NCBI GenBank assembly: GCA_951406725.2
Contig: OX597819.1
Span: 10,044,001 to 10,108,000 of the forward strand
Source: Octopus vulgaris
Lineage: Eukaryota
DNA: 64,000 bases
Direction of reading: 5' to 3'
In this document: positions 1 through 64,000 of the stretch, one piece after another
Layout of the letters: each line of letters starts with the position of its first letter
Position numbering within the stretch: position 1 is the first letter of the stretch
Position numbers and translations under genes: made by a program
Notes under the pieces: model-generated
Seen by the model: the letters and a program-made list of their open reading frames with translations, nothing else
Told to the model about the DNA's origin: nothing
Database searches by the model: none

Positions 1-530
1 CGCAATACACGGATATTATTTTGAGCTGAGTGGGGGTGCTAGATTCCCTTGTTTGAAAATATAAGGACACAGATCGTGTGGTAGAGTCAAATGGAGACGA
101 TGTCTCCTGGGGCTAAATTACAGCAACACTCGTCCTAAACCAGGACTGCCATGTTATGTTGGCAAATAATCTTTACTCCAAAGAACTGTTGCTGAATATC
201 TCTAGTTGAGAAATTTACAAATAGTAATTTTCTAATTTATAGATCAGTGACTAGTTGTCACTTTGAAAACTACATGTTTCAAACGGGAACTTGGCAGCGC
301 TACCTCTAGCCAAACAATTATTCTGTTTTGATGAAAGGAAATAACCTGGAAATCACAATACACAGGTATTGTTTTGAGCTGAGTGGGGGTGCTAGATTCC
401 CTTGTTCAAAAATATAAGGACACAGATCATGTGGTAGAGCCAGCTGGAGATGATGTCTCTTGGGGCTAAATTACAGCAACACTCATCCTAAACCAGGATT
501 GCCATGTTATGTTGGCAAATAATCTTTACT
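1..530 (+). mobile_element. Retrozyme-like tandem repeat (353-nt period, at least 1.5 copies, runs off the left edge) with a degenerate hammerhead ribozyme
   Basis: 1-177 repeats at 354-530 (offset 353). It shares sequence with 24546-24956 (tgggggt..cccct..aatataaggacacag..gggctaaa) and has a hammerhead-like core at 328-360. Confidence 0.65.
311..375 (+). ncRNA. Degenerate Type I hammerhead ribozyme
   Basis: Core TTGATGA 328-334 (C3U), stem II agg/cct with loop aaataa, GAAA 349-352, stem III atcacaat (cgcaat in the upstream copy), AUA triplet 358-360. Stem I tctgt/acagg is extended by aaacaat/attgttt. Confidence 0.55.
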
Positions 531-1757
531 ACATATAATATCTTATAACTATAGTCAACAAAATCCAGGAGGGAGGAGAAACAATGACAGATTTATAAAC
601 ATATTTGACCTTGAGATATTAACTTTTAAGCAGATTTTAGTATTAAGTAATACACACACACAACTATTATATAGGATTAGTTTAGACACCAGACTACAAT
701 GGTTTGTTTAAGAGAAATCAACTTTATGTTATGGTGAAAAGAAATGCTAAGATATTGGATCTACAAATAGGCACTTTAATAATTACAGGCTAGATTGAAT
801 TTATTTATAAGTGTAATCACAAAATCTACAGCATAAAGCCAAGACATAAATTTTCCCGCTGAACTGGCTACAAGTTTTCTAGTAACATCTTTTACAATAT
901 AACATTAAAAGCAAGTAATACTAATCCATTCTTCTTCTTTTTAATTTGGAATATTGAAATATTTCTGCTAAATGCTTTATTTTTACACACCCTAATCAAT
1001 CAACTTTTTAGCAAAAACTTCAGTTAACTTATCTTAATATATAACTACTTATTTTATGATAGGTAAAACTTTTCTAAACATCTATGTTTGAAGCTTGAAG
1101 CACTGCAGAAAACAGACAACAGTCAAAATTATAACATGTTGAGAATAAAATAAAGATTTTGCTGAGCAGCCAGAGTCAATTCTGCCTTGGCAGACCTCCA
1201 AGGACATAATCCATTAAATACTTTACTTTGTTAAGCTAACCTAATGTTTGGGCTTAAAATATGAAAAGCTCCATTTTAAAGATGGTTAGAATTTATCATG
1301 AGAGAGTCAGCTGCAACAATGAGCATGTTTCATGATTATAGATTCTTAAGTAACATCTTAAATAAAAATGGAAATTGTCAATAGTTGACATATCACTGTA
1401 CAAAACAAACTCTGAAATATAGTTTGGGTACAGTCAGAAGAACTCCTTGGTTTCAAGACCACAGCAATGAAGTTAGTTTCTGTAGTGAAGATGATTTCAT
1501 TAAAGCTAGGAGAAAAAAATGTACATCAAATGTGTAATGATGTTATATGTATTTCCTTCAATAGATGAAAAAAATAAACCTTTTCAAAGAAAAATTTTAA
1601 AGCAGTTTGATATTAAAAAACAAAAATGGTTGGTGGAGATGTAACTATTTTTTGTTGATAATACAATTTATACATATGAGAAACAGTTCAGATATCACCA
1701 GTTAGAGAATTACGAACAAGGGGATTAATTCCGTAGACCATAAGACTACCAGCAGCA

Positions 1758-1772
1758 TACACACACACACAC

Positions 1773-1817
<45 letters not shown>
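1758..1817. repeat. (CA)n-TT-(TG)n inverted microsatellite
   Basis: Read directly from the sequence. Confidence 0.9.
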
Positions 1818-1820
<3 letters not shown>

Positions 1821-2292
1821 GTATTTTGAAAGTATTTTGTCTTTTTGAAAAGTAACAAAAAAAAAATTTTTTTTTTTTTTGCAATTAGAAATAAATAGTC
1901 TTGTGAAGTTTCATTTCTCAGTAATTACTTTTCAGAAATACAAATTACATGGTAATGTGGTAGAATCCATGATTTCTTAACTTTAAAGCTGGCTGTCAGT
2001 GAGAATTCTTGGTCAGAAGAAAAAGAAATTGCTTCAGAATATCTACTGGAATACCTCATGACCTCAAGTATACAGTAATGTATGTGGTGTGTGAATCTCT
2101 GTGTGTGTGTACATCTATAATATATAAATGCCTAAATACACACATACATTGAATGTCTATTTTGTATACAATCATAATTTATATCGAAAAATAACTTGAT
2201 TAATAATTTGGTTGCATCATTTTAATTTACACTATTTACAACCACAAGTGGATATAATTTCCTATATATATATATGTATGTGTGTGTGTGTG

Positions 2293-2329
<37 letters not shown>

Positions 2330-3217
2330 ACCGACCAGACCATCAGATGTTGTTACACACCGCTGGTCACAATGCGTTCGTATTGTTTTAGCCTTCGAAT
2401 GACGCCACCCCGCTGGCTAAGAGAGCAGGCCAATATATATATATATATATACAAACTCTAAATTTTCCATCAAGCAGATGCAAATAAATTCTGTGTTTAT
2501 ATGTGTAAGAATTAGAATGAACATAACTTGCAAATGGATTCTGAGGGATGTATTTAACAATGTGTTCTTAAAAATTAAACAAAATGAATGGTGAATATCA
2601 ACCAAGAATGAGAAGTCTACCAGTGCGTATGGCTTCAATGTTTGTTTTTCTAAGACTCTGTTTAGACATATGAGGAGAAATTCAAATGGGAACTTTGTTA
2701 TTAGTATTGTTTCTAACTGAAGAAATGTTAAAAATGTGTAATGAATCATAAAGTTTCGTTTTTTTCACTGATTCAGCAAACAGTGAGTTACCAGTCAAAG
2801 TTAAACTAAAGACACTGGTTTGATGTCAGTCATAGAAAGTGGGCAGGAAAAAAATGCCTGAAATTCTCTTATCTCTTTCAGACTACACACACACACACAC
2901 AATCATTGATAAAAAATATGAATACACCAGGAATCCTTTTAATGAGGAATCAATAGTTTGGCTCAAATCAATTTTTTTTACAGATTTAAAAACAATATTT
3001 CATTTGAAAAAAAAAAAAAATAATAAAGAAAAACAGATAACTTTGTCATCTCAGGTGAGAGGGCCGCATTGACAATGATATACACAAGCGGAGAAGCACA
3101 ACAATATCAACTCAATACTATGAGCTAATACTAGTAACCACTGCATTAAAAAATATAGATATAGATGTATAACAATTGTGGCTGCTTACATTTTTTTTGT
3201 TCGTGTGTGTGTGTGTG

Positions 3218-3259
<42 letters not shown>

Positions 3260-6200
3260 GGTCAACTCATCACATTACATACAACAAATGAAATTGCTTT
3301 GGGTAGCAACGTAAAAACAGAAGTAACTAACAGGATTGAAATAGTCAATATGGCAAAACTGATGAGAGATCAAATCCCACTGGGAGAGGTAATGGAATAA
3401 AAAAAGGAAAAAAAAAAAAGAAAAAGAAAATCAAAGAAACAAACAAAGCCCTATCCAAACAATAATAGCTTCATGTTTTTATTTGCTTGAGGAAAGTAAA
3501 AGAAGAAAAAAAAATGACAAAGAAAGGGAGACGTAAAAAAACAAAAGAGGAAGATGGGAGAAAGGAAAGAGATGGGAATAACGACATACATTTGGCAAGG
3601 GTATGTTCACTCCTAAAGAAATATCAAAATTCAACATCAATGCACAGAGGGGGAAAGTGTGGAAGTAGAAAGCTCAACAAAACCAGACATAAAAACAACC
3701 AACAGCAGATTTATATAATTGGGAAATAAATCAGCAATCTACACAGGTTTCCCCTCTCTATGATGGAGAATGAGGCTTCATTACTAAATAACCCTTCTCT
3801 TACAATAAAGCTGTGTGCTTTTCGTGCACAATTGTTGGTCTTTATAGATCGCATACAAATCCAGGAAAATCTCATTAGTTTCCATTAGATCCGTTGCACA
3901 TCGTCCTTCAAAACATACTGCCCCCTGCCCTCTTAAAACTCATCTACATAGTCATGAATATGATACTAATATTAACAATAATATTTTTACATACAGATTT
4001 AAGCCATAGTTTAAGCGCACTGCAGGATGCATTCTGCTGATCTAGCTCATGAATTTGAACGAATTGGAAATTATAACAATGAAATTATCAGAAAAACTGC
4101 AATTTCATATCAAAGTTGCTTGCACTTATAAATGCCTCAATGTTTGGCCTTCTATAAGGAACAGGGACAATATTACCTAAAAGGGGAAAATATATTTTGT
4201 ATGCATTAAGGCAATAAAACTTGCTTAAAGGTTTGTCAACTAATTCAGTAATAGGTTATAAGATACATAACCAAACAGTAAATTTCTTGTAACTAATTTA
4301 CAACAGAGTGATGTAAATTGCTTATTAATATACCAGATTAATTATGGAAGGGTTTGACTTCATGACTTTTAGGTCCAGAAGGGTTCCACGACTTTTAGCT
4401 CCAGCACATTTATCACCGTATCAGTGATATCAAAACCACATTTCTGAACAGCTGTGCAGCTGTGTGTGTGTAGAATAACTGAGATAGTGACCGATTTGAA
4501 TCAGTGATTAGAGAAAACACTTTCACAAAAACAAAAAAAAAAAAGTCACAATAAACAATGTACAACTCCAACAGATATTGCATCAATGCAGAACTGAAAA
4601 AGCTAGTAGTGGAATATAACTTACAGATATCACTTATGAAAAATTATTAGAATTCTAGCAAAAACACCTGAACAGAATTGAGTCAACATTTTATTTTCTT
4701 TTTAGCAAAGAATATGCGATGACTTGGGGAATTTGATAATTTTATATCAATATAGGAAAATTGTTTATATTTTTACAAATAAAGGCCTCTACCACCGAAG
4801 AAAAATACAACACAATATTCAATGGAGAAACATGTAGTAAATCAATGTTTCTCATTGGATATCCAACAGAAGCAATAAGTAATAAATAAACTAGACACTT
4901 TTACTAACTATTGAAGAGTAAAGCTGTAGCCACTATGAACCAGTTATACTTTATTATTTACAATATACTATAAGCAGAGTGTAGTAAAATAAAAGTTGTT
5001 GTTTGTGAAAAATAAGAACAATGTTTTCTCCTATCTACATTTGATTTTAACCACTAAAGAGTTATTGTACTGAACAGAGCAGAATTACAAGCAGTTGCTG
5101 ATGAAACACTGTTTCTCGTTAGCTTAATACAATAATACCGTGAGTAATTAAAATAAATTAAATTAATAAAATACTGTCTGGAATGTCCAAGACTGAAAAT
5201 AACATCATAAAAATCTTGATAACTATTTTCTTCTGAATTACTTTTAAGTAATATATAAGTTCATATATATCTAACTGGAAAGTTGACAAAATATTGCTGA
5301 CTAAATAAAACATTTCTCTTAATTTCACTGCTCTCAGGAAATTCAACTTAATTTTCGTTAAAATCAGTTTAAAATAATCTCTCAGTGAGACTGATAAATT
5401 TGATTTTTTTTTTAATATTCTACTTGGTTATATTACTGTGTCAGAGTATCCTATAAAAGTGTGGTATTTATCCACAATGATAACTGTATGACAGTTATTA
5501 AGTCTATATCAATTTACTTAGAGGATATGTGAATCATTCACAAATAGTCTAAGGGACATCATTTTCAATGTAGAACAATCCACCATTCTTTGGAAATATG
5601 TTATTTAACACTACCAGAAAATTTGGTCTTCTCTGCTGATTTTTTTTCTTTTGTTAATTGAAAAAAAAAAAAAAACCAAATAATTTTATAACAAATTTCA
5701 ACTTTTCCTAGCACTACATCTAATAAAACAACTTTTCTATAGAAAATATACATAAGCTTATTTAAGTGAAAGTAAATATTCAAACTATTCACTATGGATT
5801 TTTAAGGGAATGTAAAAGGGGAAAGGTCTAGATTTGTTTGTAAGTTCCTTTGTTAAATAGAATATTACTTAAACCGTTTTTTGTTAGCTTTTTACTTGTA
5901 ATTTTTTTTTTTGCCCATGGATTAACTACTCAAACCTTCGCCCTTGTATTATAACTCTGAAAGGGGACAGAATTAAAAAATGAGTGGAAAAGTAAAAAAG
6001 AAAAATAAAGCCATTAGAAGGGGAGCATCAATTACTTTTGTTATTATCTGATGATCATTAGTTGAACATTGGCATTTTTCTTCTTCATCTGTAGTTCTGC
6101 AACTTACATTCTTCATTCTGGTTCTCAGTTGGAATAAAAAAAAGAGTGTTTCTATTTCAGATCCAAAAGTTACTCAGAGCAGTTAAAATACCCAACAACA

Positions 6201-6320
6201 ACAACAAATAATAATAATAATAATAATAAGATTGCTGTAAGACTCAATGCTCTAGTAAAATGCAACATGTAAAAGTTGCAACTGATGCCTGATGAACATG
6301 TCTGGGACAAAAAGTGTCTG

Positions 6321-6432
6321 TGTAGTAGTAGTAATCATAGCAGTAGTAGTAGTGGTGGTGATGATGATGATGGCAATAATAATAATAATAATAGTAATAA
6401 TGATAATAATAATAATAATAATGTAGATGATG
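6321..6432. repeat. Compound AGT/GAT/AAT microsatellite in the presumed 3' UTR
   Basis: Read directly; lies about 140 nt downstream of the stop codon on the minus strand. Confidence 0.85.
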
Positions 6433-6566
6433 AGTGTAAAATTAAATGGTATGTCAGACTAACTGCTGGTTATCCCTTGCCACATTGCACCTGCCATGGA
6501 CAGAGGCGAGAGAGAAAGTGATAGATACACAGACAAAGGTAAAATTTGGATAGCAGACATAGCAAG

Positions 6567-6756
6567 TCATACTTCATTCTCTCCATGGAAAAAGAAGCCA
6601 CACTGTTCAATGAGAGTTTGTAAAATTTCAAGAGGAATCCGAGAATTGTAAGTCAATTCTCCGTAAGACTGAAAGTCCATTCGAATTAAAGTTGGCCACC
6701 AACACCTTGCTAAATTTTTACTGTCCATGTTGTTGGTAGCGTAGGAACGGCTGATT
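6567..6756 (-). CDS. RhoGAPp190: p190RhoGAP last coding exon ([28 protein letters not shown]...[11 protein letters not shown])
   Basis: TTTTTTTCAG acceptor at 6757-6766, phase 2, TGA at 6567-6569; C-terminal RhoGAP motif. Confidence 0.95.
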
Positions 6757-9666
6757 CTGAAAAAAGAAGATAGAGATAAATAGACCCTTTATGATTTTGT
6801 TATTGATGAACATTCAAAACAGAATAAATCAAACTGCTTACTAAGGCAATAATAGAAGATTACAACCAAGTACAATGGATGGAAGCACTCCGTCGGTTAC
6901 GACGACGAGGGTTCCGGTTGATCCGAATCAACGGAACAGCCTGCTCGTGAAATTAACGTGTAAGTGGTTGAGCACTCCACAGACACGTGTACCCTTAACG
7001 TAGTTCTCGGGGATATTCAGCGTGACACAGAGAGTGACAAGGCCGGCCCTTTGAAATACAGGTACAACAGAAACAGGAAGTAAGAGTGAGAGAGAAAGTT
7101 GTGGTGAAAGAGTACAGCAGGGATCACCACCATCCCCTGCCGGAGCCTCTTGGAGCTTTAGGTGTTTTCGCTCAATAAATACTCACAACGCCCGGTCTGG
7201 GAATCGAAACCGCGATCCTACAACCGCGAGTTCGCTGCCCTAACCACTGGGCCATTGCGCCCCCACGTACAACCAAGTACAATAGTGCATCTTACAAAGG
7301 GAATAATATTTAAAGCAAACCAAGGTAAGTAGAATTTACACAAAACAGTATAAGGCATAAGGAACTTAAGAATATTGAAAAGGATATATCTGATATACAT
7401 TCATATAGAAACATTAAGTAGTTTGACAGCAGTCACTTCTTAGAATGTGGTAATTCTTTCTACTATAAGCCTCACCTGGCCCCCGTGCCGGTGGCACATA
7501 AAAGCACCATCCGTTCGTGGCTGTTGCCAGCCTCGCCAGTGGCACGTAAAAAGCACCATCCGATCGTGGCCGTTGCCAGCCTCGCCCCCGTGCCGGTGGC
7601 ACGTAAAAAGCACCATCCGTCTGCCAGCTCCATCTGGCACCTGTGCGGGTGGCACGTAAAAAGCACCCACTACACTCACGGAGTGGTTGGCGTTAGGAAG
7701 GGCATCCAGCCGTAGAAACACTGCCAGATCAGACTGGGCCTGATGCAGCCTTCTGGCTTCACAGACCCCAGTTGAACCGTCCAACCCATGCTAGCGTGGA
7801 AAGCGGACACTAAATAATGATGATGATGATAAGCAGATCGCCTGGAATTTTATGGGAGGAGGCGAGTCAATGACATCAACCAGTGTTCAACTGTACTTAT
7901 TTTATTGACCTCAAAAAGATGGAAGACAAAGCTGACCTCAGTGGAACTTGAACTGTAAAGACAGATAGGCACAAGGCCTGAAATTTTTGGAGAGTGGAAT
8001 AGTCAATTACATTGACCCCAGTACTCAACTGGTACTTATTTTACTGACCCTAAAAGGATGAAAGGCAAAGTCGACCTTGGCAGAATTTGAACTCAGAATG
8101 TAAAGATGGACGAAATGCCAGTAAGCCTGGCATGGTAACGATTCTGCCAGTTCACTGCCTCAATAATAATAATAATAATAATAAAAATACAGACGGGCTA
8201 CTCGACCTGAAGAAATATTCTAACTAGGTCCCACCTGCAAGGTCTTGCGCTGTTTTAGAGATCACCATGTCATGCACATATGGTTGTGATGCATGTGCCT
8301 TGTGTACCCTATCAAACGGATAGTCTTGATGGGTATATTGGGCTTTGTATATTTGTACCCCAGTGTCACTTTGATGGCATGCATTTCTCTCTCGCTCAAT
8401 AATAATAAGGGTTTCAAATTTTGGTACAAGATCAGCAATTTTTAGGGAAAGGGATTAGTCAATTCCATCAACTGGTGCTTATTTTGTCAACCCTAAACGG
8501 ATGATTTGTCAGAATTTGAACTCTGAACATAAAACTGGGAGAAATACCTATTTCTTTATTACCCTCAAGGGTCTAAACACAGAAGGGACAAACAATGATA
8601 GACAAATGATTAAGTCAATTATATTGACCCCAGTGCGTAACTACTACTACTAAGGTGGTGAGCTGGCAGAACTATTTGCATGCCAGGCAAAATGCTTAGT
8701 GATATTTTGTACATCTTTATGTTCTGAGTTCAAATTCTGCTGAGGTCAACTTTGCTGTTCATTGTTTCAGGGTTGAACTGGTACTTATTTTTAAGTACCA
8801 GTTGAGCACTTGGAGTTGATATTATTGACATACACCCTCCCCTGAAATAGCTGGCCTTGTGCCACAATTTGAAACTATTATTGTTATCATTATTATTATT
8901 GATGTAATAAATAAGACTGAGAATTTGTTAGTAGTGAATTTGTTAGTAGTGTGGTGCATAAGATCATGGTACTGTGTACTTACCGACTGAAATGGGTAAT
9001 GAGGTACTTGAGAACTTCATAATTTGTAGGTGGTAATTTCTTAAGGACTCCTCTTAATGCTAATAGTCTGCTGCTTTTCTCTGGAAACCCTAGGAATAAA
9101 ACAGTTTAAAAAAAATACATTTAATTTGATAACATGAAAGCGTGACACACATTCACTTTGAAATATAAATTTTCAACATTTATGTATTTTGCAAACAATG
9201 GTTATTGAAACTACATTTAGGAGTTATTTCTTTCTTTCGCCTGTAACAACTAACTTGTATAGGTATATGCTAGGTTTTGCGTGCATGCATACATATATAT
9301 GCATTTGTATATATTTATGTCTGTATATGTATGTAATCATGTACCTACATCTGTATGTTTAGTGTATATACGTATACTATTGATTGTTTGGTATGTGTAT
9401 GTATTGCTAAATGTATATGCAATTTAGTGTGAACATTTTTTAAACGGATATATCTTTTAATCTATTATTACTTTTACAGCTAATTATTTACTCTGGTTTA
9501 TTCAGGCCTTTTTCCTTCTTCATAAACTATTTTTGATTTAAGGTTTTCTTTGATTATTTCTGCATATCACTTTATCTTGCTCCATTCTAAACAAAACTGT
9601 CCAACAAACGGGAAGGTGAAACTCTGAGTAACAGTTTTTGTGATATTTTTGCAGCTTTTTAATAGA

Positions 9667-9739
<73 letters not shown>

Positions 9740-10273
9740 ACAGGCTTCTTTCAGTTTCCAAATACCAGATTCACTCACAAGGTTTGGGTCACCCAGAGCT
9801 ATAAGTAATTGAAGACACTTGCCTAAAGTGCAACACAGTAGGACTGAACCTGAAATCAAATAGCTGGAAAGGAAACCTCTTAACCATACAACCATGCCTA
9901 ACACTAATTAGGCCTAAAACTTACCTTGTGTCAGGTAGATCACTCAGCTGTTGCAGCGCACAACTTTGAACATCACATATACTTATTAACAAATCTCAAC
10001 CTTAAAAAACAGCTAAAAATGTCTAGTATATTAAAAATGTTAAAATGATTAATCATCTCAGAATCATTAAAATCTGGAGTCAACAATAGACCTACAGATA
10101 AGCAGATATGCACATAAAATAACATCTGCAAATGAATTTTGTTGATAAATATTCATAAGAAAACTTTCTCTGTGAGTGTGGACTGAATCTTCACATCAAA
10201 ACTCTTGTAATAAGTATTCCTAAATGATAACATGTTTGCATTAATCACTTCAGTAAAATGCTTCCACATGGTT

Positions 10274-10312
<39 letters not shown>

Positions 10313-10633
10313 TCTTTTACTTGTTTCAGTCATTTGACTGCGGCCATGCTGGAGCACCGCCTTTTAGTCAAGCAAATTGACCCCGGGACTTATTCTTTGT
10401 AAGCCTAGTACTTATTCTATTGGTCTCTTTTGCCGAACCGCTAAGTAACGGGGACGTAAACATACCAGCATACGACAGGCTTCTTTCAGTTTCCGTCTAC
10501 CAAATCCACTCACAAGGCTTTGGTCGGCCCGAGGCTATAGTAGAAGACACTTTCCCAAGGTGCCACGCAGTGGGACTGAACCCGGAACCGTGTGATTGGT
10601 AAGCAAGCTACTTACCACACAGCCACTCCTGCG

Positions 10634-10676
<43 letters not shown>

Positions 10677-13600
10677 CAGAGTATGCCAATAACTCTTGAG
10701 AAGCTAAATATGCAAAACACCTCAATTCTATGTTTGATGACCCCCTGCTTCGCATTTGCACAGTAGTTTTGTCTTGGGTCAGGTTATCTCAACTACTTTT
10801 AAATAATAATCTTTATTATTCAGTACTCTATACAAAACAATACTAGTACATATAGTCAACAAACAAATAAAACAGGTTGTTTGGTCCTTCTAAAGACTGA
10901 GGAAAAGTCCTATTTTGATTGTTTAATTTTCATTCCCCATACGACCAATAAAGTAAGTACTAGTCAAAAGAAATAAGTGATACCCAAGTTTCATTCTTTT
11001 GCATCAAAAATTCTTACTTTCAGTAATTTACTTCATATAAATTCTTCAGATTCACTTACTTCTAAACTCTTTGTTTCATGATGTTCTAAGACATGATATT
11101 ACTGCAGAGTACTGTATTTAATCTTTATACATACAACTTTAAATAATCAATTAAAAATTGATTGGACTTTCTTTTATTCTTTTACTTGTTTCAGTCATTT
11201 GACTGCGGCCATGCTGGAGCACCACCTTTAGTCGACCAAATCGACCCCGGGACTTATTCTTTGTAAGCCCAGTACTTATTCTATCGGTCTCTTTTGCCGA
11301 ACCGCTAAGTGACGGGGATGTAAACACACCAGCATCGGTTGTCAAGCAATGCTAGGGGGACAAACACAGACACACAAACACACATATATATACGACAGGC
11401 TTCTTTCAGTTTCCGTCTACCAAATCCACTCACAAGGCATTGGTCGGCCCGGGGCTATAGCAGAAGACACTTGCCCAAGATGCCATGCAGTGGGACTGAA
11501 CCCAGAACCATGTGGTTGGTTAGCAAGCTACTTACCACACAGCCACTCCTGCACCTGGTAAATTTTTCCTATTTTATGAATTGACCCAATGAGGAAGGGT
11601 GAAACATAAACTGTAGACTCACCGGAGAAGAATGGTGAGGAAGTTAGTGTAGAAAATCCTTTATTTCAGGTGTTAAAGGTACTTACCTCTATAGTAATTT
11701 CAGAAAGTGTTTTTATTTACATTTTTTTTTAAGGTAGGGAATTGCATTTAGAATTCAGTGTAGAACCGACAGACGAAGTTACAGTATAGGGAGGAGTTTC
11801 AGAAGTAAATGGGGAAAATAGATGCAAAGAGAGGGTTTGACTGAATGTTGGGAATGACTCGGAAAGTTCAGAGGAGAAGACACTACAGACATTGTGGGAT
11901 AAAGACAGAGCAGGGAAGGTTTTCATACATATTCAGGATTTGGAAACTGATTTTCTATGTACTGAAATGGGCACTTGTAGTTTCTTCAAAACAACATACA
12001 AAACAATCTACATTTTTGATGCTGTAAAGGTCATTAGCACAAATGATTATCTAGGTTGCTATATTTTATCAGTTTCACCATCTTAGTTGTATGAGCATCA
12101 ATTCTTAGTCTCAGACATCAAACACGTTACAACATAGATCTTGAAGCTGCTTGACATTGAACATTTCCAGTTTCTAATTGAACTGGATTCTTAAAAGCTT
12201 GTATCAACTTTACAAAAGAAAAGGGACGAGAAAAAAATTTTTTATGGAAAACAAAATCATGTGAATAGTAGTGCTAATATTTGTTCTATCACAAAATAGA
12301 TGTATTGATGACATAAATTGGAAGCAGCTCAAAGTGAAAGTGAAAATAGGACAGGTGAAACAGTGTTTTCTAGAGAGGGAGGGATAAAGAAAAGAATAGG
12401 TGCATTAGGTGACAACATGACAACAGACAAATGTCTAAAGTTATTACCTGCTCCATCTTTTCCTTCTGCAGCATGAAATGGAAACAATAAGGTATTTTGT
12501 AATGTGTGTGGTGACATTTATTGAAGAAAAACAACAATGATCTTTCTTGATAGAAACAGGAGACATAACAGAACAGATTTTTTTTTTAAAAATTAGAAGC
12601 AATATAGATTAAAATATGCTTATTAATCTTATTCTCAAATATGGAAAATAAGTCTTGGCCCTAAAGAAAAACAACAGCAGCATCTCTGATATCTTTACAA
12701 AGTTGAGTGGATGTCAAGGCTGTTATCCACTTGATTAATATCAGAAGTTTCAACTGTTTCTTCAGTTATTGTTTTGTGCTTCAAGCCAAGATAAACATCT
12801 CAGTTGTAACTAAAATACCACATTCTCTTGACACATATAATAATTTAAAACCCTACTTCAGAGCTGAACAGTTAACCACAGAAAGGGTATCCAACTGTGA
12901 AAGCAACTAGTGTTTCAGCAAAAACCAGCCTACTCATGCTATCATGGAAAGAAGGGTATAAAATAAAAGCAATTTTTCCATGCAAGCTTGAGCAAAATGG
13001 TCTGTATATGAATGTTTTGAGTAATACTTCTTATGAAACTGAATTATCTTCCTGAAGTTAACCATGAGATAAGGAGTTGGAGAACTAACCCTTGTTAAGT
13101 ATTACACCATAAGATGTAATACTTACCAAGGGGTATAAAACAATATTTATACAAAGACTTTAACTAGTAGCAAGTAGCTCAGACACTTATAACTCATTTT
13201 TTGCTAGCCAGCATTGTTAATTACTAGACTAACCTTTAGAATGTATTGCAGATGTTTGTAACATAGCATTCAAAGATAGTATGGCATGTTAATCAAATCC
13301 CTATTTATGGTTAATATATATATTAAAAATAAATGTAAATTACAAGTGTAAGATGTTTTTTAAATTATGAAGCCACAAAGACTTGTTAACTTTATACGAC
13401 AAAAAGAAAATTGGCAAGTGGCCACGGTTCTGGACTGGCAGCTCACAAATCTCAGCTCTACATCTTCAGCAGAAACTCTATTGTATATTAGCAACTACTT
13501 TCATTTTTATATTGCCACTCTGTTTTCATGTTAACAATAGTATTTAGACATTTTATGATATGTTATCTCTGGACCTGTACAGGGAAAAATTTATCACTCT

Positions 13601-16600
13601 TCCATTTAACTCCATGAAATCAGAATTAAGCACACCAACAGTTAAGAATCCCTTAAGGTCACCAGGAACATTATTTTAGGAACAAAGGTTTCACTTGGTT
13701 TCACTATCCCATCTTCTTTCAGCAACACTGAATTTTGTTAGGATTTTATTGTTCCCATGTTCTCTTTTGTAATAAAGATAAAAAAAGTAATTTTTTTTCT
13801 ATCCTTGAATATATTTTTACGTAAAAAAGAAAAATAGTAAAAGAAGAGCATTTCACTCACCAGATGCTTCCGTTAACTCATTGATAAGGTTTGAAGGAAA
13901 CAATGCTTCCATTAAATCATTAAAAAAACCTTTTAAGGCAGTTGCAACTGCATTCACTTGAATATCTAAGGACAAGATGTCAACTGAAGTATCTGCAAAA
14001 TAATGATGGATATAATTAGTAAAATAAATTGCACACATACACAAGAAAAGAAAAAAAAAAGCATTTACTCTCTCAATCAAGGAGGTCTTGTGTTGGAAGT
14101 TACTTGCTGACCTCAATAGTGTTGGTGTCAGGAAAAAAGTACTCAGTGGTACTCTGTTAGGAAGGGCATCCAACTACAGAAACTATGCCAAAGTAGAGAA
14201 TGTAGCTTAATGCAGGCCTTTGGCTCAACAAATTCTGTCAAACATGGAAGATGGACTTTAAATGATGAGGATGATGGTGTTGCAATGCATTTAACCATCT
14301 TATCAAAATCGCTTCACCACTGCCACTTCCAAAGACAAAAATAAACGATTAACATTTTACTACATATTTGTATCTGGTTTGCAAGATTCTTTATGTGAAT
14401 TTGTGTATTGAAGCATATTTTGTGTCTGGGGAGTCATTTTGTCTTTATGCCTCAAAAGTTCAATTCCCACTCAATTTATTTATTTTTTTTTCTTCCAGAA
14501 TTTTCATTGTTTCTTGTAACTTTCTCAATAGTCATTGACTCTATTATTGGAGCTGCGTTCCTTTTCTTTTCTTTGTGCACATGTGTGTGCATACTCATAT
14601 ATGTGTGTGTGTGTGTATGCATATATGTATGTATGTGTATGTATGTATTCTACATATTCATGAATTTTTTTTTTGTGTGTGTGTGTGTGAGTGTTTGTAT
14701 GCGTGTGTTTAATCTAAATTTAAGTTGTGATTGAATTATTTGATATTACCCATCCATGCCAAATGGCATGGATTTTTACCACATTGTCGGTTGCACCATG
14801 GCTCACCAAAAGTAACAAACAAGACCCCAAAACCATCAGTTACCAGGCTCACCTCAAGTAACTTAATTTTGCAATATTAGGTCACAGGAATTCATTCAAT
14901 GAAAAAAAAAACAATTTTCAATGATTCCAGGATTAGAGATAATCTAGGACATTATATACAATGGGCGTGTGATTTAGGTGGGGGATACTTTGGCTGCTAT
15001 TTTTAGCATGTTGAGCAACCAGATAGAGGCTCTTTCATTGGCTCGATTGTGTGATGAGATTTTTTTACACATATGTGATATGTATATATATCAATGGTAG
15101 AAGTTGGAGAGCTGAGAGTTTTGTGTATTGGCACTTATCAAACATGAATTTGTCCATTGTCACTTTGTAACTTCTGACGAAATAGCTTCTAAAATACAAA
15201 ATATTGTCCAAAATATTAAGAGTAAACCCTGTTCTATGTGACACATTCTACCAGTATCAGAAGTTTGAAAGTGTTTAGTTAAAATAAATTAATTAAATAA
15301 TCTGTATGTCTAACTGAATAGATCTGAAATGGATGAAAGGCAAAGTTGACCTCAGAACGTAAAGACAGATGGAATAGCACTTCTAAAACACAAAATTTTT
15401 TTCAAAAACATTAAGAGTTCATCCTGTTCTATGTGACACATTCAACCAGTATTAGAAGTTTGAAAGTGTTTAGTTAAAAAAAAAATTAATTAAGTAATCT
15501 GTACGCCAAAGTCGACCTCGGCAAAATTATATATATATACTAGCAGTATCGCCCGGCGTTGCTCAGGTTTGTAAGGGAAATAACTATAAAGCATTTTTAG
15601 AGAGTTATAGCCAAAAAATAGCAAAAAAATGGAAAAAAATGATGGTAAATTTTTTTTGAGAGTTAAAAAAGGTGGAGTTGCGTACCCTAGACAGTTTGCG
15701 GTTTGTGTTTCTGATTCTCGACCCCATGTCGAATTTATCGATTTTTTTCAGAACTGGGGGAACTTTTCAAAATTTTCGCTGCGTTAGTTTTGAATTATGA
15801 CATTGGGCTATGTGTGTGTCAAGTTTCATCAGAATCGGTTGAAAGCCGTGGTCAGGGTGAGGGTACAAGAAAACAGACACACAGAAACACGCACAGACAA
15901 ACTGCCGTTTATATAGAGAGAGATATATATACACACATACATACATACACATATATATACATACATATATATAGACCCATACATATAAAAACATGAGCAC
16001 AAGAGCATAAACATACCCACACAAGTACACATACATACGTGCGCACACAGAGAATACGTACATACACATAACCTAAGAGTGTAATAAAAACTAATAAGAA
16101 AAAAGAGGTAATCGATAAGACTATTTAAGGATTTTTTGTGTGTATGTATGTGTTGTGAATGTATATGTGTATGACTGTATATCTTTATGTGTTAAGTGTG
16201 TGTGTTTTTCTATCACTTGTAAATTTATAACAATGTTCCCCTTCTTATATTCGTTTTTGTTCCTACTTTTTTTCTGATTGTTTCCCCTACAATGGGCTAG
16301 ATTTTGAGCAAGGTAACTCTCTCAAATACACCAGCCGGTCTTGTCTATTTTTAAAATTTTATTTAGTTTCAGCTCACAAGCTGTGGCCATGCTGGGGCAC
16401 TGCCATTTGGTGTTGCTACATGATTTTACATCACTGCCATTTGGTGCATGAGAGAGTTCGATGCAGCTGCCCTCATCTGCACCTCCTGCCGTGAAGTTGG
16501 TTCATCTGGGACACCTGACAAGAAGAGATCCAGTTTTATTTTAAAGACGTCTGCATCCACCCCATGCAGGTCTCTTAGGTTCTTCGGGAGGATATTGAAG

Positions 16601-18660
16601 AGCTGTGGGCCTTGGAAGCCCAGACTATCACAGTATCTTGTCCTACATCTTGATGGCAAATTTGGAGTCCTTGGCACTATGCAGTGGCGCCCAGTTCTGG
16701 CATTTGTGTAACTCTCGATGCCAAAGTTTGGGACAAGTCCTTCTAGGATCTTCCAGATGTATATTATGGCAAATCTTTCTCGCCTACACTCTAAGGAATA
16801 GAGTCTCAATCTCTTGAGTCTTTCTCAATAGCTTATATGCTGCACAGAGGCTATCTTCTTTGTGTAGCTTTGTTGGATCGCCTCAAGTTCTGTGATTAAC
16901 TTGACACTTGATCAATGTTTTTTCCTTGTTAAGTTCTCTTTGGTATTTTCTCTGCTTGTATGTACATTTTTACTTTATTTATTGTAACTTTTTTCAAGCA
17001 TAACTTTGCCTATCAGTTTTAGCCTCATGTAATATAAATATATTTTCGTTTTTCAATATCAATACATATAACTCTCTATGGTTTTTTTCTACTAGTGCAC
17101 CTGCTAAACATAATTCTTATGTTTAGCTTAATGGGTAGAGCGCTGCAACTGGATATTGGAGAGGTGTGAACTCTACCCTCATGGCTGGTTGCCAGCAAAT
17201 TTTTCTGTTCTAGAAAGGATCTTATACTTTATATATACTAGTCAGTATTTACATGTTGAAAAAATATATCTTTGTACTTGTTCTATATACACATACATAA
17301 ATATATATACGTCTTATATACATACACATATATACTTAAAGCTAAAATATATTCGTAGTTTTCATTGATAAAATGTATATTTCCATCTGTTTGTTCTATT
17401 CCTGTAAACAATGTAATTTCACGAGTAGTTTATAAACGCTTAATAAGATGTTTGTCGTTTTGAAATTTTTTTAGTTAACGATACGCTTTTTGAGAGATGA
17501 GTAAACTTTTCATCATCATCATCATCATCATCATCATTTAGCGTCCGTTTTCCATGCTAGCATGGGTTGGACGGTTCAACTGGGGTCTGGGGAGCCCGAA
17601 GGCTGCACCAGGCCAAAGAAATATTAATGTACTCTATATAAGTATTGATTGTTAAATATGAATTTGTAATTTTCTATTTGTTAATGATAATTTAGATATG
17701 TACAGTTATTTAATTATTATTAGTTTATAATTATTATATCTGAACATAAATTTTAAGATATTAGGTGGTAACTTTGCAATTTAGATCGTAAAAATGTTTT
17801 AATCTAACTATAAGTTTCTTATATTTCATAAATATTTTCTAAAGATATCTATAATATTTATGTAAGAAATAATGGACTAATTTATTTATTGGTATATGTT
17901 TATATGTTTATTGATTGAAAAAATATAGTTTTTTAATTACTATATTTGTTGATTATAATTTAGATACTTATTTTTATGTATTTATTATTTTATAATTATT
18001 ATATGCGAACTAAAATCTAAAAATACTAATAGTGATTGTTTTGTTAAATAGTTTGGTAATTAAATATTAGAGTATAACTAGGTTAAAGATATTCTATAGT
18101 TTATTAATGTTTTTTAAGCTAAATTATATATACACAGATAAATACATTTTTCTATCTATTTACTCTATTTTCTGACCTTAAATATTTAACATAATAAATG
18201 TATTGTAGGAAACTGATCCTAATGTTTCAAGTTTCAAATTTAGTTAATGGAGTTTCTTCTATAAGAAAAATCATTATTTTATTTCTTTTTTAATATTGTT
18301 AACCTGAAGATTGACTATAATTTTAAATAATTCATTTCAATTAAATTTAATTGTAATTTGAATTTAATTATAGCCATGAAATGTACGTAGTTTTTTTAAA
18401 TTTTACTTATTATATATTGATTATTAATTTTTATACTTATTGTGATTTAGTTATATGTTTTATAAAAATATATTTTATTTGTTATTTATGTTTTGGTTTA
18501 CGTCTATCATTGTTTGAATTGCATTAATAGAGGTTTTATCTCTAATTTATATTCTATATATTTATATTGTGAAATTTGATTTAATACTAAATTGAATTTT
18601 CCCCTGTAAGTTTGGAGTTATACTCCCTAATAATATTATTATTATTATATACACATATAC

Positions 18661-18709
<49 letters not shown>

Positions 18710-18724
18710 TATATATATATATAT

Positions 18725-18762
<38 letters not shown>

Positions 18763-21700
18763 ACACATATATGTACATACATATATATACATACACATAT
18801 ATATCATCATTATCGTTTAATGTCCGTTTTCCATGCTGGTATGGGTTGAATGGTTCGACGGGGTTTGGAAAGCCAGGAGGCTGCACCAAGTCCCAATCTG
18901 ATAGTGTAGACACTCTGCGAGATCAAGACTGGAGCCTGGTGCAGCCATCTGGTTCACCAGTCCTCAGTCAAAATCGTCCAACCCATGCTAGCATGGAAAG
19001 TGGACATTAAACAATGATTATATATATATATATATATATATAGGCATGGTTACATACATAAACATAAACATAAATACCTTCTTGAAATTTATTTAGTAGT
19101 AACTCTACTTGGGCACGATTTCCAGGAACCCGGTAAATACCTTCGGCAGTCATACCTTGAAATTAAAAAAACAGAAAAGTATGTTACTTTCATGAATTAG
19201 TAAAATAGAAAACAGTTCATATTAGGATTTTTCAAGACAAACTTCTAGGATTACATTATCCAAAATACGTCTCCGTTTTCAAGATGGTTTATGTAATTTG
19301 AAAAAAGTTAGACTGCTATTTCAAGCTTTCTCACTGGCTACTCATCTAGCTGGGTAATCCCTTTGTGATGCTAAAGAACTTGGACAAACAACTATCATTT
19401 CAAGACTTTGTTTGATTTCTTGCAGCAGTTAATTGAAGTAACTTGAAATTGCATTACCTTGTTCATTTTTTCATGAACACCTGGAGTCCATAATGTTTAA
19501 GGGATACTCTTAAACATAGACGCACAAACACAAACACACACACATAAATATATATATATATATATATATATACGACAGGCTTCTTTCAGTTTCCGTCTAC
19601 CAAATCCACTCACAAGGCTTTGGTCGGCCCGAGGCTATAGCAGAAGACTCCTGCCCAAGGTGCCACGCAGTGGGACTGAACCACCCGGAACCATGTGGTT
19701 GGTTAGCAAGCTACTTACCACACAGCCACTCCTGCTGTGTATTCTATGAAATCTAATCATGTATTCTATAAAATACACACTGGCTGAAAACCTGACTACA
19801 ATACAGTTAAAGTTTTTACATGTATCGTGCATTTAACAATATAGTATTGTACTTTTTAATGTGTAATCATGTACTTAACATACTGTAGTCATATGTTCAT
19901 AAAAGGAATATTGTAAGCAAAAGTATATTGAACTCTGAACATCATAAGGACAATACTACATACAAAACATATTTGTGTGTTCAACAAAGTTATGCATATA
20001 ATCAAATATAGTTGAATATTCAACAATATCATCATCATCGTTTAGCGTCCGCTTTCCATGCTAGCATGGGTTGGACGGTTCAACTGGGGTCTGGGAAGCC
20101 AGAAGGCTGCATCAGGCCCAGTCTGATCTGGCAGTGTTTCTACGGCTGGATGCCCTTCCTAACGCCAACCACTCCGTGAGTGTAGTGGGTGCTTTTTACG
20201 TGCCACCCGCACAGGTGCCAGACGGAGCTGGCAAACGGCCACGAACGGATGGTGCTTTTTATGTGCCACCGGTACGGGGGCCAGGCGAGGCTGGCAACGG
20301 CCACGATCGGATGGTGCTTTTTACATGCCACTGGCACGGGGGCCAGGCGAGGCTGGCAACGCCACGATCGGATGGTGCTTTTTACGTGCCACCGGCACGG
20401 GGGTCAGGCGAGGCTGGCAATGGCCATGAAATATATAGTTTATAAATACAGTGCTGTATTCCACAACAAACAAGTATCTATTCTATAGAGCACAATCAAT
20501 GGAATATACTTGTGTACTTAACCCCTTACCCAACAATTATTTTGAAAATAAATGTATTTTTTCAGACATATTTTTTAATTATTTTAATCCAGACAGATTT
20601 TGGCGAGTCTATCTTTTGACGAGTTAACTCGCCAGAGATAGTAAAAAAACGATTTCAGTCAAAACGCATATATTCGTTTCTGCCGGGTAAGGGGTTAATA
20701 GCTCTACAAAATATTTAATACAAAGAGACATGTAGAAATCATTATATTAATGAAACTAACACATATGAAAGAGAAATAATAACAGATAGATTAGGTACCT
20801 TCTTCATCAATGAATTCAACACATCTTTCTACAAATAAAGGTACTCCATGGTTCTTAGTTGACATTTGATAGTCTTCTAATACTAGACCACTTTGGGATG
20901 CACCAGCTATTTTCCCATCTTTCTTTTTAATTTTCTTCTGTAATTTTTGCTGCTCTTTGAGCTTTTTCTCCTGTTTGAAAAAAAAAACAAAGCAATTTTT
21001 ATGTGTGAGTACTTGATTGATTGATTGATTGCACATTAAATAAATTTGTTCAGCACAAATAGAGATAAGACACAAATTAAAATGAAAATGCACTTAAAAT
21101 CCTTTAGTTTTTCTACATTTTTCCCAACTGTTTCCCTAGCTGTCATGAATTATGAGTACAGCAAAGTAAATGTCGATCTCCATTTGTCTTTTCCCCAAAA
21201 GTAGTTATATTAGTATCAACAGACATTGTACAGTAACTCCTATTCAGATGCATTTTTTCTTAATAAACAAGCTTTATTTGTTGGTTGGTAATATTATCAG
21301 TGCATTGCTACCATAGGCGCAGGAGTGGCTGTGTGGTAAGTAGCTTGCTAACCAACCACATGGTTCCGGGTTCAGTCCCACTGCGTGGCACCTTGGGCAA
21401 GTGTCTTCTGCTATAGCCCTGGGCCGACCAATGCCTTGTGAGTGGATTTGGTAGACGGAAACTGAAAGAAGCCTGTCGTAAATATGTATATATATATATG
21501 TATGTGTGTGTGTTTGAGCAAAACAGTGATGTCATGTTTACATCCCTTGTAAACAATACATCCTGTAGCAGTGTGCTTTCAAACTGTGATGCCCAATGGA
21601 AAGAAAAAAACAGAAAAAACCCTTTACTTGAAAAACTGGTAGCAGTTGGTAACATAAAAGGTAACCAACCATAAATGCTATTTCAATAAGTCTTCATCCA

Positions 21701-24700
21701 GCCTGTACAAGCAAGGAAAGTGAATGTAAAAACAAATGAGATCACTAAAGATTGCAAATCTTAGAATTTGTAAACTTTGTGCAAGCTATTATTGAGACTC
21801 CCTTATAAGCAAAGAGAATATTGGTAATGTTCTTCTTAAGTATAGTTACTGTTTCGGTGCTGTTGAATCAGACTAAGTTATGTTCCTAATGGAGACTGCC
21901 TTTGAAGGCTTTGTTCAATGACATGAAATAGACCTTGCATAAGAAATGATGCCTAGTATACTCATATTATAGAAAGTGGGAAATTATTACAAGTAATTAA
22001 CTTGCAGAAAAAAAAGTACTTTTCTAGGTATTGACTTTTTTTTTTTTACAATAATTACAGAAAATTCACACAGACAGTCATGAATTTGAAAATGATTAAA
22101 ACACAAACCTCTTCTTTCTGTCTCTTTTTCTCTTCTTTTTTCTTCGCTCTGTCAGTTGTGCTTTCTTTGTGGCGGATTTTCACATGGAACTTGTCCTTCC
22201 AATTGCTACCATCAGTGAGATCTCCATAGTCATCTAAGGTGTCATACTAGGAAAAAAAAAATTCATCATTTGTAAAGATTGAATTTAATTAAAACACTGA
22301 CCAGGCACCTACCCACCACACAAATACTCATATTCCACTACACTACCCTTCATAGTTACTGAACCATGCATATAGTCTATCCAATAGTAATATGTTATAT
22401 GCAGAACTTTTTGTGTGTAAGACAGTGAGAACATCATAAACTACCCATTATTTATTGTAAGAAGCAGTTTCCAACTGATGAAAGATATGAAGAGTATCAA
22501 AAATTGAGAATGTCATTAAAAGAAACAGTAAAACCATTTTTGAAAAGGCATTTCTATAAAGAACAATATTTCTTAAAGATTTAAGAAATTATATTCATTA
22601 TAGGATTTAACTGAACAATGTATTTTGTTGTACATTTCAAAACTCTTATATTACAGCTACCTTACTTAACTTCCATATATTCATCTTCCCCATCCATGGG
22701 GAAAAGAATCCTCAGACACCTGCTCCATGGAGTCCTATCAGAAGCAGCCATCATTACACTTGTTCCAGTTGGCTTCCCAAGCGTGACCAACTACGGATAT
22801 TATCCAACCATCTTACTCTTGACCTATCCCCAGGTCTCCTGCTACTGTCTTGCAGTTCTTTCCTATGACATTCTAACTCATGTCCATAGTATGAAGACTG
22901 TGGGAGTTCAGCTTTCTGCCAGCCTCTCCTGAGGATTGAACACTAGAGCTGACACATCACTGTGCCAGCACATGTCATTTTAGCAGCCAACTCAGCCTTC
23001 TCCTTCACACCATTCATGAATATGTATCTGAGATACTTAAAACTTTCCCACTTGTCTCAGTGGTGTTCCACAAACACTCAGAGTTGCACTGGGAAGACTT
23101 TCTGGAGCAGATCCTTGTCACAGTCTTTGCAACACTAATTCCCGTTCCTGCCTTGCAGCATTTGGCAGAAAACCCATTCAATACATGCTGGAGATTACCC
23201 TCTGATGAGCCAAGTAACACCAATGTTGTCTGGAATAGCAGCCAACTGATCTTACACCCACCAAGTGTGAAAGCACAAACATTATGGAAAGGAGACACCG
23301 ACAACTTGTATCCCTGTTGAAATCTAACACCTACATTGAAAGGTTTTGACCTAGCACCATTTACCAGAACACGAACATCCTAATTTTTAAAAAGGGAGGC
23401 AAAAGGGAATTTAAGATTAATAGACAACTTCTGGTTGCTGTGAAGTCCCTATACAAATGCCATACTAAACTTAATATCTGTAATTTTGTGTCCCAAAGCT
23501 ATTCATGTCTATACTGTTGTACATTAGAAATATTGTCGGGCAGCAGCAGGAAGGTTTATCATCACAATTTAATTTTTTTTATAATTAAAAATCACCTCTG
23601 TCCATAGTTGTAAGGTGGTGGTTGATTTAACAGCCCTGTGATGAAAGGCATTCAAGTCATGGCAATCTTGCTTTTGTTGAAAGTATATTGAATACATACT
23701 CTTTTTACTCTCTTTTACTTGTTTCAGTCATTTGACTGCGGCCATGCTGGAGCACCGACTTTAGTCAAGCAAATCGACCCTGGGACTTATTCTTTGGAAG
23801 CCCAGTACTTATTCTATCGGTCTCTTTTGCCGAACCGCTAAGTGACAGGGACATAAACACACCAGCATTGGTTGTCAAGCAATGCTAGGGGGACAAACAA
23901 GACACACACACACACACATACATATATATATATACATATATACGACAGGCTTCTTTCAGTTTCCGTCTACCAAATCCACTCACAAAGCATTGGTCGGCCT
24001 GGGGCTATAGCAGAAGACACTTGCCTAAGATGCCACGCACTGGGACTGAACCCGGAACCATGTGGTTGGTTAGCAAGCTACTTACCACACAGCCACTCCT
24101 GCGCCTACATAACTACATTACTATGGATACATATCTAATTCCCACTTTTAAGATGGTAAGGTGTGATTTGAGCATAATTTAGCTGCTACTTCAAGCTAGT
24201 TGAGTGACTGCATAGTCCACTCCTTTGGTTCATAGTTGAATGGGTTAAATGTATTCTATTGGCCATACAATGGTGTATTCGAGACCAAAATGATGCTAAC
24301 ATAGGTGAATGGATGAGAAAACAAAAAGCAGAATTCATAGAAAATTATTTTACCAAGGAATACCCTTTAACATTCAACACTTTCATATACCATGAATAGC
24401 AGAGAAAACTGTACAACAGTAGTGGTGGTGGTAATAGAGGTACTGATTTTGTTAAATAGTTATGTTAAATTTTTGACACAGTGTCAGATTTCAAGTTTGA
24501 ACTATACAAAGTTTGGAGGGTCTTTGCTATAAAATTATACTAAAACACCCCCTACTGTCACGTTCGTGTTAGATTGACAGTATACAACCATTCTATCGCC
24601 CCACCACTGTACATGTCTCTACGAGAGATTTAGAAATTTAGCATTTCTGATTTTGATAATCAGTGAATAGACTTCACTGAAATTTAGATATATACATTAT

Positions 24701-27700
24701 GAGTCGAGACAGATGTCGTCAGCTGACCGGTGTCTGCTACTCTAGGCCGACGAAGGACAATCATCCTGAAACACGTGTCCCTGGATGCAGCCTGGGCAAC
24801 TGGGGGTATTTATCTCCCCTTCGTAAATGTATATAAGGACACAGGAAAAATGTGTCAAAGCCGTCAGGAGGCGTCGATGCTTCCTAGGGCTAAACAGTGG
24901 TGGTGTACCTCCTACTGTCACGTTCGTGTTAGATTGACAGTATACAACCATTCTATACTAAAAGGACTCTCAAAAATTAAAAACACATCTGCCTTTTAAT
25001 TATTTTGAGTCCTCAGCAGATTGTGAGGCCCCAAGCTGTGGCATGACTGGCTTATCCCTGCATGCACAACCTAATTAGAGAGAGAGAGGAATATTATGGA
25101 GTTCACCAATTCTAAATGAATAAGACACCTAGACATAACTACTGAGGATTCTCAGTAATATTAGGTGAGTTTTTCAGGTATATTTATATTCTAAGGCAAA
25201 ACATATGTACGCACACATGTATATATACACATGTTAGTTGTTGTTGGTTTAATTTATGAAATAATGTTAATTTTTACCTTTGAAAGTGTACCTTGATTGT
25301 AGTCATCTAAGGGACAAATTGTTTCATATAAATTTTCTTCATAGCGATCTGTAAAAAGTAACATTCCATTACAGAATTTATTATCAGGGTCAAGATTTAT
25401 ATAATTTATAAGCAATAGTAAGATGAACAAAAAAAAAAAAAAAAAAACAATTTATGTATGTGTATGTTTGTGTGAGAAAATATATCTTTAAATGCAAGTG
25501 TGCATAATTATGTATCATGACACAGTTATTGTTAAAAGCCTACGTATAAACTTGCTTTTTGAAAGGAATAGGCTACTGTGGATTAAGCCAATCAAATGAT
25601 CTAATTGACACTTTTATAAAACTTTAAAATACAACATTAGTGTAAAGTGAACTTAAGGTAAAATGAAGTAGCGAAGTAGATGCCATAACGTATCTAGTGT
25701 TGCCATAGGTTGTTTTCCTTAACACCAACAAACAATGTTGACTTAACATTTAAAGCAGCTATATCAGGCCAAAACATTCTGTCTGTTTTATGCCCAAACT
25801 GGTTTGATCCAGCCTTTCACACCTACCCTACAATGTCATTCTAAAAAGAAACAATCACATCATTGAAATCTTGAAGCTATGAGATAATGCATGATTAATT
25901 CAAAACAATGTGAATAAATAAGCATTATATCTGACAGAGTAATCTCAATGCTAAAAAGTTTAAAATGTTGAGAGAGTGAGTGAGAAGTTCTGCACAAACT
26001 CATTACAATAGAGAGTAATTTAAGTGTCATTTAAGAGTGAATTGGTTTGCTGAGGATTTCTTAGATAGTCATAACAGGCAAACTAATCAACTGCTTTTAC
26101 CAGTACTTCTAAAATTGGTAGGCATACATAAACAGTAGGTTAGATATCTCTAAAAGACTATGAGGAGTAGAATTTAAAGAAATGGATATAGTTAACTATT
26201 TAATTGAACAAATAATCCACAACAGCTGATGTTATTAAACTAAATAGTTCTAAGTGAAAACAGATCATTATATGCTAGCCATACTGAAATTGAAGAGGTC
26301 ACTGGCAATAACAAATGTTTTCTGATTTCAGTTTAGCAATTCTAAATCCATTTTTTAATGTTACAATGTGTTGGGTATTTTCCATTCAGGGAAGTAAATT
26401 GTTTTAAGAGCTGAATGCCCTTCCTATTGCCAACCGCTCAACCAAGCTGTCAGGCAAACTGAATCACCAGAATTATGTGTTTTATCTATGACTAGGGAAC
26501 AGAAGTGGAGGCGCAATGGCCCAGTGGTTAGGGCAGCGGACTCGCGGTTGTAGGATCGCGGTTTCGATTCCCAGACCGGGCGTTGTGAGTGTTTATTGAG
26601 CGAAAACACCTAAAGCTCCACGAGGCTCCGGCAGGGGATGGTGGTGATCCCTGCTGTACTTTTTCACCACAATTTTCTCTCATTCTTACTTCCTGTTTCT
26701 GTTGTACATGTATTTCAAAGGGCCGGCCTTGTCACTCTCTGTGTCACGCTGAATATCCCCGAGAACTACGTTAAGGGTACACGTGTCTGTGGAGTGCTCA
26801 GCCATTTACACATTAATTTCACGAGCAGGCTGTTCCGTTGATTTGGATCAACCGGAACCCTCATCGTCGTAACCGACGGAGTGCTTCCACCACTAGGGAA
26901 CAGAATACTTGACAGCACAGTTATTACATTTGAAAATATACATTAGCTATGTGTTGCTGGCATACAAACAAAATTCATAAGTTGATATATATTTTTAGAG
27001 ATGTTTACTTTAAAGCAATGTAAAGAGTATCTTTATTAGATTGACAATAAAACATGTGCGTTAATATTGTTAGTACTACATATTATGAATATAATTACGA
27101 AATTAGCTTTTTAAGAAACAAGAATTAATTTACACAATTTAGAAATGTAAAAACAAAACAAATGGAACCTGGATAAAAACAATGCATAAGTCAAACAAAG
27201 CAGAACAAAAGTAGTAGAAAGGCTCAGCTCGGCAACAAAATGAACAAGAAGCAAAAACAATAAAGATATTTCCCAACAGTAAATAGAAGCCCCCAATGAA
27301 GGAATATCAAGAAAAAAAAAATGATAAATTAAGAAGAAACATGCAATTTGCAGCAATATACCAACAGTGGCTAACTGTAAAGCAAATGGCTGAAAGAAAA
27401 AGCATGAGGTAATGCTAATGATTAAATTCAATCACAGGAAGGATGTTTTGAAACATTAATATACTATTATAGCATGTGAGATAATGCTTGATATCTGCTT
27501 CAACAATAAATACTAGGGAGGGGGAGAAGAAACACTGACTGTCTGACTGTAACAAAAAAAAAAACACCAAAAAAAAAAAGCATGCCATTTAATGGCCAAG
27601 CTAAAAAAAAATACTAATATTAAAATGCAATTTTTTTTTACTTTGGAAACTATTGTTAATATTATTTTTCCTAAATTAGGATCAAAATAAAATTAAGACT

Positions 27701-30700
27701 TAATTTTAATTCAAACGAAAATGTTTTGTTGGGGAAAGACGTGAAATAATAGTGATCGTTCTTAGGAAACGACATTTTATCTTGTTTCATCATAAACTAG
27801 GGAAATGTTTATAAGAGAAAGCAATTAATTAATGGAAGTGGTTGCAGATGATGATTATTTTATTGAACCATAAGTTGGATGACAGTCAAAGCTGACCATG
27901 GTATGATTTAGACTCAACAAGGGGAGGGGGGCATCTAAGTGTTTATCTAAAAAAAAAAAAGTATCACATTAATTTGGAAATTCTAAATTAAAATGAAGGA
28001 TGGGTCAATTTCTTTATGCATTTTTTTCTTTCTTACTTATTGCCATGGTCAGTAGCATGTTATTAAATACACAAGGTGTATGCATGAGAAAGAGAGAATC
28101 TTTTATGAACATATTGAGAATGTTGAAATATAGCTGGATATCCATCTCCAAAAACAACAACCTAAAATGTTTTTATGGCAAAAATAGCTAGATTTTTTTT
28201 TAAAAAAAGAATTATCTTAATATAATAGATATAAAGAACTTATTATTCAAAACAAAATAAAAAGGGAGTTATAATTCACAACATACATGGGGAACGACAA
28301 AATGAAACAAATTTTAAAAAAATACTTCAAACACTTGGTAAAAACATGGACACAAAAGTAAAAAAAAAAAAATATTAAAAGAGTTTATAAAGCGTGTCTG
28401 GACGTAACGAAAAAAACCACTAGCGCAACGATTGATGTGTATCCAACAAAACGTGTTTGTTGGCAATAAACTGTTTACTTACGGGGAGGCGAGCCTACAT
28501 TATCACTGTCTGATAAAGGTGGACTAACGATGCATGTACTGCTCTCCATTGTTGGAGAGCGACATTTCTTTTTAAAAGAACGAGGTTTCCTTCTAACGAG
28601 GAGCTCATCGCCTGTGCCCTCACTGCCATCAGAAGGCGACTGGCTGCGAACTGGCAGGAGAAGAAAACAGACACACATGAAACCTACCTGAAGATCGACA
28701 CATACAGGAATAAAAAAAAAACAAAAAGGTATGGAAAACTCACAACTTGGGAAAATAGAACAACGAAATAGTGATAACACAGACAGGCACTGGACATCCA
28801 CACAAAGATACACCAAAGAAACACTTAGGAATGGACAAGTATAATCCATGCATATACTAAGTTTCTTTATAGATTAACTTATTCATCAACACAAGAATTA
28901 AGAGAAATATTTAAGAAACAAAATTTAGTAATTGATTAATTAGAATGATTTACATTAGAGTGCACAGTAAAAGTCTATATAAGATGACTATATCACAAAA
29001 TAACCAATCAATGATGGAGACACAAAAAAAAAAAACAAAAGTTATTTTTCAGAAATGTCTGAAACATTAGAACAACAATGAAATAAAAACAGGTGAGTAA
29101 GAACAAAAAGACAAACAGAAGCCAGGTGAGAGAGTTATAAAAATATAATTACCTGGTACCCACACTAAATCTGGCAGCCCATATAGTTTGTGTTTCTGTT
29201 TGTCTGTATTACCAAGCAAGATAAAGGCAGATATTTAATTAAACTCTAAGAGTTGGTAAAATGGCTCAAGTTTTGTTAGTAACTTAAAACAGACCAACTT
29301 AAACAGCTACAAACAAGAAAAGAATTCCATCAATGGACACGTCTCTAAGAAGAAACAAAACCAACAAAAAATTCTTGTTAGAAAACCAATTCTTATTAAC
29401 CAGGATAAATTAAACACCAATATTTTAAGCCAGTAAAAAAAAAAAAAAAATGAAAATTAAACCACCCCTAAAATCTCAGCAATTCCTGATAGGTACATAC
29501 TGAATACAATGTTCAGTAGGAAGCTGTACTGAATTATATCATCTTACAGACATCTATAGGCAGATCTGCCTCAATGGTTGAGTAAGCCAGAAAATTTCGT
29601 TATCAGAAATGAATGTTGAGGATGGTAATGGGTTTCAGAGATTCAAACAGATAAAAAGTATCGTTAAAACATGAAACACAGTTAATGTGAATATTTTAAA
29701 GAAAAACAAACATTCTTTTTTGAATTGTCTGTAGACACTGCATTGAACTAGCGATATAAAAGCAATGAAACAAACACATTACATTATCTAATCTTTCATT
29801 TCTCATTCAAGAGTATTTTCAGCTGTAGACATTTAATGTGGATATAATTTAAAGCTATATCGACAGTATATTTTATGGCATGGTGAACTATTTGATGTCT
29901 TGTTTAGATAGTAACATACACTAGTTTAGATATTAACATACACTAGTTTTATGTCACTTCCCACACTTTATTCAGCGAGAAGATTTTAGTTGTGGGTATT
30001 TCTAAACAACAGTACTTCAAGCATTGTATCAGTATATACATATATATTAACAAATATAAATACATACATGTATATCCTTATAGAAACCTGATTAACAAAG
30101 AGGAAAAGGATCCCATCAACTTTAAACGAAGTCTGGATAGATTCCTTCAAAGAATACCAGATAAGCCACCCATAATTGGATACAACTCACCCAACAAGAA
30201 CTCACTACTTGAACAAAACTTGATACAACTCACCCAACAAGAACTCACTACTTGAACAAAACTTGACTCAAACAGGATTCGAATAATCCTATCAGGTGGT
30301 GCTATTAAGTTAGACATGGCCTGGACCAATCTTTGGTCAAAACATATCTAAGTTATATATGTACCCACACATATATGTATATATAAAGCACTCATGCCAG
30401 AGCCCCATAGAAAGCACTTGAGTAAGTGCCACATAAAACCAACAGCAGTGATGGAACGCTTGCCGTAACAACAGCTAAGGTTCCATCACAGGACTCTGCG
30501 ATGTAAAACCTGCTTTTCCTTGTGATCACTGGTCATCACACTTTGGCCTGCCACTTGATATGAATCAAAGTGCGGTCCTTGTGTTGAACAAGCATTTATC
30601 ACTCTAACCCAATGACATACAAATGTATCTTTACAGTGACTGCATGTGTCATTCAATCTACTGAAAGCACTGTGCCAATGGGAGCGGGGCAATGGGTGCA

Positions 30701-33700
30701 GACCAAACCAGTGAGAAGGTTCGTCTTCAAGTCAAAAGCGTTTCAAATTACCAAACGAAATGGCCTGATCGAAACAGTGAAAGTCATACTTTTTTGTCTG
30801 ACATCTTTAAACCATATAGCCTGACATATATGTCAGGCTTCTTTCAGTTTCCGTCTACCAAATCTACTCACAAGGCTTTGGTCAGTTCGAGGCTATAGTA
30901 GAAGATACTTGCCCAAAGTGCCACACCATGTGGTTGGTAAGCAAGCTACTTACCACACAACCACTCCTGCACCTATATATATATATATGTATGTATATAA
31001 ATCAGGTGATATTCAGTTACATGAGAATTAAAGTACTTTGCATATAATATAAGCTATATAGTATAGTAAGTTAATGTGATACATGGAGTTAGTATACTAT
31101 ACTATGAATATTCCTGCCCAATTAGTCAAACTTCACCATGGTTTTAGTAATTCTATTTATCCCTTTGTACAGTGTCCCCAAACTCCTGAACATATTATTT
31201 TTATAAAGGCTTTTATGTAAGTAGCCCTCCTAATTAAGTACCCCCAAGAAACTATATCATCATGTATGTATTAACAGCGGGAACTTTTAAAACTTATACC
31301 TCTCAGTTTATAATTAATATATAGTTGGCATGTTCCATAGCCTCAATATTGCTCTAGTAAATACCAGGTATCAGTCTTTATATATACTACCTAATAAATA
31401 ATTTTAGTTTAAATTATTGAATTATTAAACAAATGCTATACAATCTTCTCTTCTCTTTTGATGATAATACGGTATATATACTTCATCTTGATTTTTAGTG
31501 ATTAAACTATATATTACTTTCTATGGCGTTCTCATCATCATTGTTCGACCGTGGTCGAGACAATGGAATTTACCATGCTATACCAGACTTCACGGTCCAT
31601 CATGGCATTACGGAGGTCCTGTTGCTGGATGCCTGTATCCCTGGGTAGGAGAATGTGTGCCCTCTGGTATTGCGAGTAGATGGCTTCCAGAGGAGAAGAG
31701 TAGAAATTACCTCTTTTTCAGCTCTACAACAATGTCCAGCAAACTGGACTCTCTTACCTTTCACAAGAGATGACACAGGTGGTAGTTTCCCATATATTTG
31801 CATTTTGGTTGGATGGTGCTTCCACGAGAGATTTTGAGTTCTCATAAGGAGGTGAGTGTAGGTCCATCCAACCGCATCTCAAGCTTCTTTGATAATGTCC
31901 AGGTTTCTGAGCCATATAGTAGAATTGGTTCGACTGTGGCTTTGAAGATTTCAAGTTTGAAGTCTCTACTTAGATGGCGTTCTACCCTACTGATCATATT
32001 ATTATTTTCATTATAGCTTTTATGTAAGTAAACCTCCTAATTTTGTACCCCTAGAAATTTATATTAGCTTATATATAACAGCACCGGTAATTTCACAACT
32101 TATAATATGCCTCTTAGATTATAATTATTATATAGTTAGCATGTTCTATTGCCCTGGTATACTTTTATTAAATGCCAGCGATCAATTCTTCATAGATACC
32201 ACCTAATAAGTAAATATTTAAGTATAATGAATAAATATTAAACTAATTCTATGTAATTTTTTTTTATCTCTCTCTATTGTTGTAAATTTTGGTATATACT
32301 CAAAATTATTCAAAAATTTATCCTTTTTGGTTATAATATTTTCTTAATATTTTTTCTCGATAACCCTAAATTCTGTCTTTATACACTATAAATATATTGT
32401 TTAAATCATTCAACTATACTCTTTTACTTGTTTCAGTCATTTGACTGCGGCCATGCTGGAGCACCGCCTTTAGTCGAGCAAATCGACCCCGGGACTTATT
32501 CTTTTGTAAGCCCAGTATTTATTCTATCGGTCTCTTTTGCCGAACCGCTAGGTAACGGGGACGTAAACACACCAGCATCAGTTGTCATGCAATGCTAGAG
32601 GGACAAACACAGACACACATATATATATATACACATATATACGACGGGCTTCTTTCAGTTTCCGTCTACCAAATCCACTCACAAGGCTTTGGTCAGCCTG
32701 AGGCTATAGTAGAAGACACTTGCCCGAGGTGCCACGCAGTGGGACTGAACCCGGGACCATGTGGTTGGTAAACAAGCTACTTACCACACAGCCACTCCTG
32801 CGCCTATAATATTTTCTTAATATTTTTTCTTGATAACCCTAAATTCTGTCTTTATACACTATAAATATATTGTTTAAATCATTCAACTATAGAACCCCTT
32901 GATAAATATTTCCCCTGTATTTTCATCATTGGTTGCCCCCTTAACTGGTAATTAACATCTTGTTTTAAGATCTTCCTTTACCAAACCTCATTTTAGCCAG
33001 TTACTTTATACTGCTTCAAAATAATCTTGACAAGTTTTATAACTATAACCACTGAGATTCTCTCAACTCACTAATGCCCTTTTCAGCAGACTCCATATCT
33101 TTCTCTTTTTCACATCTTTCTTCCTCCCTTTCATATGTTCCTCCTCTACTCGCTTCTCTTTCCCTTCCTTTCTCTCTCTCAACATCTACCTCTCCTCCTG
33201 TCACCTCACCTTCTCCCTCATATACTTCTCATTTTCCCCCCTCTTCTCATTCTGTTTCTCCCTTTCCCTCATATCCTTCATCCTTTCCTATCTCACCCTC
33301 ACTCTGTCTCCCTTCCTCTCCCTCCCTCTGTCTCGCACTCCTTTCTCTTTCCTTCATATCACTTCTCTCTTACCTTCATACATCCCTTTCTCCCCCCCCC
33401 CCGTTTCTTCTTTTCTCTCTATCTCTTCCTCTCTATTCTCTACTCCCCCCTCTGGGCATAAAAAACGAAGATAGCACCAAAGTGGGAGAAGAAAGTATTG
33501 AATCTTCTGTTGCAAGCATGGATGATTGCTAGCAGCGATCTGCCAAACAACATCATCACTGCTGCATTGAAAAACAATGGCTTTTGTAGAACCATTGATC
33601 AGATAGAGTGGAAGAAAAATGAATTCATCCAATCCTCTATGCTTATCAGAACCACACATTGACACCCTGGATGTGATAATGGAAAACTATTGCGGCAAGG

Positions 33701-36700
33701 TTGATAAGGATAGAGAAAAGGAAACAAAACCCAGAAGTCTCTTTGATTCAGTGGTTCCTCAAAAGAATACATCCCCCACCCCTGTGAACAACCAGGCAGA
33801 AAAGGATAGGGGATCCAAGGAAGCAGCATCCAGAAGCCTCTCTGTGCCAGTGGTCCTACAAAAGAATGGAATCCTCACACCATTCGACAGAGGAAAGAAA
33901 TTCCCACCACAAGAAAAGGAAGGACAGAACATGAACAAAAACATAAAAAAACAGAAAGGGGGGGAAAAAGGAAAAGGCAAAAATGAAATAACCAAAACCG
34001 AAACCCCAACCCACCAAACAAAAAACAGAAAGCCCCATGGAGGATCCAATGCAATCCAAAACAATAGTGGAGAGAAGAAATTTGAAGGGCACTCAAGGAC
34101 CTCCAAATTTTACCTGCAAGGCAAATGATGGCGAAAACTGCCAGTTTGCTCACCGGAGACCCCGCCAAAACTAGAGGCCTTTAGGAGAAAAACTTCCCTG
34201 AGGAAAGATACCAATTGTCTCCAAAGAAAAATATACAAAAGAAGTGTACTCTTCAGAGGTTATGCGCAAGGCAGCAGCTGACCTGGCTACACCAGGCACA
34301 AACAAAGAAGGGCAAGAACACCAGTCAACAGACACAGGATGGCCTCAAGGCCACGTGTGTAAAGTAGAATATAACGCAACAGGTACACTAGCTGAAAAAA
34401 AGCACTCATAACACAGGCATTTAAATCAATTTTTACAATCTAGCCGTCCTTTACAGGCAGAATTTCATCTTCCTGAACTGATTTACCCTGAAGTGGCTTA
34501 TATATAATTGAACTGTGATTATGTATATCAGAAAACACACACACATATATATATTTCTTTACTGCCCACAAGGGGCTAAACATAGAGGGGACAAACAAGG
34601 ACAGACAAGGGGATTAAGTCAATTACATCGACCCCAGTGTGTAACTGGTACTTTATTTATCGACCCCGAAAGGATGAAAGCAAAGTCGACCTCGGCGGAA
34701 TTTGAACTCAGAACGTAACGGCAGACGAAATACTGCTAGGCATTTCGCCCAGCGTGCTAACGTTTCTGCCAGCTCACACACACACACATATATATATATA
34801 AGCCAAAACAATTTGTTGGACTTTTACCGTTTTTTTAATTATTTATATAATATGATGTTATGTTTTATGTTATATATTATATTCACAGTATCTAATGTAA
34901 TATTGTAATATAAATAAATTATTGAATATCAATAGAATATCTCTATATTTAATCTATCCTTTATATATATATATATATAACATATAATCATATATAATTT
35001 AAATAATCAGAAAAAGGAGAAAACAAATTGGACCACTATCTCTATCTATCTATCCGCTCAGTCGAAGTCGACTCTCGGTTACTCATTGGATCAGTTTCCT
35101 TCAGTCAGTTCTATCCTGGGCCGCTTCTTTCAGATTGGCTATGTCCATTCTGGTATCTCTCTTGATGGTGTCAAGCCAGCGGGTTCTTGGTCGGCCTCTT
35201 CCTCTCTTGCCACTGACCATTCCGAGCATGATGGACCACATCTGTAGATTATTTTCTAATACAAAACGTGACAAAACCTATCTCTTATATTTTTTTTTTT
35301 TACTTGTTTCAGTCATTTAACTGCGGCCATGCTGGAGCACCGCCTTTAGTTGAGCAACTCGACCCCGGGACTTATTCTTTGTAAGCCCAGTACTTATTCT
35401 ATCGGTCTCTTTTTGCCGAACCGCTAAGTAACGGGGACGTAAACACAGCAGCATCGGTTGTCAAGCGATGTTGGTGGAGGGACAAACACAAACACACATA
35501 TATATATACATAAATACGACAGGCTTCTTTCAGTTTCCGTCTACCAAATCCACTCACAAGGCATTGGCCGGCCCGGGGCTATAGCAGAAGACACTTACCC
35601 AAGATGCCACGCAGTGGAACTGAGCCCGGAACCATGTGGTTGGTTAGCAAGCTACTTACCACACAGCCACTCCTGCGCCTATATCTGTATCACTGTTCCA
35701 GCCATTTGACTGCAGCAATGCTGGAGCACCACCTTTTAGTTAAACAAATTAACCCCTCCATAACATCATGACTAATACTCCATGAACACTATAAAGGCTG
35801 TAAGATTTGACAGGGGCAGCTGCAGCAGAGATTAGGGAGCTGTAGGGATACAGGCAGGGACACAGCATATGTTCTCACTACATCTGCATGCTTAAGTTCA
35901 TCCAACAACTGATGAACAGGGCCTCCAGCTCAATTCAGACGGCTATATGAAACTACTGGGGGTTGTGGTCAATTCCTGGTTAGAATCAGTTGCTGATGGA
36001 AGGCCACAGGTGTGTCAGCAGGATCCAGCTGTTTGCCATATGTATAGAAAGAGCCAGAAGAGAAATTCTGACTTCAGCTCCAATTTCTGGCTGAGGAGAT
36101 GTTTAACCCTTTAGTGTTTAAACCGGCCCTATCAGGCCAAAATTGTCTTCCTGTTTTATGCTCAAACCAGCCATCTCTGACCTCTCACACCTACCCTACA
36201 AAGTCATTCTAAAAATAAACAGGGACATCATCAAAATCTCAGAGTTACAAGATGCTGTACAATTAATTTAAAACAATGTAATTAAACAGGCTTTACATTT
36301 GACAGAGTAATCTGAATGCTCCAGGGTTAAAGATCTCCCCAAGACACAACGAGGAACACATGTACCAGGTTCTGGAGTTGTTATGAGGCTATGGTGGAAG
36401 CTAAGGGCAGCTATTTTGAGTAAACTTTTATCTCCAAGCCATAATCTAGTTGATATTTTGAAATACGTTAATTTATGGATGGGATGTTATGTTTTCTTTC
36501 CCTTTTATACCATGTTTACATAACACTGAAGATAATAATAATAATAATAGTGATGATGATGATGATGATAATAATAATAATAATAATAATAATAAATGCC
36601 CTGATGCAGTACCAGGCAGTGGCTTTCATGGCTTCTGATCTTAACTGATTGGAAGTGTTATCATGTACGTTGTTTTGTCTTGGTATAAAAGATGGGCTAC

Positions 36701-37671
36701 AGCAAATATTCTGCTCAATACCACAGATTTGCTTGTCAGTTGTTTGACCGTAACCAGTTGAGCATGTCCCTTAGTGGCTGACGATATGTGCATCTCTGAT
36801 CACGAGCAGAAGTAGTGGGGGATCATCATAGCCATGTGCTGAGAGGGATTCTTTGGGGTTTGAATAATTCACCTTTGGAAACATGGGTGGTTCTTTCAAC
36901 ATCTTTAAACAACCCTTATTCAGGGACCTTTCGAGTGGGATGGGTTACTCGACCTGAAGAAAATTCTAACTGGGCCTCACCTGCAAGGTCATGTGCTGTT
37001 TATTTTGATATGAGATCACCATGTCGCGCACATATGGTTGTGATGCATGTGCCTAGTGTACCCTGATCAGACGGGTAGTTATGATGGGTATACTGGGCTT
37101 CGTATATTTTACCCCAGTGTCACTTTGATGGCATGAACTGCTCTCTCACTCAATAATAATAATAGTAATAAAAGTAATAATAATGGTTTCAAATTTTGCC
37201 ACAATGGCAGCAATTTTGGGGGAGGGGATGTTTTGATTACATCAACCCCAGTGTTCAACTGGTACTTTATTTATTGACCCCGAAAGGATAAAAGGCAAAG
37301 TTGACCTTGGTGGAATTTGAATTGAGAATATAGCGGCAAACAAAATACCGCTAAGCATTTAGCCTGGCATGCTAACAATTCTGCCAGCTCTCTACCTTGG
37401 TAATAATAGTAATGATGACAATAATACTAATAATGTAAACAATAATGATGATAATAATATAATAACAATAATAATAATATATACTGTATTATGGTAAACA
37501 ATAAACAAAGCAATGGCAGCAATAATTCTTACTGAATCAAAAATGAAAAAAATATTTATTTTGTTAAATAATTAGAATCAAAATGATATTAATTAAAAGA
37601 TTAAAAATGTAATTAAAAATTAATAATTTTAAGTTTAAAGTTAAAAAGAAGAAAAAGCAACAACATGCAAA

Positions 37672-37727
<56 letters not shown>

Positions 37728-40700
37728 GGAAAGTCAAAAATTATCTGCACTTTTGCCATAACATATCTTTATTATTGTAATATAGCTTTCTGCACATGCG
37801 TGCTTATAGTTGGTACTATTGGTCATATTGTGGTTTGAGCCTAATTGTGCTATTTTTGTTTCTGGCTCTACAGTGTAAGCATGGCTCCACTAGCATCATC
37901 ATCATCGTTTAACGTCCTTTCTCCATGCTAGCATGGGTTGGACGGTTCGACCGGGGATCTGGGAAGCCAGAAGGCTGCACCAGGCTCCAGTCTTATCTGG
38001 CAATGTTTCTACAGCTGGATGCCCTTCCTAACGCCAACCACTCCGTGAGTGTAGTGGGTGCTTTTTACATGCCACCTGCACTGGTGCCAGGCGAGGCTGG
38101 CATCGGCCACGGTCGGATTGGTGCTTTTTACGTGCCACCGACACGTGCCATCGGCCACGATTCGGATAGTGCTTTTTACGTACCTCCAGTCCAGGGGTCC
38201 TGGCATCTGCCGGGTGCCAGTCATAGGATTGGTTCAAAGAAGAAAGAGCAGAAGCTGTGTCAGGGGCCGAAATTAATTGGAGGCTTTTAGTACAATACAG
38301 GGACTGCGTAGAAGTTTAAAAGAGGCCAGACAAGAGTGATGCATGAAGAGGGAGTAGGAGGCCTGTCAACCTCCACCACTGATGAGAAGATTCAGCAAGC
38401 TGGAGAGATGGTGATGGTGAGTTGCTTCATCATTACCACCTCTCAGATCACTGTTCTTTGCTCTTCTTTGATGCACATTGCTAGTGGAGCAGCCAGGAAG
38501 AAAAAATAGAGCAATTAGGCTCAAACTTTGATTACGTGACTATGATGGCATCAACTATAAGCAAACATGTGCAGGAGGCAGTGTAAGTATAAGAAAGACA
38601 TGTTGTGGCGAAAGTGCGGATAATTTTTGCTTTCCCCTCATATATATATATCTCTTTTCACTCTTTTACTTGTTTCAGTCATTTGACTGCGGCCATGCTG
38701 GAGCACTGCCTTTTAGTCGAGCAAATCGACCCCGGGACTTATTCTTTGTAAGCCCAGTACTTATTCTATCGGTCTCTTTTGCCGAACCGCTAGGTGACGG
38801 GGACGTACACACACCAGCATCGGTTGTCAAGCAATGCTAGGGGGACAAACACAGACACGCAAACACACACATACATATATATACATATATACGACAGGCT
38901 TCTTTCAGTTTCCGTCTACCAAATCCACTCACAAGGCATTGGTCGGCCCGGGGCTATAGCAGAAGACACTTGCCCAAGATGCCACGCAGTGGGACTGAAC
39001 CCGGAGCCATGTGGTTGGTTAGCAAGCTACTTACCACACAGCTACTCCTGCGCCTATATGTATAATGTTGATATGTAAATTTTCTATTTTATTTGTAAAA
39101 ATCAGTGAAATACATATATCTGACAAGAACAGTAAAATATATGTCAAAAAGTCAGTCAGTCAGTTTACTCTGCGCACACTTGCACAGTCGGCAGCAGTTC
39201 TCCAATGCTATGTTCTTGATTGGTTACATGTTGTCCTTTGTTTTCCCAATGTTTTTTTTTAACAGCCTTCAGGAACTTCTGAAAAGTCTGATGCCATGCA
39301 AGCCTGTAATCTTCTTCATCCTTTTAGTGTCTATCTTAATGATCATCTTACATATTGATGATCTGGCCGCTGTAGGGTGTGACCACCCTATGGCATTCTC
39401 GGCGCTGTTACCATACATTGAGCCTTCATGATGACGCTCTGCTTGACAGGTCTTTGGTGTTTTCCTCAAGTGCCTTCAATGAAAGTCATCCAGTATTTTG
39501 GTGATTGTCACAGTTTCATGTGTATATAGTGTTGTTGATAGTACTATGATATTGTATTAGTAGACCTTGATGTTGATATTCAGTGTGTTCATGGACCAGA
39601 TTTTGCACACTCACTGAAATAGTGTTTTCCCCTTCATCATCATCATAGTTTAACGTCCGTTTTCTGTGCTAGCACGGGTTGGACGGTTCGACCGAGGTCT
39701 GCACCAGGCTCCAGTCTGATCTGGCAGAGTTTCTACAGCTGGATGCCCTTCCTAACGCCAACCACTCCGCGAGTGTAGTGGGTGCTTTTTACGTGCCACC
39801 TGCACAGGTGCCAGGGGGGTTTGGCATCGGCCACGATCGGTTGGAGCTTTTAACGTGCCACCGGCACGGAAGCCAGCCAAGGCGGCGCTGGCATCGGCCA
39901 CATTCGGATGGTGCTTTTTATGTGCCACCGGCACAGAAGCCAGTCGGGGTGGCGTTGGCATCGGCCACGTTCGGATGGTGCTTTTTATGTGCCACCGGCA
40001 CAGAAGCCAGTTGAGGCGGTGCTGGCAACGGCCACATACGGATGGTGCTTTTTATGTGCCACCGGCACAGGTATCACAACTACTATTTCCATTGATATTT
40101 ATTTCGATGTTCATACTACATTTTACATCAGTTTCACCATCTCCATCATCACACAATTTGACATGTTCAGCAACCTGTTCTTCAACTGTGAAGAACAGTA
40201 AAATATAGATATCAATATCAAAAACATTGAACTGAAAACTCCACCAAGGTGAAAAATGAGTTTCAATAATTTAGTTTCAACAAGGAAAGTGCTTTTTTTT
40301 TCTTTTTTAGTGATTATTAGAAAAAAAAAACCCAGTAGTAGTAGTAGTAGTAGTAGCAGAAATAATGAAAGTATAGTTTCATCATAAGAACAGCTGTTAT
40401 CCAAAAATAAAGCAACTTACCAAACAAACATTATCAGTAAAGCCCTGGTTAACAAGGTGGTAAAACAAAAGGTTAAATCTTAGCACTTGCAACACAAATA
40501 GAAATTTCATAATGACTTTCATTTTAATTTTTGTCAGAAATCACAACCATAGGCACAGGAGTGGCTGTGTGGTAAGTAGCTTGCTAACCAACCACATGGT
40601 TCTGGGTTCAGTCCTACTGCAAAGAAATTCATTGCATGCCCAGCCCCGGAAGTCACCGCACGCCACTGATATATATATCTTGCTCAAGATGCCACGCAGT

Positions 40701-43592
40701 GGGACTGAACCCGGAACCATGTGATTGGTTAGTAAGCTACTTACCACACAGTCACTCCTGCGCCACTCTGGTTTGTTGAATTAGCACTCAGAGTTTGGGT
40801 CTATGTTCTCATTTCCTTGTTGTAGATGTAAACACTCAAGTAATCCAAATGCCAAAGTATTTCCACCTGCAGCAAATGTCATTGCAACAAGGAAATCTTC
40901 CACAAACTAGATATGGGCCACTATTTAAAACTGAGTTAAGTATTTTTGCCAAGATACAAGGCAGTAATAACAACCAACCAACCTTTGAGCTAGTTGTAAA
41001 CCACAAGTCTCACTCGATTAGCTGATATTTTCTATGCATCATCATCATCATCATCATCGTTTAACGTCCGCTTTCCATGCTAGCATGGGTTGGATGGTTC
41101 AACTGGTGTCTGGGGAGCCCGAAGGCTGCACCAGGCCAGTCAGATGTGGCAGTGTTTCTACAGCTGGATGCCCTTCCTAACGCCAACCACTCCGAGAGTG
41201 TAGTGGGTGATTTTATGTGCCACCGACACAGGTGCCAGACGAGGCATATAAATGAAAAATGTTACACAGGATTGCAACAGCAGTAAATCAGACTTAAATA
41301 AGATATAAAACATAAGTATTAAAGTATTCAAGACAGCACCTACATTTAAAGACTGCTGTTAGTAAAATCAGTTGTTGCTTAAGAATTAAAATTTTCCTGC
41401 AACTTGTAGTTCTTTTCTCACAAAATAGTCAACTCTCAAACAGGAACATCTTTAGAATAATTTCTATGAAACAATTCATTTTAAATTAGTTGTTCAAATT
41501 CAAATATAGTACTAATCATAGCAGAAAGTTATGAAGCTGCAAGCATAGAAATGGTACGTTGTAACTTTGTGCCTTGTTTCAGAAGGCATATGCATATACT
41601 CTTTTACATGTTTCAGTCATTTGACTGCGGCCATGCTGGAGCACCGCCTTTTAGTCGAGCAAATCGACCCTGGGACTTATTCTTTGTAAGCCCCAGTACT
41701 TATTCTATCGGTCACTTTTGCCGAACCGCTGACAGGGACGTAAACACGCCAGCATCGGTTGTCAAGCAATGCTAGGGGGGGACAAACACAGACACACAAA
41801 CATACACACATATATACGACAGTCTTCTTTCAGTTTCCATCTACCAAATCCACTCACAAGGCATTGGTCGGCCTGGGGCTATAGCAGAAGACACTTGCCC
41901 AAGATGCCACTTTTTCAAAGTCACTAGTGGCATAATAAAGAGAACTGGTTCCACTCTAGAAATGGAACAGTATCAATGGACTGATTACGTCTCGGTAGGA
42001 TTTGCCCACGTGACAACAAATCTTAAAGTGCAATCTTTAAAAATGATCTAATTAATCTTCTGAGGCAGATATATCAGTAAAATTCAACTGATGTTCATGT
42101 TTGAATGTTTAACAGGTGAAAGCCTTATGCTTTTAATTCATTTAAATTTCATTTTAACATTTTTTTCATGAAGCTAAACTGGTATATATGCATATATAAA
42201 AAAAAACAAAACAACAAAAAAACAATTGTAATTGAGTATTTTAGGTATTTTCACCACAATTACAGAAAGAAAGCAATCATGAAACAGTCCAAACTAAAAG
42301 AAAAATTGGAAGAAATCTGAAATTCTTCTATTGTAACGAAAATTTGTCTGAAAAATATATTGAAAAGGCTGTCCTTTTTGGAAGTTTAGCTATAATCATA
42401 TGTGTGTGTGTGCACATACACACACACTCATTAATATAAATATGTGATATGCCTGAAGCATAAAGCAAGAAAAACAGCAATATAATACAGTTTTTAAGAG
42501 AATAAGCTCAGAAATAAAAGACTGAGAGAGAAAAAAAGTCAAACTGGAAATAGCTTCCTGAAAAATAGCAAGAAAGAACAGCAACAACATGCTGGCCTTA
42601 TCTGACATACACAAGTTAGTGATTAGATGAAAAGGTTCATTAGGACCTAATTAAGGAAGAGCAGTAGTTAGTACCCTCAGCAACCAGAGGTAAGGGTTAA
42701 GCAGTCCGATTGAAGCCATAAGCAAATAAAAAAGAAATAACAATAATATCAAGATCTGGTTTAAAAGATGGAGATGATAATATCTATAAAGAGGATGAAC
42801 AAATTTGAGAGAGAGAGGGAGAGAAAGAGAGAGAGAGGGAGAGAGAGAGAGGGAGAGAAAGAGAGAGAGAGAGCGAGCTTAGGATCAAATAATCTAGTAC
42901 AGTGTGAATGCAGCTCTCAAACTTTGTTGCTGAGAGGGCTGGGGATTAGGTAATCTTACAGTCTGGGGATTAGTTAATCTTACAGTCCAACTCAGAACTC
43001 ATTGGTTTGGTGTTGTTATTACTACTGTTCATCTGAATGAGACTTTTATTTTTGAAGTTGGAGCAGTCCAAATTGGATTGTCTCAGTACAGACGTAAATG
43101 TATCAGCATGAGTACAAAGTACTCAGAGAAACATTTAAAAAGTTTTTTCCATTCACTTATAGACGTGAGTTCATTCTAAGGTTTTATTCAGCAGAAATAT
43201 TGATTAGATCACCTATTTTAGCATATGTAACAGTTTAGAAAAGGTAAATGCAATTGAAGTCTGTTTTTACATGGAACCTCCAAAGACAGTGTAAGAAATA
43301 CCTGTTGCTGATTAATAACATTAATTTATTGGCAACTTAAAACTTGCTGAAACAAGCAAAATTCAGTTGAAGAAGAAAACAATGATAAATGCTAAAATAA
43401 AATAATAAAATGCAAAGGATTTTCTCTTGTTTTCTCCAACTGAGAGGTACTGACTTCTCCCATTGCTGTAGGGGGAGATACAAACAAAACTCTTCCTGCA
43501 AATATATCGAGTTTGCTTCATAGTTTGTAATGCACAGCAAAAATATGGCAATAGTAGGTATTACCATATGATAATAGGTAAGTATATGTGTC

Positions 43593-43646
<54 letters not shown>

Positions 43647-46600
43647 GTAAACATACTGACTTAGCAGTTCAGTATTTTACATCTGGCATTGGTTGGTCAG
43701 TTAGTCAGACCTTGGAAATGTGGATATTTGCATTTGTATTAATATCAACAACTATCAATATATTGTAGAATATCTATTATTCCAGTAACCTAGGCTAAGT
43801 GAAGCAGAATACTATCACTTATTCAAATGCACAACATAGACTGTGTGGCAGGCTTTGAACTCCTGATCAGAGAACAAGTTTGGTAACTGGACCTCTCCTC
43901 TGACTCAGAGAGTCAAATATATACACTAGTAAAGAGTAAATGCACAAACTTCCCACTTTGTGAAAATAATCAATGGACAAGGTCCTCCTTGAATTCCCTT
44001 GTTGTTTCAATGACTTGTAGTCTAGCAGTTTGTCAGAGATTTGCATATGCTTCAATGATTATATAGACATGCACTGAGTTATAGGCAGAATGATGTTGCA
44101 AGCACTATACAATACACTCACCTCGATCAAACGAAATGCCATCTAATGAAGCCAGATACCTGTCATCCGGCTCCAAAGTCATGTAAGTATCTTGAAACCT
44201 TTGTTTGTGCTTTTTTCTGTGTGGGAAGGGGCGATGGTTCACTGTGTGGTAAATGCCAGCACTATACTCTCTTTCTAGAGAGCTGAATTCTGAATCTTCG
44301 GAATCAGTGGCACCTACTGTTTCAGGAAAAGAAAATAAATAAAATCCACAAGAAGATTTGGTGTTCTTACTCAGTAAAGACAGCAGACATATGAGTGTCC
44401 TGATTATTGATTTAGCCAGGATACAGAACTATTCTCTCCAACTGAATTATTGCCACAAAAGGCAATTGAAAGGTTGTCAAGCATAACATTAAAAAAGCTA
44501 AAATAAAAAAAACTAATTGTAAATGTGCCATTTTGAAAAATAACAAAAGCAAAAATAACTAAAAGAAAAAAAATACTCTTTGTTCTTTTAAGCTTTTCCA
44601 TTAAAAAAATTCTGGAATATATTCTATGTAACAATTTAAAATTGACTGAACGAAATATATATCAAAAACAACTTTTTTCTTCTTTCTTGAGCAACGTCCA
44701 CCAACTCTGATGGTCTGATTTCTAAAGAAAAACTGAAGTAAACAAAAGATTATCCTATAATTAAAAAAAAAACAAAAAAAACCAGAAACAAAGCAAAAAG
44801 AATTACCACATACTTTAATTCAATCAAACAGATCTTTTTAACAAAAGGAGGCAGGGAATTATTTTCACTTTCATCTTTTGAAGATAGGATAAATGAAGTT
44901 AGAAAGGGAAATGTGTGCATGCATGTGCACAAACACATGCATGCACACATAATGTTAAAAGTGTCCCAGTCTAAATTAAGGAAGTTTTTTCAAATATATT
45001 GTTTCCTATCTTCATAATCAAATGAAACTAATACATTACAAATGCTATACATATATATATATATATATAAATATATATCTAAATCTAACAGAAATCTCAA
45101 TTCTGCTACTGGAAATTTATTTCCATTTTTTATTCTAGTTATATAAGCAGGACTTTGAGATTATGTAATGTCTATACCTTTCTCAAAAAACATATAAGTT
45201 AAGTGAAATGGATACAACTGTAAATAGTTTCACAGATATGGCTGGCAGAAAGTCTACTCGAAAAGCATTGAATAATATAGAACAAAGAAATAAGTCTACT
45301 GTAGAGGAATTTCTTCTTTTCTAATCTTATACACAGAACATCAACATACTTATCTATCTACATACCTACCAACCTATTGATCTATACACACATATATCTA
45401 TACATATATGTAACTAGAGACATTTTTGTTTTATATTTATTTCCTTCGTGTAGTGGTAATCTTGGCCTTATAATAAGGCATTATGAGAAAATAATATTCC
45501 ATTACCCACTTTTATCTCATATTTTGCTGTGTGCTGCCCATGGTCTTAGAAAATCTTTAATTTCCTGAACCAGCATCACCACCATGGTGTATACAGGAAA
45601 TTAACTCCCATTGATATTAGCACTAATCAGATATTTTTAAAAATTCATCTTTTATGATAAACACACTTCTGTAAGCACCTGTTGCAGAGAATGCTGAACT
45701 CAACAAAACTTCCACACACCCCAACACATATACAGAAATAGATGAGGAAAAAGAAACTCTTTCGTTAGTGGCAGAAGGAACGTAATTTCACCCTCAAAAT
45801 TGGTCAAATCGAGTAAGAAAAACTATTTGCTTAAAAAAATATTATAAGAGTTATAAATGAATTAATAGCTAAGATCACCCTCAAAATTGGTCAAATCTAG
45901 TAAGAAAAACTATTTGCTTCAAAAAATATTATAAGAGTTATAAATGAATTAATAGCTAAGATCACCCTCAAAATTGGTCAAATCTAGTAAGAAAAACTAT
46001 TTGCTTAAAAAAATATTATAAGAGTTATAAATGAATTAATAGCTAAGATCTTCAATGTAAAAGTGATATTAGACATTTTGAGCACCAATTTGCAAAGCAA
46101 AACAAGATGACTTATGAGAGCTGAGTGGCATATTTATATCACTTACCAGGCAACCACAGTACTGATTACACTACACAGATCCTGCCCATTCCTCTCATAT
46201 TAGGTACTTAAATCTTTGTTCTGAGCAATTGTGCCAACAGTTCCTTGATTCTAAATGATTGGTAACAGATATATTCTAATAGACAAAGAACAGCAAAAAC
46301 ATACAAAAATTAATATTGGCACCAACTAAAACCTATTGTACTTGCTACATAGATTTATATGGATGTTTTTGTTTGTTTCGTTTTTTAATGCCTAGTCAAC
46401 ACTGACACATATTTGCCTTTCCTCTGACAATTCTGAATCTCCATTTAACAAAAACTTAGAATCTAGTTTTATTTATTCATTTCCCAACCCCAGAAAATAA
46501 TCCATGACTTACGAGTTGTTCTCTTTGTCTGGCCTTTTTTCCGTTACTATTTGTACTAATTGCATCATGTTTACATAAACTGACTACCTTAGCCTGCATT

Positions 46601-49067
46601 CAGGTCTCTCAGAGCCAAACCAGTCCACAATAATAATTATTTGGATAAAACAGAAATGATTAGTAACTAAAGCATGACTAATATATCACTCATCATTTCT
46701 GGTTCAAGTAGTTCAGGAAACCATGAGAAGATATTGATTACAGAATCCATCCAATTTACTCCCTAGTAATCTGTAATCTTCAATCACTGATCTCTACTTT
46801 GGGAGCCAATTAATTCAATAATCATGTCATTAAGGAATGTCCTTCCTTGCAATGTGTCACATGAAGAAAATTAAGACATAAAAAACACATGGATGCACAT
46901 TTGGAACAACAACAACAACAACTACTTCATTCAAATTACCCTCAATATGAACTCACATAATGTGTATTACACTTTATGAATCATACGACCCTAATTCTGC
47001 AACACATTTCTGATAATAAACCCTGTAATTGGCACAAAATTCCTTTCCGAAATAGGCTTTCATTTAGGAATAAATCATAATTTAGAATTTAGCCAAAATA
47101 AAAAAAATGTTATTTTTTAATTAGCTTTAACAAATATTTCCTGACAAAGCGTTTAAACGCTTTGTCAGGAAATATTTGTTAAAGCTAATTAAAAAATAAC
47201 ATTTTTTTATTTTGGCTAAATTCTAAATTATGATTTATTCCTAAATGAAAGCCTATTTTGGAAAGGAATTTTGTGCCAATTACTCGGCATTTATAGACGT
47301 TTGCAGAGCTGGTTTGCAACAATTATTCTGACACACAACATACATACAAAAACAGAATCAATTACCATTAAAGGCTAGGCACCTGCTCTATATATTTAAT
47401 AATAGTTTATTTCAATTCAGTGTTTGAAAAAAAACCCCAAAAAAACTAATAATTCAGAATGCACATACATTTAAACAAAATTTGCTAGAGGCAAAGGATT
47501 TCAATATTGGTAATCACTTTGCTAAGTATGAACCTTTTGGTATACCTATCAATATTTATCAACTATGAAGAAGCAATAGAAGAGATGAATATATTCTCAA
47601 TTTTTCAGTCCTTGGTTTATTTTCATATGTATTTGTGTATAAACACTGATGTTTTATAGCTCTTGCCTAATTACTAAAACAACAAAGAACAAAGAAACAG
47701 TATGAAGCATAAGAATAATTCTTGTTCACAGTTAGAAGATGAGGATAGAGAAAATTTTGACTCTTACTGGAGACAAGAAAATGATTTAAAATAAACCTAC
47801 GGTTCAAATTTGACAAATTTAGACACAAAACCAGTAATAACATATAGCAGAAAATCAAACCCGTTTCAGTATATATATATATATTTTTATTTCAGTGTGA
47901 GACAGAGAGAAAGAGTGTGTGTGTATGCATAACAAGACAGAGGATGCTGTCAACCAGTAAGAAACAATATACAAAATCCATCCAACAATATTCATTTAAA
48001 TTGATCAATGGGTTTCAATGAAAATGTTTGGTTTTATAGAATTGAACTTTGTTTATAATAATAATAATAAACTTGTCTGGAGAACACTCTCAAAAAAAAA
48101 AGATTAGCAGTTATGGATACCATAACCACCACAACAAATATACAAGGGAAAAAAATAATGCCACAGAAAACAATTACTCTATTGTTTTTACCTTTATGAT
48201 CCTTCTTGCGTGTTGATTTGATACGATGAACTTTTCCTGCAGGTAGAGCATCTTCGACTAGAGCATAGTCACTCTCCGTGGGAGACTGGAGGAGAGCATC
48301 CTAAAATAAAATGTATTGAAATACAGACATCACAATCTAGTCATCTTAAAAAAAAAAAAAGGAAGATAATTAATTCTCCTCAGTTAGTTTTAAGTAATTA
48401 AAATAAATGCACAAAACAAAATAAATAAACAAAGCTGTTTCTTAAAAAAAAAGTAGAAATAAAAAAAATTGAAGTGAAAATGAAATAATGTATAATGCTA
48501 TATATACATACAATCATCTCATCCATGTAAAAAAAAAAAAAGTGAAACCTGAATCTTGGCTTACTTTAAGTGAAAGTCTATGGGGGGGAAAAGGAGCTGA
48601 AAGAAATGAAACTCAAAAGACATGCAGCTTCCAGAACCACTTATAACTCCATGGTGTTCATGCTAATGGAAAATCGAATGGTCTAAGCACAAAGTTAAGA
48701 CCAGTATAGGAAACTGAATATAAACAAAAAAAAAAGCAATTAGTTTCACTAAGATAGGGTCTCTGGAATTGTATGTCTATCTGCCATACTTGTCAAGTCA
48801 CAAAAGCTGAACAATGTTTTGTCTCTCCCCACCACTCACTCATATATACTTAATTTTTAGTATATAAATATGTTTAACTTCAAATTACATTAATAGTTTA
48901 CTATAGACGCAGGAGTGGCTGTGTGGTAAGTAGCTTGTTTACCAACCACATGGTTCCGAGTTCAGTCCCACTGTGTGGCACCTTGGGCAAGTGTCTTCTA
49001 CTATAGCCTCGGGCCGACCAAAGCCTTGTGAGTGGATTTGGTAGACGGAAACTGAAATAAGCCTGTC

Positions 49068-49127
<60 letters not shown>

Positions 49128-51398
49128 TGTGTGTCTGTGTTTGTCTCCCTAGCATTGCTTGACAACCGATGCTGGTGTGTTTATGTCCCCGTTACTTAGC
49201 GGTTCGGCAAAAGAGACCGATAGAATAAGTACTGGGCTTACAAAAGAATAAGTCCCGGGGTCGAGTTGCTCGATTAAAGGCGGTGCTCCAGCATGGCCGC
49301 AGTCAAATGACTGAAACAAGTAAAAGAGTAAGAGTATAGAAAGGGAAGACCCAGGCATATAATTGAATTCAGCAGCATTTTGCTTTCTTTTATTTTGATA
49401 ATGACTATTGGCAGCAGCTTCTTTCCCAATTTCTGCTTTACTGGTTGCCTCATTCTGGTGTTCTTGAGGACAAACACAGAAACATATACAATTTTATTTT
49501 ATATGAGAAAATTAACTGATAAGCTACTTATATTGCAAAAATAAGTTTCAGGGAGTTGATTTTATGTTGGGTCTTTTCATTCTTCATGGTCAATAAACTC
49601 ACTGCTAATTATTTTTGCCTACATCATCATCGTTTAACGTCCGTTCTCCATGCTAGCATGGGTTGGACGGTTCGACCGGGGATCTGGGAAGCCAGAAGGC
49701 TGCACCAGGCTCCAGTCTTATCTGGCAATGTTTCTACAGCTGGATGCCCTTCCTAACACCAACCACTCCGTGAGTGTAGTGGGTGCTTTTTACATGCTAC
49801 CTGCATTGATATACCTTACTCGTGGTTGCTGAAGTTACAGTATTTCAATGATTGTGCTCTCTGAACTTCTTTAGGTGCTTGTGTTATTCAGTAATACTCT
49901 TGGAATTTGTACAGACACTGGAATGAGAACAATCTACCACCAGGGATTTAATAAGGTGTCTGATTCTAAATTTCAAGAATATTATGGAATACAGTAGGCA
50001 CTTGAAATACTGGCAGGTACAATGGTTAAAACCAAGATACTAGTTTGAATACATCAGTGTATAATAATGATAATTCCTCATTTCATAAATTCAGACAAAA
50101 ACAAACATATTTTTATTTGCCAATCAAGCCATCATCAGATTCCTAACGTTAGTATCTTACTTATATTGCAAAACCAATAAAGACTTTGAAGTCAAACTGT
50201 GAAAGGAAGTTAGTAACCTGTCCCTCCAGAGTCTCAAGGAAGCACCTTGGACAAGTGTTAACAACCATCTTAGCTTCCATGCCATGATTACGGTAAAGTC
50301 CAAAAACTGGAGGAACAGGTGAAAGTGTGTCCCTAGAGCTGTGATGGTGGACAATATTCACAAAAATTTGACATCCACTCATTTTGGTTGCTTTGCAATT
50401 GGTACAACAGAATATGATGTTAAACTGCATCCAATTCTCAAAACTGCCAGACAGTGCGGCAGAATGTCACTACCCTGGCAGATCCTCCTTTGCATCCTTC
50501 AGAATAGCAGAACTAGAAGAGACAACTGCCCCAAACAATTTTCATTGTTGTAAGGCTTAAGTTACCTTACTGGTCTTCATTTTATAGACATATGTGTATG
50601 TCGATATGGATGTTAGCAATTTGGGGATATGTGCCTTTGTACAAGTAACGAATTTAATCATACCATTATTTATGTAGACCCTTTTGTACATTTCACATAA
50701 ATTCAGCTAAAAGTTTCAAAAAGCAGTAATGGGTGAATGTGGTAAAATAGTTTGGAGGGCACAAATATTGGAGATGTAAAATTTTAAAAGGGGCTTGGAT
50801 TTCTTGAAAGTACACTTAAGAATTTTAAAAATAGGGTGCTTTTATTTTACTCCAGTAAACAGAGTTAGTGAACAATGCATTAATAGGCACAAACTGAAAA
50901 AGGACAGAAAACTGAATGGGACTTACCACAATTAGTTGGCAATTCCAATTTGAGAGGGATTAACAGAAAAGGAAGACAGGTAAGTAAGATGTTAGTAGCA
51001 GTATTGTTAAATAGCATGTTATGATAATATCTCTCGGAAATCAATGCTTGCAAAACACACACGGGATAGATAGCACACTATTTCTACAATAAATTTATTA
51101 TAATCAAAATAGGTGCCACTTAACCATTAAGGAAAAAAGGAGAAAACAAAAGATACATGAATGTATCTTTTCCAGATATATTATTTCAAAATATAAGAAC
51201 CTGGTTTGCTTTATTATAGGTGGTCCTTTTTTTCTTTTTCTCTTCCTTAAAGATGTATATTTTAAAAGTTTAAAAAAAAAACTGATCTTATTGCTTCCAG
51301 AAATATTCTGATTCATTTCACTAAATGAAGGCATTAAGAATAATTTAAAACTAATTTTTCTTTCTATTTTCATAGATTACACTTTAAAGAGAAATATA

Positions 51399-51431
<33 letters not shown>

Positions 51432-54212
51432 TACATATATTTATTAGAAGGCGATGTAGTTAGTTTAAAATTAGTTAGAAATTGAAACAGGACTTTACAG
51501 AGAAGATTGTAAATTATCAATGGGTAAATATTAAATAACAAGGTTTCAAAGCTGAAAACAAGTTGCCAGGAAAACAAGCAATGGAATATCAAACAAAGGT
51601 AAATAGCAATGCAAGAAAGAAGAATTGATCAGCAAACATTGATCCATATTATTATTATAAATTTAGAAAAATAAAGACCTGGAATAAAATGAAACATTTG
51701 CAACTAATGCAGTTACGTTGAATATGACAGGCAATAAAATTATTATTTTTGTTGTTATTATTTTGTTTGATAATTCTTTACTTCAGGAAAAATGGTGCAA
51801 ATTGCAAACATTTTAGAGGCAAATAGAATATATATATATATATTCTATTTGCCTCATATATATTTCTGTATGAAAGACAGACAATAGACAATAGCATGAA
51901 CAACAAGAATTGGTGGCAGTTGCAACAGCTGTAAATAAATTGAGCTTGCTGGCTTTGGCCATGCAAGAATGGCAAAAGCCCAGAGTTAGCAAGAACATGC
52001 AGACCAAATTTATTCAATGCACCATCAATTCAAACTAAAACTGGATATAATCATGAAAATATACAAGGTCATCAATCAGTCTAACACAAATCAAGTGCTA
52101 TTGTAATATATGAAATCAATAATTTTAATCAGTAAGAACAACACAAACAGCAACTAGAATATGCAAGAACTTCATGCAAGTAACAAATATATAGATTAAC
52201 AGTTAGATTCACATCTAAACTGACTTTCAAAAGACTCAACAAATAGTGGTTCTACAGATAAAGGGAAGTGGGGTTCAATTATATGACTAAACATTTCAAT
52301 CAATCTAAATTTAGAGAATATGAGGCTGCACAAAAACAAAAAAAGTTTTCAATTCAGCTATAACAAGTTAAATATATATTAAAAAAATATGCAAAACCTA
52401 AACTGCATTAGAATACATTTTTCTAATAATAGTAAAAAAAAGAAAATTTTATTCAAAAATATTTTAATGCTTTGACATATAAGAAATAAGTGAAATATAA
52501 TTTGTATCATTGCATATGGTTGCTGACATTTTATTTTCGACAATGATGAAGTGTGTATGTGTCGGTGTGTGTGTATATATATATATATAGTTGATGAATT
52601 TTGTGTATCTTGCATTAACCTATGTAAAGTTTTATCTCCTTCATTCTTCATTTATTCTTTATTTCACCACCTGAACAATTATTAAATATCATCCATAGAT
52701 TATCTTAAAAGTAACTACAACTAAATCATGTGATAAGTTCACCTGAATGCCTTTCTCATAAATGAAACAGTTTTGACCACAAACACTGGACTTAAGATTC
52801 TGTAACAACAGTTTTCTCTTCAAATTAGTTTGTGGTAATGTGAACACTGTGTGTTTTTTTTTATAGCTTACAATGATAATTTTGATTTAAAAGTACATAT
52901 AGTTGAAGACAAGCTGTTTCTACATTGAACAAATTGAACAAAATAGGAAAATCACTCAGATTAAATAACTGACAAGATGATTCTTCACATTAGTAATGAA
53001 ATTATAGTAACAATGTTTGTGTTGTGTTCCCAAGTAAGGATACATAATTCTCTTCCAATTTGCATGACAAAAATGGATTCAGCACCTATTTCTTGCTTTA
53101 GTGATTAGTGGTAGGAAGGAGATCTAACTGTAAAAACAATTACTTCAAGAAGCCTATTTCACCAAGGAAATGATGTAAAATGGTAGGAGAAAAAAAAAAA
53201 AACTTATTTGGTTAATATTTTCGAGTGGAACTGAAATGTTTTTGCTAGGATTCAAGGATTTGCTTGGTAAGAAAAAAAAAAATATCTAGAAAAGACTATT
53301 TTTAGAGTTTCATTTAAATTTCTAATTGTTCAATAAATAAGAAAACATATGGAAGAGTTGCTTTCAAATTTTGTTTTACTTTGACTTATTTTTTTTTTGT
53401 TCATGTTAATTTACTTAATTATTTTTATTACACAAATTGAAGAATTTTTACATTTCAGCCATCAGATAAGTACACTCACTCTATAACATTTATACTAACA
53501 AAGAAGATATAGTTCTTACAAATACACATCACTACACATAAATGAAAATAGGTGAAGTTAAAACATCCACTAAGAAGAATATACCAGACTAGTTTTGTTC
53601 TCTATAGAATCTAACATTAATGAAATCAAACAATAGGGGGCAAGGCAAAATATTGAGACAAAAACAGATCATGCAAGGTGCAAGAATTCATTAACTTTTA
53701 GCCACATTTGAGAAGTTTTCACAGAAACTATTAGGAGACTAGATATTGGAATTGGACAGGTTACACCATTTCACAAGGCTGAATATTGCAAAGGGAACTA
53801 AGACGAAATATTTGATATTAGTTGATTGTTCACAAAAATTCTTAAGATTTTTTTTCTTTGTTATTGTGAGTTATGACTAATTCTTGAATATTTTCCCCTA
53901 TTTTAAAGCCTATTGCCTCATTTTATTGAACATGAAGAAAAATACTCTTAAATGGTTTAAATCATATTTTTTCTCTCAATATAATGAAAGGAATTTCTTA
54001 TTAAAACAAAGAATGAGAAAATAAACAATTTTTGTGTGCTACTTAATTCCATGGGATACATGTGAGCATATATATATATATATACATACACACACATACA
54101 TATTTCTACTTATATATGCTATCAAATGCAAAATTATATAATGTTCCAATTAATTTTGTACAATTCAGCAAACAAACCAATCATTTCAGATTTTGGAATG
54201 GAAGATGTTTTA

Positions 54213-54254
<42 letters not shown>

Positions 54255-54992
54255 TATACATACATACATATACACCATGGCAGAGGTTCTCAATTTGAAG
54301 AAAGCTGTGTTAACAGCTAAAACACACACATATTTTTGACAGAGATTCAGAATAAATATTCATTCCACTTCTACACAAATGAGTAAAAAAGCTATGTTAA
54401 TATTTAAAACACGCACACATACTCACAGATTGTATATAAAAAAAAATCCAACAACTTAATAAATATTTATTCCACTGTTCCACAAAAAAGTAAGAAAAAT
54501 GTTTAGATCTACCAATGGTACAGAAGAAAGAAACAAAAATGTGAGATTTGCTACAATATATATGGTAGCAAGGATTTGGTGGAAAGAGGAGTTATATAGA
54601 ACATGGGTCTGTTACAATCCTACTGTGCGCTGTCCTGGCACAAAAATCTTTCTCGCCCCTCCTCCTTTTCTCCTCGATTCCAGGTGACAATTTCAGAGAT
54701 TCTTCCAAGTGTCAATCTATTTATTGAAGTCAATTTTAAATACACCTCAGTCATTTTGGGATTGTGTGTGTGTGTATGTGTGTGTGTGTGTGTATATATG
54801 TGTGTGTGTGTGTAAGTACACGTTCTTTTGTTTTTGCCACCTTACCTTGACTGTACCATAATCGGCTATTTCTATCGGTTCAGGGACAGCAAGTGGAGCC
54901 TGGACACGGCTACTATTGGGCATGTTTCGGGTGTTGGTAATATTGCGAGTGATCACCTTTGCCACAGGTTCATACTGTCTCCTATTCAATGG
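6567..54992 (-). CDS. RhoGAPp190: p190RhoGAP-family gene (ARHGAP35/ARHGAP5-like), 5'-partial, 11 exons: 54846-54992, 48192-48300, 44122-44313, 28483-28650, 25278-25348, 22109-22246, 20799-20970, 19078-19155, 13861-13992, 8984-9089, 6567-6756
   Basis: All exons have GT/AG boundaries and compatible phases, summing to 1503 nt (500 aa plus TGA). RhoGAP motifs: [55 protein letters not shown]. Also p190-like [10 protein letters not shown] and EENLYETI motifs and a polybasic stretch before the GAP domain. Confidence 0.9.
6877..7267 (-). mobile_element. tRNA-derived SINE family A, full length
   Basis: tRNA-like head with A/B boxes at the right end; 16-bp TSD tacaaccaagtacaat (6861-6876, 7268-7283); near-identical inverted copy at 26505. 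Confidence 0.9.
7470..7830 (+). mobile_element. SINE-like family C with internal ~58-bp tandem units and a (GAT)n tail
   Basis: Homologous copies at 20028, 37894, 39635, 41037, 49622 and 56797. Confidence 0.85.
7960..8160 (-). mobile_element. SINE family D (Deu/Nin-like core gcctttcatcctttcggggtcgataaa)
   Basis: Homologous copies at 8653, 34553, 37185, 59340 and 62742. Confidence 0.75.
8192..8400. mobile_element. Fragment of interspersed repeat family E
   Basis: Homologous to 36940-37152. Confidence 0.7.
8653..8876 (+). mobile_element. SINE family D, diverged
   Basis: ggtggtgagctggcagaa...gttctgagttcaaattc head. Confidence 0.7.
8984..9089 (-). CDS. RhoGAPp190: p190RhoGAP exon ([34 protein letters not shown])
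   Basis: TAG acceptor, GTAAGT donor, phase 1 to 2; RhoGAP LPxxNxxVL motif. Confidence 0.95.
9740..9899 (-). mobile_element. SINE family B head, diverged
   Basis: Homologous to the other family B copies. Confidence 0.7.
10310..10636 (-). mobile_element. tRNA-derived SINE family B (internal deletion)
   Basis: Head ggcgcaggagtggctgtgtgg (A box) and ggttcagtccc (B box); about 17 copies or fragments in the window. Confidence 0.9.
11177..11556 (-). mobile_element. SINE family B
   Basis: Full-length homology to the other copies. Confidence 0.9.
13861..13992 (-). CDS. RhoGAPp190: p190RhoGAP exon ([44 protein letters not shown])
   Basis: CAG acceptor, GTGAGT donor, phase 1 to 1; RhoGAP VAxxLKxFF motif. 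Confidence 0.95.
15186..15510. repeat. Diverged local duplication (~190-bp offset)
   Basis: cctgttctatgtgacacattc...agaagtttgaaagtgtttagttaaaa occurs twice. Confidence 0.8.
15540..15923 (-). mobile_element. Non-autonomous Helitron
   Basis: On the minus strand: 5'-TC start, 3'-CTAG end preceded by a GC hairpin (cctgagcaacgccggg), inserted between A and T, no TSD. Confidence 0.7.
16360..16915 (-). mobile_element. CR1/L2-group LINE ORF2 3' end and 3' UTR
   Basis: [27 protein letters not shown]...[16 protein letters not shown]; the same 3' tail recurs at 57205-57272. Confidence 0.85.
18301..18392 (+). ncRNA. Minimal Type I hammerhead-like motif (Penelope-type), degenerate
   Basis: aac-CTGAAGA (18304-18310), long AT-rich stem II, GAAA (18378-18381), near-palindromic stem III atgtacgt, GUA triplet, then gtt. 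Confidence 0.45.
18803..19018. mobile_element. Fold-back pair of family C SINE ends
   Basis: Two ~95-bp imperfect inverted arms with a ~20-nt spacer. Confidence 0.8.
19078..19155 (-). CDS. RhoGAPp190: p190RhoGAP arginine-finger exon ([26 protein letters not shown])
   Basis: TTTCAAG acceptor, GTATT donor; catalytic Arg codon at 19130-19132. Confidence 0.95.
19520..19735 (-). mobile_element. SINE family B (head half)
   Basis: Homology to family B copies. Confidence 0.88.
20028..20428 (-). mobile_element. SINE-like family C
   Basis: Reverse complement of the 7470-7830 element. Confidence 0.88.
20522..20694. mobile_element. piggyBac-type MITE
   Basis: TTAA on both sides (20518-20521, 20695-20698); TIR ccccttaccc/gggtaagggg. 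Confidence 0.8.
20799..20970 (-). CDS. RhoGAPp190: p190RhoGAP exon: polybasic region and start of the GAP domain ([17 protein letters not shown]...[15 protein letters not shown])
   Basis: CAG acceptor after a T-tract, GT donor, phase 0 to 1. Confidence 0.93.
21315..21512 (+). mobile_element. SINE family B (head half)
   Basis: Homology to family B copies. Confidence 0.88.
22109..22246 (-). CDS. RhoGAPp190: p190RhoGAP exon ([46 protein letters not shown])
   Basis: TTTTCCTAG acceptor, GT donor, phase 0 to 0, open frame. Confidence 0.88.
22680..23380 (-). mobile_element. Degraded RTE-clade LINE reverse transcriptase fragment
   Basis: [40 protein letters not shown] matches the LLFADD..L...LQ region, with frameshifts. 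Confidence 0.7.
23698..24106 (-). mobile_element. SINE family B
   Basis: Full-length homology. Confidence 0.9.
24546..24956 (+). mobile_element. Retrozyme-like element: 360-nt monomer plus 46-nt terminal redundancy, with TSD
   Basis: Exact direct repeat 24551-24596 / 24911-24956; flanking duplication tatactaaaa (24536-24545, 24954-24963); internal hammerhead; many hairpins; homologous to 1-530. Confidence 0.75.
24727..24796 (+). ncRNA. Type I hammerhead ribozyme (U4C core variant)
   Basis: Stem I tctagg (24741-24746) / cctgga (24780-24785), extended by ctgc/gcag. Core CCGACGA 24747-24753, stem II agga-caatca-tcct, GAAA 24768-24771, palindromic stem III acacgtgt, GUC cleavage after 24779. 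Confidence 0.75.
25278..25348 (-). CDS. RhoGAPp190: p190RhoGAP exon ([23 protein letters not shown])
   Basis: TTTTACAG acceptor, AAG|GTAAA donor, phase 1 to 0; resembles the p190A EENIY (Y1105) motif. Confidence 0.88.
25743..25962. mobile_element. Diverged copy of the piggyBac-type MITE at 36107
   Basis: Shares cacacctaccctacaa.gtcattctaaaaa and gacagagtaatct. Confidence 0.7.
26505..26891 (+). mobile_element. tRNA-derived SINE family A, full length
   Basis: A/B boxes; 14-bp TSD actagggaacagaa (26491-26504, 26892-26905). Confidence 0.9.
28483..28650 (-). CDS. RhoGAPp190: p190RhoGAP exon, symmetric 168 nt ([38 protein letters not shown]...GSPP)
   Basis: Polypyrimidine tract plus CAG acceptor, GTAAGT donor, phase 1 to 1, open frame. 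Confidence 0.8.
29153..29203 (-). CDS. Candidate 51-nt in-frame cassette exon ([17 protein letters not shown])
   Basis: Pyrimidine-rich ...TACAG acceptor and CAG|GTAATT donor; open and frame-preserving in a phase-1 intron. No expression evidence. Confidence 0.35.
30085..30350 (+). mobile_element. CR1-group LINE 3' end fragment
   Basis: [16 protein letters not shown]...SPNKNSLLE; contains a 43-bp internal tandem duplication. Confidence 0.7.
30833..30974 (-). mobile_element. SINE family B head
   Basis: Homology to family B copies. Confidence 0.8.
31535..31975 (-). mobile_element. RTE-clade LINE 3' fragment
   Basis: [25 protein letters not shown]...KRVQFAGHC; (GAT)n-like tail. Confidence 0.85.
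32419..32804 (-). mobile_element. SINE family B flanked by an 87-bp direct duplication
   Basis: 32332-32418 matches 32805-32891 with one mismatch. Confidence 0.9.
33085..33450. repeat. CT-rich low-complexity tract
   Basis: Read directly from the sequence. Confidence 0.85.
33619..34200 (+). pseudogene. Disrupted ORF with a degenerate CCCH zinc finger, probably a LINE ORF1 remnant
   Basis: The 169-aa ORF ends TSKFYLQGK*; a frameshifted continuation reads [10 protein letters not shown]. Confidence 0.45.
34553..34777 (-). mobile_element. SINE family D
   Basis: Homology to family D copies. Confidence 0.85.
35045..35240 (-). mobile_element. RTE LINE extreme 3' fragment
   Basis: [25 protein letters not shown]...EAAQDR; (ATAG)n tail. 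Confidence 0.8.
35300..35680 (-). mobile_element. SINE family B
   Basis: Homology to family B copies. Confidence 0.9.
36107..36326. mobile_element. piggyBac-type MITE
   Basis: TTAA-CCCT...AGGG-TTAA; related copy at 25743. Confidence 0.75.
36597..37152. mobile_element. Interspersed repeat family E embedded in (AAT)n
   Basis: Partial copy at 8192-8400. Confidence 0.7.
37185..37398 (-). mobile_element. SINE family D, diverged
   Basis: Homology to family D copies. Confidence 0.75.
37724..38640 (+). mobile_element. Tc1/mariner deletion derivative with long imperfect TIRs; family C SINE nested at 37894-38235
   Basis: TIRs tgagggaaagtcaaaaattatctgcact / agtgcggataatttttgctttcccctca in a TA context; residual transposase [35 protein letters not shown]. 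Confidence 0.85.
38652..39055 (-). mobile_element. SINE family B
   Basis: Homology to family B copies. Confidence 0.9.
39150..39630 (-). mobile_element. Highly degraded RTE-like LINE fragment
   Basis: Residual KVY...LYTHET...LDDFH.RHLRK pattern; weak. Confidence 0.4.
39635..40108 (-). mobile_element. SINE-like family C with 4-5 internal tandem units
   Basis: Homology to family C copies. Confidence 0.88.
40551..40763. mobile_element. Inverted pair of family B SINE heads
   Basis: 40551-40620 (+) and 40680-40763 (-) are reverse complements. Confidence 0.85.
41037..41245 (-). mobile_element. SINE-like family C (3' part)
   Basis: Homology and (CAT)n tail. Confidence 0.85.
41597..41910 (-). mobile_element. 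SINE family B, head-truncated
   Basis: Homology to family B copies. Confidence 0.85.
44122..44313 (-). CDS. RhoGAPp190: p190RhoGAP exon, symmetric 192 nt ([63 protein letters not shown])
   Basis: TAG acceptor, GAG|GTGAGT donor, phase 1 to 1, open frame. Confidence 0.85.
45788..46050. repeat. 87-bp tandem repeat, 3 copies
   Basis: Units start at 45788, 45875 and 45962 and are near-identical. Confidence 0.95.
47025..47283. repeat. 259-bp spacerless palindrome
   Basis: Centre gcgttt|aaacgc at 47154/47155; arms differ by one substitution and a 1-nt indel. Confidence 0.95.
48192..48300 (-). CDS. RhoGAPp190: p190RhoGAP exon ([36 protein letters not shown])
   Basis: TTTTAG acceptor, AAG|GTAAA donor, phase 0 to 1; resembles p190A SDYAEPMDAV (Y1087). 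Confidence 0.87.
48904..49335 (+). mobile_element. SINE family B
   Basis: Full-length homology. Confidence 0.9.
49622..49805 (-). mobile_element. SINE-like family C (3' part)
   Basis: Homology to family C copies. Confidence 0.85.
49944..50186. mobile_element. Unclassified ~240-bp repeat family F
   Basis: Homologous to 56035-56154 plus 56548-56677. Confidence 0.7.
51816..51855. repeat. 40-bp perfect palindrome centred on (TA)n
   Basis: gaggcaaatagaa(ta)nttctatttgcctc. Confidence 0.95.
54846..54992 (-). CDS. RhoGAPp190: p190RhoGAP exon ([49 protein letters not shown])
   Basis: TTCAG acceptor, AAG|GTAAG donor, phase 0 to 0, open frame. Confidence 0.85.
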
Positions 54993-55429
54993 CTGAAGTT
55001 AACAAAACAGGAAGAAGACAATAAACCAATGCAGTTTGGTGTTAGAGAGGACGTGGAACTACTTACATCACATGTTAATATTGTTAATGGACATTCACAA
55101 CACACATCCACTAGAAGTTGTAAGAGGAGAACCAACAAGTTGAGCTTGCTAAACGGCAGGAAGAGGCCAGGGCAGGTGGCTAGAGAAACTAGAGGTTCCT
55201 TTGGTCAGTTATAAAAGGAGGAGACAGCATGCAACTAAACACCTTCTCTCGTGTCCACACTGTAACAATGAAGTTCTTTCATCAGTTTGGATGGTCACTG
55301 CAGAAACAACCAGGTTTCCTCCTATAGCTTATTTATTGCAACTAGTGTTCTGGATCAGAAGATAAATGAATTTGTGTGGATGTAGGGAGTGTGTGTGTGT
55401 GCGTGTGTGAAAATGTGAGGTACAAGTGA

Positions 55430-55810
55430 AGGAGGAAGATGATAGGAAGTAGAGTAGGAGATAGTGAGATTAAACTAGAGTGGAAATAATAAGGAAAGAG
55501 AACAGGGGGGGGATAGTGAAAGTGAAAGTAAGAGACGAGAAAGAGAAGCAGAACAAAGTAAAAAGTAACACACACACATACACAGATTAAGGTCACAGAG
55601 TAGGAATTAGAGGGTGGTAAGAAAGGTAAAGAGAGATATGAGAGAAGAGAGAGTAAGCATCAGAATAAAAGAGAAGGAAAGACAGTGGGGTGGGGCAGAG
55701 AAGGATAAAGAAGTAGCAAATGGATGACAGAAAAAGGGATATGCGAAGAAAAGCTGAAAGGATAGAGATGAAAGAAAGAGACAAAGAGAGAAGGCAAAAA
55801 CAAAAGGGAG
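55430..55810. repeat. GA-rich low-complexity tract (polypyrimidine on the transcribed strand)
   Basis: Read directly from the sequence. Confidence 0.8.
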
Positions 55811-56034
55811 GAATTGTGTATATGTGAAATAATAAAAAAAAAAAGTAGGAAAGATTATGAGCCTTTGAAATTCCTCAGGGCTGTGATTATGTGTGTAGTG
55901 AGTGTATGCCTTTCCAAGGTAAGTATATACGGAATCAGGTTTTCAATGAGCCAATCACCAGTTCACTGCATTTCTTATAGTTAGTGTCAAGGGAGTGTGT
56001 AATTTGAGACTAAACAAATATCTCAAGGGACATG

Positions 56035-56677
56035 GATTTAATAAAGTGTCTGATTCTAAATTTCAAAAATATTACAGAATACAGCAGACACTCGAAGAAG
56101 TGCTGGAAAATAGAATGGCCAAAACTAAGATGAGGATACTAGTTTGAATATTCTACTCTCTTTTACTTGTTTCAGTCATTTGACTGCGGCCATGCTGGAG
56201 CACCGCCTTTAGTCAAGCAAATCGACCCCGGGACTTATTCTTTGTAAGCCCAGTACTTATTCTATCGGTCTCTTTTGCCGAACCGCTAGGTGACGGGGAC
56301 GTAAACACACCAGCATCGGTTGTCAAGCAGTGCTAGGGGGACAAACACAGACACACAAACATATATATATATATACATATATACGACAGGCTTCTTTCAG
56401 TCTCCATCTACCAAATCCACTGACAAGGCTTTGGTTGGCCCGAGGCTATAGCGGAAGACACTTGCCCAAGATGCTACGCAGTGGGACTGAACCCGGAACC
56501 ATGTGGTTGGTAAGCAAGCTACTTACCACACAGCCACTCCTGCGCCTACTAGTGTATAATGATAATTCTTCATCTCATAAATTCAAACAAAACTGAACAT
56601 TCACTTTTTTGCCAATCAGACTATCATCAGATTTCTTGGGTTAGTGTCTTACTTATATTGAAAAATCGATAAAGACT
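56035..56677. mobile_element. Repeat family F with a 24-bp TSD and a nested family B SINE (56155-56547, minus)
   Basis: taaacaaatatctcaagggacatg at 56011-56034 and 56678-56701. Confidence 0.75.
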
Positions 56678-56796
56678 TAAACAAATATCTCAAGGGACAT
56701 GTATACACCAAATGACATGTAAGCACATCATACACACATACATATAATTGTTTGCTTTGTGGAGATCTATCCATCCATATTGTTTTAACATACAAT

Positions 56797-57117
56797 CGAA
56801 TTGAACCAGCCAGGACCCCTGGTCTGGTGGTACGTAAAAAGCACTATCCGACTCGTGGCTGATGCCAGCGCCGCCGGTGGCACGTAAAATACACCAATCC
56901 GACCGTGGCCGTTGCCAGCCTCGCCTGGCACCTGTGCATGTGGCACGTAAAAAGCACCCACTACACTCACGGAATGGTTGGCGTTAGGAAGGGCATCCAG
57001 CTGTAGAAACATTGCCAGATAAGACTGGAGCCTGGTGCAGCCTTCTGGCTTCCCAGATCCCCGGTTGAACCGTCCAACCCATGCTAGCATGGAGAATGGA
57101 CGTTAAACGATGATGAT
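56797..57117 (+). mobile_element. SINE-like family C
   Basis: Homology and (GAT)n tail. Confidence 0.88.
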
Positions 57118-57530
57118 ACAGTTTCCATTCATAAACAACTGACTACAATTTTAGCTCTTTCCAACAGCACTGAGTAGCATTTATGAATTAAAAAAAATTT
57201 TTTTTTATCTAGTTTCAGCTCACAAGCTGTGGCCATGCTGGGGCACTGCCATTTGGTGTTGCTACATGATTTTACTTCACGAATGCTTTTTAGCAATTGC
57301 CAAATGTCTACTTTTTTTTTATCCATGCCGTAGCACACCTTTGTCTCACCCACTGATAACAGATGTAGCAGTAACCACTGCAATCATACTATAACTACTT
57401 TGTTTTATTATTTCAGTCTTTCTCTCATACACCTGCCATATTCCATGATAAAGTATATTCTATATTGCACTGCAATTCATGGATGCTCCGCTGGATAGCA
57501 TTGGGCTTTGTAAATTCAATTCTATTATAG

Positions 57531-59004
57531 ATTTAGTGTCAAACATAAATCACACCTCCAATGGAAGGCCCACACACTATCATCTATGCACTTGACATGA
57601 ATCTGGAAGTCCTTCATATTTCAGGTCCTTCCCAAGACACTGTCAACTCAAAAGTCAAGACTTTTCTTGTTGAAGTCGTATGGTCCAGGCATTGTTTCAT
57701 TATTGCAGTATGGCTTGGAGACAGAAGCAAATTCCCGAAATCCATCTAGTGATAAACAATATTCAAAAGCCTTGTTGGCTGTTTTGTTTTATGGCCTTCA
57801 CTTACTTTCTTGCCTGCTTTGTGGAAAACACAGGTGTGTGTGTATTTTATACATACACACACACACATATCTGTGTGTGTGTGTGTGTGTGTATATATAT
57901 ACACACACTCTAATGATATTAATTTAACTGGGACCTGTGGTTTCACCCTTAATAATGTATAGAATTTTGGCTGTTTTCCAACAAACTGATTAACAATACC
58001 AAATAATAGGCGCAGGAGTGGCTGTGTGGTAAGTAGCTTGTTTACCAACTACATGGTTCTGGGTTCAGTCCCACTGCGTGGCACCTTGGGCAAGTGTCTT
58101 CTACTATAGCCTCAGGCCAACCAAAGCCTTGTGAGTGGATTTGGTAGACGGAAACTAAAAGAAGCCCATCGTACATATGTATATATATATATGTGTGTGT
58201 GTGTGCGTGTATGTTTGTGTGTCTGTGTTTGTCCCCCTAGCATTGCTTGACAACCGATGCTGGTGTGTTTACGTCCCCGTCACTTAGCGGTTCGGCAAAA
58301 GAGTCCGATAGAATAAGTACTGGGCTTACAAAAGAATAAGTCCCGGGGTCGAGTTGCTCAATTAAAGGCGGTGCTCCAGCATGGCCGCAGTCAAATGACT
58401 GAAACAAGTAAAAGAGTAAAGAGTAAAGAGTAATGCATACTCTGAAACACCAATTTTCCAGCAACTGATTTGGCATTGGGTTTACCATTTATTAACATAT
58501 ATTATTTACACTGCATTTGTTAGTGGCAATACCAAAATTTGGCGAGATCCTCTGCTTATTTAGTAATCCTTAGTTATCCTACTCCAAGGTAAGATAAGCA
58601 TTACTGTCAAACATAAACACCAACCTATATCAACTCCAAATAAAGTACAACTGTTGGAAAAAGTAGGCTGTAGTTTGCCAATATGTAAGCTGTGATACAA
58701 TGGCATTGGTACCTCTACTGCTTATGTTATGAAGAAGCAAAGAGGCTAAAAATACACACACATTTAGTGTCAAACATAAATCACACCCCCAATGGAAGGC
58801 CCACACACTATCATCTATGCACTTGACATGAATCTGGAAGTCCTTCATATTTTAGGTCCTTCCCAAGACACTATCAACTCAAAAGTCAAGACTTTTCTTG
58901 TTGAAGTCGTATGGTTCAGGCATTGTTTCATTATTGCAGTATGGCTTGGAGACAGAAGCAAATTCCCGAAATCCATCTAGTGATTAACAATATTCAAAAG
59001 CCTT
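57531..59004 (-). repeat. 243-bp direct duplication (57531-57773, 58762-59004) of a degraded RLE-type non-LTR retrotransposon fragment
   Basis: Five differences between the copies; the minus strand reads TSTRKVLTFELTVSWE (ELTVPWE-like endonuclease motif). Confidence 0.65.
58008..58431 (+). mobile_element. SINE family B
   Basis: Full-length homology. Confidence 0.9.
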
Positions 59005-59339
59005 ATAAGGGATATTAATCCAGGTGAACTACTTCTTAAGCTTTCTACAGATAACAATATGCCAGGCAAACAAACAAGTCTTGTGATCGGTATTCTACTC
59101 CAGGCAATCTGAAGTCAAAAGCCGAAGTCAAAGTTGTAAATCCATGGTTGCATTACCCAGTTAAGATGGTATGTTTCTACAGAGTGATACATAAAATAGA
59201 TACAAAGTAATAGGTTTATATACATCTATTTATTTAAGCTTACAGCTATTTCAGATATGCATTTGGGTTCATTTGATCAATCAACCAATTTATCGACTGA
59301 AAATATAAAGAACCTATTTAAAAAAATTTTTTTTTTTTA

Positions 59340-59558
59340 TTACCCACCAAGGGCTACACATAGAGGGGACAAACAAGGACAGACAAACGGATTAAGTCGA
59401 CGATATCGACCCCCAGTGCGTAACTGGTACTTATTTAATCGACCCCGAAAGGATGAAAGGCAAAGTTGACCTCGGCGGAATTTGAACTCAAAACGTAGCA
59501 GCAAATGAAATACAGATATGCATTTCGCCCGATGTGCTAACGTTTCTGCCAGCTTGCC
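59340..59558 (-). mobile_element. SINE family D
   Basis: Homology to family D copies. Confidence 0.85.
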
Positions 59559-60180
59559 CTCATAATATCTTCCTCAGGGCCAAAACATATCAATTGCCAA
59601 AGAAACAGAAGAAAAGAAAGAGGATGGAATTTGGTCAGTGTAATGGGTTATAATCACATATATTTAACTAAGTAACCATATTCATCTAGCATCCAATGTT
59701 AAGCAAAGGGACGAAAAATACTTCTACCACACAACTAAACAGAGGTTTGTTTTTAGTGTTTTCCTTACCACAAGTAGTTTTACTGTGCACCGAGGCACAA
59801 ATTTGGATACATCTCTACACAGCACAAAATACACATATTTTGAAGTTTTCTTATAAGTGTTTTCCACCCCCTAGGCAAAAGAACCCATGAAATGAGTTAT
59901 TCTGCACTTGATGATGCCAGAAAATTATCTCCTCACTAACATGTGCATGCGCGTGCACGCACACACATACACGAGAAAGGCATATATATGCACATACATA
60001 CATACATACACATGATGAGGAAGCTCAAAGAAGACATGAGAAAAGTTTTGTTGGCTGATCTCAGGAAGGGGAACCCTATGAAGGAGACGACAAAAGAAAG
60101 TAACAAGCGGAGAAATGAAACAGATGGTGGAAAAAATATGATGTATTATATAAATATATGTGTGTGTGTGTGTGTATCAT

Positions 60181-60391
60181 ACTCTTTACTCTTTTACTTG
60201 TTTCAGTCATTTGACTGCGGCCATGCTGGAGCACCACCTTTAGTCGAACAACTCGACCCCGGGACTTATTCTTTGTAAGCCCAGTACTTATTCTATCGGT
60301 CTCTTTTTGCCAAACTGGTAAGTGACGGGGACGTAAACACACCAGCATCGGTTGTCAAGCAATGCTAGGGGGACAAACACAGACACACACA

Positions 60392-60439
<48 letters not shown>

Positions 60440-60605
60440 TACGACAGGCTTCTTTCAGTTTCTGTCTACCAAATCCACTCACAAGGCTTTGGTCGGCCCG
60501 AGGCTATAATAGAAGACACTTGCCCAAGGTGCCATGCAGTGGGACTGAACCTGGAACCATGTGCTTGGTAAGCAGGCTACTTACCACACAGCCACTCCTG
60601 CGCCT
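60181..60605 (-). mobile_element. SINE family B
   Basis: Full-length homology. Confidence 0.9.
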
Positions 60606-60807
60606 ATATATACTGCACTTTTTTCTTAAAAAGATGTCCTGAAGCATCAATGAAAACAAAATTCAGTTTCTCATAATATTGTCACAAACACTTCACAAAT
60701 ATATTTAAGTGCAGGTGTAGCTGTATGGTAAGAAGCTTGCCTCCCAACCACATGGTTCCCAGTTCAGTCCCACTGTATGACACCTTGGGCAAGAGTCTTC
60801 TACTATA

Positions 60808-61502
60808 CGAGGTCTGATCAATAAGTAGTTGTCATAGCAACAAAACTAAAGCACGCAGAGTGAAGCCATTTGGCACACTGACCAATTGTAGCGGGTATGA
60901 TTCTGGGCCACTACTTCTGGTCTGATCTGATCTGAGGGTGGCCCTTAAAAGGACGGTTATCGCAATTAGATCCGATCCAAGAATAGTCCTAAAAAGGACT
61001 GTGGTCGTAATCAGCAAAACTGGACAGACGAAAGCAGTAGTTGAAATGAAGAGCAGACAAGAGGATGTGCAGATTAGTTATGGTTCAGTTCAGTCTATTA
61101 TCACTGAAGTTTCGGGTATGAGACGCATATCTGCCAAGTTTGTACCAAAACTGCTTTCAGCTGACCAAAAGGACACTTGGGTTTCACTTGCACAAGGTCT
61201 CCTTGATTGTGTTAAGAATGATGAAAACTTTGCGTAGGCCTCTGGGTTGGTATTGCCAAGCTACTGGCAAAATTTGACACAGATTCTCTACTCAACTTTG
61301 TCTGTCATGGCCAATGCAATGATTACATGCTACACACCTTCCTTCCAAGCACTGCTGTAAACAGTGGCAGTAAGCCAGAACATTAAAAGTTAGTGTGTAC
61401 GTACAGTAGAGTTCAAGGTCAATTTGTGCCAAGTGGCTTCACTCTGCGTGCTTTAGCTTCATTACTATGGTAACAGTCCAGATACTTAGCAATCAGACCA
61501 CA
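60808..61502 (+). mobile_element. Mariner deletion derivative inserted at TA inside a family B SINE head (60708-60807)
   Basis: TA at 60806-60807 and 61503-61504; imperfect TIRs cgaggtctgatcaataagta / tacttagcaatcagaccaca; transposase remnant ISYGSVQSIITEVSGMRRISAKFVPKLLSADQK. Confidence 0.88.
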
Positions 61503-61870
61503 TAGCCTCAACTATATATATATATATATATATGATCTTTTCTGCCTTGCAAGTTGTTGGGCAACCTTACTAGTGTTAGTGGCACAAGAAAAGCACCCAG
61601 TACACTCTGTAAAGTGGTTAACATTAGGAAGGACATCTAGCTGTAGAAACCATGCAAAAGCTAACGTTGGAAGCTGATGCAGCCTTGTAGCTTCCTGAAT
61701 CCTACTAAACTGTCTAACCCAAGCCAGGATAGAAACAGAAATTTGAGGATGATAATGAGATAGTGTTTGTGTGTGTGTAGTGTGCATATGTATGTAGATA
61801 GAGAGACAGATAAAGAATGTATACATATTCCTTTGTTTCTTTCTCCATTTACCTACCTAGATTACACTCG

Positions 61871-62197
61871 TGGTTTCGATTCCCAGACCAAGCTTTGTGA
61901 GTGTTTATTGAGTGAAAACACCTAAAGCTCTATATGAGGTTCCGGCAGGGTGTAGTGGCAAACCCTGCTGTACTCTTTCACCACAACTTTCTCTCACTCT
62001 TTCTTCTTGTTTCTGTTGTACCTGTATTTCAAAGGGCCAGCCTTGTCACACTCTGTGTCACACTGAATCTCCCCGAGAACTACGATAAGGGTACACGTGC
62101 CTGTGGAGCACTCAGCCACTTGCACGTTAATAAATGAGCAAGCTGTTCCGTTGATCGGATCAACAGGAATCCTTGTTGTCATAACTGATGGAGTACC
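61871..62197 (+). mobile_element. SINE family A, 5'-truncated and diverged
   Basis: Homology to 26505-26891. Confidence 0.85.
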
Positions 62198-62535
62198 ATG
62201 ATCTATATTACACACATACATTCATACTTTTCCTGGTTTCACTGAAGGGCAGTCATCAAGGCCTCAAGTCAATAGCCTTCAGAAATATATATTTTCAATC
62301 TGGTGTTTATTTTATTGATTTATATCTATTAAACCACTGGTTTACATAATGGAATACAAAATAAACAACAGCTTTTTTAGATCAGTGTAAACATAAACAA
62401 ATACACAAATTTGGCAGGCTTCAGCACAGTTTTTTAGAACCAAATTTCATTCACAGAGCATTGCTCAAATTCAGGCCATACTGCAGAATTCTTGCACAAG
62501 ATGCAGTGCCGCACACACACACACACACATGTATG

Positions 62536-62566
<31 letters not shown>

Positions 62567-62741
62567 GTACATAAATACTAACACACACATACATAAAAAA
62601 AAGAGAGAAAATTAAATTAGGAATGAAAGGAGAATAATGAGAAAGAAAACCAAAACAGTTGCTAAGTACTTCACTATCAGTTAATAGATTATGTATCTGA
62701 TGAATGTACTGACTTATACACACATTCATGTGTTTATATCT

Positions 62742-63022
62742 GTTTCTTTATTGCCCACAAGGACCTAAACATAGAGGGGACAAACAAGGACAGACAAACG
62801 GATTAAGTCGATTAAATCGACCCCAGTGCGTAACTGGTACTAATAATTTATCGACCCCCAAAAGGATGAAAGGCAAAGTCGACCTCGGCGGAATTTGAAC
62901 TCAGAACGCAACGACAGACGCGTTCTGAGTTCAAATTCCGCCGAGGTCGACTTTGCCTTTCATCCTTTTGGGGGTCGATAAATTAAGTACCAGTTATGCA
63001 CTGGGGTCGATGTAATCAACTT
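62742..63022. mobile_element. Family D SINE folded back on itself
   Basis: Arms 62805-62909 and 62920-63022 with a 10-nt loop. Confidence 0.9.
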
Positions 63023-63177
63023 GGCAGACATGTGTCTCATACCCAAATCTTCAGTAATAATGGACTGAACTGAACCGTAACTAATCTGCACATCCTCTGA
63101 TTTGAAGGTCGGTGTGCCAAGTGGCTTCACTCTGGGTGCTTTAGTTTCGTTACTATGACAACAGTACTTATTGGTCA
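63023..63177 (-). mobile_element. Mariner remnant, same family as 60808, inverted
   Basis: EDVQISYGSVQSIITEDLGMRHMSAK plus TIR-proximal sequence. Confidence 0.8.
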
Positions 63178-63657
63178 TGTGTTTATATCTATCTATATAA
63201 ATGCACACGCACACATGCTTACATATTTGCATGAAGAAAAAAATGTATTGTGCATGTGCATATTAAATATTAAGTCTAATTGCACAGAAGGTTTAGTGAT
63301 GTCAAGAGAAAATGGAGGAAACTCTACTTGGCTGAATGGGAAGTTAGTGGGTGTTATTTGTTTGGTGGTGATAATGAAATCTAGTGTTGCAATAAATGCT
63401 TGTCAGAGTGTCAGCATTTTTGCAAAAATCTCAGATCTTGCATTTAAAAGGTTAGCGTAACTATGCCAGGTGTTCAAGAACGATGTTGTTTTCAGCTGTC
63501 CATAGATCTCAACTTCTATTTCATGTTTCCAAGTGGTCTCAGTCTCTTTATGATTTTTCAGTTGATATAGTCAAAGTTCCTTTCAATCAACAAATGTAAT
63601 AAATTTCTTTACTTACACTTCACTTTTGTGTCTATCTAAAATTGAGAATATGGTTAA

Positions 63658-63878
63658 CCCTTTCGTTACTGAATTTATTTTGAGATGCTCAGTGTTTCTT
63701 CCAATTATGTTAAATAAAACAAAGAATTAAGTAAAATAACATCGTTATCATTAAGCTAGAGTTAGGGACATAAATTGTGACTAAGGTTTGGTGGAAGGTT
63801 TTAATTTAGAACTTTTGAAAACCAGACATTTGTACTAAAGAGCCAGAGTCGGTTTCAGCTGGGTTGGTAACAAAAGGG
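63658..63878. mobile_element. piggyBac-type MITE
   Basis: TTAA flanks (63654-63657, 63879-63882); TIR ccctttcgttac/gtaacaaaaggg. Confidence 0.8.
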
Positions 63879-64000
63879 TTAAAGTACAACAGTCATACTT
63901 ATAAAGTGTATACTACTTAAAGGTTTGGTGGTGCTGACCTCTGCTTCATATATGACTGCCATGTAGTGAATGAATGAACTTATCTTTTTATTTCTGAATG

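Follow-up and report, generated by a model that had tools for sequence, protein, structure and literature searches.

A dispersed hammerhead retrozyme family in Octopus vulgaris with the insertion anatomy of Penelope-like elements

Metazoan non-LTR retrozymes are non-coding repeats with a unit of 150–450 bp, a type I hammerhead and a GC content below 50%, which occur in tandem with target-site duplications (TSDs) of more than 4 bp in genomes that also harbor Penelope-like elements (PLEs), and the octopus family described here resembles them in each of these respects (Cervera & de la Pena 2020, PMC7229834). A mussel family with a unit of 350–400 nt is included in the same survey, while cephalopods are not mentioned in its main text (PMC7229834). 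The retrozymes of Li, Clavereau & Pollet (2026, 10.64898/2026.07.22.740005) also share with the octopus family a proposed dependence on PLEs and the presence of dispersed monomers. Entry of animal retrozymes into genomes has so far been argued from co-occurrence, and the octopus family adds insertion-level evidence for Penelope machinery. A biochemical counterpart is Poseidon, a PLE of Anolis, in which both strands of AT-rich targets are likewise cut and extended and two reverse transcriptase (RT) start sites flank an optional tail with a hammerhead upstream (Frangieh et al. 2024, PMC11167929).

The copy at 24547–24956 and its family

The window, which is the whole 64,000-nt stretch analyzed, contains one 5′-truncated, dead-end copy of a dispersed family of hammerhead elements. 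This insertion lies on the forward strand at 24547–24956, comprises 1.14 units (unit position 1 = 24547) and belongs to subfamily A, from whose majority sequence it differs at 11 positions across 360 nt. A preliminary description of the window had reported an exact direct repeat, a flanking duplication, a hairpin-packed monomer and a lack of coding capacity, all of which are upheld. The 46-bp repeat (24551–24596 and 24911–24956, offset 360) is exact and widens to 50 bp from 24547 with one mismatch. The flanking sequence TATACTAAAA is present twice in the window, starting at 24536 and 24954; the left 10-bp TSD (24536–24545) is separated from the insertion by one additional base at 24546, and the first 3 nt of the right TSD (24954–24963) are also the last 3 nt of the element. 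The named hairpins were recovered in the fold of 24551–24956 (−137.5 kcal/mol, z = −5.1, with none of 100 shuffles as good), and no ORF of ≥100 aa overlaps the element. The segment from the putative transcription start to the element end (24715–24956) folds with a z of only −1.6, and the hammerhead hairpin is lost there in the window copy. The interpretation of the 46–50-bp overlap as a designed terminal redundancy did not hold, as the insertion ends in 3′ at one of two fixed sites of initiation, and its 5′ boundary reflects truncation at random.

A predicted terminal hairpin (24553–24582), which recurs 360 nt further on, lies just 5′ of unit position 50 (24596), the internal copy of the short 3′ end and putative first RT start. 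The window insertion itself used 24956, the end of its second pass through unit positions 1–50 (24907–24956), as its short-type 3′ end rather than 24596. An optional 55-nt tail (24597–24651) extends to unit position 105, the long 3′ end and putative second RT start. Downstream are the motif ATCAGTG (24659–24665), a candidate proximal sequence element by motif and spacing at −56 from the putative +1, and an AT-rich element near −27 (24687–24695) recognized by eye. The putative +1 (24715; G in this copy, A in the family) falls within 24713–24728, a site that other copies carry in duplicate, once on each side of a LINE or ORF1-cassette insertion, and that is empty in the window copy. A type I hammerhead (24741–24785) with a predicted cut after 24779 is followed by a hairpin-rich 3′ domain (24786–24910), whose arrangement persists among sister families at approximately 68–74% identity.

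At least 115 matches were found in the 2.8-Gb genome of the same species (40 scored of 2645 candidates), which, together with the covariation described below, indicates that the element is not a product of chance. A family motif has 1430 exact genomic matches, compared to 0 for the control. Subfamilies have units of 360, 361, or 365 nt, and the family is dispersed, with arms (the copied stretches) ranging from approximately 20 nt to 3.4 units. Head-to-tail tandems are present up to this length, and no long master array was found among 40 scored of 2062 candidates. Joints in multi-unit arms are seamless, and one locus of 2.35 units (L266) has 24 variants shared between units and none private. 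No recurring difference between first and later units was detected in 20 arms except for one C>T in four of them. At another locus (L263), variants are common to two inner units only, suggesting that duplication at the DNA level also generates tandems. With its non-coding unit in the 150–450 bp range lacking an LTR/PBS/PPT organization, the multicopy family has the genomic features of a non-LTR retrozyme, in agreement with the preliminary description of a non-coding, retrozyme-size repeat with a type I hammerhead. In contigs from four sequencing runs guessed to be RNA, the element is covered piecewise alongside diverged relatives; strand, ends, level, and circles are unreadable from them.

Hammerhead core and candidate promoter

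All parts of the hammerhead occur where they had been described on the forward strand, namely stem I (24741–24746/24780–24785, with a wobble pair from a private A>G at 24783), the core with U4C (24747–24753), stem II (24754–24767), GAAA (24768–24771), the palindromic stem III ACACGTGT (24771–24778), and GUC (24777–24779). The complete fold was recovered in part, as the minimum-energy structure contains stems I and II without stem III or an open core. Rfam hammerhead models gave no match on 23500–26000 at E ≤ 10 and none for the family, and one relative (L281) matches HH9 with an E-value of 0.0013, under the gathering threshold. Among 11 related sequences, 9 of the 13 hammerhead pairs have changes on both sides, which none of 500 shuffles equals, a count that is not a probability because the 11 rows are related and were hand-picked. 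Pairing across relatives is 95%, compared to 12–48% in slid controls, and four of the 11 aligned relatives lack pairing at 10.1–11.1. Both genomic multiplicity and covariation of the hammerhead helices among relatives, on which the preliminary description had staked its reading, were found. From these comparisons, the hammerhead appears to be retained as a type I fold in each unit.

The preliminary description regarded U4C as a change that may weaken this copy and looked to a consensus to restore CUGANGA. Instead, CCGAYGA is the core in 96 of the 100 listed among 137 exact core matches, so that U4C is the family consensus and a private lesion is ruled out; the family core is non-canonical throughout, and the canonical CUGANGA/GAAA core is present in some sister families. 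In vitro, U4C considerably reduces activity (PMC3088659). Its fixation suggests that strict CUGANGA searches overlook whole families.

The unit also carries a candidate U1/U2-type snRNA promoter with a predicted start near unit position 169, a feature that the preliminary description had overlooked. The motif ATCAGT is located at −56 to −58 in seven of nine U1 genes, at −59 in both U2-type sites, at −59/−60 in all three sister copies, and at −56/−57 in the window family, with a chance of 0.0012 per 5-nt window. The AT-rich element near −27 resembles that of several U1 genes of the same genome. In the retrozymes, ATCAGTG additionally forms the 5′ side of a small hairpin, and part of its conservation could therefore be due to RNA structure. 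The idea of a U6-type Pol III promoter/terminator was dropped, as ATCAGT occurred in none of 11 U6 loci, several of which are probably pseudogenes.

Insertion anatomy and the RNA template

Across 65 loci, 97 of 108 arm pieces end at unit positions 40–56 or 92–125, with 34 of the 108 exactly at position 50 and 25 exactly at position 105, which places 55 nt between the two fixed 3′ ends. A (TA)n tract adjoins 55 of these 97 ends. The 65 position-ordered loci include 33 clean two-arm insertions, of which 28 combine a short with a long arm and five have one non-canonical end; none of the 33 pairs short with short or long with long. The arms are inverted and 5′-truncated, and the targets are often (TA)n. 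Constant 3′ ends that may bear a tail, 5′ truncation to varying extents, an adjacent inverted truncated copy, and AT-rich or (TA)n targets are the hallmarks of Penelope insertion, and these genomic signatures back the earlier suggestion of Penelope-like mobilization. A tail bracketed by two RT start sites is a biochemical signature of PLEs (PMC11167929), and both one-ended tails and inverted, truncated copies have been described (PMC8557442). In 19 insertions, arm divergence is 2.9% within one insertion versus 6.2% between insertions; the other arm of the same insertion was the top-ranked one for only 7 of the 19, and the two arms therefore may or may not derive from one molecule. One start site per strand is a strict rule testable with purified PLE protein. 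An automatic TSD survey returned mostly microsatellite.

The preliminary description proposed reverse transcription slightly more than once around a circle. Only one of 32 arms entering unit positions 231–237, the cleavage site, stops there (background, 0.0077 per nt), and of 20 arms entering 165–176, around the putative +1, one stops there (three cassette-linked arms excluded). Such read-through of both sites fits a circular or multimeric template, and passage of the cleavage site would be just as compatible with an inactive ribozyme. A linear cut RNA would leave 5′ ends clustered where cleavage occurs, and no such cluster was seen. The proposal thus stands for a template without an end at the cleavage site and fails in that the overlap is not a fixed redundancy, given the range of arm lengths. 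A cluster of 5′ ends at unit positions 194–198, seen in 7 of 30 loci chosen by hammerhead, is faint among the position-ordered loci (3 of 27, with approximately 1.4 expected).

It is likely, in our assessment, that the retrozyme is non-autonomous and copied by a PLE RT-endonuclease according to a model combining promoter, circle, two-site priming, and a LINE at +1. Transcription would start from the snRNA-type promoter at the end of each unit, near position 169 of the unit, which lies at the base of the hammerhead hairpin. By analogy, the few copies that combine a promoter with two hammerheads would be read through, and both ribozymes would cut the resulting RNA, probably while paired as a dimer via the palindromic stem III and probably at a low rate on account of U4C; the excised unit would be closed to a 360–365-nt circle. 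A point against this step is that in Xenopus only one of nine retrozyme dimers was cleaved in vitro (10.64898/2026.07.22.740005). A PLE protein would then cut both strands of AT-rich DNA, often (TA)n, and prime cDNA at fixed positions 50 and 105 of the RNA, with one site for each strand, as the insertion pattern suggests. The cDNAs would circle the template, stop at random and be joined into single arms or inverted two-arm insertions. The window copy may represent a single arm that started from site 50 and ran 410 nt. With a promoter and only one ribozyme it is a dead end, presumably incapable of freeing a unit circle by double cleavage.

Alternatively, the same PLE-mobilized element and promoter could use an uncut linear multimer as template, with a vestigial or structural hammerhead and no need of a circle. 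The family-wide U4C, the DNA-level duplication in L263, and the lack of stops at the cut site, which an uncut template would predict, are in keeping with this alternative, as is the finding in vitro that PLE insertion needs no hammerhead and uses uncut RNA as its main template (PMC11167929). However, read-through from +1 would lose one promoter per generation, the 5′-end pile-up predicted at +1 is absent (1/20), no large array was seen in the candidates scored (a lower bound), and compensatory changes keep the hammerhead stems, with canonical cores in relatives. We regard this alternative as unlikely, at well below the standing of the circle model.

PLEs that are young, intact, and flanked by (TA)n occur in the genome and could serve the circle model. 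No homology to the family was found among 44 GIY-YIG loci (approximately 8 families, of 6136 candidates) except for one nested distant relative, and a 781-aa PLE has the (TA)n target and no sequence in common with the family. The unit could instead be the pseudo-LTR (pLTR) of an as yet unobserved autonomous PLE, with the copies as its truncated forms, which would agree with the PLE-like character of all insertion marks and with the homology of Xenopus retrozymes to PLE pLTRs (10.64898/2026.07.22.740005). This is improbable, as arms in the 65 position-ordered loci continue only into units, flank, or a LINE-derived cassette, units follow one another head-to-tail, and in those autonomous PLEs that were inspected the upstream regions are of the CCAAT/TATA type, with no ATCAGT before the hammerhead.

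LINE insertions at the putative +1 and comparison with described systems

A LINE of the L1/Tx1 group and an ORF1-only derivative insert at the putative +1 of the retrozymes, as at U2, a relationship that likewise goes beyond the preliminary description. Of 66 LINE 3′ ends, 42 are at +1 of the window family, U2, or at least five diverged sister families, and 24 are in other sequences. At a complete U2 gene (L234; Rfam, 184.5 bits), the same LINE is located at +1 and the first 14 nt of U2 are duplicated. The LINE encodes a CCHC ORF1 and an ORF2 with APE, RT, and zinc finger (zf-RVT) domains, which define the L1/Tx1 group only, and its closest named protein is from Argonauta hians. Copies at U2, at sister families, and at the window family share 94–99% identity in the 5′ region of ORF2. 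The protein of the ORF1 cassette is 26% identical to the LINE ORF1, and none of 8000 candidates of similar length was homologous to it at E ≤ 0.001. Large ORF1-cassette arrays were also observed on one contig (C4). By inserting at +1, both elements may gain the promoter. Position-based targeting at Pol III genes is known for Dictyostelium TRE5-A and yeast Ty3, and HAL1 is an example of ORF1-only elements.

That the cassettes and the LINE are segments of one modular, Terminon-like element, joined to one another through RT jumps at a short terminal repeat that they have in common, is the least probable reading, despite arrays (L175/L194) in which units, ORF1 cassettes, and LINE 5′ parts are joined at the same motif and one locus (L179) where a PLE-type arm seemingly copied part of a cassette, because the LINE also occurs at +1 of U2 and of unrelated sequences, its ORF2 is an APE-RT and not a PLE RT, and most family copies have no cassette.

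The separate-parasite reading would give three tiers, for which we see an even chance: a superfamily of hammerhead circles with an snRNA promoter that has split into many families, a dimeric Penelope enzyme that assigns one strand to each RNA site, and a LINE homing by position rather than sequence to SNAPc-type +1 sites and hence able to settle in U2 genes and in all retrozyme families, with the ORF1 derivative sometimes hitch-hiking on the retrozyme. The LINE is a seemingly undescribed position-targeting parasite. Neither a cephalopod retrozyme nor a LINE targeting +1 of retrozymes was found described in the open-access literature searched, which does not include Repbase. For an APE-type element, finding snRNA-type start sites across dissimilar sequences would, if true, be an unusual way of choosing targets, and LINE junctions would then mark start sites of non-coding RNA families.

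The LINE resembles the Tx1-clade elements Keno (U2), Tx1L (Tx1D), and Tx1-Mar, which are APE-type and prefer multicopy targets including U2 and transposons; those elements are described as sequence-specific, whereas the octopus LINE meets dissimilar sequences at a common position, +1 behind the same upstream element (PMC4494074, PMC4640811). A hammerhead repeat with an snRNA-type Pol II promoter is known from newt satellite 2, an amphibian tandem satellite with an experimentally determined promoter, whereas the octopus promoter is suggested by motif, spacing, and LINE junctions (cited in PMC2220036). Unlike the octopus family, Poseidon is autonomous, with a tail of 30–40 nt rather than 55 nt, and the pairing of one site per strand seen in octopus is not known to have been reported for it (PMC11167929). 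Li et al. (2026) argued from co-occurrence and from homology to pLTRs across 35 genomes, none of them molluscan, whereas the evidence for the octopus family consists of insertion anatomy, with no pLTR homolog (10.64898/2026.07.22.740005). Compared to the metazoan retrozymes as surveyed, the octopus family differs in its arms, which are mostly dispersed and do not exceed 3.4 units, its fixed non-canonical core, and its explicit two-site PLE marks (PMC7229834).

Hammerhead fold of the repeat family

The hammerhead repeat insertion at 24547..24956 of the window (1.14 units; unit position 1 at 24547) contains the 46-bp direct repeat and hammerhead parts, and is flanked by the target site duplication, at the coordinates claimed in the preliminary description. 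The repeat has at least 115 matches in the 2.8-Gb Octopus vulgaris genome (best 40 of 2645 candidates scored), and the best full-length copies share 90–95% identity with the window copy. A 27-nt family motif has 1430 exact genome matches, a figure that counts tandem and two-arm insertions repeatedly. Subfamily units are 360, 361, or 365 nt long, and their layout is common to more distant families. In an alignment of 11 hand-picked hammerheads, 95% of cells were paired and 9 of 13 pairs changed on both sides, a level of covariation reached by none of 500 shuffles, while slid controls collapsed. The proposed element is neither single-copy nor devoid of stem covariation and, judged by this alignment, its hammerhead fold is real and conserved.

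The hammerhead core pattern has 137 genome matches and, among the 100 listed, 96 carry CCGA and 4 CTGA; CCGA in place of the canonical CUGA (U4C) is the family consensus, and not a change in this copy that a consensus would restore to CUGANGA. The four CTGA cores would be a product expected from CpG decay. U4C is described as lowering hammerhead activity in vitro, yet viroid infectivity is still possible (PMC3088659); active cleavage in this family is slightly favored. Further CCGA-core hammerhead-like motifs (L069 5306, L034 2377, L063 minus strand 1783, L035, L047, and L066) include one downstream of a Penelope-like element (PLE) ORF whose relative has CTGA; U4C is a recurrent change in the genome.

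A 406-nt stretch of the window copy folds far more stably than shuffles (z = −5.1). Stem III is absent from its minimum-energy fold, in line with expectation for a palindromic helix of 2 bp, which would need a dimer (PMC4209133), and an Rfam search over the copy returned no hammerhead match. Compared over 360 positions with the majority sequence of its subfamily, the copy has 11 differences, including one in stem I. It is a single-arm insertion of 410 nt started at unit position 50, and the terminal redundancy is an incidental overlap instead of a designed feature. Since the copy has the promoter motif but only one ribozyme, an altered base at +1 (the putative transcription start, unit position ~169, 24715), and a weakened 5′ hairpin, it is a dead end. 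An abundant SINE-like repeat of ~400 bp, unrelated to the retrozyme, lies at 23710–24101 and in about a dozen other places.

Insertion anatomy and a probable Penelope-like machinery

Insertions were taken from 70 loci, in genome order, among the first 100 listed 27-nt motif matches; removal of 5 duplicates left 65. Near unit positions 50 or 105 lie 97 of 108 arm ends (exactly at 50, n = 34; at 105, n = 25), 55 of these 97 adjoin (TA)n, and the 5′ ends are scattered. Each arm has one fixed end: of the 33 clean insertions with two inverted arms, 28 combine an end at 50 with one at 105, another 5 include a single odd end, and no insertion joins two ends of the same kind, compared with about half expected under independence. 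Divergence is 2.9% between the arms of one insertion versus 6.2% between insertions, and the partner arm ranked top in only 7 of 19 insertions. A cluster of 5′ ends at unit 194–198 (24740–24744, the start of stem I) in 7 of 30 hammerhead-picked loci was weak in the unbiased set.

PLE reverse transcriptase is described as starting at two sites flanking a tail and extending both cut strands (PMC11167929), and PLE insertions as having inverted arms with the tail at one end; (TA)n-targeting PLEs in Octopus are tabulated in a supplement (PMC8557442). The family resembles PLEs in its two start sites, tail, and inverted arms, and this anatomy, together with the (TA)n flanks, upholds the suggested Penelope-type mobilization; a PLE enzyme very probably makes the copies. 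Many intact RT+GIY-YIG elements inserted in (TA)n are present in the genome; one nested distant relative aside, none of 44 loci examined had sequence in common with the unit. One young PLE family (L061 930–6172, L062–L068, L070, and L073) has many identical-length copies in (TA)n, with a 479-aa ORF1, a 781-aa RT+GIY-YIG frame, a 456-nt pseudo-LTR, and a 40-nt tail. CCAAT/CRE-like boxes are repeated upstream in this family, whose hammerhead-like motif shows the U3-A8 swap.

Candidate snRNA-type start and its LINE

ATCAGT, a candidate U1/U2-type upstream element, stands 56–60 nt upstream in all LINE targets whose upstream DNA was inspected, and likewise at 7 of 9 U1 genes versus 0 of 11 U6 loci. 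The predicted RNA from +1 begins with a hammerhead-bearing hairpin in both this family and a sister family (a diverged, related hammerhead repeat), and an snRNA-type start at unit position 169 is likely. Four U6 genes (L236, L238, L239, and L241) have an octamer-like motif and a TATA box without the U1/U2 element; Pol II and Pol III snRNA genes seem to have different upstream elements in this genome. A sister retrozyme with a 353-nt period occupies window 1–531 (upstream continuation, L270 798–1534), with an inverted arm, a 1.7-unit arm, ATCAGTG at 243, a hammerhead core at 328, and a canonical core in the upstream unit. Its ATCAGTG sits 59 nt ahead of the LINE junction sequence seen in a matching fetched locus, which provides an independent check of the spacing of this element. 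In the third and fourth families (L255–L262; 278 exact motif matches) the stems are compensatory, the core of one family is canonical, and ORF1 cassettes lie directly after +1.

Some family copies are split at unit 167–182 by a 1.75-kb cassette, an ORF1-only derivative of an L1/Tx1-group LINE, with the site duplicated on both sides. The cassette encodes a CCHC ORF1-like protein and ends in a poly(A) signal. Among the best 20 cassette loci, which include two overlapping pairs, 17 join this family at unit 167–182, and 2 of the other 3 adjoin a sister family. The cassette ORF shares 26% identity with the ORF1 of a LINE of 5.4 kb (APE, RT, and zinc finger). A complete U2 gene carries this LINE at its +1, with a duplication that spans the first 14 nt of the gene plus 3 nt upstream, and the LINE also lies at the start of a sister family; its ORF2 5′ region is 94–99% identical across U2 and hammerhead-family targets. 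The LINE 3′ end has 66 genome matches (control 2), grouped by eye from the letters after the junction into 5 at U2, 37 at retrozyme-like starts, 8 at two other repeats, and 16 in no group. Twelve were fetched: six enter clear sister families by hammerhead or homology (five distinct), one of which matches the family at window 1–531, two enter degenerate hammerhead-like starts, one is truncated, and three are unrelated. Six 3′ ends (L272, L282, and four more) enter one AT-rich repeat with no Rfam family or hammerhead, perhaps a further gene for a small RNA or a further repeat.

Part of the junctions may have been passed on by 3′ transduction or have spread within composite elements (L179), so that match counts overstate independent insertions; the variety of targets nevertheless requires several. 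The short A-Y-Y start shared by the targets could reflect a loose nuclease preference. Positional targeting of +1 is, from these junctions, reasonably probable. Head-to-tail arrays of cassettes (~1.8-kb period) and full LINEs (~5.4–5.7 kb) occur on contigs C4 (27.05–27.07, 70.04–70.05, and 97.905–97.910 Mb), C2 (73.05–73.07 Mb), and C3 (20.79–20.83 Mb, at U2-type starts). Another divergent, broken PLE-like RT frame lies beside a cassette array (L194 7107–9638, minus strand).

RNA template and relation to known retrozymes

The cDNA stops at the predicted cut site in 1 of 32 cases and at +1 in 1 of 20 (three cassette-linked arms left out), both background rates. Multi-unit arms have seamless joints, and in one the 2.35 units are identical and have 24 variants in common; no difference between first and later units recurred in 20 arms, except one C>T in four arms, and none of the 40 scored candidates was a long tandem array. 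Uncut multimers or template jumps are a possible alternative to a circle, and tandems also arise by duplication at the DNA level, as at L263. If the template were a linear RNA started at +1, the promoter would be lost in every round and 5′ ends should pile up at +1. With no such pile-up, seamless identical units, and no long array, a circular template would be the simplest account and is moderately favored.

A retrozyme in a cephalopod would by itself be a small advance. Specialists might not expect the strict pairing of two sites or a LINE targeting +1, and no prior description of either was found in the open-access literature searched. The family has all structural membership features of a non-LTR retrozyme except the canonical core, and appears to work like those described (PMC7229834); as that core is absent and cleavage and circles are only predicted, we regard it as a variant. 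With its putative snRNA-type promoter, the family also resembles newt satellite 2, which has a promoter of this type (cited in PMC2220036).
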